Assembly (NCBI GenBank): GCA_054600435.1
Contig: BAAIJX010000011.1
Span: 124,001 to 188,000, forward strand
DNA: 64,000 nt
Source of the DNA: Neophaeotheca triangularis
Lineage: Eukaryota
Direction of reading: 5' to 3'
The position numbers and the translations under genes were made by a program. This document shows, one piece after another, positions 1 through 64,000 of this stretch; position 1 is the first letter of the stretch, and every line of letters begins with the position of its first letter. The notes below the pieces were generated by a model. It was not told where the DNA came from. It searched no databases and saw only the letters and a program-made list of their open reading frames with translations.

Positions 1-675
1 CCACAGGAACGTATACTAAGGTACCTGTACTGTTGAATGTACAGTCTGCACCGTATCTGACTACTACCTAGGTATCTGCAGAGCTGTAAGCTAAGCTAAG
101 GTACATACTTAGCTCATACTACTAGTCCCTACCATACCCATACCTTACCTTAGGTTGCCTACTGAAATCTTGACGGATGACGATTTCTTGCCAAATTTCT
201 GTACAGCGACACCTCCACTCCAGAGTCCACCTTGGCCGGTAGGTAGCTAGGTAAACGTCCGTTTCACTACCTGAACCTTGACCTCCAGAAACGCGCTGAT
301 GGTGGCGCACCTCGCGCACCTAGCAGCCACGCGTTTATCCCTTTTTTTTTTTTTTTTGGACATAATCATCAACATCGTCATCATCCTTGCTACCTAGATA
401 TTCCCTTGAAATTCCAATGTGTTTTTATTCGGTTTGATCGCGGCGAATGGAAGAGGTAAGCTACCGACCGTCTCTAGACTTTTTCATTGCACTCATTTTC
501 TGGGATACTTTTCCGCAGACCCAATGCCATTACGGGCCCCTCTAACGAAGCATCATGACAGCAGTAGCATCGGAACCATCATCTAGACCATCCCGAACCT
601 AAAGACCTCAGCCGAGTGACAGCAGCCAACTACTCGGCCCTCTAAACTACTTACTACCTCCATCAAAATAGCAAG

Positions 676-1646
676 ATGAAGCTCTACGCGATCGCAGACA
701 TTCACCTCTCCTTCAAAAGCAATCGAGAAGAGTTTGCGGATTTGACCCCCAGGCCCGATGACGGATTGATCCTAGCCGGTGACAGTACGAAACCTAATCA
801 CCGTAAAGCGATGAAACCGACGCCTCACTAATTATCGAGTCAGTTGGCGAATCAATAGAAGTTCTCAACGAGGCCTTTGAGACAGCGACGACACGGTTCA
901 AACAAGTCTTTTGGGTCCCCGGCAACCATGAGCTTTACTCGTCGCAGTCCTCCAAGGAAGAGACAATGCACCTCAAGGGCGAAGCCAAATACATGGCCTG
1001 CGTTCGCGCTGCAAAGGCCCATGGTGTAATCACGCCCGAAGACGATTTCGTTCCTTGGACATACACCGCCAACGATGGGTCTCGCGAGCGTGCCCTGATC
1101 TGTCCCATCTTTACGCTTTATGATTACAGTTTCCGCCCGGATCATGTGACTAGAGAGAAAGCGTTGGAGTGGGCAATGGAGGAAGGCATTAGAGCCACGG
1201 ACGAAAATTTGTTACATCCCGACCCTTACGCCTCGCGGGACGAGTGGTGTCACAGGCTCGTCCAGCAAAGCGAGGTCAAGCTCGAAAAGGCTAAGGCAAC
1301 TGGCTTGCCGCTTGTCATTATTAACCACTGGCCGCTACGCGAGGACACGGTATACATCCCAAGGGTGCCTCGTTTTTCTATTTGGTGTGGCACCAAGAAG
1401 ACCGAGGATTGGCATACGAGGTTTGGGGCCAAGGTGGTTGTTACGGGGCATTTGCACGTCCGTAGGACGGATTACATTGACGGCGTGAGGTTTGAGGAAG
1501 TCAGTCTGGGCTATCCTAAGCAGTGGCAGGCAGCAAAGGACGCCGGCAACGACGTCAACAGCATGCTACGAGAGATCTTACCTGGACCTGCGGATCCGAC
1601 ACCTGGTCGGGAACCACCTACTACCTGGCGACAGCATGGTCCATGA
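676..1646 (+). CDS. Calcineurin-like metallophosphoesterase, PptH/Rv2795c-like; exons 676-784 and 844-1646
   Basis: ATG 676 gives MKLYAIADIHLS...ILAGD. Intron 785-843 (GTACGA...CACTAAT...CAG) joins it in frame to WVPGNHELY and the 966-1646 ORF. All five metallophosphoesterase motifs are present: DxH, GD, GNHE, NH, GHLH. Confidence 0.9.
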
Positions 1647-2453
1647 GTTGTGTTTTGGAGATTCTGCGAAAACCGCGTAGCTTCGCGCCAAATTCGCATG
1701 GACAACCCTCGAAGTAGGACATTCTGCTCGGTACCAGTTTCCGAGATTGGTGGGTTCGACGAAAGCATCAGCCATTGGAGCTGCTGCAATGGGGGAACTC
1801 GACGAGCCAGCATCTGCTTGTTTACAAGACCCTCTCGTCTTCCAACCGCCGGGCGTTGGCAACATGTGTCGGCCCTGAGTCAACGCTAGACTACCGGCGC
1901 ATTGACAGCCCTCAGCAGTCGACGCCGAGCTAAAAGATACAGAGACTGGAATCCACAACAAAGCACTTGATTGCGGGCTACTGGAGTGCCCAGCACAATT
2001 GATAGCAGCACGTTCGAATAACGTGCAAATCTTGTTATCCAATTCCAGAGCACATCCAATTTCAGAGCACTCACCAATCAAGTCTGCTTAAGCAGACATG
2101 AATCAGAAATGCCGTGAAATGGAACATTTACTGGACGCTGGGCAGTTCCATAGATTGAACAAGGTGTAGTTTCGTCTACTGTACTCGTTTTCGGGGTCAT
2201 GTCCGATACCTCACCTGCATTGTCGATCCGGCACCTCAGTTTGTAAGCGTTGCCCCTCTTTCGTCATGTCTGCCCCGCCAAAAGATGGAAGATGGCACTC
2301 ATACCCATCCGTGATAGCCGGGGCGACCTTTAATAGAATATGTGCCCTCCTTCCAACTTGCCTCTATTACCCAGCCGCTGTATACGAGACCTTGCTCAAA
2401 GTCCCTTCCTAATCAACCTCGGAACCTACTACTGATCTTACGAGCTGACGATC

Positions 2454-3545
2454 ATGGCTACCATGAAAGCAATTGGTAGGACTCGATCCCAACCCGCAAT
2501 GTACCTAGGTAGTGCATACCCAAGCACCAACTCACTGACCAACTCCCTAGACATCAAGAACGACAAAGGCCCCATAGAAAACCTCTACATCAACGACGTC
2601 CCCCGACCCAAAATCGACAATGCAAAAGCCCTCGTCAAAGTTAAGGCCTTCGGTCTCAACCGGATGGACCTCATGCAACGCGAAGGAAAATACCCCCTCC
2701 CTCCACAAGCACCCAAGATCATGGGCGTAGAGTTCTCCGGCACAATAGAAGAACTAGCAGAAGGTAGCGAAAGCGGGTTCAAAAAGGGCGACGCCGTCTT
2801 CGGTCTTGCCTACGGCGGCGCCTACGCGGAATACATTGCAGTCTCCACACACATGCTGGTGCACAAGCCCGATGAGCTGAGCTGGGAGGAGTGCGCCGGC
2901 ATCCCGGAGACCTGGATCACCGCGCTGCAGGCAATGTATCTGGTGGGAGAGTTCGCGCCGGGCAAATCCATCCTCTGGCACGCGGGCGCCTCCTCCGTCT
3001 CCATCGCCGGCCAGCAGCTCAGTCTCGCACACGGCGCTTCCGCAGTCTACGCGACCGCTCGCTCAGACGACAAGTGCGATTTCTGCGTCCGGAAGTTGGG
3101 CAGCAAAGCGGCGTATAACACGGAGAAGACCAAGTTCGACGAGGAGATACTCAAAGCCACCGACGGCAAGGGCGTCGACATCATCGTCGACTTCTTGGGC
3201 CCTGGGGCTTTCGCGCAGAACCTCAATGCGGCCGCGCGTGACGCTCGGATTGTGAATTTGGCTGCGCTGACGGGGCCGACGCTCAAGGCTGGACACACCG
3301 ATGCGAACTTTTTGTCTTTCTTCGCCAAGCGGTTGCGGTTCGAGGGCAGTGGGTTAAGGAGTCGTGATGAGGCTTACCAGGGCCGCTTGAGGGATAAGCT
3401 TGTCGAGGAGGCGTTGCCGTTGTTCAAGAAGGGTGATTTCAAGGTTTATATTGAGAAGGTATATCCGTGGGATCAGATACAGGAGGCGCATCGCCAGATG
3501 GAGAGTAATCAGACAAAGGGGAAGTTGATTTGTACGATACCTTGA
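2454..3545 (+). CDS. NADPH:quinone oxidoreductase, PIG3/zeta-crystallin type (MDR family); in-frame intron 2476-2550
   Basis: Motifs VKAFGLNRMDL, GVEFSG, GGAYAEY, HAGASSV, GVDIIVDF and C-terminal GKLI. A 75-nt GTAGGA...CTGAC...TAG intron explains the odd N-terminal insert in the ORF track. Confidence 0.92.
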   Translation: MATMKAIGRTRSQPAMYLGSAYPSTNSLTNSLDIKNDKGPIENLYINDVPRPKIDNAKALVKVKAFGLNRMDLMQREGKYPLPPQAPKIMGVEFSGTIEELAEGSESGFKKGDAVFGLAYGGAYAEYIAVSTHMLVHKPDELSWEECAGIPETWITALQAMYLVGEFAPGKSILWHAGASSVSIAGQQLSLAHGASAVYATARSDDKCDFCVRKLGSKAAYNTEKTKFDEEILKATDGKGVDIIVDFLGPGAFAQNLNAAARDARIVNLAALTGPTLKAGHTDANFLSFFAKRLRFEGSGLRSRDEAYQGRLRDKLVEEALPLFKKGDFKVYIEKVYPWDQIQEAHRQMESNQTKGKLICTIP

Positions 3546-4750
3546 TTGTTGAGTGAGGTAGAATACCATACTTTGTATTGTTGCCATTTGAGCAGGCAGG
3601 ACTCCCATAGTGTTCGGCCCATTCTCCGAGAGGGACTATGCTTCATTGCGATGCAACTTGCGTGCCCGCATCGGAATGTCGAGCGACATCTGTCGGAATT
3701 GACTTGAAGCGTCTAGTTTGATGAGACGTCTTCTAGAACTCATCATGAGCATGGTGGACATGCCTCAATAATGACATTAGAACGATGCATCGAAAAGTTC
3801 TAGGTCAATGGGGACGGCAAAGACCGCGGGGTTACATCAACTCGGAACATGAGACGCTTCGAAAGAACTATTGAATGCTAAAGCTGTCGTGTGTGAGATG
3901 TTTTGAAACACAACTTCAAGTCCCGTCCTTCCAAGCGAGGCGATGCCAGACGAAACCTCAGATTCAACGTTACTACTAGTATGTACCTACTGTAGCAGGA
4001 TGGATGACCACAACAGCAAATCCCATCGACTTTGCGACAACAACAGCAACAAAGCAGCAGCACATCACCCCGTCAACAACGACAGATCTAATAACACACT
4101 ACCGGATCAACGAACATGTTCGCCGCCGAGTCCCTGCGGAACAGATACATGGCGACTTGATTGTTAGCCTCGTCCGTAGCAACAGAAAACGTCCCGCGTC
4201 CGCTCACGAAAAGCTTGAGGCCCACCGAGTCAATCCGACACCCCCGTTTCACCACACCGTGGAGTCCCGACACACGCCTTGGTATCCAATCCAAGCATCT
4301 CGTCAGGCGCACACGTTGGCTGTTTGCAGCGAGTTTGATCGTCGAAACTGAATCGACGCGGCCGAAAGGCCTTGCCTGCCGCACTAACTCGGGATGCTCA
4401 GAGGTAGGTAGGTAGATACCTGGGGAGGGATGGCAAGTCGGTGCCGGTTGCCTCTTTTTTGGTTGATGTTGTTATTGTTAGGGGTAGAGTAAGGTATTGT
4501 ACGCTCAAACAATGCCTTTCTAGCCGTTCTTCCCTTCCCCCTCCCTTTCGCCTCAGCCTTTGACAGGTACGGGGTTACTTTCTTTCGTTGTATAAGGTGC
4601 ACGGTACCCTTGTCGCACGTTTTGGAGCTCGCAGTTCACGTCCCCGACTCCAAAGAATTGAAGGATAGCTGCCGGAAGTACGAGCTCGACGATTCCCTCG
4701 CAATCCGTAGAACCATCTCCTCGGGACTCTCTCTCCAGCATCGATTAGCC

Positions 4751-6106
4751 ATGGCAGCAAACGAGACAAACGACAACGACAACGGCTTCGACTACAGCGA
4801 CCTAGAAAGCGGACCCCTCCAACCTCCGCCCGCCGGCCGATTCGACACCCCCCAACAAGCCCCTTCGCGAGGCAGTCTCAACTTCTCCCTGCGCGGCCCC
4901 CCCACCAGCGGCTCCCATTCAGCAACAGACAGCTCGGAAGCGCAAAGCGCGCGCTCACAGAACTCACCCAACCGCTCCGGCCCCCCCATCAGCAAATTCA
5001 GCGAAGAGCTGACGGAACCCAAATCCATGGCCACCACCACGACTGCCGCCGCAAAACCCACAACAGGCAACCCTTTACCGCCCGTGACGGCAGAAGCGCC
5101 AGACTCGACCGCCTCGCACTCTCCACCACCCGGCAAACACAGCCGCTCCATGGACATCATGGAGTACATGAAGCAGCACGGTCAGGCTTCCTTCGCCCAC
5201 AGCGCCACCTCGCTGCTCCCGCCGGGCACGGCGTCCACGCAAGCAGCCACCGACGGCGACGACCACGTGGCAGACGAAAAGCCCGAAACCGCCAAAACCG
5301 GCGCCGCCGCAAGCACCCGCCCCGCTTCTTCCCTCACCTTCGCCAGCCGCGTCTTCGAAGCCGGTAAGCCGCATCTGCTGTACGATGTCGCGCAGCGCCG
5401 GGGCTCGCCGTGCGGGGTTCTGGACTTGACGACGCTGCAGCGCATGAACCAGCACGTGCTGCAGCAGAAACTGGTGGAGCAGGTTCGCGCGCTGGGAAAG
5501 CGGGAGGCGTGGATGGAGATTGGGATTCAGCAGACGTTGCACGCGTATTGTGAGTGAATCTTGTGCCCAAGATGGTTAAGCTTTTTTTTTTTTTTTTTTT
5601 TGGCATTGCTGACATGGTATGATGCAGGCGAATCCATCCGCGACGCAGAACTAATGGCCCAGCACGCCTCGCGGGGCATGGCACACGACCCCTTCTTGAT
5701 CACCACAAGCGATGGGCTGGAAACTAAACTCCTCGAGGAAGCCGGGCTGATTACAAGCCCACGCCTCAACGACAAAGCCGCCAAGACCTCATCGGCTTCC
5801 AGTACCCAAGAGCAAAAGCATCCACAGAGATTGACGCCGCAGCGGCGCGAGACGCCCAAGAAGCGCAGTCTGCGCCGCTTGCTCATGGCACTGACGGCGG
5901 CGCTCTCGCTCGTCGTGCCCATGCTCATCATGATGCTTGTGGATGGCCAGCTGACCAAGATAATCACGGGGACGGCTTTCGCAGTTGCGTTTGCTTTCGC
6001 CTTTGGTGTCGGGAGTGAGATGGAGCCGGATAAGGTCGCCGGGGTCGTCGGGCTGTATGCTGCCGTTTTGGTCGTGTTTGTCAGCAATAACCCACCTGCG
6101 TACTGA
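4751..6106 (+). CDS. DUF6594-like fungal protein: disordered N-terminus, C-terminal transmembrane segments; intron 5550-5627
   Basis: ORFs 4610-5557 and 5561-6106 are joined in frame by GTGAGT...GCTGAC...CAG (HAYC|ESIRDAE). LQRMN..LQQKL and the hydrophobic end LVVPMLIM...YAAVLVVFVS resemble DUF6594 as I recall it. The start codon is uncertain. Confidence 0.7.
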
Positions 6107-6403
6107 GAGGGAGCGGAGGGCTGGTTATCGGGAGTGGATTGGGATTGCTTTGAGCGAGGAGTTGGGGCGTTTGTTTTCGGGGTTTGAATGCTCTTGTGAA
6201 CGACTGGGCTACCGGCCCTGTTTAAAGCGTGTTTCTCGTCAATATTTATCATACAGCTGGTCGTCGTGAATCGTTTATTCGATATGACCAGAAACCATCC
6301 CGTCCCGCATAACTCCCACCAAACGCCGTGGTGTTGCCCCTGGAACCGACCCCGAGTGCGCCTCTTCCTGTCATGGTCGTTACCTCCATGCCATTCGACA
6401 TTT

Positions 6404-6934
6404 TCATTCCTGAATATTATCCAAAGCCACAAAATCCCCATTCAAATACCCCTCAAGCTGCGACTCATAAACCCGCTGCAAACGAATCTCCGACCTCTGC
6501 GCTCGTAGACTAGCTTGCTGCTGCCGTTTCTGCTGCTCTTGTTGCTGGTACCGGAGCTCTCTCAGCGAAAACTCCGTCGGTGAGTCCCTTCGGCGCAATT
6601 GCGGCACTCCGGAAGAATGAGGCGAACCTCTCTTGCTGACGCTGGGGGTGGCGCTGGGAGTGCGAGTGAAGCTGCTCGGATCGACTGGAGCGGGACTTGA
6701 GCTGATACCTTGACTCTGGTTTGCGGGTTCGTGAAGGATGCTACGACTGTGGGCGTCGGTATAGCTCGGATGAGGAGAAGCCGGGGTTGAGATTGGAGCG
6801 GACGAGGACGGGCGTGCTTTTGTGAGCTTTCGCGGCCGTCTTTGTTCTTCGCAGGGCTCGTTGGAGAAGTTGGAAATGCTGCAGTGCGAACATTGCTGTT
6901 CCGGCGTTCGATCGTGTCTTGTGAATGCAAGCAT
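6404..6934 (-). CDS. Hypothetical Ser/Pro-rich fungal protein
   Basis: The first ATG of the 6404-7060 ORF is at 6934 (MLAFTRH...). The C-terminal helix SEIRLQRVYESQLEGYL looks protein-like. A pyrimidine-rich leader lies upstream. Confidence 0.55.
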   Translation of the reverse strand: MLAFTRHDRTPEQQCSHCSISNFSNEPCEEQRRPRKLTKARPSSSAPISTPASPHPSYTDAHSRSILHEPANQSQGISSSPAPVDPSSFTRTPSATPSVSKRGSPHSSGVPQLRRRDSPTEFSLRELRYQQQEQQKRQQQASLRAQRSEIRLQRVYESQLEGYLNGDFVALDNIQE

Positions 6935-8118
6935 TGTGATGGCTGGAAAGGCTTCGTTTTCTAGGCGTCCAGCAGTTACAATGGGCGCCAACAGTAGTGT
7001 GAAAAGGAAGCTGAAAATGAAAGAGAAAGAGAAAGAAGGAAGGAAGAGAAAGGAAACCAAGCGGAGACCCCAGCCTCGCGCCCTTGACGACGATGATGAG
7101 ACTCTTATATCTCACGATCGTTCGTCTGCAACTCTGGAGTAGGAAAGCAACAGACTGCGGTTCTGAGGGTGCATACTGCATAGACTTCAGCTAGTGCGCA
7201 TTGCAGCAACGCCCTCACTACCGCAGAGAACGGCGATCGACGAATCTTGCGGCTCGACTGAACGTTCAACGTGCCGTCGACGATGGTGCTGACGACGGCG
7301 ATGGCTGGTGAGCAAAAAGCGGAAAGCCGCGCCATGAGGTCCAGAGAGTTTTCCTATGAATAGGAACGCTCATGCATAACTCAATACAATAAACATGGCG
7401 GTTATAAGTCCGGGGTGTTCCTGGCTGATAGTGCCTCCGGGTAGCCAAGGTAGTCAGTCAAGGTAGGTGGGAAACGGCAGCATTCTTTTGCCTTTACGCC
7501 GTGAACACCACACAGTGCACACCGCACCACACCACGCGTTTGTATCCAAGTAGTGTTTTTTCAAGGGTGGTGCCTGGTGATCTGCTAGCTTCGACAGCTT
7601 TTTTGGCGGGTGTTGAAGGGGAACTGAACGGATGTCACCATGTCAGGCAGCTCACTCAGGCTTGATGGAGCTGTCGGTACGAAATGTTCCCATGTTCCCA
7701 CCCGTCTTCGTGGCGACATGTCCTCAGGCGGTAGGCGAGCTACCTGTGTAATGACTACGGAGAGATACCCAGTCGTTTGTAACACTGTCATCATTGCTGG
7801 GGGACAGCTCCCCTGTTTCTCGGCGACAGGATGGACACATCTTCAACAAGAGCTGAAGGCTGATGAGAAATGAGGGGAACCTGTTAGACGCGATTCGATC
7901 CCTGCACGTCGACGACGTCCTACCATTTCAACAGTTACATCACGGTAAAAAACTCGTGTCTTCATCATGAGGCATCAGGTAAATACCCTAGGCTATACAC
8001 AATCTCTGCAGTGCCTTTTTTGCCTCTCCTTCCCGCACCGTACTACGCCAATTTGCCATCCGTATGAACGCTAAAGACATCAAAAGCCGTGGTATTGATA
8101 CAACCTCTCACCCGTTTT

Positions 8119-8786
8119 TCAAGCAGTTGCAGTGTTGCCCTGCGTGTCAGCAACCTGCTCAATTTCAATCTTGGGCATGGCAGCGCCGGTGCCGCCCAAA
8201 TCGGTGGCCTTGGCCTTGGGGTTCTTGGTGTAGTAGTTGCTGATGGCGGACTTGATGGCGTCTTCCGCAAGCATGGAGCAGTGCACTGCAGTCGACGCAT
8301 TAGCTATACTGATACTTCCCCGAGACATGGATGACTATCAAACTTACGCTTGACAGGCGGCAAAGAAAGCTCCTTGGCAATCTCGGTGTTCCTGATCCTA
8401 CCAGCCTGTTCCAGAGTCATACCCCGCACGAGCTCCGTCAAATAGCTGCTGCTGGCAATGGCCGACCCGCAGCCAAAGGTCTTGAACTTGACGTCTGAGA
8501 TGGTGTTGTCCTTGGGGTCGACCTTGATCTGCAGCTTCATGACGTCGCCGCACGCCGGTGCTCCCACGAGTCCTGTGCCGACGTCTTCGGCGTTCTTGCC
8601 CATGGATCCGACATTTCGGGGGTTGTTGTAGTGGTCGAGGACCTTTTCATGGTAGCTGCGGCGGAGAGGAGCGGTGGTGACCGCAGGGGCGAAGCTGCCG
8701 GCAAAGGAGGTGGTGGTCGGACGGGTCGCCGTCGCCATGGCCTGCGAGGCGCGGGCGGGCGCAGTGCTCAATACTCTTCTGAACAT
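8119..8786 (-). CDS. ISU1: Mitochondrial Fe-S cluster scaffold IscU/Isu1; intron 8286-8347
   Basis: YHEKVLDHYNNPRNVG, GAPACGDVMKLQI, FKTFGCGSAIASSS. Splicing restores LPPVK-LHCSMLAEDAI. Arg/Ala/Thr-rich presequence. Confidence 0.97.
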
Positions 8787-9090
8787 TTTGCTGTAGTTTC
8801 TCTGGTTTCCTTTGATGGGTGTGAAGATGGAGCTTTGATGATTAGGTTTGTTGTGGTTGAAGTGTGGTCGATGAAGGGCAGTCGAGTGAATGTTTCGTCG
8901 AAGTAGAGAGCCATGACATCGATTGCCAAGAGCTCGCTTCTTTGTTGCCTCTTTTGGCCGACGTCGGCTTTTACATCACATGCACGCTCATTGGAGGACG
9001 TTACTGCGGAAAGTGGGACAGTACCTAGGTATTATACTGATCGCTACTCCCGACGTGTCCAGAGTCCAGACGACGCATTATTATGACTGA

Positions 9091-11181
9091 TCAGCTCAAC
9101 AACACCCTAATCTCATCACCAGTCCTTGGGAAAACGTTCCTCAGAGAACCAGCACCGTCTTCACCCTCATCATCATCCTCCGCTCTCTCCCTCACTTCAT
9201 CAGCTTGCACGATTAGCCCTTCAATCTCCTCAAAGTCCTCGCAGAACCTTTCAGCAGCATTCTCACAGACTCTCCTCACGAGCGTCTTATCCTGCAACTC
9301 CTTCAACCACTCTCGAGCATCCTCGGTAGCAGTAGGGAGGAAAGCATCCAGATTCGCCGCAATCTTGGCGAGTTGGGCGGGGTCTTTGTAGGTGCTGGAC
9401 AGGTGATCGGTGTTTGAAATGGAGTCGACTAGCGTTTTAAGTCCAGATTGTGCGAGCAACCAGTCGTGCATATCGTCTGTGAGGTCTTGGGCGTGGTCTT
9501 TGATCTGAGGCTGCAAGGAGTTGGCTCGAGCGGCAAACCCATTTTTGCTCAGGACGTCTTTGATGGTGAGGAGGTAGTTGAGGGCAAATATATGCGAGTT
9601 TGGGGGATTCAGGCGGTTCGTCAAATTGGCGCAGGCCGATAGGTAAGGGTCGAGGGCTTCGCGCATAATGGGTTCGAAGGCTTCTGCGCGCTCAGATCGC
9701 GACATTGGACCGGAGCTGGTCTCGTGTGATTGCATCAGGGTTTGGATAGTGTTGAGCGCTTCAAGGAGAAAGTCTGGCGGAGCGAATTCCGTGGGTGTGA
9801 TGGAGGTTTCTGCACGCAAAGACTCAATATTGTCTCTGATCACCAAGCGGAACGACCGAAGCGCTGTGTCTGCGATTGGCCGTAGCACGTTGAGTAGCGA
9901 AGACTGCGAGCCGAGTAACGAAGTAAATATTCCGTCGTAAAATGTGACCAAGTTCGAAATCTTGTAAGCAAGCACAGCATCCTCATGACTCTGAATCACT
10001 TGTTCTATGCGCTGTTTCAACTGTCGAAAGACGCCAGAGAGGTCACGGTCAACAAGTTCGTTGAGCGCTTTGCGACCGTCGAAGACAGGCTGTGCATCTT
10101 CATCCGAGTCGCGTGTCCAAGGCTCGCTTTCAATCCCAGCTTGGATGCTTTTCGCGATCTCGTCACCTTCAGAGATGAACAGCACTTCTAGTGCTTCCCG
10201 TTCAGAGACTGTCGCAGAGTGCGCCCAGGCTAGCATGTCACCGACATAACGCAGTGGCTCATGAGCAGACAATTCAATGGCTTTGCCCATGACTGGATGG
10301 TTCGGATCGACAGGAGCCCCAGTAAGCGCAGCGTAGAAGTTGTCGGAGAGTATTCGTTCTCGCGCTTCCGCAAAGAAGTCTAGACAGTTTTGGAACAGTG
10401 CAGGTCTCTCGGCAAGGACCCTCAGAGCTCGTCTGATGGCAGTACTGATCTGTGGATTCTCCAGATCCAAAGTCTTGAATTCGCGCTGCACCCATCTGTA
10501 CAGTTTTTGAAACGCGGCATTGAGTTGCTTCGAACTCTGTTCCAAAATCTCTAATCCCAGTCGCTGGTTCTCTGAGCCAAGAAGCACTTGCGAGTCCTCA
10601 TGTATTCTTTTTACCCGTGTCAGGACACGGAAGAAGTCATCGTTGACAGGCTCAACTGTAGAGCTCAACGAGGCAAGATCAGTGTCAGAAACAACAAAGT
10701 GCGCCTTGAAGGCATCGAGCAGCTGCTGCTTTGTCTCGATCTGTTGACGATCTTTGAGGATACTGCCCGCCTCTTCGAGCATAGGTCCAGCTTCTCGGTT
10801 CGACGCAGTGATGTGTTTCCTCATCTCAGCACAACTGGTATTGAGATCGGCAATGACCTTGCCAATGCGCTTGAGTTGAGCAGCGACAGCGCCGAAGTCC
10901 TGAACTATCTCGCCGTTGCATTGGATTAATTCCTGCTGAACATCTAAACGGAGATTCCGGCGCGTTTCTGCGGTATTGGCAGTCTTCCTCTCATCTAGCA
11001 CGGACAAAGCATCTCTAATCTCCAAGTCGGCGTAGGACGCTGAAAGGACATTGGTGACCCTGCTTTGTATTGCGGTAGATCTGGGCGCAGTGGCCGGCGG
11101 GCTCAAAGGATTGGGAGAGGCTGCTTGGGTTCCATTCGCTCCTGGAGACTTGATACGGTCGGGGAAATAGGAGGCTGCCAT
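9091..11181 (-). CDS. COG6: Conserved oligomeric Golgi complex subunit 6
   Basis: NTAETRRNLRLDV, AAFQKLYRWVQREF and IELSAHEPLRYVGDMLAWAHS are typical of COG6. First ATG at 11181. Confidence 0.92.
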   Translation of the reverse strand: MAASYFPDRIKSPGANGTQAASPNPLSPPATAPRSTAIQSRVTNVLSASYADLEIRDALSVLDERKTANTAETRRNLRLDVQQELIQCNGEIVQDFGAVAAQLKRIGKVIADLNTSCAEMRKHITASNREAGPMLEEAGSILKDRQQIETKQQLLDAFKAHFVVSDTDLASLSSTVEPVNDDFFRVLTRVKRIHEDSQVLLGSENQRLGLEILEQSSKQLNAAFQKLYRWVQREFKTLDLENPQISTAIRRALRVLAERPALFQNCLDFFAEARERILSDNFYAALTGAPVDPNHPVMGKAIELSAHEPLRYVGDMLAWAHSATVSEREALEVLFISEGDEIAKSIQAGIESEPWTRDSDEDAQPVFDGRKALNELVDRDLSGVFRQLKQRIEQVIQSHEDAVLAYKISNLVTFYDGIFTSLLGSQSSLLNVLRPIADTALRSFRLVIRDNIESLRAETSITPTEFAPPDFLLEALNTIQTLMQSHETSSGPMSRSERAEAFEPIMREALDPYLSACANLTNRLNPPNSHIFALNYLLTIKDVLSKNGFAARANSLQPQIKDHAQDLTDDMHDWLLAQSGLKTLVDSISNTDHLSSTYKDPAQLAKIAANLDAFLPTATEDAREWLKELQDKTLVRRVCENAAERFCEDFEEIEGLIVQADEVRERAEDDDEGEDGAGSLRNVFPRTGDEIRVLLS

Positions 11182-12070
11182 GCCTGACGGCGGAGGAGTG
11201 CTTCCGTAGCCTCCAATGTTCAAAGTCCAAAGCCAGGGCAGTATTGAGTTCCACGTGTCGAGTCTAGTCCGAAAGACGACAAGGCAGGGTTCCAAGGTTA
11301 CCTTACTATGCTGACAGCAGTCAACTAGTCGTCACTTTGGAGCCGTAGTCTCTTGGTGTTCGCCACTTGCACACAATGTTCCAGGGTTTGTCGAAAAGGT
11401 CAAGTACAAGCATTCGCCTTCGCTGCATGGAAGCCGAAGCAACGCTCAGGCACTTTGCCGACCCCCTGGGGTCTGAAGGGAAGCTTTGACATGGGCTGCC
11501 AATCATGCCGGAACCGCCTTTCGATTGCTGTTGATCGATACCCTCGAATAAACGTGTGACTGCGGATATTTCCTAGCAGTGAGAAATGTGATGGCAGTGT
11601 GGCCTTCACTACACGTATAACTAATGTACCGGTATTTCTCTATTCACTTGTACTTGCTTGCTAGGCGCCGCCGACTGCACAGCCTCCCGTTACAGCGCCT
11701 CGTTGCCTAGCGCGGGGCAATAATGAGGGACAGCACCTGGGCAGTCCCCTACATTATTATCCATATTACTTCTCCCCCAAGTCCTGCAAACATTCGCCAA
11801 CTCTACCTACCTGAATTACAGAATGCACCAACTCATCTAAGTACTTGATCCATCTCTTCGTCCATCCTCTCCTCTTTCCTCACCAACTCGCCTCGATAAC
11901 TCCTTACCCCGTCACGGACTTGTTGCGTCAGCTCTCAACAACAGCCTCGCCAAGGTTATCTAGGTAGCGAGTCCAGTGGATTGGGCTTCCGTACTAATTG
12001 TACCACCAAATTCGCGCGGATCCAAACGAGCAGGGTTAGCTAGGCAGAGGGTGGAGAGCAGCTGCCCACT

Positions 12071-13340
12071 ATGGGCAAGTCGTAAGTCACTTTCCCTTTC
12101 ACCATCCGTCTTTGTCTGCCAGGCGGAAGGAGACGGATGGAAGAGCGCAAGAGGAGGAGCAAACGAAACGCTCCATCGCTTTGCGCGCCCTCAACCATGA
12201 GATCTACTTGGATCATCTGGCAGCACGAAACTCGAAGAGAGCACATCCCGATCCGCAAGCGACCTTGACCATGGCTACGCCAGACCCTCCGAACCACACC
12301 AATCCCCTCCACCTCGATCAGTTAGCCGTTCAAGCCCACGCCACCGACTACACAATAGCAGCAGAAACCGCAGTGTCGGATCAAAATGCCAGTGAGGAGG
12401 AACCATACCATCCAGACGAGGCAATGCATCGGCGAGGCTCTATCAATACCGCCAGACGACGACCTTCTCATGTCCCCCGAGTCAATTCCGAGAGCTATCC
12501 TGCGTTCCGAAAAAAGCAAAAGGCAGCGATGCGCATACGTTTGGAGGAGCTCAAGTCCCAGTTGCACAGGGCGATGGCGGTGTTGGGGGTGGAGTTTTGC
12601 GAGAATGGCAATGGGTTGGAGCTAACATTCGACCGCGATAGGCAGAGCAAGCTGTCGCAGCAAGAATTGCAAGATCTACAAAAAGCGACACATTTCGACA
12701 AGAAGGAGTTGCAACAATGGTACAAGGGTATGGATCTAGCCCATCCTCAGCGCATCTCTCGCGTCACGGACTTCTAACAGAACACTCTTCACTCAGGCTT
12801 TCTCAAGGACTGTCCCTCAGGAATGCTTACCAAAGCCGAGTTTCAAAAAATCTACAAGCAATTCTTCCCTTTTGGAGATCCTTCGAGTTTCGCAGACTAT
12901 GTGTTTAACGTCTTCGATACGGACAAGAGCGGGAGTATAGATTTCAAAGAGTTCATTTGCGCGCTGAGCGTAACGAGCAGAGGCAAGATGGAGGATAAAC
13001 TCGACTGGGCGTTCCAGCTGTACGACATTGACGGCGATGGCAAGATTAGTTACGACGAGATGCTGCAGATTGTAGAGGCGATCTACAAGATGGTGAGACT
13101 ATGAGAACATAGCAAGGTACATGAGGGGGCAGGGAACCGTTGCTAACCCACCCCTAACAGGTCGGCTCCATGGTCAAACTACCCGAAGACGAAGACACAC
13201 CGGAAAAGCGGGTCCGCAAGATCTTCCGCATGATGGACAAAGACGAGAACGGCAGCCTAGACATGGCGGAATTCAAAGAAGGATCGAAGCGCGACGAGAC
13301 CATTGTCTCCGCCCTATCGCTCTACGACGGCTTGGTATAG
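12071..13340 (+). CDS. NCS1: Neuronal calcium sensor/frequenin; exons 12071-12081, 12642-12727, 12797-13092, 13161-13340
   Basis: Spliced product [41 protein letters not shown]..., EF-hands [24 protein letters not shown] and [12 protein letters not shown], end [10 protein letters not shown] myristoylation start. All introns are GT-AG. Confidence 0.96.
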
Positions 13341-15284
13341 AAATACAACAACATCATTACCAACACCACCCTCCTCCTTTGCTCCTCTCAATTTGCGCGC
13401 CCACTGCACGCATTCAGCAAACGAAGGATTCGGGGAGGTCTGCTTCTTGGGGCTTCTTGGTTAACACATCCTTCTCCTCCGCAGTCCCAGATGACTTTTC
13501 TCATGGTCAGCACGATTATGAACGCCCCAGGCACGGGACAATTGATGTTCAGGCTCGACGCGCCTGTGCAGCCATTTTACGACGACGGCTGGGAGGTCTA
13601 CTGGCACGAATGGGCTCCGATTTGAAAGATTAGGCGAAGCAGGGTGTTTGGGCGTTCTCGTGGTGTGTGGTCAGCAGATGTGTATGGTCTTTACGATAGC
13701 TCACGGAGGAGCCCTGTGGCTTTCGTGGCGCGTCTGCTTCTTTTGATGTGGATTAGGCGGCATGCATGGGTGAGCGGCTGGCTTTTCATGGGTTCTTTTG
13801 CGCTGAGGGTGACTTTGTTCGATTTCCTTCTTTTTTTTCCCCTAGGCATGAGCGGGCGAACGAACGAGCAACTAGCGATACGAGATCGAACGTGTGCTGT
13901 TTCTTCATTCACTGACTTATTGTGAACGGCGATCCTTTGAGCCCTACCGTCTTCTCCGTTGATCAATAGCAGACACTCCTCGCGCCAGGGTATCCACTAT
14001 CGATTACCCAAAAGCCAACAACCATTCCCCATCAAAGGCTCCCCACTGTAGCCTCCTCAATTGATTTCCGACTCCTCATCCTCGACTCCCAACCTAGTCC
14101 CAGCTCCAAACCTCAACTACACTCCCCGTCAAAACATTCTCCCCTATCCCCTCCCTCCTCGAACAAAGACTCAACGCAGAGCCATATCAACGGGACACCA
14201 ACTCAAGCTCCAACCCGCCGGCGACAAGACCTCCACCCCAAGTCCCTCCCACCCAACTCAAGAAGAGTTGATCTTGATCTTCCCTTCTCCTTCGAGCGTG
14301 CCGATGTTCAAATCGCTGCGAAACGTAGCAGCAAAACCCCACACGACTGTCCCAAAAAAAAAAAAAAATAGTAAAACGACTTCTCACGCTTAGACGTGCA
14401 CGTAGACGTTCACGTAGAAGTTCAAAGGAGAAGACGGCAGATTTTTTTTTTCTCGTCGTGGAAGTTTTTCATCTCGATGAGGTAGTGCACTCGCGTAACT
14501 TATATACATTTGCGGAACGAGGTGCTGCAGCCGTTGCGTTGGCGACGGCGAAGTGGTACAGTGACTATTAGTGCTCGGCGGCGGAATTTTTCTTGATCAT
14601 GCTGTCCGGGTGTTGTTGGGCAGGGCCACGTCTGCCGAGTCTTTTATTACTTACTGTGGGCGGTCCTGGGATTCGGGGTGGCGGCTCTTGTTTCTAGAGT
14701 GATGTGCAGTGGTGGGCTTGATACCTTGCGTTCGCTCGCGTGGGTTTCGTACCGTTTCGCGTCTCAAAACACTGGATATGTGTATGTTGAATATTCGTTG
14801 CGAGATCCTCTTGTTCTGAGTACGGCTTTTGAGAGTCTCTCGTAGCTCTTGCGTGAGTAGTGAGAGAGGTGTTGCTGTTACGAGAGAGCAGACAGAGGTG
14901 AGGTTTCCTTGAGGGACGCTGGGATATAAGGGGTAGGTAAGTGGGGAGAGGTCGTCAAGTACCTTATCAGGCTGGTTTTTGCTATTACTTGGGAAGACTG
15001 GGCACTGTGTTAGTGTATACGAACGCGGCGGCATATTGGTGAAGAAAGGTCGTGGTATTGCACTAGGATTGGTCTCCGGCCGTGACAATACTTTTTCCCG
15101 TTTAAAGGTTGGATTGAGTCGATCTTGTACCGCTCGAGACCTTTCACGCTCGCAATTAGATTGTCCGGATACTGGATTTGCTCTATCGAAATTATAGCCA
15201 TGCTTGCTCATCGCCGCGATCGCCAGTTTCCCGCATTATGCACGCTTTTGCCCATTCTTCGCCGGGTTGTTCGAGTGTGTCGCC

Positions 15285-16054
15285 CTAGGACATGCGCCCT
15301 AACAAGGTCTCACGTCAGCACATCTTCATCCACTCATACTTTTCCCAATCAACGGGAGACTACTCACACTGCTGAATCTCGCTCTCCTCCAAATGCCTCA
15401 GCTTGTTGACCTGCGCAGTCTCGCCCGTCACCACACCCTTGGCGAACTCCACCGCGCCACCAATAGCCGTGCGCCTGGAAACCGCATACTGCGCAGTCTT
15501 GGCCGAAACCTTGATGACACCGATACGCGGGTCCTCGGGGCCACCGTCGTGCTTGCCGTCGCCGAGGTCGCCCAGCCAGGCCTTGAGCGCGGGCGAGTAG
15601 TAGGCGCGCACCTTCTCGCGGTCGGTCTCGACTTGCGCTTTACCGCTGATCGAGGCCCACTGGCCTGAGGGGTCGAGGAAGCCGATGTTGATCTCTGGGT
15701 GCGCGTCGAGGTCGTCGGTCTTGCCGGATTCGGTGTTGGTGTGGAAGATGAGGTCGACGCCGTTGCCCTCCTAAAGAAACACGGCTGTGTCAGTGATGGC
15801 TCTCGGGCGTGAATCTAGGAGGATAGTTGTCTTCTGCTTCCCAGCTGCGGTTGTGCGCTTACCTTTGCGGCCAAAGCCATGCACCTGGAGGCGAGCTTGC
15901 CGTCGCCTGTCATGGTAGTCATCATGCAGAACTTGCACTTGTCGATGAAGGTGGTGAGGTCCTCGACCTTCTCCTGAAGAGAGGGGTCTTGGGCGTTCTT
16001 CTGAGTGTAAGGGTCGGCAGGCTTGTTGCCCGTGTCGGTGTTGGAGAAGGACAT
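15285..16054 (-). CDS. bli-3: BLI-3-like protein (pyridoxamine 5'-phosphate oxidase-like, general stress protein); introns 15771-15862 and 15299-15367
   Basis: MSFSNTDTGNKPADPY, LASRCMALAAK|EGNGVDLIFHTNTESGKTDDL, YYSPALKAWLGDLGDGKHDGGPEDPRIG. A short last exon gives QQW-R-M-S-stop. Confidence 0.88.
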
Positions 16055-16442
16055 GTTGGCTGAAGTTGTGGAAAAGGTTCGAGTTGATTGAAGTGGTTGC
16101 TGGAGGCTGGAAGATCTAGTAGATTGTTGGATGAGTGTTTGGACTGAGCAAATACGTGTTGCTGGACGAGATGATGCTGTTGTCAGAAAACGGAGGGTTT
16201 GTCGGCGGAGTGGGGTCTGCATGAGGGGCAGAGAATGAGGTGGAACGGCAGCTTTAGCGATGAAGTTGCCGGATTGGTGATATGTTGGTGGTGGTAGGTG
16301 GTGGACTGAACAAGAAACGGTTTCACTCACCTGGTATGAATCTGGTTGTGGAAGTGATTGAAGATATTGAGTGACAGGAGTATCGGATGTCTGTGTACAG
16401 TATGTTGTTGATCTAACCTCGATCCAATCCGAATTGCCCCGC

Positions 16443-16460
16443 TGACGTGCCAGGTGACGT
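16443..16460. promoter_or_regulatory. Two TGACGT (CRE/ATF-like) sites upstream of bli-3
   Basis: TGACGT at 16443-16448 and 16455-16460, about 400 nt upstream of a stress-type gene. Function is inferred only. Confidence 0.3.
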
Positions 16461-17997
16461 CGACCACTTAATAAGGTAACCTAAGATAACATACCTTATG
16501 CTAGCCACAGCTACGCTACCTCCTATGAACGAGAGCCCGACCTGGATGTCAGGCCGATTATAATGGATTGCCTCTCCCGCCTAGTACACCTGACCTATGT
16601 GGTCGGTGTCCTTCGCAAAACGAGAACCATCCAACATTTGTGAAGGTCTCTTGAGTCTACGTTCAATTACGCAAGCAGTGCTAGTGTCATGGACAGCCTT
16701 GCCTTAGTCCCTACAGCAGGGGAACATGGCCTTGAAACAGTTGACGAGAGGACCTCACATGAGCGTGGGCGTTTGCGACACGTGACACGGCGTCAATCGC
16801 ACAAAGCAGCCATCACTGGCATGGCAAATTGGCTGAGTGTCAGTTGCGAAACCAGTCTCGCCCAACTATTGCCTTTTGATCTCAACCCCTTTGTTTTGCG
16901 CGGGCGTTCGGGATTGGAGCTGCCCTTTTTATTATTGAGCCATTCCCAACCACGGTCTCGCGTTCCTCAATCACCAATAGCTCATCGAACGCTCAGGAAT
17001 CGAGAGCTTCTTCAGGGGATGAGCAACACTTGAAGATCACCATCCGAAGGCGCAGGAGCCTTTGATGCCATAAATCTATAGAAAGTGCGCGCTGTCATTT
17101 GGATCTGTGTAGGCAACTCTAGTCGTCATGGTGAAGGCCAAAGGTACGGGCGGTTCGTGACAAAGTTGGCTGGAGGTTGCGTGCGCGCCATAGCAGGACC
17201 AACTACAAGATGGATGGACTTTTCCGCGTTATCATTATTGTGGCCACTTTGTGATCTGAAGCTATCACTCGGTGAGGGTAAAAAAAGCCATGTACATGTA
17301 CACGTTACTTAGGTGCTCCATTCGCCACCGAAAAGGCTGACGATGGAGCATGGAAAGGCAGCATCTGATCGGTCCGACGACGGCGAGATCTCACGTCGGA
17401 ACGTTGCCCGGCGTCGTTAGCAACGTCGTCCTCGTGTCACGAATACGTACCTATCAAAGTCCATGTACCTGCGGCGAGTTCGCAGGAGGCAAAAGCAACC
17501 ATGTTTCTTTGTTTGCGCCAGGCCGCCGCAATAATCTCCGCTCCATCCGCTACTGTTCTCGCGTGGTGGCTTGTTGGTCTTGCCAACTATGATTATGAAC
17601 GAGGAAAGCGATGCGGCAGCAGAACAAGGATGAGGTGCCATTTGGCTTTTGTGCCAGGTCTGCCGTCTGCATCAACGGTTCGGTTTGGTTTGCCTGTTTG
17701 ACCATGTTGCTTTATGGCGTCGGGTAAACCAAGGGTGGCCTTACTACTATAACGGCTTATCGTTCGTAATGATAATAATGCACCCCTCACCTACCACCTA
17801 CCACCTCAGGGTACCAAAGTACTAGTACTCCTTGACGACGACACTAAAGGGCTGGAATGCGGCTGGCCTTATCATGCTCGTCTCTCGTCTCATTCCATCG
17901 GCCAGTAACGATCATTTCATCCCGTCTTTCCTTGCTTTTAGTTATGCCGTGTAATAAGGGAGAGAGACTAGCAAACTTATCGGTACACCGCCCGCGT

Positions 17998-18024
17998 ATC
18001 CCATCCCATCCCATCCCATCCCAT
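17998..18024. repeat. (ATCCC)n microsatellite
   Basis: About five tandem ATCCC units. Confidence 0.8.
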
Positions 18025-18510
18025 CCTGTCCTGAAACCGGGAGGTGACGCATCAAGATTCAAGAAGCCAGCCGTGTCACGAGTACGAGTCGTCGCCGTCC
18101 CCGAGATACCTCCTGGCAGCTGCTTGCCAGCTTCCTACTTCGGCCCGTATCGAACCTACAGTGCCATAGTGTCACTGTGTACCATAGGTATCATCCTCGC
18201 CCTACCCTATCCGCCCTCTCCCCTTCTGCCCGTAGACTACCAACGACCACAACAACGAGCGTAATATGGAGTGAGTTGCTGTCCTTCTCTTCCTACCAAC
18301 TGTGCCTGGAGGTAAACGGCCCCGATTTCTCCTCGACCTGATCTCGCGACACACGCTGTAAAGCTATCGATCGTCTTATCTCGACCTGCTGATAGCGCCA
18401 CGGGAGGCGACCTCATCATCATCATCTGAACGACACCACCTCTAAGAAGCATCCCTACCATCCTCCGTCACTAGTCCGATCAGTTCGCTCGGTGGAGAGC
18501 GACATACACC

Positions 18511-20364
18511 ATGGCATTCCAACAGCCTCAACAACGTCGCTCAGCAGTCACCGCCCAACCCATCGCCGTCCCCTCACAGCCCGTCCAACGCGACCCTCAA
18601 ACCCAAACACGCACGCGACAACCAGAAGAGTCCCAAGAATGGATCCTCTTCTCTCCTGCCCAACAAGCTGACTCCTCTACGCAAACCTCGCAAACGCCTC
18701 GAACAGCCACTCATCTCTCCGACTTCGGCTCACTCGAGACGCACATCCGGTCGCAGCAAGAAGACACCGAAGGCGGCGACACTTGTCAAGGGACTGAGGT
18801 AGAGGACGATGCCACCGAGCTTGACAGTCTAGACGACGGACTGCACGCCTTTCACCAGCCGTCTTGGGGTTCGTCGCCGCAGCTCGATCAGAGTGGGGGG
18901 TCTGTCTTACCGGCTCACGATGGATTAGGTGGATTCCCCTCAACTTTTGCTTCCGCTGGATTGCAAGAGCAGCTATGGCAGTTTGAGCGGTATAACCCAC
19001 ATCGGAGACGTAGCGTGCGCAGACGAAGCAGCGTGCAGATTCAACTCGATGCCATGGCGGAGGATGTGGAAGAGCGAGGCGAAGTCATGGATGAGAGGAC
19101 TGCTAGGATTGAAAAGTGGAGGATGGATCAGAGTAGAGCTGTGTTGGAGGAGCTGGAGAAGGAGGCGCGGAGACGGAGACGGCGGATGAGTAGAATGAGC
19201 GGTGCGAGCGGCTCGTCGATGGACATCACCCCAGTTACGACTCATCAGAGCGCAGTCGTCGCGCAATCTACTATACCAGAAGAATCGGAGCCCGAGACAA
19301 CTGCGACGAGTGTGAGGCAGGAGCCGGGCGAGTCTTTCTGGCAAAGAATCACAAGGCGGGTCATGCAGGATCTCATGGGTCTGGACGAGACGACTCTTTC
19401 CGTTATATTCGGCGAACAGTTGGTTGACGATTCATCACCAACCCCAACCCAGCCGTCTCCGATCGCGCAAGCAGCAGCAGCGAACGACTCTAGAGTCAGC
19501 TTCCACGACCCGTCTTATGCTTGGGAGAATAAAGTCCTCGAGCGCATCGCACGCGAGCTAGGCGTCTTCCTGCCTCAAGTAACTTTTGACGAAGGCGCGT
19601 TCAGCACATACTCGCGTTACCAACAAGAGCCAGAGTACGCCGGCCTCCCACTCCTTAGACCGGAATCACCACAACGGCAACGAAGACACCCTTCACCTAC
19701 AACAAATCGCAAGCGCCGTCTCTCTGACCGCGAGCGCTCCGAAGCTACCACCTCCTCCGCCCTTTTTGACCCCACCCTTCCCCAGCAGTCCCCATCGGAA
19801 GTCGACACCTCTCTCTGGGGTATCGAAGAAGAACCCAGCAAACCAGTTCCTGAAGCAACCCCTAACAGCGACGACCAAGACCCAGCCTACTGGCAACGCG
19901 ACCTCGACCTGCGCATGATCTTCGACTACCTCAAGCGCCGTTTCTCCCGCAACCCAGCACCTCAAGAAGCCTCACCCGCCGACGGCCCTCTGCCCGCTTC
20001 CTGGGCTACCGAAGCCGCTTCTCCCACCCCGCCTCAACTCTCGCGCGCCGACCTAATAAGGCGCCAGCACCCTCTCGTCTCTCGCGCAGCCGAACATGCC
20101 GCAGCGGCTCACACCCGGCGTCGCGAAAGCCTGCTGCGCAAGCACCACTTGCAAACTCTCTTGCAGCGGCAGAGGACGGGCAGTAGCAGCTGTGCGAGCC
20201 AGAGCGATGCCAACACGAATAAGCGCAGCCGGAGGGCGGAAAGGAGCGGGAGCGTTAGCGTGAGTAGGGTTAGTAGTCGGAACTACTGGGACCTGGGTGG
20301 AAGTTTCGGGAGCGAGAGTGTCGGGGTTGTGAGCAGTGGTGCCGGGGGTTGGGGGGACATTTAG
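18511..20364 (+). CDS. Hypothetical fungal protein, 617 aa, largely low-complexity
   Basis: Long intronless ORF with good ATG context (CACCATGG). Short ordered blocks EWILFSP, LPAHDGLG, RIEKWR and FWQRITRRVMQDLMG. Function not recognised. Confidence 0.85.
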   Translation: MAFQQPQQRRSAVTAQPIAVPSQPVQRDPQTQTRTRQPEESQEWILFSPAQQADSSTQTSQTPRTATHLSDFGSLETHIRSQQEDTEGGDTCQGTEVEDDATELDSLDDGLHAFHQPSWGSSPQLDQSGGSVLPAHDGLGGFPSTFASAGLQEQLWQFERYNPHRRRSVRRRSSVQIQLDAMAEDVEERGEVMDERTARIEKWRMDQSRAVLEELEKEARRRRRRMSRMSGASGSSMDITPVTTHQSAVVAQSTIPEESEPETTATSVRQEPGESFWQRITRRVMQDLMGLDETTLSVIFGEQLVDDSSPTPTQPSPIAQAAAANDSRVSFHDPSYAWENKVLERIARELGVFLPQVTFDEGAFSTYSRYQQEPEYAGLPLLRPESPQRQRRHPSPTTNRKRRLSDRERSEATTSSALFDPTLPQQSPSEVDTSLWGIEEEPSKPVPEATPNSDDQDPAYWQRDLDLRMIFDYLKRRFSRNPAPQEASPADGPLPASWATEAASPTPPQLSRADLIRRQHPLVSRAAEHAAAAHTRRRESLLRKHHLQTLLQRQRTGSSSCASQSDANTNKRSRRAERSGSVSVSRVSSRNYWDLGGSFGSESVGVVSSGAGGWGDI

Positions 20365-20697
20365 ACATGATATGCATGTTGAGAAAGAGAGGACCGGCGT
20401 TTTGTGATTTTTGGTGGGGCGAAACGACGGATCACGCATCTGCTGGATTTTCAACGCGGGACGACATTTATGAGATACTACCTATTTACCTAGAGAGCTG
20501 CGATCTTTGGCTGGGCCGGGATGCTCGACCTAGGACCTTGGCTAGAGACATATACATCACAGCAGTAGCAGTACTAGACAGACCTCTCAACTACACTCAG
20601 ATCCACAACGACTCCATGTCTCTACACCTTGACCTCCACTCAACCCACCAACCACTCCCCCCCTTCCCAAAAACAACACACAAAACCCAGGACCCGC

Positions 20698-22392
20698 CTA
20701 AATCTTCCCAAAAACCTTCTCCGCATACCCCCTCGCCCCCATCTCCAGCAGTCTCCCATCCTTGCCCAAAACCTCCTCCTCATTGCGCCTCACAAAAGCC
20801 TCCACCTCGGCCCTCACCCTCTCATCCCCGGCCCCCAGAATCCTCGCAGCGAGCAAAGCCCCATTGACACTATTGTTAACCCCCACGGTCGCGACCGGAA
20901 CCCCTCGCGGCATGTTACTCATACTGAGCAAGCTGTCCATGCCATCGCCGATGCTGGGTTTGATCGGCACGCCCACGACCGGCAGCGTCGTGTGCGAGGC
21001 GACCATGCCGGGCAGGTGCGCGGCGCCGCCGGCGGCCGCGATGATCGCTTTGAGGCCTTTGGAGGCCGCGGCGCTGGCGTATTGTGCCATGTGGGTTGGG
21101 GTGCGGTGGGCTGACGTTATGCGGGTTGTGTAGGGGATTTGGAATTTTTCGAGGAGCTGGATTCCTGGGAGCAGGTGTGGGAGGTCGCTGTCGGAGCCCA
21201 TGAGGATTGCAATTTCCGGCGTTGGGGCGGGGGGTTGCGTGGTGCTGGGGAGGGAGTCGACGTGGTTGAGGAGGGGTTGCAGGGTTTGCTGGGCCGTGGA
21301 CATGTTGGGAGCGGTGATGGTGATGTGGCCCATTTTGCGGCCGGGGCGGGCTTGGCCTTTACCGTAGAGGTGGACCGTGGTGTTGGGGAGGCTGTCGGCG
21401 AGGTGGGCGACGCGGAGGTGCGAGTCCGGCTCGTTGCCGCCCAGGATGTTGAGCATGATTGCTGCTGAGGTGCGCATCGCGAGGCTGGGGATAGGGCGGT
21501 CGGTGATTGTGCGGAGGTGCGCGTCGTATTGGGACACGGCGCAGGCTTCGATGGTGTAGTGGCCGGAGTTATGCGGGCGGGGCGCGATCTCGTTGATGAG
21601 GAGCGTGTCGTCTTTCAGGAGGAACATTTCCACGCCGAAGACACCTTTGCCCCAGAAGGTGGAGACTGCTTTTCTGGCGAGTTCTTGCGCTTGGCGGTTG
21701 GTGTCGTCGGAGACTCCACGAGCTGGCGCGTAGACGAGTTTGCAAATGCTATTCTCGTGGATCGTCTCGACGGTAGGGAAAGAGTGGGAGGAGTCTTGCG
21801 TCTTGACCACCATGACGGCGAGTTCCATCTTGAAGTCCGCCCATTTCTCAGCGTATAGAGCTCGGTTCGCGCCTCCAAGCGCTTGCAGAGCATTACTGAA
21901 GTCCTGCTCAGACTTGACGGGGAAGTTCCCCTTGCCGTCGTATGCTTCCTTTCGCGACTTCAAAAAGAAAGGCAGGCCTAACTGCTGTGAAGCTCTCTTA
22001 AGCTCAGCCGTAGTCGCCTCTTCCAGCGGCATCGACTGCGCCGTCGCTACATCATGCTTCTGCAAATGCTCCTTTTGCAAGTACTTGTCCTGGATGGTGC
22101 GGATAGTCTTCCAACTCGGCTGTACATCAGCGCCCTCGTTTGCGATTTGCTCCAGAATTTGCGTGTCGACGTGCTCAATCTCAACAGTCAGAACGTCGGA
22201 TTTTGCCGCGAGTTTCCGTATCGAATCCGGATCTTTAAAAGAGCCGTCCACATGGCCATCGTGGTTGCTCACTTGCTTTGCTGGAGCGCCCGGAGCGTCG
22301 AGTACGTTCACCTTTATTCTCAGGTTGTTGGCATTTTCCACCAGCATTGATCCTAGCTGGCCGCCTCCCAGTACTCCGATAGTCTTATCCAT
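20698..22392 (-). CDS. ADE2: Phosphoribosylaminoimidazole carboxylase (PurK ATP-grasp plus PurE)
   Basis: GVLGGGQLG, LTVEIEHV, AYDGKGN, NEIAPRPHNSGHYTI, MGSDSD, SAHRTP, AGGAAHLPGMVAS. Confidence 0.98.
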   Translation of the reverse strand: MDKTIGVLGGGQLGSMLVENANNLRIKVNVLDAPGAPAKQVSNHDGHVDGSFKDPDSIRKLAAKSDVLTVEIEHVDTQILEQIANEGADVQPSWKTIRTIQDKYLQKEHLQKHDVATAQSMPLEEATTAELKRASQQLGLPFFLKSRKEAYDGKGNFPVKSEQDFSNALQALGGANRALYAEKWADFKMELAVMVVKTQDSSHSFPTVETIHENSICKLVYAPARGVSDDTNRQAQELARKAVSTFWGKGVFGVEMFLLKDDTLLINEIAPRPHNSGHYTIEACAVSQYDAHLRTITDRPIPSLAMRTSAAIMLNILGGNEPDSHLRVAHLADSLPNTTVHLYGKGQARPGRKMGHITITAPNMSTAQQTLQPLLNHVDSLPSTTQPPAPTPEIAILMGSDSDLPHLLPGIQLLEKFQIPYTTRITSAHRTPTHMAQYASAAASKGLKAIIAAAGGAAHLPGMVASHTTLPVVGVPIKPSIGDGMDSLLSMSNMPRGVPVATVGVNNSVNGALLAARILGAGDERVRAEVEAFVRRNEEEVLGKDGRLLEMGARGYAEKVFGKI

Positions 22393-22939
22393 GATTGGCG
22401 AGAGGCGAGAATGCAGTTTAAATGACTATTGCATTCAGCGTCCGATACCACCAAACAATCTTTTTATTTTCAAGGTTTTGGGGTAGTATTGTTTCAATGT
22501 CTCGGCCGAGTTGATAGATGTCATGGGCTTGAAATCCGAGCGAAGAGACGAGGTGAAGTCAAATCTTGCGCTCCATCACTACACGGGAAACTACATTACT
22601 GAATTAAGAAAAGCGCAATTGGCGTACCAATCTCCATAAGTATAATGTTGGACAATGAGCATCGATAATAGCAGTTTTCAACCTTCATTCACGCCTAGAC
22701 GCACATGCGAGGGCAGACGTTGATATTGGAACGGGTGGTAACACATCACTCGAGACAGGGGAATTTAGATGGCTTGGTGCAACTTGATGCAATTGTCGGA
22801 TTGTAGCATAGAGTATCAACACCTGACTCCACACCCTCCGTAACGCAATGGCTTTTTTTTGCTGCACCAAAACCTTTCAGGCTGTGCTCGAGGAAGAACC
22901 TCGCTGCAACCATTTGCAGTTGTTTCACCAGCCTTTTCT

Positions 22940-23824
22940 CTAGACCTTGAAACCCTTGGACCTTCTCCTTCCACGGGCCCTCTCGAACTTCCTTCCCTTG
23001 CTCTCCACGTACGGCTTCTGTAATGGGGGTCAGTGGTCTATCCACCACCATCAAGTTAGTCGCGGTCCAACGCACCTTGTGAGAGTGGGGACCGAAGCCA
23101 AAGTGCTTCTCGGCCTCACGGGCCTTCTTGGGGCCACGGAGGAGCAGGCAGTTCGAGCCAGTGGGAGCACGAAGAGCGAGCTGGTCGAAGGTCAGGCACT
23201 CGCCGCCAGCCTTCTCGATGCGCGCGCGAGCAGTCGCAGTGAAGCGGAGGGCGCAGATGGACATCTTGGGGCACTCGAGCATGCGGTTGTCATCGGTAAC
23301 GGGGCCAACAACGGCGATGGTCTTGCCCTGGTGCTCCTTGCTGGCGTGCTTGTTGGCAGCAACCGAGACGATCTTGGAGAGTGACATGGGCGCCTTGTTG
23401 ATCCTGGACATGTGTAGACGACGGAGGACGGTCTGGTTGAAGTTGGAGTCGGTGCGGCGGGCGAGGAAGCGGTAGAGCTTCACAAGGAGGGCGAGGTAGG
23501 GGTTCTCGGACTTTGGCGCCTTCCTGTGGCCACTTTTGACTGTAGGGATACAGTAAGTGTTTGTTCACGTAAGGAAGACTCGCCAGCATTCCGCTACCAC
23601 TTCTTGTGTGGTAGGGGCAGCACTCAAAGTGCACAGCAGGCTCAACATACCATGATGGCGGTCAAGATCGACCTGTGTGTGTTGTCAGCGTGCCATTCTG
23701 TGTGCAGGAGGTGGGCAAGGCCAAAGAGGATGTGAAGGCGCAATCTGCGCAGTACCGTCGCCCGCCTGCAGTATCCGCCTCTTCACCTCCTCTTTGACCC
23801 CTTCTGTCTTCAACTTACACCCAT
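22940..23824 (-). CDS. RPL18: 60S ribosomal protein eL18; exons 23824-23819, 23672-23651, 23539-23076, 23017-22940
   Basis: Spliced [25 protein letters not shown]...[14 protein letters not shown]...[25 protein letters not shown], with canonical splice sites. Confidence 0.97.
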
Positions 23825-24507
23825 ATTGACGGTGTTGTGCTGGTTGTCGGTTTGGTTAGTATTGACGTCGCTGTCGCAAACTCGCAAGAGGTTCAAGTTT
23901 TTGCTGCTGGCAAAAGGTGCGAAATTCAAAGCATTAGTGAAAGACTTGGCACTCGGGCCTTCCCGTAGGTGGGGGCTGTTCGGCTGCATCCTCCTCCAAC
24001 CTCACGCGAACCTCGAACCCAGATCGATCAAACGCCAACACGTGAACGATCCTCGTCCATCTCGCTGAAAATCCTTGGGAGAGGTGAGAAGTACGCACTG
24101 CTTTTCGAGGGCTTTACGAGAGCTTGGTGAAATTCAGACAAGAGCAAGAGTCAAAACGTGGAACTGCACATTCAATTCCATCTCGCGAGAGCACGTGAGA
24201 GCGTACTGGAGCGCGTTCCATTAACTTCCATACTTCAGACAAACGCTCAAACGTCAGTATCTGTTGTAGAGTTCTAGATAACTATTGCCGTATCACGGTT
24301 GAAGAACCGAGTGTCTTCAACCTCAACACCAATTTCCTCCTCCGTCCTCTGAGACTAATAAGCACGACCGATCGGCCACGTCGCTTCTTGACTTCGATTT
24401 CGACAGCCCCCCTGAGTGGCCACTCGTCACCTCAACTCGACCTTCCGGAATACCCTAGGTCACAATCCTTCCCCGGGCAACAGCTCAATGATTAGGAAAG
24501 CGCTGCC

Positions 24508-27500
24508 ATGATACTACGAAGCGGAAGTCTTGCCTTGAGTGCTGGCGCTTTGGCGAGCCTGAGCTCTCTCAGCTATGCGGTGCCTTCGATCAACGTAGGC
24601 TTGAGGACCTCGTTTGGATCACCTCCGTACCTAGTTGAACTGCTGTATGTGAAGCCCATAAACGTGCGGTGAAAACACTGCTGACCAATGCTAGGGAAAC
24701 AGCAGCCAGCGAGAACGCCAGCTCCTACTACCCGCTCCTTGACCGCATAGCAGAAGGCTACTTCGACACACTGAGCACCGAAAAAGAGCTGTATACGAAC
24801 TTCAGGACATTGTTGCAACAGGATGGGCACCTCACTAAACCTGAAGATCTTTCGTCGTTCGACTTCGCTCTGTCTATACACTCGACCGCGCCTAGAATCG
24901 AAGCACATTACCAATACTATAACACTTCGGTCGCGCCCTTGGCTGATCGTGAGGCTGGATGTGAGAGCTGGGTGCATATACCAGGCCACAATGAGCGGTA
25001 CTGCCCATCTGATGTGAGCGCATCAGAGGGACAGCATGTCGGAGGGCCAAGCGGGGCTCCGACTAATCTGCCCTTCGATAGAGTATTCGGTGTCGACGAA
25101 GTGGGTACATCGTCGATAGACGGTACTCTTCTTGAGTTCGGACTGACTAGCAGGATCTGGGGAGACGGGCAGGACGCTGTCCTGTATGCGGACATTTTGT
25201 CTCCAAGTTTCAGAAAGCTTCACAATAGGCTGAGTTTGATTGCAAAAAGCGAAAGAGGCTCCTACAGGGTACGATACAAACCATCAGATTCGCATCAGCC
25301 TCAATCTCTGGCTGTCAGCGGATACGGCATCGAACTTGCTCTGAAGCGAACAGACTATATTGTCATTGACGACCGTCAAGCCGATGAGGCGTCTGGAGAG
25401 GACGCCAAGACCGGAGAAGCAACCCTGAGCGAAGAGGAAGTCTCTGATCTACGTCCTTTGACTTCTTCGGAAGCGCTCAGGCTGGCTGTCAAGGCAGGGA
25501 GCTTTGTAATGAGCAGTGACAACCAATTCGATACGTTGCTTCGGCTTACCCAAGATTTTCCAAAGCACTCCAGTGCCATTGCGGCAACCGAAATCAATGA
25601 TAACTTCTTGAGTGAGCTTCACACAAACCGCGGGGATCTACCTCCAGGTGTCAACATACTTTGGATCAACGGCGTGCAGGTCATGGCCCGCGATTTCGAT
25701 GCGTACAACATCCTTGAGCATCTTCGGTGGGAGCGGAAAATGATCAGCTCTGTCCGCGAGCTGGGTTTGAGCGGACCGCAAGCCATTGACTTACTATCCC
25801 ATGAATCCATTACGGCATCTCAGATGGACAACGAGGTTCAAAGATACGACTGGCGTGACGAAGCTGAGGGCGGAAACGTAATACTCTGGCTCAACGACAT
25901 CGAAAAGGATAGCAGGTACTCTGAATGGTCTGACAGCGTGAATGGCCTCCTCGCTCGTACCTATCCAGGGCAGCTGCCTTCTATTCGTAGAAATGTCCAC
26001 GCAATGGTGACCCAGATCGACTTCTCCAGCTACGCGGACGTATCTTTGGTGGTTGAGAATCTGCAGGCCTTCGTGAAAAGGAAGATTCCTATCCGGTTCG
26101 GCCTTGTTCCAAAGCTCAGCCAGGACCCCGCGGCTGCTGAACAAGCTCAAGTGGTCTGGCACCTGATTGACGCCTATGGACTCGGTGCGATGCTTGAGTA
26201 CTTGAAAGAATCTATTGTAGTCGCAGGTAGGAAGTTTGGTGGACCTCAGCAAGGGCCTTTCGAAAAAGTCACAGAAGGGCACAAGCTACGCCAGGACAAG
26301 GTAGCCAAGACTTTTGAAGAAGTCCTCAGCACCAAGATGGAAGACCGAAGGAATGTCGTCCAAGCTTACATGGCACGTCTTGGCTCTGGCGATAAGAAGC
26401 TCCCGACTTTCGTCAACGGTGTCCCAGTTCCTGACTCGGACGACTGGTTGCAGGTCATGAGCCAACGTGTTGGCCTTGATTCCCGCGCTCTACAACAGGC
26501 CGTCTACACCGGAATGATGGACGAAGATTCTCATTTGCCAGATCTCTTCCTTGAGAAAGCACTTCCAAGGCGGAACGCCATGATCATACCCGAAGATGAC
26601 AACGACATCAAGCATCTAGATCTAGGCGAGCTCAACATCTTGAGCGAACTTCCAAGTCGGAAGGCCAGCCAAGATACTATCGAGAGCGAGCTTGTACACT
26701 TGACCGTAGCCGTGGACACTCGCTCGTATGACGGTTTTGAGACATTAATGGAAGCTCTGATGTTTGCGCGGGAACATGACAACGTCGAGGTTGCGCTCTT
26801 ACACGCACCGATTTGGGAACGCGATACGTCTACTTCGCTTCTGTCCATTGAGCGGACCAACGACCACGAAGAACTCAGCTCGCTTCTTGCTCGTTACGAC
26901 GGGAAACGAGAAAATATGGGAGTAACTGGGAACGATCTTGATTCAAGGATACCTGTGTACCATGAGGTCTGGGGCGACCCGTCTTTCCGCGGTGAAATCG
27001 CATTACAAGCACTTGATGACTCTCGATGGCGCTCTTTCAGTTCTGTGGCGCTGGCTGCAGGCTTGACAGCTAGACTGTCTGACAAGCGAAAGGCTCTCAT
27101 CATCAACGGCAGGATCGTTGGCCCAATGCCAGGCGATCAAAAAATTGGTTCGGAAGACCTCGAGTCGCTGCTATCGTATGAGCGAAAACGGCGGCTCCTT
27201 CCGACTTCAATGGCGATCAAGGCATTGAAACTTGAAGACAAGGCTTCGACACCATTTGCCTTTGCGAAGATCTCTAATCTCGTTGCACGATCGATGGTGT
27301 CAGACGTTCCGGAAGGCATCTTTGAGGCGGCGCCGACCGTGCGCACTAGTATCTTCAAGACGTGGAACTCCACCTACACTGCCATCAAGACTGGAGATAT
27401 GGACACTGCAAACATTCAAATCTTCGCTTCCATCGACCCTGCTTCGGAAGTTGCACAGAGATGGATCCCGATACTCAAGGTGCTTTCCGAACTCGAAGGC

Positions 27501-29243
27501 GTGCACACTTCTCTCTTCATGAATCCAAGAGACCGTTTGGATGAGATTCCGGTCAAGCGCTTTTACCGGCACGTGTTGGATTCGAAACCTTCCTTTAATG
27601 CTGATGGTACCCTGCAGTCACAGAAAGCTCACTTCTCAGGTCTTCCCGCGGATGCTCTTTTGAACATGGGCATGGACATGCCTCCCTCATGGCTGGTAGC
27701 GCCTGCTGACAGTATTCACGATCTCGACAACATCAAGCTCAGCGCGGTCAAGTCTGGCACCGACATCGAAGCGACTTACGAGTTAGAACATATCCTCATA
27801 GAGGGCCACTCTCGCGACGTTACAATAGGTCCTCCGCCTCGTGGCGCTCAACTTGTCCTCGGCACAGAGCATGATCCTCATGTTGCTGACACCATTGTCA
27901 TGGCCAATCTGGGGTATTTCCAATTCAAAGCTAACCCCGGCATCTACAACTTGACCTTGCAACAAGGCCGCACCCAGGAAATCTTCAACATCGACAGTGC
28001 TAGCACCAGCTACGTCGCAGCGACTGGTGATGAGAGTACACAAATAGCTTTGATGAGCTTCCGCGGAACAACACTTTACCCTCGACTGTCGCGTAAGCCT
28101 GGTATGGAGGAGGAAGACGTGCTGGAAGCAACCAAGTCTGCCGTCGAAGGCTTGGCCGACAAAGCTGATGGGATGTTGACGCGTGCAGGTCTGCCCAAGC
28201 TGAACGCTGGTAACTACCTGTCAAAGGCCGCCAACTTCTTCTCGTCAGGCAACCTCAAAGCAGCTGGAGAGAAGCACGCGGACATCAATATCTTTTCGGT
28301 CGCATCTGGGCACCTCTACGAGCGCATGTTAAACATCATGATGGTATCGGTCATGAAGCACACAGAGCACACCGTCAAGTTCTGGTTCATTGAACAGTTT
28401 CTGTCGCCTTCGTTCAAGGCGTTCCTTCCCGTTATGGCAGAGGAATACGGGTTCAAATACGAGATGGTGACCTATAAGTGGCCTCACTGGCTACGATCTC
28501 AAAAGGAGAAGCAGCGTGAGATCTGGGGATACAAGATACTGTTCCTTGACGTCTTATTCCCTCTCGACCTAGACAAGGTCATCTTCGTCGACGCGGACCA
28601 GATTGTTCGGACCGATATGTATGAGCTGGTACAGCATGATCTTGAAGGCGCGCCCTACGGCTTCACACCCATGGGCGACTCTCGAACAGAAATGGAAGGC
28701 TTCCGTTTCTGGAAGCAGGGCTACTGGAAGAACTTTCTCCGCGGCCGACCCTACCATATCAGCGCCCTTTACGTAGTCGACTTGAAGCGATTCCGACAAA
28801 TCGCAGCTGGCGACCGACTCCGCCAGCAGTACCACACCCTCTCCTCAGACCCCGCGAGTTTGAGCAACTTGGATCAAGATTTGCCCAACCACATGCAAGC
28901 CATGCTGCCGATCCACAGCTTGCCACAGGACTGGCTATGGTGCGAGACATGGTGTTCGGACGAGGACCTCAAGACTGCCAAGACGATTGATCTGTGCAAT
29001 AACCCGCAGACCAAAGAGCCAAAGCTCGATCGCGCTAGGAGGCAGGTTCCCGAGTGGACTTTGTACGATGATGAGATTGCGGCTGTTGCGAAGAGATATG
29101 GGGCTGCGCAAGGCAAGGGTAAGCCTGTTGCGGGGAATGCTGGAGATGCGGGTGCGCAGGGCGAGGAGGAGAGTATACAGGAGCGCTTGCAGCGGGAGGA
29201 TGCTGAGAGGGAGGCAAAGAATAGAGTTCGGGATGAATTGTAG
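24508..29243 (+). CDS. UGGT: UDP-glucose:glycoprotein glucosyltransferase (UGGT, Kre5/Gpt1 family, GT24); intron 24645-24694
   Basis: Signal peptide, PPYLVELL|ETAA, SGYGIELALKRTDY, INIFSVASGHLYER, IFVDADQIVR, NLDQDLPN, and C-terminal ER-retrieval RDEL. Confidence 0.97.
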
Positions 29244-30191
29244 GATAGATAGGAATACGAGTCGCCGATGGTGGGTGGTCTTGAAGTTGCAACCGTTTCC
29301 TTCCCTCATGATACACTTTAGAGCTCGCCGTATCGGTAGGTATGCTGAATGTCATAATAGCGTTGCCGTATTCACGAGGCATCAGCGCTATTAATTATAA
29401 ACGCATGATTGACAGCGAGGAAGCTCCCCAAGACCACTACTAGCCCCTCGACCCTCCACACCCGTAAAGCACCTAGGAAGCTTGACCTCTTGTGGCTCGG
29501 CCAGAACACTCCCGTACAACAACACATCCGTCGAACATGACCCTTCTCTTGGCCCAGTACGACGACAAGAAAGTCACTGTCACTTGCGAAACGGGATCAA
29601 CAGCTCACCGTCCGTTGGGTGAAACCTGGCACCGAACATAGGATAGTCTTCTTCTAAGGAAGTGCCTGACTTCCCCATTCCTCAGGTAGCTCAACCACCA
29701 GGTCATTCGCGCAACGCTATACCACGCTTTATTGTACAACACGAGTAGCCGAGCTTGCTGTGTACGAGCGTCTGCAGTGCGTCAGCTTACAGCGCCTTCC
29801 AAGCTTGTCATGAGGCTTGCTCGTGATTGACGTTGTTTGGTTAGGTACCTACCCTAGGTTAAGGTAAGGTAGTGCTCTTTCGGGCTTGGGGCGTGACTTC
29901 CTGATCCTGACTTCGCCAAGGGTTGCATTGCATCGTGCCTGCCTCTTGGGTGAGTTTTGGTAAAGCCAAGGTAAGTCAGGTACGGGGGACGAAGCTGCCG
30001 TTCAGGTACAGTAGGTGGGTGAGTATAAGTATGTAAGTATTGCTGCTGCTTTGCTCTCTTTCCATTCTTCTTATCTTCTTCAAACAACCACCCACTACCT
30101 CTACGTCTTCATCTTCAGGGTAGCAAGGAACTCGCCCAATACGAGCCGGCGACACTCTTCCTTTCAAACCAACTCCAACCGACCACCGAAA

Positions 30192-30755
30192 ATGAAGCTC
30201 ATCCTCGCCACTTTCGCCGCTCTGGCTACAACCATCGCCGCCGACCCCTTCGGCCTCATCGCCGCCCGTTCCGCCTCACCAATCCACCTCCGTCCCATCG
30301 AAGCAAGCGGCAAAAACCTCTACATCGGCCGCCAAACCGCCACCTACTGCCCAGAATTCGTCAAGCGCGCTGACGGCTGCCCGAACAAAACCCCTGCCGA
30401 AATCTCGACCCTCTTCACCGGCGGCTGCGGCTCCTTGTCCATGTCCGTAGTCGTACCTGGCGGCCAGCAAGTCTACATCGACCCTGCTACGGGTGCTGTG
30501 GGCTATACGACAGCGCACTCGGCTGCTATGCCACCCGACGCTGTCATTACTGGGTGGCAGAAGGAGGAGGGGGAGCAGTTTGCGTACTTGAGGCATGAGG
30601 ATGGCTTGCTCGCTTGTCCGGTTAGCAGGCAGGAGGGTGTTTATCAGATTTTTGTTCAGCTCGAGGGCTTGTCTTTCCCGGCGACTTGCTTGGGGTTCAG
30701 CGCTCTGGCGCCCAATAGCACTACCAAGTCTGTTGGCGCATGGCAGTACATTTGA
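30192..30755 (+). CDS. Small secreted or cell-wall protein (IgE-binding protein/PhiA-like family)
   Basis: Signal peptide MKLILATFAALATTIAA; motifs ARSASPIH, ATYCP, VPGGQQVYIDP, GYTTAHSA, LACP and terminal AWQY. Confidence 0.8.
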   Translation: MKLILATFAALATTIAADPFGLIAARSASPIHLRPIEASGKNLYIGRQTATYCPEFVKRADGCPNKTPAEISTLFTGGCGSLSMSVVVPGGQQVYIDPATGAVGYTTAHSAAMPPDAVITGWQKEEGEQFAYLRHEDGLLACPVSRQEGVYQIFVQLEGLSFPATCLGFSALAPNSTTKSVGAWQYI

Positions 30756-31014
30756 GTTTCCGGCTCGAGAGGGAGAGTGAAATGACGGATTGTTTGACCG
30801 AGGTGCTTGCTTTTGTGGCGACTTTCAAGCCTTTGCGCTTCGAGACCTTTGCTATTAGCGTCGAGTTGTGCGCACGTACGCGTTAGACCGTTAGCCAACA
30901 CAATGATATCTTTGCAAGCCTCTTAACCCAGGGTATCTCGTCTTTTCATCAAATCAGACATGAAAACGCCGCAAACGCCATCCCTGATGAAGCCAACCCA
31001 TTTCAAGACTCGTA

Positions 31015-31924
31015 TCACTTCCCCTCCTCCACAAACTCCACAGCCTTCCTCGCCCTCCGCATCTTCCTCACCGTCCCTTCACCCCCCTCCTCCAGCTCTC
31101 TCAACCTCTTCGCCCCACCCTCATAACTCGCCCTAACCTCATCCAACCTCTCCACGCGCCCAACATCCACCTCAACCGCGCCCGCCTCCTCCAACCCCAG
31201 CTCCTCCCTCTCCCTCAAAACCCTCTCATCCTCAGCTTCCCGCCCCCTAACCGCCGTCTCGAACTTCCCCGCCGTCTCCGCAGGCGCCGTGCGCCGCAAA
31301 TTCGCAAGCTGCAGCGTCTGCGCCTCAATCTGCGCCGAAAGCGACTGAATGCGCTGCGCGAGCTTGGCATCAAAAGTTTCGATTTCTGCGCCGAGTTTTG
31401 TGTCGAGTCAGTCATCACCGCTAGAAAAACGCCAACGGGGCAAAAGAAAGATCAGAGCCGCACCTTCGCCCTGCTGAGCCTTATCGAGCTCCGCTTCCAA
31501 TTCGCGAGCGTCCATGCCGTTGATGGCGATGCTGTCTTTGGCCGCGGCGAAAGTGTCGTGGATGTACTAGCGCAGCCGGACACATTAGTTCCGGTGCATT
31601 CCCGCATCCTCGCGCTGCTGAAGAGAACGAAGCAGCCCCTTTCCGCCCCAAACTCACCTCTTCTACCAGCCCCCTTACCCGCTTCCTCATCTCGTCCTCC
31701 TCGACGCCTTCTCCCCCGGCTTTCCCACTTTCATCGCTCTGCTTCTCTTTTTGAGCAACGGCGTCGGGCGGTAAATGCTTATCCAGCTTCTCTTCCGCGG
31801 TCCGCGAGACTTTGGCGATCAAGTAGGTTAAATCTGCGGGTGCTTGGAGTTCGATTTTGCGATGGGCGGTTTCGGTCGCTCGGGCGCCCTGTTGAGCCGG
31901 GGCGTTGGTATCGAAGATGGACAT
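31015..31924 (-). CDS. NSL1: Kinetochore Mis12-complex subunit Nsl1/Mis14-like; introns 31567-31657 and 31386-31463
   Basis: HRKIELQAPADLTYL, LDKHLPP, spliced YIHDTF...SIAING and EIETFDAKL, coiled-coil C-terminus. Confidence 0.78.
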
Positions 31925-32490
31925 GTTTGGTTTTCCTGTGGAAGCGTAATGCTGGGGTTGTTGGCTGATTTGAATCAGGGAGGTGTTTTTGGCGCGTAAA
32001 CATTGGGAGGGCGACGCGAGCTGGAGCTTTATCGCCGTCTTATCTGCGTTATCGCAGCTTTATCTCTTGCCGAGGTTTGGGATCGTGTGAAGTTGCTATG
32101 CATACCTACTTACCGTCATACGAAAGTAGAAGATGAGAGATTCCAGGTTTGTACTTGTTGAGATGGACTAGTCTTGGGTCTGAGTAACGGAGGGAGGTCG
32201 TGGCAATTAGATCGTAGTATCTTTAATAAAAGCGAACTCATGACCCCGTCTTCTTGAGCTCCGAATCCACTCAAACTAGTTGATCATCATATAGCTGGAG
32301 CTGTTACCGTATGCTTCCCAACCCCGTTGTATTAGGTAGACCGATACACTGGTCCAAAAATAAAAACACCGAGCCAGTTATTACCTTTGAAACCGCCAAA
32401 GCAAATCAAACTTCGCTCCACTGTGCGCCAATCTCAAGAGCAATCCCATCATAAATCCGTTAAGAAATCAACATCATATCACAACCCCCT

Positions 32491-33070
32491 TCACCGCGGT
32501 AGAAGTCCATCCGCCTCCTCATCCGTCAAAACAATATCCTCAACCGGATCCATCTTACGCTCCAAATTCTGGCCCTCATAATCCACATACGACGGCAGGA
32601 ACAGCTCTGTCCACGACACAAAACCAGTCAGCAAAACCTCCCGTCCCCTCTCTCATCATCACTTCCAGTCCCACGTAGTTGGGAAACGAAAACTCACCCT
32701 GATTCCAATCAAACCCCTGCCCGGCCTTCACGCACGTCACCAACCGCGGTGCCCGTCCGCCCTCGCAATCCCCTAGATTGACGACCGTGTACTCGCTCTT
32801 GCCCAGCGAGCGGCCTAGTAGGCTTCGCCGGCGCTCGTGGTTTGTGGCTGGCGAGGGGGGCGGCAGGTCGTCGGTCACGGGTGCTTTGCCTTGGGCTTTG
32901 GCGGAGGGGGTGTGCGGAGGGTTGGTTGTGCGGTTGTGGTTGTGGGAGGGGCTTTGGGGTAGAGAGGTTGAGGAGGCCGAGGACGAGACGGAGGAGTTGG
33001 ATGGGTAGCTCGAGGCTGCGGCGGCACGGGCGGGTTGCTTGCGTTTGGGGATGGGCATTGAGGAGGTCAT
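32491..33070 (-). CDS. Small hypothetical protein; intron 32607-32697
   Basis: Ser-rich N-terminus, HERRRSLLG, spliced GFDWNQ|ELFLPSY...DPVEDIVLTDEEA. Intron GTGAGT...GCTGAC...CAG. Confidence 0.75.
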
Positions 33071-33678
33071 GGTTTGGAGATTGGGGGAGGGGGTTAGCTG
33101 GGAGTGGTTTTGGTCTGTCCGAGAGGGACGTGGGTGTATGATGTTGTATTCGGAGGTAGGTGTGGCTTCTGTGGTGATACTATGAAGTGATGTTGAGATC
33201 TGTAGTGAGTGTGCTGTTGAAGAAAGGAGAACAAGACGACCAGGAAGAGTATAATCGTCGCGCTACCTGTGACTCGAAGGCTGAGGTGTACCAGACCGGT
33301 GGAGAGGTACCCTAGGGAGACCCTGATAGGCAGTACCTTGTGCACGATAACAGGCAGCACGTGGCCAGGCGGGGTTGCCTACCTTGGTATATGATTGCCA
33401 GCCACTTTCTTCACATGAAACAATCTGTGCGACGCTCTACATAAACGAACCAAGCTATGTATCTGTATTAGATATATGCATTTACTTCTATCAAGCCTGC
33501 AAACGCTCAAATGTAATGTCAATGCAAGAACAGGCAAGTCCAAGATTCAAGCGACCGACCGCTTCAACGCCTCCGCTAACATGCACACCATTGTACTCCA
33601 ATCGCAATGCCTCGTCCAAATCACACGTCGCTAAGTCATATAACCCAACGCCGAAATTGTAAACGCATCGCGCAGGCT

Positions 33679-36600
33679 CTACTGCTCCAGCTTCTTACTC
33701 ATCTCCGTAATACTCTTATCGTCCAGCGCAGCCAGCCAAAGGCACCTCGATAGCGCCTCAGGGTGTGCGTGGAGCACGTACTTCGAGCTGGCCTCTAACA
33801 TCCGAAGCAAGCTCTTGACAATCGTGGCAGCCATCTGGTACCGCTCAAAATTGACAAGAGGTTCTCCTCCCGGGGGCGACGCATCGATCTGCGCGGGCTT
33901 TTGCGCATTGTAGACCAAGTCATGCGTGTACAGCCCGATGAAGGGGATGCACCCTTGGTCTGTGGCATCCGATTCCATCTCCGCTCTTAGGTTGTGGAAG
34001 TTGCGCAGCGGTTGGCAGAGGCTCTCGAGCTTGGAGAGCATTTGCTTTTCCGCTTGCGGCACCTTGACCCAAGTCTTGGTTAGTCGTGAAAGATCGGAGG
34101 AGACTAGTGCGAGTACGATCTGGTACGTCGAGGCGTAGTTGCGCAGGCGATGGCAGTGGGCGGCGATGTGTATGAATTTGACAATGCATCCCACTCTCTC
34201 GTTGATGGCTTGGGTTAGCACGCACTCAGAGACGACCCATTTGACAACAAGGTTGAAACGGGCAATGACTATGTCGATGCCGCTGGGCTCCTCGCTTTCG
34301 AGGTATTCGATCCAGTTGCTTGCTTTTGGTGCTTTCTGCTGCCACCGTAGGCCTATCAGGTCCTGCCACGCAATCTCGTCGAGCGCATCCTTCTCGATGA
34401 TGGTCAACTGTTCTGCAATGACGTCGGTCTCGAAGGCGAGGACGAAAGGCAGGTGTGCGGATACATCGTCCAAGGCACTGGTCTCTGCTCGCTTCAGCTC
34501 TGGTGTTGGCAGCATGTCATCTTGTTTCTTCCTAGTAGATGTTAGGATATTCGGCGTGTTGAGTGCATCCCTCAGGGCGGACCCGGGGCGTGCTTCTGAC
34601 ACTTCGTCTCTGTTTGATATGCCTGGTAAGTGCTGGAACGAAGCGCCCATGTTCGATTGCGGCGTCAAATGGGCATGGCTCCGCGAGCCTGCGGCCGGCT
34701 CATCAGGGACGGTATCATCAAAGAAGAAGCTACGGACACCGAGGCCTTCGTCTGGTGGGTCCCCGATGTCAGTCGAGATATCACTCAAGCTTTCATTGTC
34801 ATCCAGCAGAAAGGATCCGTGAGGCGTCGAGGCTCTAGCAACGCTCTCAGGCTTCGCCTGACTATTCTTCTCGGTGGGCTGCCGAGAATCATGCGTCTCT
34901 TTGGTAAAAGCCACACCTTTGGTGTCGTGGGTCGTCGTCCCTTCCTGGACTTGAAGAGCAGTTTTCAGTGATCTATTTGGCAGTGGCGGTGCGTCTGTAT
35001 CTTGTGCGCTCGATGCTACAAGGGGGGCGTTTGATGCAGCAAGAGAGGGTTCCTTCGTGTCCATAGAAAATCCATCAGATTCGGAGAGCCGGTAAATGCT
35101 AGCACCCATCGTCTCGGTCCCTCGACTAGGTAGCTCCGGCGGCCTATGCTGATCTTCCTCCGGTTGCTCCACGGTAGTTTTAGGCTCTGTTGCAGAGCGA
35201 GCAGCCTCGGCGGTCCGATTGAGTAAGTCGGTTGCGCTCCTCGAAGTACGCGCATAGGTCCCCTCGAGTTTGCTCAAAGCATCCTCGATACCACCGTCCA
35301 AGCTCCTGTCCAGCTCTGCCAACCTGTTCGCTTCAGATTCAAACGAAGGTCTCATGTGAGGCTGAGAAGCACGTGGCTCGAGCAGCTCCACAGAGTCTCC
35401 GTGCTTGCTTGGTCCAGGTCGATGCGAAAGCTTCGATGCAAGACCTCGAGTGAAATGGGTACCAGAGAGCTCGCTGGAGTAAACACCAGAGTGGCTGTAT
35501 GACCTGGAAGCGGTCAATGAGGATCGATCCGTGTTCGGTCGTTGAATAGGCTCAAGCTCGTGGACGTGGTCATATGCCTTCAGATCCCCGGCGGGACGCC
35601 GCCGCAGCTGGTGGCCATGTGGAGGCAGTTCAAACCCAGCGGGTTGCGCACTCGATGACTTGCGAGCTTGTGATATGGGAGTTTGCTGAGCATCGCCCTC
35701 GTCACGCCAGCTATACGCCGCGGTTAGATAGTCAGACCCCAAGTTCTCCAGAAATCTAGGTGGATAGAAATCTCGGCTCTGAGTTCCTTGGGGAACGTCG
35801 GTATATGTACTACCAGCACCGCGTAGAGGCATCGCTCGAGTCCCTTCAAAGCCCGCAGCAGGTATTGGAGGCATGGACTTTACACCATTTGACCAAGAAC
35901 TTACTGAAGGTATCCTGCTGTGGCCCAGTCCAATAGGAATCTCTGGTGGCTTGGTGCCGTCTACTATTACGATTGACCGGCTACCTGTAGTCAGGTGGCT
36001 GTCAAGACGAGATATTTTCGGCGGCCTGCTAAATCTTCCATCCTGAAGTTGGTCAAAGTCGGGTTGGTCTTGAGCGTGTGTGTCTTGCTGGCCAAGCGGC
36101 GAAGAAGGCTCAGGTAGAAGCACGTTAGCGTAAGCAGCCTTGTACGACTGTTCGATCAATGAGCCCAGGACATCAGGACGTGGCGGCCCTCGCGCCTGTT
36201 GCCACGAAGAAGCTGTGGGCTGCATTTCTGCCGGACCATAAATGCCCGAGTCAGACGAGTTCCCCGACCTTTGGCTGTTCGCCGCACACTCGGCACCGCC
36301 CTTTCTGCTGCTTAGCGCTCGACGGACGTCCCCGACTATACGCTTGACTCCAAGATGCTGCTGTGACGGATGATTTTGAGCACCGATCTCATTGACGTTG
36401 GGATGGCTAGCGGACTTTGCTTCAATGCTCGGGCTAATTGGCACTAACATGTTGACTGTTGGTGGAGAAGGCTCTAGCAGGAGCCCTCGCAACAGCCCGC
36501 CAGAGAAGGTCATTGTTGCTAAGGACTGGACATCAGGGTTGTCAGCTTTGGCGGTAGATGGTAGTGGGGCGCGCTCGTCGCGCAGCGCATCTGAGAAGCT

Positions 36601-38472
36601 TCCACTCCTTTTGTGTTGAGTACTCGGGCCATCTGGCTTTCCTTGCGACGGAGTGCTGGCCCGCACTTGAATGGAGTTTGTTTCCTGATCCTTGACATTT
36701 CGCGGCCCGGTCTTGGAATAGGGGTGCCGCAAAAAGGGTATCGAGCAGGAAAGAACCTGCAGACTCTGCGCGCTCAAGGGCGATGTCGGTATACTGGCAG
36801 TGCGCATGCTGACTGCGATGCTTTCATGCCGGGGGTCTTGTCGATGATCATCCACTGCGTCCTCAGCCTGCTGTTGCTGTGCCTCTTCAGGTGCCCATTG
36901 CACTCGACGTCGCCTGACAGTCTGCGGCGACCCGCCCTGCGAGACTCGTCGAGAAGCCCCTCGGAAGTCTAGTGTCGACTCTGTGAAGTCGGGATTGTCG
37001 GGGCCGCCGGGGAAGATATCAGCGTCGGGAGAGGCCTCCATGGCGTCGTTAGAGGGCCAGAAGGTCGCGCACGTTCTTCTCCAACATTTCTTGAGCTCCC
37101 CAATAATATTGATGTCGCTACCTCCCCGGTCATGCCGTTGTCGCAGACTATTGCACAAGCCGTTGATCCCTATACAGACTCGCTCTCTGACATTCCAATC
37201 TAGGGCAAAATCGTCCGAAAAGTAATTTAGTATCCAATGTCGAAGTGCCACAAAAGTACGCACCCGTACGATCCTGCCGACATCGTTCGAGTTGGCAAGG
37301 GCCCATTTCATACGAGCAAGCAAGTATTCAAAAAGCTCCAAGGGTGATAGAAACGCTCTGTATGTTAAGAAGAAATCGGACAGAAGCTCGTAGTCCAGGA
37401 ATTGAGGAGAGGTTATTTGAGAAATAAGACGCCCCGTCGTAGCGGCCAGTATACGGCCATTCGTGGACGCATACCGCACAATCGAGGGCGAGTTTGGATT
37501 GGCTTCAATCCGGTCATACATTGACGGGCGTAGCTTGTCTTCTTGGAGGGTTCCGGGAGAGCTAGACGCTGTCCGTGAAGGTGTTGTCGAGTATTGATTT
37601 TGATTCCGCAGGTTTGGTGAAACGGATGGCTCGTGCGAGATATAGCTTGCCGGGGTGACCCTGCGTGTTTGACCAGGTGGTGCTGGAAACAGTTTGTCAT
37701 ATTCTGCCCTTGAAAAGACTGATGAGCGCATGCCATCATCGGTAGTAGTAGTGTACATGGAATTGTGTAGGTAGGCTCTTGTCCCGCTGAAGCGCGGTGT
37801 TCCTAAGCGATAATGTGGTATTCGTAGATCCAGATAGCCGCCAGGCATGTCAGTGGCGCTTTTCGGTCGTTGCAGCTCTTGATCCTCCTTGAGCAAGACA
37901 TTGAAATCGTTCGAGTCGAAAGTTGGCGAACGAACGTGATCACTAGCGGTTGAAAAGCTGTGCGACCGTGTCTGACGATGCCGTGGCACATTTGACATAC
38001 TCGGCGGCGGCACCGATACGCTGGGCCTCGAAGGCTTTCCAAGGCCGGGTCGCTGCTGTGATGTCGTAGTGCCTGATATATCGCTTTGACGAGCACTCGG
38101 AGTCTCTTGGCGATTGACTTGCGGCCCACGGGGCTTGTCTAGAAGAGTCGGGGGCCGGCGAGCAAAATATGCGGACGGCATGCGACTAGGTTTGAGAAAA
38201 AGAGTACCTCCGGCGACATTGCCAACATGGAAATGCCTTGCGCCAGCATCTTCCTCATTGTGCGAGCCGCTCATACTACCTCCCGTGCCCGCGTCGCCAG
38301 CATTGGGCAATCTGACCACTTCCGCGCTGTCTTTGCTTGTCCAACTCCTTCCGTGCGCGTGATACCCGACGTCTTGCCTCTCGCCTGGTTTATTTCGCGG
38401 CATTCTAATGCGTGGTCTAGCCGGTTGGGCCGCATCCTCTCTGCGCTTTCGAGCGAGCGCAGTACGGTCCAT
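33679..38472 (-). CDS. LTE1: RasGEF-domain protein, Lte1-like (mitotic exit)
   Basis: RasGEF_N block (LSDFFLTYRAFL, VRVRTFVALRHWILNYF) and C-terminal CDC25 domain (IAEQLTIIEK, RFNLVVKW, CIPFIGLY, LVNFE) separated by a long disordered region. Confidence 0.88.
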   Translation of the reverse strand: MDRTALARKRREDAAQPARPRIRMPRNKPGERQDVGYHAHGRSWTSKDSAEVVRLPNAGDAGTGGSMSGSHNEEDAGARHFHVGNVAGGTLFLKPSRMPSAYFARRPPTLLDKPRGPQVNRQETPSARQSDISGTTTSQQRPGLGKPSRPSVSVPPPSMSNVPRHRQTRSHSFSTASDHVRSPTFDSNDFNVLLKEDQELQRPKSATDMPGGYLDLRIPHYRLGTPRFSGTRAYLHNSMYTTTTDDGMRSSVFSRAEYDKLFPAPPGQTRRVTPASYISHEPSVSPNLRNQNQYSTTPSRTASSSPGTLQEDKLRPSMYDRIEANPNSPSIVRYASTNGRILAATTGRLISQITSPQFLDYELLSDFFLTYRAFLSPLELFEYLLARMKWALANSNDVGRIVRVRTFVALRHWILNYFSDDFALDWNVRERVCIGINGLCNSLRQRHDRGGSDINIIGELKKCWRRTCATFWPSNDAMEASPDADIFPGGPDNPDFTESTLDFRGASRRVSQGGSPQTVRRRRVQWAPEEAQQQQAEDAVDDHRQDPRHESIAVSMRTASIPTSPLSAQSLQVLSCSIPFLRHPYSKTGPRNVKDQETNSIQVRASTPSQGKPDGPSTQHKRSGSFSDALRDERAPLPSTAKADNPDVQSLATMTFSGGLLRGLLLEPSPPTVNMLVPISPSIEAKSASHPNVNEIGAQNHPSQQHLGVKRIVGDVRRALSSRKGGAECAANSQRSGNSSDSGIYGPAEMQPTASSWQQARGPPRPDVLGSLIEQSYKAAYANVLLPEPSSPLGQQDTHAQDQPDFDQLQDGRFSRPPKISRLDSHLTTGSRSIVIVDGTKPPEIPIGLGHSRIPSVSSWSNGVKSMPPIPAAGFEGTRAMPLRGAGSTYTDVPQGTQSRDFYPPRFLENLGSDYLTAAYSWRDEGDAQQTPISQARKSSSAQPAGFELPPHGHQLRRRPAGDLKAYDHVHELEPIQRPNTDRSSLTASRSYSHSGVYSSELSGTHFTRGLASKLSHRPGPSKHGDSVELLEPRASQPHMRPSFESEANRLAELDRSLDGGIEDALSKLEGTYARTSRSATDLLNRTAEAARSATEPKTTVEQPEEDQHRPPELPSRGTETMGASIYRLSESDGFSMDTKEPSLAASNAPLVASSAQDTDAPPLPNRSLKTALQVQEGTTTHDTKGVAFTKETHDSRQPTEKNSQAKPESVARASTPHGSFLLDDNESLSDISTDIGDPPDEGLGVRSFFFDDTVPDEPAAGSRSHAHLTPQSNMGASFQHLPGISNRDEVSEARPGSALRDALNTPNILTSTRKKQDDMLPTPELKRAETSALDDVSAHLPFVLAFETDVIAEQLTIIEKDALDEIAWQDLIGLRWQQKAPKASNWIEYLESEEPSGIDIVIARFNLVVKWVVSECVLTQAINERVGCIVKFIHIAAHCHRLRNYASTYQIVLALVSSDLSRLTKTWVKVPQAEKQMLSKLESLCQPLRNFHNLRAEMESDATDQGCIPFIGLYTHDLVYNAQKPAQIDASPPGGEPLVNFERYQMAATIVKSLLRMLEASSKYVLHAHPEALSRCLWLAALDDKSITEMSKKLEQ

Positions 38473-39392
38473 TCCCAGCCCGTGGCCCCGCCTTTAGCGA
38501 CGATACGACAGTTCGCGCCGAGATATTCTGTACAGCGTGTTCTCGTGGCGGCTCATCCTTGTGGCTTCGTGCCGTGTACAAAGTATCGAGTGTATCGAGG
38601 GGCGTGCGGATATGGATCGCGTCAAGAGCGCGCCTACAGGCCTATCATGCTGAAACAGAACAGTTGATTGACGGGGTCGAATGGTTTGGCGTGGGCGGGA
38701 ACGGCTGGGGTAATTGGAACTGGGAGATGGTGTGCACAACGAGGTTGGAAGATGCTGAGCGTGCAGTGCAAAGGTTCGAGTCTCGTCGGCAAGTTAAGGT
38801 ATTCATCCAGCCCGCGCCGCAATCTAAACATCCACAGACAGCATCGTCACCTGCATCAAATAATAATAATAACTCAATAATAAGGTATCAAACCGGACCG
38901 TTTTTGCTTAAGCCGCATGGCCAAGGCGGCTCTCCATTTTGTCCCACGTGCTCGATGATCGAACTAGTGGAGACGAGAACCTTGGAAGCGTTGCTGCATT
39001 ATTGCGCTCGTGTGATCAGATATCTGCAGCACTGCTACCTAGGTAGGTAAGGTATGCGATGTTACATACACATACACTGTTCCGAGTTCGCTCATAACCA
39101 CACAGTACTCGGGATGGGCATAGTGATGCTCGATGCTGGGAGTACGGAAGCATGGAAGATAGTTTGGTTGTAGGAGGTAGGGGAGTATCTCTTGGCAGAT
39201 GAAGCCCCTCTTAGGGTCAGACTTAGGGTAGCACAGTACACATTTGTAATTGCCTGTGTGCGCCCAAGTATGACCTTCCCTTAGACGCAACCAGGATACA
39301 TCATTCTGTCAATTCCAATTTCGCATTCCTACAGTTGCCGGGCTCAAATGGAAGGTGGATGAAGAAGTGATACCTGCAGCCCTTGGAGATCA

Positions 39393-40835
39393 TCATTCAC
39401 TCTCCACGTCGTCCACACCATCTGACTGGTGATATCGCTCTGCCTGGTCTCTAGCCGTTGCGATCTCGTACTCGAACTCTTTGAGCGCACGAATCTCACT
39501 GCCGACGAAGAGGCCTCCCATCAATCCATCTATCACTCCGGCGCTGAGCCCAAGCGTGCTAAGGAGCATCAAGATGAACGAAACGAAATTGCGCGGCGAC
39601 CACCAGACCGCTATCAAACAGCCGATGGTGATGAAAACTTCCCCACCAAAATGCATAAGACGGTATCGTCGCTGCTTGCGTTCGCGGAGCATGTACTTTG
39701 AGATCATGTGCTGTATTATTTCGTACGTCTCAGCAGGCAAAGGCTTCACTGTGTCTGACCTCGCTTGAACGGGAGCCGGATCGCTTGTGCCGGCTTTTCG
39801 TGCGGTGGCTTCCGTTCGCGAGAAGGTAGCTTCAATCGAGAAGTGGTCGCTGAGCGAGCACTTGAGCGTGGGATGGCGCATCGTCATTCCGACATTGGCG
39901 GAATCGACGCTCCATTCAGCTCCTGTAGCGTTACTGGCGAAAAACACGTAGTCGAGCCGCTTGGCTCTGTGATCAGGTGTCTTGGGGTCTACATCACGAT
40001 CCTTGCCCTTCTTCAACAGGTCCTTTTGTTGACTCTTCTCCCAGCGCCACGTGTTGAACTTACTGTCGCAAGTAGCTCCGTGCTCGTCGAGACAGTGCTG
40101 CGCAGAGGGTATTGGCCGAGATCTGTCTTTCTCAGCAGCACATCGGGCGCTACCAATGGCAGAGTCGGGTTTCAAAATCCGCCAAACGTCTCTCACAGGG
40201 GAGTGGGCTTCTATCAGCCTGTGGGCCAGGCTCAGCGGTATCATATTGAAGTCTCCCAATCCAAGCACCATGTGTCCTCTTTCCGCCGCGTGCCGCATGA
40301 GCTTTGCAATCTCCCAGGCCTGCGCGGTCCGATGGCAGATGTAGGAATCGTTCGGCTCCCTCTCGTAAGGCGCGTGCAGATGCGTACAAAAGACCTCTAC
40401 CACATCCTTCACCGCTGGCCCGATTCGTATCCGCGCGGTAGCCACACCTTTGCCCACGTACCAGTCGCCTCTGAAGAAGGCTGCTGGCCGGCCGTTCAGC
40501 GGGTACCTGTACATGCTACTCTCCTCTATCGGCCATTTCGAGAGGATTGCAAGGCCACCGCCGAAAATGCCGCTCCAGTAGAACTTTCCATACGGGAGAA
40601 CGTCTTTGGTTGCTTCCCTAATGGCCTGGTAATCTTGCTGAGTCCAACATTCCTGGAGGCCTACAATGGAGGGTGTCGGTGATGCGAGAGCGAGCTGACG
40701 ACCTATTTCGGTCAAACGCTCGTTGCGGAGTTTGGAGATGAATTTAAGGCCCCAACAGTTGAGCGAGATCACCCGGAGAGAAGTCGGGAGCTCGAGGAGA
40801 TCTGAAGCCAGTGGCATTGTACTTTTCGAGGGCAT
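39393..40835 (-). CDS. ISC1: Inositol phosphosphingolipid phospholipase C (neutral sphingomyelinase family)
   Basis: LNCWGLKFISK, GLQECW, THLHAPY, LGDFN, KRLDYVF, LSDHF and two C-terminal transmembrane helices. Confidence 0.95.
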   Translation of the reverse strand: MPSKSTMPLASDLLELPTSLRVISLNCWGLKFISKLRNERLTEIGRQLALASPTPSIVGLQECWTQQDYQAIREATKDVLPYGKFYWSGIFGGGLAILSKWPIEESSMYRYPLNGRPAAFFRGDWYVGKGVATARIRIGPAVKDVVEVFCTHLHAPYEREPNDSYICHRTAQAWEIAKLMRHAAERGHMVLGLGDFNMIPLSLAHRLIEAHSPVRDVWRILKPDSAIGSARCAAEKDRSRPIPSAQHCLDEHGATCDSKFNTWRWEKSQQKDLLKKGKDRDVDPKTPDHRAKRLDYVFFASNATGAEWSVDSANVGMTMRHPTLKCSLSDHFSIEATFSRTEATARKAGTSDPAPVQARSDTVKPLPAETYEIIQHMISKYMLRERKQRRYRLMHFGGEVFITIGCLIAVWWSPRNFVSFILMLLSTLGLSAGVIDGLMGGLFVGSEIRALKEFEYEIATARDQAERYHQSDGVDDVESE

Positions 40836-41187
40836 GATATGCTTGTACTGTGTAAGTCATGTGAGTTCCAACCCGGGAGGTGATTGCCAAAAGTCAAGGA
40901 GGCACTTGCCTTATCTTATCGCCCAAGCAACGCTGTGTTGACACTCTAACCCGAAACGGCGATGTAAACAGTGAAACTGTTGACCTCTTCCATCAAAGTC
41001 GACAGAAACAGGTCTGCTCACAGCTCTACGTTATGTGCTTGCTTTTCCTAAAACACACCCGGAGCGCAGGATAAACATACTAATCAAAGCAGCTTTTCTG
41101 AAATTCGACGTTGGTCACCACCACGATTCAAGGACAACCACACGTTTTATTACCTCCTGCGCGTCATCCAACGAGCGAGCAGAAGCC

Positions 41188-44100
41188 ATGGCAGCAGCCT
41201 CAGATGACTTGATTGACTTCAATGTCATCGAATCGCACAAGGAGAATATCCAAGCACTTCCGAGCGGTAGATCAGCCAGAGCGTTGCACCAACTCTATTC
41301 ACCACCAATACTTGGCGCAAACCCATCACCAGCCACACAAGATGCCCATTCTGCGGCTCGCCAGGAGTTCGAGAAGGAGCTGCAGAACATAGACGAGGCC
41401 GACGACCCGCTCGAAGTCTACGATCGCTATGTCAAGTGGACATTGGATGCATACCCATCTGCGCAATCAACACCACAATCACAGCTCTTGCCGCTACTCG
41501 AACGAGCCACCAAGGCTTTCCAAGCGTCGCCTACGTACAAGAACGATGCCCGCTATCTCCGGATGTGGCTTCACTATATTCGCCTATTCTCAGACGCCCC
41601 CCGGGAAGTCTTTGTGTTCCTGGCTCGACAAGGTATAGGCGAAGGATTGGCGCTCTACTACGAGGAGTTTGCGGCTTGGCTGGAGAACGCTGGGCGATGG
41701 AACCAGGCAGAAGAGATTTACAAGATGGGCATCGAGAAGGAAGCGCGGCCCGGTGAACGGCTGTTGCGCAAGTTTGGAGAGTTCCAAAAGAGGAAAGAAG
41801 AGCAGCAAGCAAACTCTGCAGAGCCGTCCAGCCCCGCTCTTCCAATGGTACGACCGGCTCTTGCTGCGAAGATGGACCCTTTTGCTTCTGCTTCGCCTTC
41901 TGCCGCACAAACACAACAAGCTCAATCTACCGCTCCGAGAAAGGCAAAGAGCTCCAAGATGGCGATTTTTTCGGACGGCGATGAGCCAGCTAGACCAGAT
42001 TCTGGAGGCAGTAACAAGGGCTGGGACAGCATCGGCTCGCTTTCGAACCGCAAGAAGGAAAACAGTACAGAAGCGAAGCCATGGGCTGGCGAGAAGCTTG
42101 GAGGGGCCAAGATCAACGCAGGAATGCAGAAGATGGCAATTTTCAAGGATGAGGTAAGCTCTATCGTCAGCGTTGCTGAAAGCCCACATATTTACGATTG
42201 CAGGACTAAGTCAGACTCACGTATTCAGTCACAATACCCATCTGCGGCTTCATCAGAGATTCAGTCCAGAGCACCGTCAAGTAGTAAGATGAAACATCAA
42301 TATGGTGCTAGGAATCCAAAGACAGGTAGGCGAGAATGCGTCTTTGTCAATCTCGAAGCTTTATATCCGCAGCCTGGCCAGGAGTACTGCTTTGAGGAAC
42401 TCAGGGCACGGCACAGGGGATGGCTGGATGTAGACTGGAACAAGGAGCGGCCAAGCTCGTCACGTCAGGACACTGAGACTACGACGCACCTGGAGCCTCC
42501 TGCTCCGGTTTCCGACGAGAACTTCGAGGTCTCCCAACCCAGTGGCAACATGGAACAGCCCAAAGCGAAGAAGCAACGAGGCTTTCAGATATTCGAGGAC
42601 CAAACGCCTTCGACGGCAAACACGAAGTCCCCTTCGGATGATGACAAGGTCCTGGTGGAATCTTTCTCCAAGACTCTCGCACTCAACGACGAAAATGACG
42701 AAAACAAGGCCCCTTCAAAGCAAGAAGCGGATCTGGCGAAGAAGCTGCGAAGGGAAGAACGTGCAAATCGAACCAGGAAGATCCAGGTCATGGATGTGAA
42801 GCATATCAAGAACGAAACCAAGACCATTCAGCTCAACATGGAGTCCCCAGCCGGTCCCAAGGTGAAGCGCAAGAAGTCTTCTGACAGGGCGGAGCCGACG
42901 ATGACCATCAACACGAAAGAAGCCATGGACGAAATCTACGGCATCTTCAACCAACCTCTAGAACCTCAGGCTGAACAATCCGAGGATGAGGAGGACGAGG
43001 ACAGTGACGAGGACTATGCTAGTGGCGGAGAAAGCACTGGTACAGGCAAGCTCTCTGGCGCTGGTAGTGATTATGGGGATGAGACTCGCAACGAGATACT
43101 CGGCACTAGTCGGGCCACGCAGGCGGCTGAAGAAGATAGAACAGAGCATACCGGCTGGTCTGATTTCACGACCAGCAAGCATGTACCGCAAGAGGTCGAA
43201 GATCTTGTAGACACTGATGGCGAACGGGATTGCAGTGTTTATCGGGATCACGAGAACGAGGAAGCTCACCCTGAAGAAGTTGCGACCCCAAGAGACGAAG
43301 TCGTGCGCACGAGATATGTGCCTCTGCCGCCCGAAGACTTTGAGCCTCCAACGTCCCAGTACCGCGATCAGGCTATTGTTGCGAACAACAGGCTTCCATT
43401 CATGACCCCGATTGTCGAGCAGACTGAATCCTCGGTTGGGGCTGCCACCGCTCGGGCCGGCGTGGAATACTACGACGCGAAGACACCGAGCCGCAAAACC
43501 GGCAAAGCCCAGTCGATACCCGAGGACGAGGCGGATGAGCTATGCAGCAGTCCTTTCCAGGACGCGACGGCGGAAATGGCAGAAGAGAAACGGAAAGTCC
43601 TACAACCAGTCAGGACCAAGTCGACCAAGGGGACCATCTCCCTTGGTCAAGGATCAGCCAAGTCGCAGATAGCGGCGAGGACGGAGCCAGAGGCCCCTGA
43701 GCTACCGCAAAAAGGGCCGATCGTGAAGGATGCGCAGTGTAATCCCATGGACCCCTATATCCGGGAAACAATCCTCTCTCATCTGAAGCCGTCTTTGTCG
43801 ACGTACGAAGGATATCACGAGGACCTCCGCCAGAATTCCGGTCGCACTCCCGAGGTACGCAAATTCATCAAGGCTCTGTCAAAGGCAAGTAGGAGCCGCG
43901 CCGCCGAGGACAAAACAAATTCCGCCTTGGCTGTCCCGCCAACTTTGTGTTTTCACGGCAGCACATACAAGGTCAAACGTGAGCTTGGTGCCGGTACTTT
44001 CGCGCCCGTCTACCTTGTCGAGAACTGCTCTGTCGCCGACGCCATGGCCGCTGAAGACGAACGCGCAATCTCACGGGTAGGCAAGGCAGCCCACCGCAAG

Positions 44101-45051
44101 CCGCTCGAAGCCGTCAAGATGGAGGACCCGCCCTCCACCTGGGAGTTCTACATCCTACGCCAGTCGCACCGTCGCCTGGGTGTCAGCCGGCCGTCGGAAA
44201 GCATCGTGCGCGCGCACGAAATGCACCTCTACCGCGACGAGTGCTTCCTTATTGAAGAGTACCGCGACCAAGGCACACTGCTCGACCTAGTCAACGTGGC
44301 GCGGGCCGAAAACAGTACGACGGGCGGCGGCGGCGGCGGCGGCGGCGGTATGGACGAAACACTCGCCATGTTCTTCACCATCGAGCTCTTCCGAACCGTC
44401 GAAGCGCTTCACGCCAAGGGCATCATCCACGGCGACCTCAAAGGCGACAACGTGCTCGTGCGCTTCGACGACCCGGGGCAAGAAACCGACTGGTCGCCCC
44501 GGTACTTCCCGTCGGGCGCGCACGGCTGGGCCAGCAAGGGCGTCTGCCTGATCGACTTCGGCCGCGGCATCGACATGCAGCACTTCGACCCCAACGTGGC
44601 CTTCATCGCCGACTGGAAGACGAGCGAGGCCGACTGCGCGGAAATGCGCGAGCTCCGGCCCTGGACCTACCAGATCGACTACCACGGCCTCGCGGGCATC
44701 GTGCACTCGCTGCTGTTCGGCAAGTACATGGAGACGCTTGCGGAGCGGGGCGGCGGCGACGGCCTCGGGCAGCGCGCCACCAAGACCTATCGCATCCGCG
44801 AGGCTTTGAAGCGCTACTGGCAGACGGAGATCTGGGGCGAGGTTTTTGCGCTCTTGTTGAATCCGGGCTCGCGTGCGAGTGATGAGGTGGGTGCGAGGAT
44901 GCCCGTCTTGGGTGGTTTGAGGGCTTGTAGGGAGAGGATGGAGGCTTGGTTGGAGGAGAATTGTGAGAGGGGGCTTGGGCTCAAGGGGACGATTGGGAGG
45001 ATGGATGCGGTCGTTAGGGAGAAGAGGAGGAGAGGGCGGGCGGCGGTTTGA
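41188..45051 (+). CDS. BUB1: Spindle checkpoint kinase Bub1/Mad3 (MadBub); likely in-frame intron 42154-42228
   Basis: N-terminal KEN box (HKENIQ), TPR (DDPLEVYDRY), GLEBS (EYCFEELRA), PTMTINTKEA, kinase motifs GAGTFA, IIHGDLKGDN, LIDFGRGID. First ATG at 41188. Confidence 0.95.
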   Translation: MAAASDDLIDFNVIESHKENIQALPSGRSARALHQLYSPPILGANPSPATQDAHSAARQEFEKELQNIDEADDPLEVYDRYVKWTLDAYPSAQSTPQSQLLPLLERATKAFQASPTYKNDARYLRMWLHYIRLFSDAPREVFVFLARQGIGEGLALYYEEFAAWLENAGRWNQAEEIYKMGIEKEARPGERLLRKFGEFQKRKEEQQANSAEPSSPALPMVRPALAAKMDPFASASPSAAQTQQAQSTAPRKAKSSKMAIFSDGDEPARPDSGGSNKGWDSIGSLSNRKKENSTEAKPWAGEKLGGAKINAGMQKMAIFKDEVSSIVSVAESPHIYDCRTKSDSRIQSQYPSAASSEIQSRAPSSSKMKHQYGARNPKTGRRECVFVNLEALYPQPGQEYCFEELRARHRGWLDVDWNKERPSSSRQDTETTTHLEPPAPVSDENFEVSQPSGNMEQPKAKKQRGFQIFEDQTPSTANTKSPSDDDKVLVESFSKTLALNDENDENKAPSKQEADLAKKLRREERANRTRKIQVMDVKHIKNETKTIQLNMESPAGPKVKRKKSSDRAEPTMTINTKEAMDEIYGIFNQPLEPQAEQSEDEEDEDSDEDYASGGESTGTGKLSGAGSDYGDETRNEILGTSRATQAAEEDRTEHTGWSDFTTSKHVPQEVEDLVDTDGERDCSVYRDHENEEAHPEEVATPRDEVVRTRYVPLPPEDFEPPTSQYRDQAIVANNRLPFMTPIVEQTESSVGAATARAGVEYYDAKTPSRKTGKAQSIPEDEADELCSSPFQDATAEMAEEKRKVLQPVRTKSTKGTISLGQGSAKSQIAARTEPEAPELPQKGPIVKDAQCNPMDPYIRETILSHLKPSLSTYEGYHEDLRQNSGRTPEVRKFIKALSKASRSRAAEDKTNSALAVPPTLCFHGSTYKVKRELGAGTFAPVYLVENCSVADAMAAEDERAISRVGKAAHRKPLEAVKMEDPPSTWEFYILRQSHRRLGVSRPSESIVRAHEMHLYRDECFLIEEYRDQGTLLDLVNVARAENSTTGGGGGGGGGMDETLAMFFTIELFRTVEALHAKGIIHGDLKGDNVLVRFDDPGQETDWSPRYFPSGAHGWASKGVCLIDFGRGIDMQHFDPNVAFIADWKTSEADCAEMRELRPWTYQIDYHGLAGIVHSLLFGKYMETLAERGGGDGLGQRATKTYRIREALKRYWQTEIWGEVFALLLNPGSRASDEVGARMPVLGGLRACRERMEAWLEENCERGLGLKGTIGRMDAVVREKRRRGRAAV
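44323..44349 (+). repeat. (GGC)n coding microsatellite giving poly-Gly in the Bub1 kinase domain
   Basis: Nine consecutive Gly codons. Confidence 0.85.
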
Positions 45052-45450
45052 GGGCGAATTTTTCTGGATGGCAGGGTGGTTGTCCTGGACCTTTCCTGGG
45101 CATTTTTCTCTTTCTTTTTCCTTTTTACTTTCATCGTATACCCACGAATTGGTTCAATGTCGTCTTCTGGTCAGTCTCGATCCTTGAGACGGTGGGCTTG
45201 TGACTAGTGAGACCAAACAGCGCTTGATCGTGGACGAAGCGTTTTTGACTCCCAGGGTAAACGCAACCGCGTCTGAGTCCCAGTACCACCAAGGTGAAGC
45301 CACCGAGGTAGTAGGAAATGATAGGGGCAAAAAAAAAACGTCGTGACACCCAACCCGCGTGAAGCTGCATACCTACCTACACACACCACTTCCGTCATCA
45401 CAGTAGTAGTAGTATTAGGCAGCAGCATTAGTGGCCGGAAGGGTCTAAGT

Positions 45451-45486
45451 TAGGTAGGGTAGGTAAGGTAGGTAGGTAGGTAGGTA
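45451..45486. repeat. Imperfect (GGTA)n simple repeat
   Basis: taggtagggtaggtaaggtaggtaggtaggtaggta. Confidence 0.8.
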
Positions 45487-46342
45487 AACCACTACTAAAT
45501 AGTCAACAGTTCTCTCGACAACAGATTTCCTGAACACCTCTGCTGGCCCTGGATGTAGCTCCGAGTCTCGACCCCCATCCACCCCGTGGCATGTGCGTGG
45601 GATTATTATGTCGTGACTACTAGCTAACTACCTACCTAGGTACTACTGAGACTGGTAGTTATCGGCGAGCGATTCATGTACCAGCGTTGCGCTCGTGCGT
45701 TGCCCTGCAGTGCGTGCAGTGCGTGCGCGGCCGTTCGTGCTCTACCTATATACCGGTCTCCAATAATAATGACTGTGGGTGAGGTGGGTTGTTTTGTCGA
45801 TTCGAGGGTCGTGGCGAACGACTCGTGTGTGTGCTGTACCTCCCTCTTTTGACTTTCTGATCTGATTCCAGTAGTAGATGGGATTCATGTCTGTGGGTTG
45901 TTTTGATTGACCCGGCGGCGGTGTGTATGTATGGGAACTTGAAGGTAAGAGGGCTCGAGCCGCGCTCGTTAGGTAGGTGTCCTGTAACTTACTTATGCTT
46001 ATGCTTGGGCTTTGCGTTTGCGTTTGCGTTTGCATCTGCTGGTCTTCTCAGGTTCTGTGCCTATTACTATTTTACTGTACCTGTGAGTGGGGGTGGTTTG
46101 GGTGGCCATGCAGTTGCCCGCATATCTAACTACCTTATTGACTACTAGTATTTAGTATGACAGTAGTATCGTGTGCACCGTACTAGTACTACTGTACACT
46201 ACTGTACATCAAGCTGAAAGGTACAGTAGGTTTGTGTAGGCGCCGGCCAGTCGGAAGCTCTGGCCTTGTCGCCGCCGCCGCCGCCGCAGCTCAACGCGCT
46301 CGAGAGTCGAGACGCGAGTGCAAACAGCTTCTGTACTGAGCA

Positions 46343-46430
46343 CGAGGAGAGGAGAGGGGAGGAGAGGAGAGGACAGGAGAGGATAGGCGAGGAGATGAGA
46401 TAGCTCTGGCTAAGGTAAGGTAAGGTAAAG
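46343..46430. repeat. (GAGGA)n purine tract followed by (TAAGG)n
   Basis: Read directly from the sequence. Confidence 0.7.
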
Positions 46431-47728
46431 TGGTCTAGAATTGTCTCTCTTGGGCATGTTGAAAGTACCTACATACATACGGTAGTCTAGCGGACAGGGA
46501 TAAAAGGAGACTGCAGCTTGAAAGGTCACAGTAGTGCTAGTAGTGTAGTAGAAGTACATAAATGTGTTGGAGCGCGAGAGGCACCACGTGAGTCCAGTGC
46601 TCGCTCACTGCTGCGTGGGCGGTTTCGGACAACAAAAGGTCGCGCCATGGCCGTTGATGTTCTATTCAATATTAAGACGACGTGCGTTTGTGATGCTGTG
46701 TCTGGCCGACCGCCACACTACTGCTGCTCTCTGCAGAAACGTCTCCACTCGTTCGCTCGTTCGTTCGTTCACGACTCCTGCTGCTGCTGCTGCTTTGTCT
46801 CGTCAGGCGCCAACCATCAGACCCCAGGTACATCGTAACACACCCAAAGGTAAGTAGAGGTAGCTCATGCTCGGTTCTGCCCTTGTCTCTTCTACTACCT
46901 TACCTACTAGTACCCAAGGTACCTTACCCATCTACCTCTGCTTGCTCTCTACCTTTCTACACTTGCAACAGATCAGACTGTTTTTGATGTTTCTCATTAA
47001 CTACCTTAGGTACCTCTAGGCTGTACCTTACTAAGACTTCTGGCCAAGACTTCTGGCCACTAAGACTTCTGATACTCCACCAAAACTTCTGTCCAGACTG
47101 TCGATCGGTCGCGCCTGCTCGATCTCGGGGTGGGTCTCTTCTGGCGGCCCGTGCACCGCTTTTTCGCGCGCGCTTTGACTTTCCTCCAGGGAGCAGGAAC
47201 TGCGGTAGCTCCCTCCTACCGCTCGCTCCGTCCCCGACCCCGACCTTCACCACCTGCACACTTCAAACACTACTACCTACCTTGCCTTACCTTATTACTC
47301 CTACCACCAAGTCACGACTACTTTCGAATCGCACACACCCGCCAGCTACCCGCGCGACTTGCGCGCATCCTCACCATAACCCTCGCTCACCACATTGCTG
47401 GCCGACGACTTCTCTCTATTCGCGCGCATCGCTATGCCTTGCTGAGAGCGCGACCGTACTTGCGACGACATCAGACCGCGACTTGCTTGCGCCCGCTGCA
47501 ACACACCCGCACGGCTTGACGACTTGACAAGACCTTGCGTGCCAGAGACTACATCTACCTTACTGCCCATCCATTCATCTGCCTTCGCTCCAACGCCTCT
47601 GCTATCGCGCATTCCACCTTAGCATCGCGCCGTCGAGCGCACCAATCCGCCACCTCATTCTTACATCCTCACCTCACCCGACCCGACCCGACCATTTGCG
47701 ACAAGTCGCACCTCACTTCACCTCAATA

Positions 47729-49735
47729 ATGTCGCCTCCTCCTTCGCGTCCCGCCTTGCACATCCCTCTACCTCCCGCCATGGCTCCTCGCTTCTCCGAC
47801 AACCATAACCACATCATCCCAAAGACCCCCGACCAACTTCAAGAACAACCACCGGCCATGAACCCGCCGCCGCCACCGCGTCAAGCCTACAGGGTGAGGA
47901 GAAAGCGAGCCAGCGCGCCCGCGCCTTTTCAGATCTACGAAGAGCCAGACGTCACGTCCACAGACGCAACAGATAACATCATCCCTACAATCGAGACATC
48001 AGAGCCTGCCTCCGACATGTCAAGCCCAGTGCTTCATGCGACACCTTCAGCGCATGGCCTGCTGGCTCCCTTGCCTGCACTTCGTCGCCTGGTCACTCCC
48101 CCCAAGACTCCTGCTCCGAGGCTCAACGATGGCTTTCATCCAACCGGCCAACATGCACACGAGTGGGACCTCATCAACGACAGCAATAGGCCCACATTTG
48201 AGCGCACCGGCTCGGTTGGCTCATCTTTCTCCGATTCTTCAGTCTCCTCATATGGCAGCTCAGCATTCTCCCTTCCAAATGAAAGCTGTACCAGCCCAGA
48301 GAGTGCCTCTACCGATCCTTTCATGGAGGACGACTACGAGGGATCAGAAGACAAGATCTCCTTCTCGCCAAAGGAAGAGGGCGGAAGTGCCAAGCGCATC
48401 AAAACCCACAACAAGGGCATCAAGTGGACTCCTGAGATGGACGAACACCTGTGGATGACTTACATGAAATACGTTTCGGACCCTACCCTCACCCCTTTCA
48501 AGATGCTGCCAGGTACCGCCCCGCCTCTCGGTGTCTGCCACCGCGTTGCAGCCAAAGCGAAGAAGACTTGGACCCCCAAACGCGCTACCACTCCTAGCAA
48601 CCTCGACAACATCATGGCTTCCAGCCCAGCTCCACGCGGAGGCTCCCCAGACACCATTCGTCCCACTGATGGCTCGGCCGGCAAGGACTCGAAGCAGCCT
48701 AAGTGGCCACGATCCGAGTCCGCCACCCGTCGCAGACTTCGCCATCTGTGCAAGCGCAAGCCATTCCTCGCTTGTCACTATCAGCGCCTCCTCAGGACAC
48801 GCTCGCCATCGCCGTTTCTATCCTCAAGCTCTGTTTCCCATTCATCATCGTCGACTGTGATGGCGCCCACACAGCAATCGTCTGCATTGTCAGGACGCGG
48901 CACGGGCTTGTCGCTCGCCACTTCTACTGCTCCTTCTATGCAGCCTGACGCAGTCGCCACAGAAGTTTCCGAGGGAACCGAAGCCGCGGCACGTCCCCAC
49001 TCTCAGCGTTCAAGACGTCCGCCAGACTGGTTTGCTCGCATTGGTCGTTCTCAAGCCCACCAGAAGAGCGCTTCCTTGCAGAGTGGTCTCGGTATAGGAC
49101 AGATTGCGTCTCGCCCAGCCACTGCTCAAGGTCTCGCTTCGCCATTTGATGAGGATGACGCCAAGGCTCATATGTTGCATAGCATGTCCAACACAAAGTC
49201 TCTTGGCAGAAAAGAGTTTGACAAGAAGAACGGAGCCGGACCGTCTCTGGATTCACCATTCCAAGGTGTTCAGGGCGCGCCGACTATGCCTCGCTCTCTC
49301 AAACGTCGCTTCAGGGCTGACGATGAGAAGAAACGCATTCCCGTGCAGAACCTCTTCAGCGAGGAACCAGCGAGTAGTGCTCAGACTGTGCGTCACCGCG
49401 GCTATAGCGTGGGCGCTGTGCGTACTTCAGAACACCTCTCCAGCCTCTTTTCTTCGGATGGCGACAGTGTCATGTCTGATGCACCCGAGGCACCAGTTGA
49501 GCCGATTAAACAGACTCGCGCTCCAAGTCAAGTGCACCGTTCTGCGCCCCGACGTTTTGCTGAGCCAACGCCACGTCTTGGTTCTCCCTTCACCGAAGCG
49601 CCTCAGCGCAACACTTTCCCTCGCAGCTACGTGCCGAGCCCAAACAATCCACAGCCTTTCCAGCAGCGGCTGAGGGAGCTTGCAGTTCAACATGCCCGCG
49701 AGCAAGGACAGCAGCAGTCGGAAGATCCATTTTGA
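47729..49735 (+). CDS. Hypothetical fungal protein, Ser/Pro-rich, with a short ordered Trp-containing domain
   Basis: Intronless ORF of about 668 codons from ATG 47729. Ordered blocks KWTPEMDEHLW...DPTLTPF...PPLGVCHRVA and WPRSESATRRRLRHLCKRK. Many SP/TP sites. Confidence 0.85.
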   Translation: MSPPPSRPALHIPLPPAMAPRFSDNHNHIIPKTPDQLQEQPPAMNPPPPPRQAYRVRRKRASAPAPFQIYEEPDVTSTDATDNIIPTIETSEPASDMSSPVLHATPSAHGLLAPLPALRRLVTPPKTPAPRLNDGFHPTGQHAHEWDLINDSNRPTFERTGSVGSSFSDSSVSSYGSSAFSLPNESCTSPESASTDPFMEDDYEGSEDKISFSPKEEGGSAKRIKTHNKGIKWTPEMDEHLWMTYMKYVSDPTLTPFKMLPGTAPPLGVCHRVAAKAKKTWTPKRATTPSNLDNIMASSPAPRGGSPDTIRPTDGSAGKDSKQPKWPRSESATRRRLRHLCKRKPFLACHYQRLLRTRSPSPFLSSSSVSHSSSSTVMAPTQQSSALSGRGTGLSLATSTAPSMQPDAVATEVSEGTEAAARPHSQRSRRPPDWFARIGRSQAHQKSASLQSGLGIGQIASRPATAQGLASPFDEDDAKAHMLHSMSNTKSLGRKEFDKKNGAGPSLDSPFQGVQGAPTMPRSLKRRFRADDEKKRIPVQNLFSEEPASSAQTVRHRGYSVGAVRTSEHLSSLFSSDGDSVMSDAPEAPVEPIKQTRAPSQVHRSAPRRFAEPTPRLGSPFTEAPQRNTFPRSYVPSPNNPQPFQQRLRELAVQHAREQGQQQSEDPF

Positions 49736-51419
49736 GCTCTTTCCGTTTCTCGAGGTTATAAAAGGCATTAGCAAGGTGTTTCACCCTCGGATGGGTGCAC
49801 AAGAACGAATCCGTTACGTTGCACATACGGAGGCGACTAGAAAGGCGTTTTCACTAAACATCATCACAACAACGACAGTCGAGATTGCATCCAGACACGG
49901 CGTTACCAATCACATCCCATTCATCTGCCCCCAAAACAAGGCGTTTCCGGCACGACACACTTATGAGTACACGACACGACACTAAAATACCCCATTTCGA
50001 ATGCATTGCACGGCCCCAATTTTGGGCATTCTTTTCCGACATTGCACCTTCGTGGTAGCATTATATCTTCAATTCAAAGTTTCGATTCTTTTCGGCATGG
50101 TCATCCTCTGCAGATGACACTTTCGTCGACTCCAAAACACACATATTTCGGCCATGGTGTGCTTCAATCTCGTCTCACATCACGTCCTTTCTGCGCCGCC
50201 AATTCAATTTCCCGCCAACGCCCGAACTATCGACATCAAGAGCCTCTCAAAGCGGCCGGCCCGGACCTACTCGACATTTTCTACGACTTCACCGTGTGGA
50301 TATGGGGGGAGAAAAGGGTGTGGACTGCTTTTGAAGGAGGACGCGAACAAAGCGTGAGATCTAGACTTGCTTTACGGGAAACCACATGGCGGCTATTTTC
50401 CTTTTCCCCCTTTTTTCCTTTCAAACTATCAGTGCCATCAAACACTGTGCTAATAATTATTCTCCCCTGCTGCTACTAGCAAATACACATAGCTCAATAC
50501 CAACAAGCGTTACCCAACCACTCAAACTCTTACCCAAAAAGACCATCAGCTAACCTCAAGCTCGAGACACCTCACCTCAGTACTGTCCCAATCCCCACAA
50601 GCCTTGAACCAACCATCAGAAACGCTTCCCTGCGCACTCGACTCTTTACCCGCCCCCCCTTCCCTCCCCGATGCGTCAAAACCCATCCGCCCACATACTA
50701 AGAATAATTACTAGACCTATCGAACCGTGTGCCCAGGGACACGGCTTCCAGCCCCAACTTTTTCCGCCAACATTCTCTTTCTCTTGGGGCTTTCCGATCG
50801 TGACTGCTTTTGAACATTCCCTCCCGGCTTCCGTTACCCAGATTGTGGGTTTCCGGTTGTTGAAGTGTTGGTGAATCTACTCGAGCACCTCTGCTGTCAT
50901 GTTGCTGCCTTGTATTTTCCCTCCCTCTGAGTAGTGAGATATGTTTCGATGCTCATAGTGGCCTCTACAACTGCTCGGCTCGTGAGAAGCGCTTACTATC
51001 TGTCCAGGAAGGAACCAAAGACGGTACGCTGCAAGACCGCCTTCCGCTGAAATTACACCGTGTACGAACGCTTGAAAACCGGTCCTCGTGGAGTCAAGTC
51101 CCCAGGCTAACCGTACTGGGGGCGGGGGGCGGGATTTTGTTATGTCCTATTGGGAGAAGGGCGACAACGACGTCAACAAGTCCGAACCCGCCACCACCGA
51201 CCCACCGCTCTCCAACACCACCGGCGTCAGAAACCTCCACCACACCAGCCCCCCCACCCAGCGTCCACTTCAAAGCACCCTCCCCCAGCGGCGTCGAGAA
51301 ACCACCGGCAACGACGGCGGCAATCCCGATTTCCATCTCCCCACTCTCGTCAGCAGCAAATCCCCCCACCCCCCAAAACTCTCGCCTCACTAATAGCTAC
51401 CCCATCACCTACCTTTCTT

Positions 51420-51923
51420 TCAAGTAGAGACTCTCAACCGCGCTTCCGCCGTTACGGCGACGCTTTGATGCTCGCTTTCGCTTTTGAGAATGCTGGCGGT
51501 TAGGCTGGGGGTGGCGTTTGCGCTTGTGGTTGTGCTTGGGTTTGGGGTTGGAACGCCGGTTGGTTGGGGGTTGGCTGGGAGGATTCCTCGTCTCGAGGTG
51601 TTGTGTAGATTGAGCGGTTGGGGAGGGTGGGTTTGTAGCTTGCTGGAGTGATTGAGGGGATTGGGAAAGGGGTCTCGAGGGCGCGGGGACTGTGGATCCA
51701 GAGTCGGGGGTTGGTGGGGGAAAGGGTTGGCGTTGGTTAGGTGAGCGTGTTGGAGGTATCCGGAAGGGGTGTTGTTGAGACTGGTTGGGTTTGGGTTTGG
51801 CGACGGGGTTTGGAAAAAAGGTGGTTGTTGTCCTTGACGTGGCTGAACAGACTCCCACGCACGCTCACGGTGAGGATCGCTGTGCACTGCGTTGGCTTTC
51901 TCAATCGTGTGACGAGGATCCAT
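51420..51923 (-). CDS. Possible orphan Pro/Asn-rich ORF (167 aa)
   Basis: ATG-initiated ORF in an otherwise empty gap. No recognisable motif, so it may be non-coding. Confidence 0.25.
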   Translation of the reverse strand: MDPRHTIEKANAVHSDPHRERAWESVQPRQGQQPPFFQTPSPNPNPTSLNNTPSGYLQHAHLTNANPFPHQPPTLDPQSPRPRDPFPNPLNHSSKLQTHPPQPLNLHNTSRRGILPANPQPTGVPTPNPSTTTSANATPSLTASILKSESEHQSVAVTAEARLRVST

Positions 51924-52380
51924 AGTAAGTACCTGGCGCTCGCGCGAGAACCTGTTCTACGACACCAATGCCAAAGCACCACCGAAGCATGACTGCCTTG
52001 ATAGTTGCGAGTCGAGCTTGTTGCGGTCGTTTCCAGCAATGAGCAGAACTTTGTATGGAAGTGTGAGGCAAGACCCCCTTGATAGTGTCGAGATTCAGCA
52101 TTGCAAGCTTGCATTCCTCGAATCTATAAGCCTCTATAAAGTTTGCAAAGCAAGCTTACACAAGGTCTATCGCGGTTTCGGGCCTACCTTGCGTTTGATC
52201 AGTTAAGCGTAAAGGAAACAATTACTGTACACATAATACAAAATTCCTTTCCCTCTACTCAGTACAACCCGCTGATTTTGACGCCGCCAAACCAACGCTC
52301 CAGAAGGCCCCATTGTAATAGGTTCGATGAGATCAGGATTGACCCTTGGTAGACACCTTTGCACGCCTCATTACGGCCAT

Positions 52381-53770
52381 TTACAAGTATTTCTTGGGGG
52401 CACCCGCCCGTCTCCTTTTGTACACAATGTACGCGCCTGCGAGCATGACTTGGACTCCCACAAAGATGAAGATCATCATCCCCATCCTCGGTGCACTGGC
52501 TGTAACAACTGCGAAGAAGAAAAGAGTCAGCGAAAACTTCTCGATACCGCGATTTGCGTTCCGGGTTTGAGTGTGGAGAAAGGGATTTGTGGTACTTACT
52601 GCGGCCGAGAGTATCGGGCAAATGATCTGTCAGACCTCCCTTCATGGTATCGACAGCCTGTTGCAAGCTGTTCAGATGCTCCCGGTAATCTTTGCTCTCG
52701 ACATCCCGCAGAACTCTGGAGAGTGTCTTGTCCATGCCTTCGAGCTTGCGGTTCATGCTGTTGATTGTATCAGTTGGCACGGCGGGCATGCGCGCCAGCA
52801 TCTCGTTGTGGCGCTCCTCCATCTTGCGGGAGAGCTTGTCAATGTCGGAGAAGATGTTGGCGACCTGGTGGGTCAGGCCTTGGAGGCGGTTGTGGAGGTC
52901 CTCAAATTGCTCTTGAGAGCTGTGGAACATGTCGGCGGTGCTGTCTGGAACAGCTTCAGGGGCGCCCGGGAATGCGTCGATTTTGTCATTGTCGCGTTTA
53001 GGGGGAGGTGCGCCGCCCGCTTGCTTCTCTCCTTGTCCTGGGTTTGAGGATGCAGAATTTCCGGATGAGACAACAAACTTGTTAATTTCGAAAGAATCTG
53101 GGTTCTCGCCAGTCGCGGCTGTAACGCCAAAGTAGTAGCCAGCGGGGAGCGTGATCCTATCGCTGTTAAAGCAGAGCCTGTCGTCAACCTTGACACTCAA
53201 GCCGTTGCTGGTGCTGACGGTGAGTTTACTTGGACGACCAAGGTTTCGGTACGCATAGTCGCAATGCCCAAAAGCCAGACTCTCCATTGAGGTGTGAGAC
53301 TGGAAGTTCTGCCCACCGTCGTTGAGGAAACCGCGAACGCCTCCACCACGGCCACCATATTGATCGACGAGCAAGCCTAGCCCATCGAAGTTGCCCACGG
53401 TATACACACTGCTAGTGTCCACTTGCGACTTGTCTTTGACGAACCACAATTGTAAGTTGCCGCTGCCTTGATCTTGACCCTGCACGCGAAATTCAAGGTC
53501 CGCTGTCCATTGGTCGGTATTGATAGGTTGATCTGCCCAGAGGGCTCCTCGCGCATTGCCAGGGACAGGAGGAGTAAGGATCATACGGTCGCTGAGGATT
53601 TGTACCTGGTGGTTGTTGCTGCTACTGACTTTCCAGCCGGGAATGTTCTGGCCGTCGGTTGATATGGAGGCGCCATGTCCGAAAGACAGGCTGTCCATTA
53701 CGCCCTGAGTGGATGCCGTTGCTGCGAGCAGTAGCCATGTCAGAGGCGTCGACACGGTTGAAGGGACCAT
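52381..53770 (-). CDS. EMP47: L-type lectin cargo receptor Emp46/47 (ERGIC-53-like); intron 52509-52599
   Basis: Signal peptide, lectin domain (ILTPPVPGNARGALW, FDGLGL, AFGHCDY, YFGVTAAT), coiled coil. The spliced last exon gives a transmembrane helix and a KKYL dilysine end. Confidence 0.9.
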
Positions 53771-53840
53771 TCTGTGGTTGGAGGGAAGGAGGGTGCTTGA
53801 TCGAGATACTGTGAGCGAGGTGGGAGTAAACGATTTTGTC

Positions 53841-54026
53841 CTACTCTGTCGGCCTGCGAGCAGTCAATACTCCGCGAATGCCTGTGACGGTGACCCAGCC
53901 GACGACCGCAATGAGAACGATGGAGCGGACCTCGCGGGCAAGATCGAGAGCGGAAGAGGAGAAGTGAAAGGAGTGCACGTGATTGATAGAGCCCGCGTGC
54001 TGTGCTGAGAGGGCGAATTGCTCCAT
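53841..54026 (-). CDS. Candidate 61-aa single-transmembrane microprotein or uORF upstream of EMP47
   Basis: MEQFALSAQHAGSINHVHSFHFSSSALDLAREVRSIVLIAVVGWVTVTGIRGVLTARRPTE, with ATG in CCATGG context and a hydrophobic stretch flanked by Arg. Confidence 0.5.
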   Translation of the reverse strand: MEQFALSAQHAGSINHVHSFHFSSSALDLAREVRSIVLIAVVGWVTVTGIRGVLTARRPTE

Positions 54027-54388
54027 GGAATACGCAGAGTAGATATGAGGTATGGCAGCAGAAATAACAACGTTACATAGTACGTAGTAGTTACAAGCCA
54101 GCAAATAGATCTGAGACAGGCCCAAGCGATGGAGAATCGACCCCTGTCTGTCGACTTCTGACGATACTTGAAGAGCTGCCTGAGAATCCAGGCTCACAGC
54201 GTCGGGCTTGGCTGTCGCCGCAGACCGAGCTGGATCGTCCCGAGCTCTACGACCCATCATCGACTACACCTGAACTGGTGCTACTACAGGTACCCTATTA
54301 CATAGCAACACCGCATCCTCCCGCAACCTCCCACCACCACCCTCTCGCCCCGACCGCCTCTTCACGACCTCTACCCGACCCGCCCAAC

Positions 54389-55503
54389 ATGTCGAACCCC
54401 CAGGAGATGTGGAACAACCTCCAGAAGAACCTACAGAGAGTGCAACAGCAGGGCAAACAGTATGCAAACCACCACACCCCGACAGTACAATGCTATGATA
54501 CTAATGGCACCCCAGATATGGCGGCGCAGGTGGACCAGGTGGACCGGGCCCAAAGAAGGCCCTGGGTGGTATGGCGGGCATACTTCTGCTGGGTGGTGGC
54601 GTCTGGTTCTTCAACAACGCCCTCTTCAACGGTAAAGCTGAACCCACCGCGATCACCACGCGTAGCAGCCGTACTGACACCCCCTTCTAGTCGACGGTGG
54701 TCACCGCGCGATAAAGTACACCCGTCTCTCAGGTGTCGGCAAGGACATCTACTCCGAAGGCACTCACATCAGAGTCCCATGGTTCGAAACTGCCATCACC
54801 TATGATGTCCGCGCCAAACCCCGAAACGTCGCTTCCCTTACCGGTACAAAGGATCTGCAGATGGTGAACATCACTTGCCGTGTTCTCAGCAGACCGCGCG
54901 TGGATGCTCTGCCGCAGATTTACAGGACTTTGGGCACAGACTACGACGAGAGAGTTCTGCCCAGCATTGTCAACGAAGTGCTGAAGAGTGTGGTTGCGCA
55001 ATTCAACGCTAGTCAGCTCATCACGCAGAGAGAGAATGTGAGCAGGCTGGTGCGCGACAACTTGGTGCGGAGAGCGGCGAGATTCAACATCATGCTTGAC
55101 GATGTCTCTCTTACGGTGAGCCTTCTCATACAAACAGCCAGTTCGCTTCATCACTAACACCAAATGCTAGCACCTCGCCTTCTCCCCCGAATTCACAGCA
55201 GCCGTCGAAGCGAAACAAGTCGCCCAGCAAGAAGCCCAGCGCGCCGCTTTCGTCGTCGACAAAGCCAGACAAGAGAAGCAAGCCGCCGTCGTGCGAGCCC
55301 AGGGTGAGGCGCGCTCCGCCGAGCTCATCGGTGATGCCATCAAGAAGTCGCGCTCCTACATCGATCTCAGAGAATTCGACAACGCCAGGACTATTGCGAG
55401 CATATTGGAGAAGAGTCAGAACAAGGTTTACCTCGACACCGAGGGTCTCGGCCTCAATGTCACACAGACCAGTGCCGACAAGGACCGGAGGAGAGAGAAG
55501 TAG
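54389..55503 (+). CDS. PHB2: Prohibitin-2; introns 54460-54515, 54632-54690, 55116-55170
   Basis: [78 protein letters not shown]. Confidence 0.95.
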
Positions 55504-55762
55504 GGGGGTGTCTGCATTTCGATGGGGTCGGTGTGTTTACTAAAGGCTTAGTGTATGAATTGCAAAGTCGGGGCGTGGCGATGGCGTCTAGTGAGCATGG
55601 CGTGGAGCGAATCTCTTTGAGGCTTTCTATGTACAGTTTATCCACTCTGAAAAAAATGTTTACAACCAGATGCGACAGCATTGCTCTTTCTATATTGACA
55701 ACCTTGCGCATTCGGTAGCACAAACGCTCAACGCATTCCCTTTCCAAGCCCAGCTACCTCCC

Positions 55763-58200
55763 TCACAACAGCTCCACCAAATCCCCAACGGCAGGACTAA
55801 CACTCTCCCTGCTCTTCAGCGTCAGCAACGCAGCCCTCTGCGCCAAATCCACCAACTCCTCCACTCTCGCCTCCCTCCCTTGCGCTTTCCGCTTCGCAAG
55901 CCCCGCCACCAGCGTCCCCGCAAAAGTGTCCCCAACCCCATTAACACTCACTACCTCCGCCTCGGGCACCTGTTCCACCGCGGGAAAAAGACGCATATAA
56001 ACCCCGCCTACGGGGCTCTCCACGTTCTCATCTCTACGCGATAGAATGTAAGGCGCGTACTCCGGGCTGGAGAGACGTGCATCGTCAGCGGGTAGGATTT
56101 GCGTCAGTAACACGCCTTCCGGGCCGAGTTTCGTCGCTAGCGAGGGTATGAAGGGGAGGAGTTGGATCGCTTGCTGGGGAACGCCTTGGTCTACGAGGCG
56201 GGAGCTTGTTGCCAGGGCAAGTTTAGTGCGCGCGCCGGTCGAAGGGATTCCCAGGGCGTCGATTGTTTGCCACCAGTCTGCGCGGTCGAAGTACCCGTGC
56301 TCGCGGGCTGAGTGGTACATGGCGGAGAGCTCGTAGGGGTTCGGGGTTGCAAGGTGGATTGTGTGGTGGGGGAAGACGGGGAGGGAGAGAGAGGATGCGT
56401 GGAAGAGGTTGGTGCTTTTGGGCGCGCTGACGGGTTCGAAGGTGATGTGGGTGTTGCTGGTTTGGGCTGAGGCAATCCAGCGAGCGAGGTGCGAGGGCGG
56501 CCAGTTGCCGTCGAGGACGAGGTGGGTGGGTTGGGCTTGTTGGAGTTGCGGTTCCCAAAAGTTTTCAAAGGTGGAGGCTATGGCGGTTTCTTGCTCCAAG
56601 ATGCCCATGTCGGCCATGGCTAGGACCAGGTCTTTGTTGCGGTCGTTGACGGCTATGTACTGAGCTGTGGAGTTTTGGCTGTCCGCTCCGAGGGTTTCAA
56701 TACCGGCGCAGCTCATGTTCCGAGCCGAGAGCGCTTCGAGGACGGCTTTGCCGGCTAGGTCGTCTCCGACAGCGCTGCATAGTTGGACGTTGGCTCCCAT
56801 TAGGTGAGCTGCATGTGCAACGTTGTAGCCGACTCCGCCGATGGACTGTGAGATTGCTGCTGGATTCGAGGTGTTGAGTTGGGGGGCTTTGTTCTCGGCA
56901 TGGCCAGTGTAGTCACATGAGAGATCCATGGCCAGGCTTCCAGCAACGAAGACCTGGGCAGAGACTTTGCGAGGACGCATAGCTTCCTTCTTCCGAGTGC
57001 CCTTGACCACAGGGTCTGGCTTCTCTACTCCTTTCACCCCTGTGGGTCGGACAACAGTATGAACAGAAGGGGTTTCACTGCCGGTGATATGAGTTCCCTG
57101 GTTTGGTTGGTTCGAGTTGGCGGACCCACTCACGCTGCTGGCTCAGCTTCCACCTCTCGCAGAGCCTTTGCAACCTTGGTGCCCCTAACCACATTGCTTT
57201 CGACAAGAGCACGGTTAGACTCTACGCTGTGGTTGCCCGTAAGTTCCTTGATTTTGGAAAGTATGTAGGGCGTGCTCGCTGCGCCAGTGGCACCGTGAGA
57301 CGTGGCGAGGTTGATGGCTTGATATATTGCAGCCTCCATCTCCTGGTGCGGGATGCTATGCTCCTCCGGGATGGGGTTGGCAAATAGTAGACCTGATTGC
57401 AAGCCCAGAGCATTGTGACTGTGGATAACCCTCGCCGCTTCGACCTCATCCAGCAGTGCCTTGGGAGATGCCACCCCACTATCCCGGCTCCAGAAAGCAG
57501 GAAAGTCAACCACATCCGACCCTCTTCCATCCCGGAAAGTGGCCACAGCAACTCCCTGCGTCTCCAAATATTCAAGAGTTTTTGGAATGTCCAAGAAAGA
57601 CTTGCAACCAGAGCTGATGACGGTAATTGGAGTACGACCAAGCTCCGTCAAGTCAGCGGAAACATCCATGGTTTGCTCGACGCCTCTGTGAACGCCACCT
57701 AGTCCGCCCGTAGCAAAGATGGAGATTCCAGCTTGATGAGCCAGGAGGGAAGTGGCTGAAACGGTGGTACCTCCATTGTACCGTCTCCCTTCCTTGTCTC
57801 TGAGACCTAGCGCGAATCCCAGATCACGCCGCGAAAGCTTGAGCATGTTGGTATCACCAGCACCGCTTACCAGACGCATCAGCTCGTCGGCACCGAGTCC
57901 TACCCTGACAATCCCGTCCAGCACGCCAATAGTGGCGGGGACACCACCGTTGACGCGGACGAGTGACTCCAGTCGGGACGCTAAAGCAAGATTGTCCGGG
58001 TAAGGAAAGCCGTGGGTATATATGGTACTTTCGAGAGCAACGACGGGTTTACGCTCGGATAGAGCTTGTTGAACTTCTTCGGAGACTTGAAAGAAGCGAG
58101 TGCTGATTGAACGTCGCTGTCCCGGGCTCTGGCGATGAATGGCTCGCTGAGTTAATGGTTGGAGCCATCTCTGTTGAGTTTGTGGGCGCAGGAAGCTCAT
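55763..58200 (-). CDS. Bifunctional pseudouridine-5'-phosphate glycosidase (PsuG/IndA) fused to a PfkB-family kinase; intron 57078-57133
   Basis: VVALESTIYTHG, GGTTVSAT, ATGGLGGVHRG, DVSADLTELGRT, TPYIL, then kinase motifs SIGGVGYNVA and SVNGVGDTFAG. A 56-nt GTGAGT...ACTCAT...CAG intron joins the two ORFs in frame. Confidence 0.92.
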
Positions 58201-58475
58201 CTTGCCAGATTTGAAAGCAGCGCTTGAGAACGCTCCGAAGTCCTCTGCAGCCTGTTCACAAGCAGGTCTATACCTAGTCTTGCCGGCGTTGAAGACGAGC
58301 CCAATCTTGAGGAGGTGAAGTCAGCCCGGCCTTGGCGTCGTCGCCCTACCTTCCCGTAGTCGCGTCAACTCCAGCTTGAACGACCACCTTTCAATGAGCT
58401 TCGTCCAGACCAACGTACGTGAGCTCTAGCGAGCATTGGATTGCTTTTTAGACTTCGCCAATCCAATCGCATACC

Positions 58476-60062
58476 ATGCGCTTCCTGAAATCAGCCTTTG
58501 CAGGCCTTCTTGCATTGGCCTCTGCCGACACAAATCCAAACGGAACCCGCGAGTCCAGACAAGTGCTTCCCTCGACCTTTACACCTCCCAAACACTTCGA
58601 GGTCCAGAACCTGGTGCGGAACATCAACCTGGAAAAGAGCTTCCCTCGTGAGACAGTCAATGCCGTGATTGAGAATGTCGACTCGCAGCCGCAATCAGAA
58701 TACTATGTCCCATTCGAGCAAGGAACACTAGGTCGCGTTGGGGGGTTCGAGGCTCGCAATAAGAAGGACACAGAGGCGGCGCCTTTTGCTGCTGAGATTG
58801 TCGAAATCGACCCGTACAGGTATGTTGGTTGATCTGTAAGGAGATGCGAGCTGTACTGACGCTGTCGTGTAGTCTTACGGAATACTACAAGATAACGTTT
58901 CCCTCTCCTCTAGCGCCCAAAGAGCAGCTCACCCTCTCGCTTTCCTATGTCGTGCTATCCGCCCTGCACCCACAACCGGCACAGATCGAGCAGAACGACA
59001 AGCAATACGTCCGCTACCCTTTCTCCGCATACGCATCGACCGCGTACACCACCCACAAGCAAAAGACCAAGCTGAAATTTCCCACGAGTGACATCCCAGA
59101 CCACACCACCATCCCGAAAGCTTTGATTGTTGACGGTTCCGAGGACGGTCCAGAGAAGCAGGGCACCACTTTCACTTACGGCCCGTTCGGCAAGGTCGAA
59201 GCCGGAGCCGTACAAGAGGCGAGCGTCCGATATGAGTTCACCAAGCCGCTGACACACGCCACGCTGCTGGAGCGCGACGTCGAGGTCTCGCACTGGGGAG
59301 GCAACGTGGCCACTGAAGAGCGCCACTGGCTCACCAACCGCGCCGCAACCCTGAAGCACCAATTTTCCCGCGTCGAGTACCAAAAATCCGCCTACTTCAA
59401 CCCCCCGAGCAGCGCTCTCAAGGAAATGCGCTTCCCGCTGGTCCCCGGCAGCGTTGACCCGTACTTCGTCGACGACATCGGCAACGTGAGCACCAGCCGC
59501 TTCCGCAGTAACGCGCGCGAGGCGAACCTGGAGCTCAAGCCACGCTACCCCATGTTCGGGGGCTGGAACTACAGTTTCAAAGTCGGCTGGAACGGCGAGC
59601 TAAAGTCGTTCTTGCGCAAGACGGGCAAAGGCGACGGCTACGTGCTCAAAGTGCCTTTTATGGAAGGTCCCAAGCAGGCCGAGGGCATTTCCTACGAGCG
59701 CGTCGTCGTCCGCATCATCCTCCCCGAGGGCGCTACGTAAGATTACCCCTTACTGTACTCTCACATCATCCTCCATACTAACTGCTCATAGGAACCTCGA
59801 CTTCGCAACTACCGTACCATTGCTGTCCAATTCCACGGGCCTCCACAGCACTTTCATGGACACCCAAGGCCGCACCACACTCACCCTTACGGCCATGAAT
59901 GTCGTTGATGACATCAGGGACCGCGAGCTCGTCGTGACATACGACTACCCCTTCAGCGCCGGTTTCAAGAAACCTATCACAATTGTGGCGGCGGTCATGG
60001 GAGTTTTTTTCCTGAGCTGGGCCATTAGCAACTTGGACAATAGCATCGGGAGGAAGAGGTAG
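58476..60062 (+). CDS. OST1: Oligosaccharyltransferase subunit ribophorin I; introns 58820-58872 and 59737-59791
   Basis: Signal peptide, NLVRNINLEKS, LERDVEVSHWGGNV, DDIGNVSTSRFR, PRYPMFGGWNYSF, ILPEGA and a C-terminal transmembrane helix. Confidence 0.95.
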
Positions 60063-60365
60063 GTAGCGTTGTATGTAGACTGTTATTTGAAAGCACCAGG
60101 CGAAACATACAACACATCATCCAAACCCTATGCGTGCCAGTACTATGCTTCTCGCCACTCATTCACTTTCTAAAGATCCTTTCTCGTGGTGATCAAACGA
60201 TATTCAATATCCCACTTCTTCACCTAAACGTACAAAAACCCGCTGGAATTTCCCATACACCAAGAACATCCCACCTCCCGCAAACCGTCCAACACACAGC
60301 GCAATGCAACGCAGCCCCCGAACCCAAAAACCACTCCTTACCCTCATACCAAAAACGAAACCCCC

Positions 60366-63300
60366 TCAAACACTCCGACTATAACCCCCACCATAACCCC
60401 TGCCCCTCTTCCTCCTCTCCCACCACTTCCGCCCCTCATCCACCCAAAAGACCAAACTACCCATTGCCACCAGACCCACCAAATCCAAGAATCCAAGTGC
60501 CTCGGTTTGAAAAACCCTCTGCAACGGCGGCAAATAAACAACCGCCGCCTGGCCTAACAAACTCCCCGCCACGGCCAGATTGAACATGCGATTCCCGTCC
60601 GGACCTGTGAATTTGACCTCACCCAAGAGGATGGATTTGGAGGCCGAGCGGCAGGCGAGGGCGTTGAACATGTCGAAGAGGACGAATTGCGTGAAGGTTA
60701 GGGTGGTGTCGCGGTCGCTGACGGAGTGGAGAGCGAGGTCCGAGGAGGTGAGATTGGTGACGTAAGTGGACAGGGTGCCTAGGAGGATGATGGTGGCGGC
60801 TTGGAGCACGCGTTTGAGGAGTTGGGGCGTCAGAACGCGGGCGTTGCGGGAGCGGGGTGGGAGGGTTAGCAGGGCCGGGTCGACGGGCTCGACGCCAAGG
60901 GATTGCGCTGGTGGGCCATCCATCAGGATGTTGATCCAGAGGATCTGCATCGCGTTAAGTGGGTTGCGCCAGCCGCCTAGCGAGGAGAGCATTACGAGGC
61001 CCAGGGCCGCGGCCGAGGTGGACAGTTGGAAGGTGAGGAAGTTTTGCACGTTGTAGAAGATTCCTTTGCCTTCTTCGATGGCCGCAAGGATGGTGCCAAA
61101 GTCGTCGTCGGTGAGGATCATGTCGGCGGCTTCCTTGGCCACGTCGGTGCCGTGGAGGCCCATGGAGATGCCGATGTCGGCGGACTTGAGAGCTGGGGCG
61201 TCGTTGACCCCGTCGCCCGTCATGGCGACTACGTCGCCGCGGCTTTGGAGGGCGCGGACGATTTTCAGCTTGTGGTCTGGGCTTGTGCGGGCAAAGATGG
61301 AGACGCGGTCCATGGCTCGCGCGAGATCTTCGTCGGATAATTGGTCCAGTTGGTCGCCACGCAGGACGGGAGAGCCTAGCGCTGATGACATGTTGACGGG
61401 CATGCCGAGTTTCTTTGCTATGGCGACTGCGGTCGTCTCGGCGTCACCCGTTATCATCATAACCTTGACGCCGCCTGCCATTAGACGGCGAATGCTGCGG
61501 TCGACGCCCTTGCGGGGAGGGTCAGACATGCCCGTCAAACCGGCCAGGGTGAGGTTGTTGTATTTGCTTTCTTCTTTCTCGCTAGAGCGCTGCTGTGATT
61601 GGTCGGGTGTCGATGATAGGCCTGACTTGCTGCGTTGGGAAGAGGAAGACGACGAAACAGCGCCAGACGCGAATGCCAGCACGCGCAAACCCTCTTGCGC
61701 CATCTTCTCGGCGGCTCCGAGGACTTCCTGTTTCCGCTTCTCGTCCAGATCGACGGCCTCGCCTTGGGCTGTGAGGTAGAAACTACACCTGGTCAAGACC
61801 CTTTCCACAGCTCCCTTGACGTATGCAGTGTCTTCGCCGCCCTGACCGTCCATAACGCAGCCCATCCATTTCCTCTCGCTGGAGAAGGGGATCTCGGACT
61901 TTGGACTGCCGATGCGTTCCCTGACATCTGCTTCAGAGAAGGCATCTAGCAGATCCAACAAAGCGACATCGGTAGGTTGGCCGGACCAGCGGCTCTGCAA
62001 GTCACCTCCCGTGCTAGCCAATACCGCAGCGCTGGATGCGTTTGTACTGCTGTTGGATTGTTTCGACAGTCGTCCGTTGTTGGCAATGTTGGCCACTCTG
62101 ATGATGCCACGCGTAGTGGACGAATGCGCCTCTTCAGAGTAAACCTTGCTCGTCTCCTGAGGCTCGCTGTGTCCAAAAGACCAGAGCTTGGTGACAGTAA
62201 GATGGTTAGTAGTAAGCGTGCCTGTCTTGTCCGAACAAATCACGTTGACGCTCCCCAAAGTTTCAACGCTGGGTAGTCGGCGAACAATCGCATGCCGTTT
62301 GCTCATGCGCAAGACTCCCAAAGCAAGAGTAACCGTGACGATAATTGGTAGACCCTCGGGAATCGCGGCAACAGCCAGTGATACTCCTATCTGGAAGAGC
62401 TCAAGGAATTCCAGACCACGCCAAAGCCCAACAAGCATGATCAATCCAATGACGACAAAGGAGAAGTAGCTGAGATCTTTCCCAAGGCGATCCATAGACA
62501 GCTGCAACGGTGTTCTTGGCGACTCAATCTCCTGAAGCGACGCGCTGATAGCTCCGAACTCCGTATCCCCGCCAGTAGACACTACAATCCCCTGTCCATA
62601 ACCAGACCTCACCAAGGTGCCCATGAATGCAATGTTCGTTTGGTCGTTTAGCCTCAAGTCAGCCCCTCCGTACATTGGCGAAGTGTGTCCGTTCGCAAGC
62701 GTGGAGGGATCGACCGTATCCTTTGACTTATTCACAGGCTCGTTTTCTCCAGTCAAATTGCTTTCATCAATGCTCAAATCACTCGCGTGCGTAATCCTGA
62801 TATCCGCTGGTACTCTGTCTCCCGTGGAGAACAAGACCAGATCTCCAGTAACCAATTGTGACGCACCTACAGTGCTACTTGCTTTTTCCGCACTGTCGAA
62901 CCCTTCGACCCCGGGACCCTGCGCCTGTCCAGCAACCTCGTACTTTATGTCACGGCCTTTGCTGGATGGAGCACTGCTTCGAATCACGTGCGCAGTGTTG
63001 GCGACCAACTGATTGAGCGCTTCCAAGCTCTTCTCTGACCTGTATTCTTGCACAAAGGCCACGGTTACCACAATTGTAACGGCAACCGCTATACTGATGG
63101 CATCTGAGGAATTGCCCATGAGAGCGGAAATTGCTGCGCTGGCCAGCAGGAGGAGGATGAGTGTTTCCTTGAACTGCTTGACAAAGCGCAGCCATAGGGG
63201 CTCCGGCTCCTCCTTGGGAAGTTCATTGGGCCCTTGGGCGTGCAGGCGAGACTGTGCATCTGAAGGATGTAGACCGTGAGTCAGGGAGGTAGAATGCCGT

Positions 63301-63488
63301 TCTGCAACCTGCTCGGGGGATATTGTGGCGTGGGTGGATGTTATCGATTGCTGTCCAGGGACTTTGAGTCTGCTCTTTGCTCTCTTGTGGTGTTTGTCGT
63401 GGGGGGGTTCTGGACTCGGGGAGAGGTTGTATGAGTTCGAGGCGGGACCATTGTGGACTGGCAAGCCTGGCGACTTGGACCTTGACAT
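60366..63488 (-). CDS. PMR1: Golgi Ca2+/Mn2+ P-type ATPase (SPCA type)
   Basis: [74 protein letters not shown]. Confidence 0.97.
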
Positions 63489-64000
63489 GTTTTCGCGGCC
63501 ATCAATCGATCAGTCAGTCCATGGACGGGCTCCGACTCGTGTCAGTCCGGACGAGGAGAGGGGGGGGGGCAAGATCGGTGGGTTCGAGAAGGGCGGGATT
63601 GGTCTGGTGGAGGTGTCGGATGCTGTTATATCATTATAGGCGGTGGAGTGGTGGAAGAAGTACAGGAGAGTGCCGAGCACGTGAAACGGGGGTGCCTCCT
63701 TTGCAGCAGAGGCGAAGCTGTTATTATTCTCCTTCCAGACGTCTCAACGTCGAGGCGCTTGGAAGTGTTTCAAAGGGGCACGTCGCGAGACAGTCTGCGA
63801 GCCGTGGCGGCCTGACTTTCAAGGCATGCATAGATCTTACGGTACCTACCTATCTAGGTAAGGTGTCGTCGATGGATGGAGAACCGACGGGAGGCTCTGC
63901 ATTATTCTTGGCGCTTTCCTCAGCAGCTCCAGCCACCGCTTGACAACAACGCGCGACACTTCGGCCAGCACCGCGAGCCATCTCCATCCATCTTCGACGC

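Follow-up and report, generated by a model that had tools for sequence, protein, structure and literature searches.

The NCS1 (frequenin) gene of the fungus Neophaeotheca triangularis probably gives rise to two proteins, the canonical sensor of 190 amino acids and a long form of about 310 whose first coding exon would lie within intron 1. Fungal NCS1/frequenin is treated as a single myristoylated protein of 190 amino acids with a role in regulating PI 4-kinase and tolerance of calcium. The gene occupies positions 12071–13340, + strand, of the window, by which we mean the whole stretch of DNA analysed (64,000 nt; assembly GCA_054600435.1, contig BAAIJX010000011.1, positions 124,001–188,000 of the forward strand). 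Starting at an ATG at 12271 and running unspliced into exon 2, the long form would exchange the MGKS myristoylation start for an extension of 124 residues, composed of a disordered acidic head, an RRxS kinase-type site, the motif ARxRPxxxPR, and an amphipathic helix with a hairpin. A preliminary description of this DNA had proposed a hidden coding sequence in intron 1 and, through it, a second NCS1 isoform. Comparative evidence strongly backs such a putative coding sequence, by dN/dS, codon-position differences, indels in multiples of three and at least 120 family proteins.

The canonical transcript and the open frame in intron 1

The RNA evidence consists of contigs from four runs (X1, a polyA metatranscriptome, X2, X3 and X4) at a depth of about 3. 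In the short mRNA, exon 1 (11884–12081, + strand) comprises the 5′ UTR, drawn to the limit of RNA contig cover, and an 11-nt coding mini-exon, ATGGGCAAGTC (12071–12081), which by its sequence supplies M-G-K and two bases of Ser4 of the MGKS start. X1 record 1 covers 11884–12056, while X1 record 2 and X3 record 7 end at 12081 and join 12642; the joint is thus supported by RNA from two separate studies. It removes intron 1 (12082–12641), a phase 2 GT..AG intron of 560 nt whose donor is GTAAGT at 12082 and whose acceptor is AG at 12640–12641. Exon 2 (12642–12727), defined by RNA joints and sequence and common to both forms, begins QSKLSQQEL. It is followed on the same strand by intron 2 (12728–12796; 69 nt, RNA joint, GT..AG with the cut shifted one base to the right), the EF-hand-encoding exon 3 (12797–13092; RNA contigs, Pfam EF-hand_1 at 3e-19), intron 3 (13093–13160; 68 nt, RNA joint in X1 and X2) and the coding part of exon 4 (13161–13340; RNA contigs, EF-hand_1 at 2.1e-6), which ends in the stop codon TAG at 13338–13340. 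The RNA-supported exons of 11 + 86 + 296 + 180 nt amount to 190 codons and a stop. Splicing from 12081 to 12642 yields the N-terminus MGKS|QSK, fitting M-G-x-x-x-S, which we take to be the myristoylation consensus and MGKS an N-myristoylation start; the core is nearly identical to database proteins named NCS-1. Through the 560-nt splice, N. triangularis NCS1 is a source of the canonical 190-aa sensor. Run X4, probably DNA, covers only 12974–13227 (exon 3 and intron 3) and is uninformative for intron 1. Contigs of X2 and X3 at 13012–13046 had loose ends and were set aside as EF-hand loops of other organisms.

At 560 nt against 69 and 68 nt, intron 1 is about eight times longer than the other two introns, and the RNA joint confirms the unusual length already remarked upon. 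We compared it with 16 related metagenome loci, in 10 of which (9 distinct) intron 1 measures 525–595 nt; in one, L012, it reaches 616 nt. The mini-exon and its GT donor are present in 14 of the 16, the two loci without a mini-exon being L010, whose contig begins within the extension, and L013. Because the MGKS mini-exon sits upstream of the extension in these 14 loci, both NCS1 starts coexist.

The open stretch of the exon 2 frame extends from 12040 to 12777 and takes in all 186 codons of intron 1, which are stop-free; the preliminary description had the frame stop-free from 12112, correctly as regards stops, but the opening begins earlier. An equally open forward frame arose in 55 of 5000 dinucleotide shuffles of intron 1 (about 1%), and we regard the openness as unusual, not as decisive alone. 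Codon composition gave the open frame a score of 0.173, compared with 0.205 ± 0.072 for coding windows and −0.278 off-frame, but we discarded it as evidence because the non-conserved part (12124–12270) scores as coding-like as the conserved part. Among the four runs there was no RNA contig within 12082–12641; since contigs drop rare variants, their lack weighs neither way.

Conservation of the extension and selection on its codons

The alternative first coding exon (12271–12641, + strand) has 124 codons, including the junction codon 12640–12642, and is contiguous with exon 2. Its ATG, which stands in the context ACCATGG as previously noted, would give a non-myristoylated protein of 310 amino acids with the MGKS start replaced. 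The suggestion that this ATG serves such a form is supported by its apparent correspondence to a start conserved in the family, M-x-D-T-P ... KVHDIYPD.

With the window peptide alone, phmmer returned eight proteins at E ≤ 0.001 (4.7e-5 to 6.1e-4) among 1.84 billion. Of the six distant ones (33–51% identity), P0006 stops short of NCS1 exon 2 and the other five read into it in frame. A separate search for longer proteins with the window peptide alone gave none at E ≤ 0.01; they were later found by a profile search, in which the extension block was carried by 120 of the 120 matches listed. Counting the window, the family set comprises 122 sequences. The core motif, A-R-x-R-P-x-x-x-P-R followed by S-x-S-Y-P-x-F-x-x-K-Q, occurs in the window and in 121 of the 122 sequences. 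It shares one frame with exon 2 in 119 of the 122 by a strict pattern and in two more with one-residue variants, although open-frame counts in database proteins are biased because database ORF calls are ascertained for openness; tests of dN/dS and indels are free of this bias. In the window the motif lies 64 residues before QSKLSQQEL (family range 59–64), and all 15 invariant columns of a nine-sequence alignment are kept. Among the matches listed, 15 are annotated by NCBI as 'Calcium-binding protein NCS-1' or 'neuronal calcium sensor 1'. They are 260–300 aa long and begin with the extension, mostly with M-x-D-T-P..KVHDIYPD, while four Hortaea models begin further in; their genera belong to the Mycosphaerellales and Cladosporiales.

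The head of the extension is more variable. Its pattern M-x-D-T-P ... KVHDIYPD is matched in 72 of the 122 sequences; in the window, M-A-T-P-D stands at 12271, and an insertion of roughly 35 residues after the start separates it from ...PYHPDE, some 45 residues further on. No other member of the set diverges as far as the window extension (34–50% identity to the others). An intact frame is nevertheless common to the window, P0002 (97% identity) and P0003 (61–63%), and the conserved block is free of indels between these. In P0003, from the nearest other species, the position of ATG 12271 is occupied by Leu, other Met codons lying 17 residues upstream and 24 downstream.

Selection was assessed on the DNA of the 16 loci and the window. 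In the dN/dS comparison that the preliminary description had called for, the extension gave 0.17–0.63 in the 58 of 66 pairs for which dS was estimable. The remaining eight pairs, all with the window, were saturated at synonymous sites; pairs containing the window gave higher values (0.29–0.63) or were saturated. Differences at the three codon positions numbered 81/70/153 in the extension over five independent pairs (p = 1.9e-9), compared with 86/74/87 (p = 0.53) in the stretch between mini-exon and ATG for four of these pairs. Within the close group, pairwise indel runs were multiples of three in 18 of 18 cases in the extension, compared with 23 of 110 in the stretch before the ATG and 1 of 49 in intron 2, the respective identities being 0.83, 0.75 and 0.65. 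In each of the 14 loci that have the mini-exon and the extension together (12 distinct), a stop closes the exon 2 frame 1–38 codons before the conserved ATG, and the equivalent of 12123–12270 evolves like non-coding DNA in the relatives. One locus, L013 (1401 nt), begins 437 nt upstream of exon 2, inside intron 1 and without the mini-exon, and has the extension joined directly to exons 2, 3 and 4, free of introns. Intron 2 is present in every other locus that reaches that far, and being intron-less L013 appears cDNA-like. Protein-level constraint on the extension is family-wide by the DNA tests, and in the window's own lineage it is seen in protein comparisons only. From the purifying selection we infer that the extension is translated somewhere in the clade (Mycosphaerellales, Cladosporiales).

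Proposed origin of a long-form mRNA and competing readings

For the long-form mRNA, we consider a transcription start inside intron 1 the most likely origin, and rate its chances at about even; alternatively, intron 1 might be retained or a proximal 3′ splice site used. A scan of 11600–12700 for bacterial-type promoters and terminators returned no promoter-like site, with models that are inapplicable to a fungus. Every locus has two to four upstream ATGs in the stretch from the mini-exon to the conserved ATG, where they are not depleted; the ORFs they open range from 2 to 147 codons, their peptides are not conserved, and some overlap the main ATG. In the window, an out-of-frame upstream ORF of 43 codons (12137–12268, + strand) has its stop ending 2 nt before ATG 12271. 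Upstream ATGs would hinder translation of the long form if its leader includes them. The same stretch contains a pyrimidine-rich, acceptor-like motif, CCGTTTGTCTGCAG (12106–12122, + strand), which ends in CAG at 12120–12122 and has three inserted bases in the window. Among ten relatives, five retain it exactly or with one or two changes and the AG kept, two have lost the AG, and it is absent from three. The motif is a candidate for either a proximal 3′ splice site or a core-promoter element.

That CAG had led the preliminary description to propose a 41-nt intron (12082–12122) whose removal would fuse MGKS to 173 intron-encoded residues in a myristoylated long NCS1. The arithmetic is correct (173 codons, MGKS-RKETDG...), the open frame of the window begins at 12040, and the CAG ends a motif whose AG five of ten relatives keep. 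We nonetheless find this fusion very improbable and, because all 14 relatives have an in-frame stop (1–38 codons) before the conserved ATG, unsupported: the conserved extension has 124 codons, and with the motif AG as acceptor the frame ends after 24–82 codons, short of the extension, in all five AG-keeping relatives. Nor does the equivalent of 12123–12270 have codon periodicity, its indels being mostly not multiples of three; and of the two junctions to be compared, 12081^12123 is absent from the RNA contigs, which contain 12081^12642 only. A different way to dispense with an internal promoter leaves the coding exon as we propose it and is in our view unlikely. If intron 1 were retained, the canonical ATG would open a four-codon upstream ORF, MGKS-stop, with the TAA provided by the GTAAGT donor, and translation would reinitiate at ATG 12271; if the proximal acceptor at 12122 were used, the MGKS frame would serve as the upstream ORF. 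Reinitiation is efficient after very short upstream ORFs. ATG GGC AAG TCG TAA does stand in the window, TC|GTAAG is found in 10 of the 14 loci with a mini-exon (AG|GT in the other four), the 43-codon ORF stops 2 nt before ATG 12271 much as the L013 upstream ORF has a stop overlapping its ATG, and the acceptor-like motif is conserved. Against this, each locus has two to four further upstream ATGs with non-conserved ORFs of 2–147 codons, and L013 starts within the intron without a mini-exon, although it may be a truncated contig.

Two further readings deny N. triangularis a long form altogether. The more sweeping holds that the open frame arose by chance or marks a non-coding element conserved for the control of splicing or transcription, and regards the long proteins in the databases as gene-prediction artefacts that missed the 11-nt exon. 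Gene predictors do miss tiny exons; moreover, shuffled introns are as open in 55 of 5000 cases, the only transcripts seen here remove the entire intron 1, and the codon score fails to separate conserved from non-conserved parts. The substitution pattern already contradicts this reading, which we judge barely credible: the amino-acid sequence is conserved down to 33–51% identity with a fixed spacing to exon 2, dN/dS is 0.17–0.63, the excess of third-position differences (p = 1.9e-9) is missing from the flanking stretch (p = 0.53), all 18 indels are multiples of three, and start codon and N-terminal motif are conserved. The preliminary description had looked to exclusive use of the long intron, missing intronic cover and disrupted orthologous introns as signs against its proposal. 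The RNA contigs do contain only the long-intron splice and nothing from within the intron, but stops and frameshifts are absent from the conserved part of the orthologous introns. The extension could, instead, function across the clade and be a decaying relic in the window's lineage, which would make the short form only. The window copy is indeed the most divergent (34–50% identity) and has lost the consensus features ALKIG and KSTG, the start Met is absent from P0003, the contigs of the window species include no long-form RNA, and dN/dS of window pairs is higher (0.29–0.63) or saturated. Yet all 15 residues invariant in the nine-sequence alignment are kept, the frame is intact in the window, P0002 (97%) and P0003 (61–63%) with no indels in the conserved block, and helix and hairpin are confidently predicted on the window's own sequence; decay seems to us quite improbable.

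A predicted groove-binding helix and its possible function

In an AlphaFold2 model of the window extension with exon 2 (122-sequence alignment), residues 1–60 were of low confidence. The conserved block that follows begins with the basic-proline motif A-R-x-R-P-x-x-x-P-R (12451–12480, + strand; pLDDT about 80), in which A61, R62, R64, P65 and P69 are invariant over the 122 sequences. Next come a predicted amphipathic helix, S-x-S-Y-P-A-F-x-x-K-Q... (12496–12576; extension residues 76–102, pLDDT 85–92), and a predicted β-hairpin at residues 107–120 (12589–12630; strands 107–112 and 115–120, pLDDT 77–86), which adjoins exon 2 and ends in a near-invariant L-T (L118, T119). Just 5′ of the block, R-R-G-S (12430–12441, + strand) matches a PKA-type basophilic-kinase consensus, the kinase assignment being our reading of that consensus. 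Of the RRGS and RRPS motifs previously pointed out, both are present, and RRGS aligns with a family basic-basic-x-S/T site, which 88 of the 122 sequences carry upstream of the core motif and no more than 25 residues from it. Searches with the extension yielded no Pfam family, no PDB match by sequence profile at E ≤ 10 and no usable match in the ESM Atlas. Foldseek of the extension model against the PDB gave a best E of 0.66, its MADS-box-like helix-hairpin matches being taken as chance.

Docking of the extension onto the EF-hand core was predicted for the family protein P0033; a full-length AlphaFold2 model of this protein (16 sequences) was too poor to be used (mean pLDDT 57) and was dropped. 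As an ESMFold2 complex, the extension (1–105) and the core (106–292) scored a median of 0.70 (runs 0.71, 0.70 and 0.01) against 0.02 for the best control, with a partner pLDDT of 36–54 and contacts at least 50% alike between runs. Of 78 solved complexes, 51 attain the docking mark, as do 2 of 108 mismatched pairs; because NCS proteins with a helix in the groove have been solved many times, passing it may partly reflect structures memorised by the model. The partner interface (residues 51–98) centres on helix 62–83, and the family-invariant Y, F, A, L and I fall on the docked helix. On the core it involves W132, F136, I153, F157, F187, L191, W205, L209, I230, Y231, I254, I281 and L285, and the contacts predicted in cis extend over both halves of the NCS1 groove. 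The model suggests an amphipathic helix placed in the NCS1 target groove, and hence a self-occupied isoform.

With slightly less than even confidence, we propose that this helix binds the EF-hand core of its own chain, in the hydrophobic groove that receives targets. In that case the long form would be soluble, with its groove self-occupied, and would act as an autoinhibited or differently targeted sensor; phosphorylation might release the self-occupation. More tentatively, and with doubt as to the whole, we envisage a kinase-gated switch with two outputs throughout the Mycosphaerellales, Cladosporiales and the window's lineage, an independently evolved fungal counterpart of KChIP4a autoinhibition: the upstream promoter and 560-nt splice would lead to a myristoylated, membrane-bound sensor, and the intronic start to a soluble one with a plugged groove. 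As the RRxS site and the invariant basic-proline motif flank the helix, cAMP/PKA-type signalling could open or close the sensor, which would make it a point where the cAMP and calcium/PI4-kinase pathways meet directly.

Relation to known NCS proteins and implications

The nearest counterparts are automatic gene models annotated as NCS-1 in Cercospora beticola (292 aa), Pseudocercospora eumusae (289 aa), Zymoseptoria brevis (285 aa), Hortaea werneckii (260–269 aa) and Cladosporium fusiforme (287 aa). Like the predicted long form of the window, they have ARxRPxxxPR, the SxSYPAFKxKQ helix and the LT hairpin, followed by QSKLSQQEL... and the EF-hand core; the window extension is longer (124 compared with about 80–115 residues) and 34–50% identical to theirs. 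They state no evidence and present the long form as the only product, and none of those examined has an MGKS start, although the genomic loci have the mini-exon. In literature outside subscription journals, we found no paper that joins a neuronal calcium sensor with Zymoseptoria or the Dothideomycetes, and nothing on a fungal long NCS1 or on NCS-1 in the fungi with annotated models. A conserved NCS1 start exon in this Dothideomycete group, which would give a longer, non-lipidated form, has apparently never been described.

In animals, KChIP4a and other KChIP isoforms with a KIS domain also exchange a lipidated start for an alternative N-terminal exon, and their new N-terminal helix occupies the hydrophobic groove of the same protein, where it competes with the target (PMC3271974); our prediction places the extension helix in the equivalent groove. 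The extension matches no PDB entry by sequence or fold and is unrelated to the KIS domain in both respects; it belongs to a fungal NCS1 orthologue, measures about 100 residues with a hairpin and a basic motif, and its docking is a prediction. Human NCS-1 variant 2 likewise loses the MGKS start through an alternative N-terminus (PMC5004852). There, four residues (MATI) take the place of the first 22 and no domain is gained, whereas the fungal long form would gain a conserved domain of about 100–124 residues and keep all of exon 2. In the complex of yeast frequenin, Frq1, with residues 121–175 of the PI 4-kinase Pik1, the target helices run along the large hydrophobic groove (PMC3271974) over which the predicted cis contacts extend; that complex is intermolecular.

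If a large group of fungi, major crop pathogens and extremophiles among them, also makes a conserved, non-lipidated and possibly self-inhibited NCS1, then knock-outs and tags in these fungi have affected two proteins together, and public gene models, which offer the long form alone and overlook the 11-nt exon, should be revised to two isoforms. The extension would then also provide a natural groove ligand of defined sequence and a candidate phospho-switch, and would exemplify a protein domain that arose within an intron and that selection has maintained beside the ancestral start.

NCS1 and its first intron

NCS1 starts with the ATG at 12071 (forward strand), and its first exon contributes 11 coding nucleotides (M-G-K plus TC) before a GTAAGT donor at 12082; the acceptor AG of intron 1 lies at 12640-12641, and exon 2 opens with G/CAG AGC AAG. 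RNA contigs from two different studies (data set X1, a polyA metatranscriptome, and data set X3) splice 12081 directly onto 12642 and so lack the intervening 560 nt, which are bounded by GT..AG. Introns 2 (12728-12796, 69 nt) and 3 (13093-13160, 68 nt), both on the forward strand, are joined in X1 and X3 contigs and in X1 and X2 contigs respectively. The spliced exons encode a 190-codon protein with EF-hand matches, and the RNA contigs of the window's species, at a depth of about 3 at which a minor isoform would not be visible, represent the fully spliced short form only. A 35-nt stretch at 13012-13046 is the sole match of further X2 and X3 contigs, with loose ends on both sides; these are EF-hand loop sequences of other organisms, not the window's NCS1. 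Upstream, at a distance of ~740 nt, NCS1 is flanked by the divergent gene COG6 (conserved oligomeric Golgi complex subunit 6; 9094-11331, reverse strand; Pfam 1.5e-152), which is followed on its far side by a NifU-like/ISU scaffold ORF (8307-8975, reverse strand; 1.2e-41).

The preliminary description noted that intron 1 is long and stop-free in one frame, which we confirmed. It let the open frame begin at 12112; the start lies further upstream, the exon-2 frame being open over 12040-12777 and hence across the entire intron. A forward frame was equally open in 55 of 5000 dinucleotide shuffles of intron 1.

Conservation of the extension

The 173-residue read-through peptide of the window (P0001) has no Pfam family. 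A phmmer search with P0001 against 1.84 billion representatives returned eight proteins at E <= 0.001, all of them ORF calls on genomic contigs: the near-identical P0002 (97%), P0003 from a related species (61-63% versus the window peptide) and six distant matches (33-51% identity, E 4.7e-5 to 6.1e-4). In seven of the eight, a shared block, YPDE … RRxS … ARxRPxxxPR..SxSYPAFKxKQ..ALKIG…KSTG…LT, leads directly into NCS1 exon 2, after which the ORF reads on into unrelated intron-2 sequence; the eighth, P0006, ends right after the conserved L-T, just before exon 2, which could reflect a stop, a frameshift or the contig end. A profile built from this set matched 1037 proteins at E <= 0.001, many presumably ordinary NCS1 caught via exon 2, and the block was present in all of the best 120 of these 1037. 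Among 122 sequences drawn from the profile matches listed, the window included, a strict pattern placed exon 2 in the frame of the core motif, at a distance of 59-64 residues, in 119; two more carry single-residue variants of exon 2, and the last is P0006. An RRxS site occurs in 88 of the 122. P0114, a 152-aa ORF call comprising the extension and NCS1 exon 2, carries the source name 'phosphoribosyl-AMP cyclohydrolase', which looks mis-transferred.

The matches listed also include fifteen gene models from NCBI, 260-300 aa long, under the names 'Calcium-binding protein NCS-1' or 'neuronal calcium sensor 1'; their source genera are Pseudocercospora, Cercospora, Sphaerulina, Lecanosticta, Zymoseptoria, Hortaea, Friedmanniomyces, Elasticomyces, Vermiconidia and Cladosporium; the four genera checked for taxonomy belong to the Mycosphaerellales and Cladosporiales, in the Dothideomycetidae. 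Long fungal NCS-1 entries in public databases are automatic models with the long form as sole product. Most of the NCBI long models open with a conserved Met and, after it, x-D-T-P…K-V-H-D-I-Y-P-D, while the four from Hortaea start further in; none of the models examined (e.g. P0010, P0031, P0033) has the MGKS start. Genomic loci carry the 11-nt MGKS exon, but it was missed in the examined Mycosphaerellales/Cladosporiales models, which therefore leave the canonical myristoylated protein unannotated.

Scanning metagenome contigs with an extension-only alignment (A3) yielded 16 loci, of which L002 repeats L001 and L016 repeats L014. The mini-exon, ATGGGNAAR(TC/AG) followed by a GT donor, lies upstream of the extension in 14/16, the exceptions being L013 and L010, a contig whose first base falls within the extension. 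Intron 1, 560 nt long in the window, extends to 616 nt in L012 and measures 525-595 nt in ten others of these loci (nine of them distinct). In a codon alignment of 12 distinct sequences, pN was below pS in 66/66 pairs; dN/dS was 0.17-0.63 in the 58 pairs with estimable dS, and synonymous sites were saturated in the other eight, every one involving the window. Across five phylogenetically separate pairs, extension differences at codon positions 1/2/3 numbered 81/70/153 (chi-square 40.1, p = 1.9e-9), against 86/74/87 (p = 0.53) for the stretch between mini-exon and ATG in the four pairs holding it. Within a close group of six loci, all 18 indel runs in the extension were multiples of three, compared with 23/110 in the upstream stretch, 20/89 in the 5' UTR and 1/49 in intron 2; these pairwise runs are not independent events, yet the contrast is clear. 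Mean identity in this group was 0.83 for the extension, 0.75 for the upstream stretch, 0.72 for the 5' UTR, 0.65 for intron 2 and 0.97 for exon 2. The substitution and indel pattern excludes a chance or non-coding origin of the open frame for the family.

In several relatives (P0058, P0084, P0113, L001/L002) intron 2, too, can be read in frame without a stop, over 17-25 codons. Intron positions in NCS1 vary within the clade, since some lineages lack the IYKM/VGS intron and have one after AEFK.

Conservation of the extension begins at Met, with which the window's ATG at 12271 (ACCATGG; M-A-T-P-D…) aligns, as fits the isoform start offered as an alternative in the preliminary description. In the window some 35 residues are inserted between M-A-T-P-D… and …PYHPDE; P0003, from the nearest other species, has Leu at the position of Met 12271 and other Met codons nearby. 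The proposed 41-nt intron, fusing MGKS to 173 residues, does not yield a conserved product: a stop shuts the exon-2 frame 1-38 codons upstream of the conserved Met in 14/14 loci holding both elements, and use of the CAG acceptor in relatives that keep its AG would end the MGKS frame after 24-82 codons. Given those stops, the openness of 12123-12270 in the window is, by comparison with the relatives, attributable to chance. The earlier interpretation is thus partly supported: its ATG-12271 isoform and its hidden exon stand, the latter as a conserved block fused to exon 2 whose DNA evolves as coding across the family. For the family, the extension is almost certainly translated as a conserved exon of a second form of NCS1, and for the window it probably is.

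Possible origins of the long mRNA

In L013 (1401 nt) no intron interrupts the run from the extension through exons 2, 3 and 4; intron 2 is present in every other locus and ORF call reaching that far. The contig lacks the mini-exon, its first base lying 437 nt before exon 2, and has a 3' UTR of about 400 nt without a poly(A) tail. L013 is most simply read as a cDNA-derived contig of the long-form mRNA, though it may instead be a processed gene copy. Its 5' end fits a start inside intron 1 and could also result from contig truncation.

At the 5' end of intron 1, 25-60 nt in, lie a CT-rich tract and the motif CCGTTTGTCTGCAG, ending in the CAG proposed as acceptor (window 12106-12122; L001 2781-2794). 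Of ten relatives, five keep the motif and its AG exactly or nearly so, two have lost the AG and three lack the motif; it is shared by lineages that cannot otherwise be aligned over the surrounding intron, and an upstream ATG (GCATGG/GGATGG) recurs within 2-17 nt after it. CCGTTTGTCTGCAG may act as a proximal 3' splice site or as a core promoter element of the long form. Every locus carries 2-4 upstream ATGs between mini-exon and ATG, with non-conserved ORFs, which argues against simple scanning from far upstream. An out-of-frame upstream ORF in the window (12137-12268, forward strand) ends 2 nt before ATG 12271, and in L013 the stop of an upstream ORF (35-124) overlaps the candidate start (ATGA); neither peptide is conserved, and the position of the stops suggests possible termination-reinitiation control. 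We give an internal start of the long mRNA within intron 1 about an even chance, and a smaller but appreciable one to intron retention or a proximal acceptor, taken together.

Predicted structure and known parallels

AlphaFold2, given the window's extension together with exon 2 and an alignment of 122 sequences, returned low confidence for extension residues 1-60, a pLDDT of about 80 for the basic-proline motif, a helix at 76-102 (pLDDT 85-92) and a hairpin at 107-120. No sequence or fold relatives of the extension were found in Pfam, PDB or ESM Atlas. When the extension (1-105) of the Cercospora protein P0033 was modelled against its core (106-292), the complex reached a median score of 0.70 (runs 0.71, 0.70 and 0.01), with 0.02 for the best of three controls, a partner pLDDT of 36-54 and contact agreement between runs of at least 50%; the same mark was reached by 51/78 solved complexes and 2/108 mismatched pairs. 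On the partner, the confident interface covers residues 51-98 with the helix at its centre, and the family's invariant Y, F, A, L and I fall on this helix. On the core side it involves W132, F136, I153, F157, F187, L191, W205, L209, I230, Y231, I254, I281 and L285 (minus 102 for canonical numbering), which we take to line the hydrophobic target-binding groove. This groove binds Pik1, Kv4 and receptor helices, according to the review PMC3271974.

The predicted complex supports a self-occupied long form, in which the extension helix would lie in its own groove. Docking in cis is a tentative reading, just short of an even call: helix-in-groove NCS complexes are already solved, so that the score may partly be memory, and AlphaFold2 modelled the full-length protein too poorly for the result to be of use. 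N-myristoylation needs an MGKS-type start, and the long form, missing it, would therefore escape the modification; the RRxS site suggests that it may be under kinase control.

The nearest mechanistic parallel to the predicted long form is KChIP4a, whose alternative N-terminal KIS helix, as described in PMC3271974, occupies its own groove and displaces Kv4. Human NCS-1 variant 2 likewise loses the myristoylated N-terminus, but gains just four residues in its place (PMC5004852). Because a literature search outside subscription journals turned up no description of a long NCS1 in fungi or of two isoforms, we rate the second NCS1 form as an NCS isoform with an alternative N-terminus, a kind already known, and its extension as a clade-specific domain that arose within an intron and had not been described.
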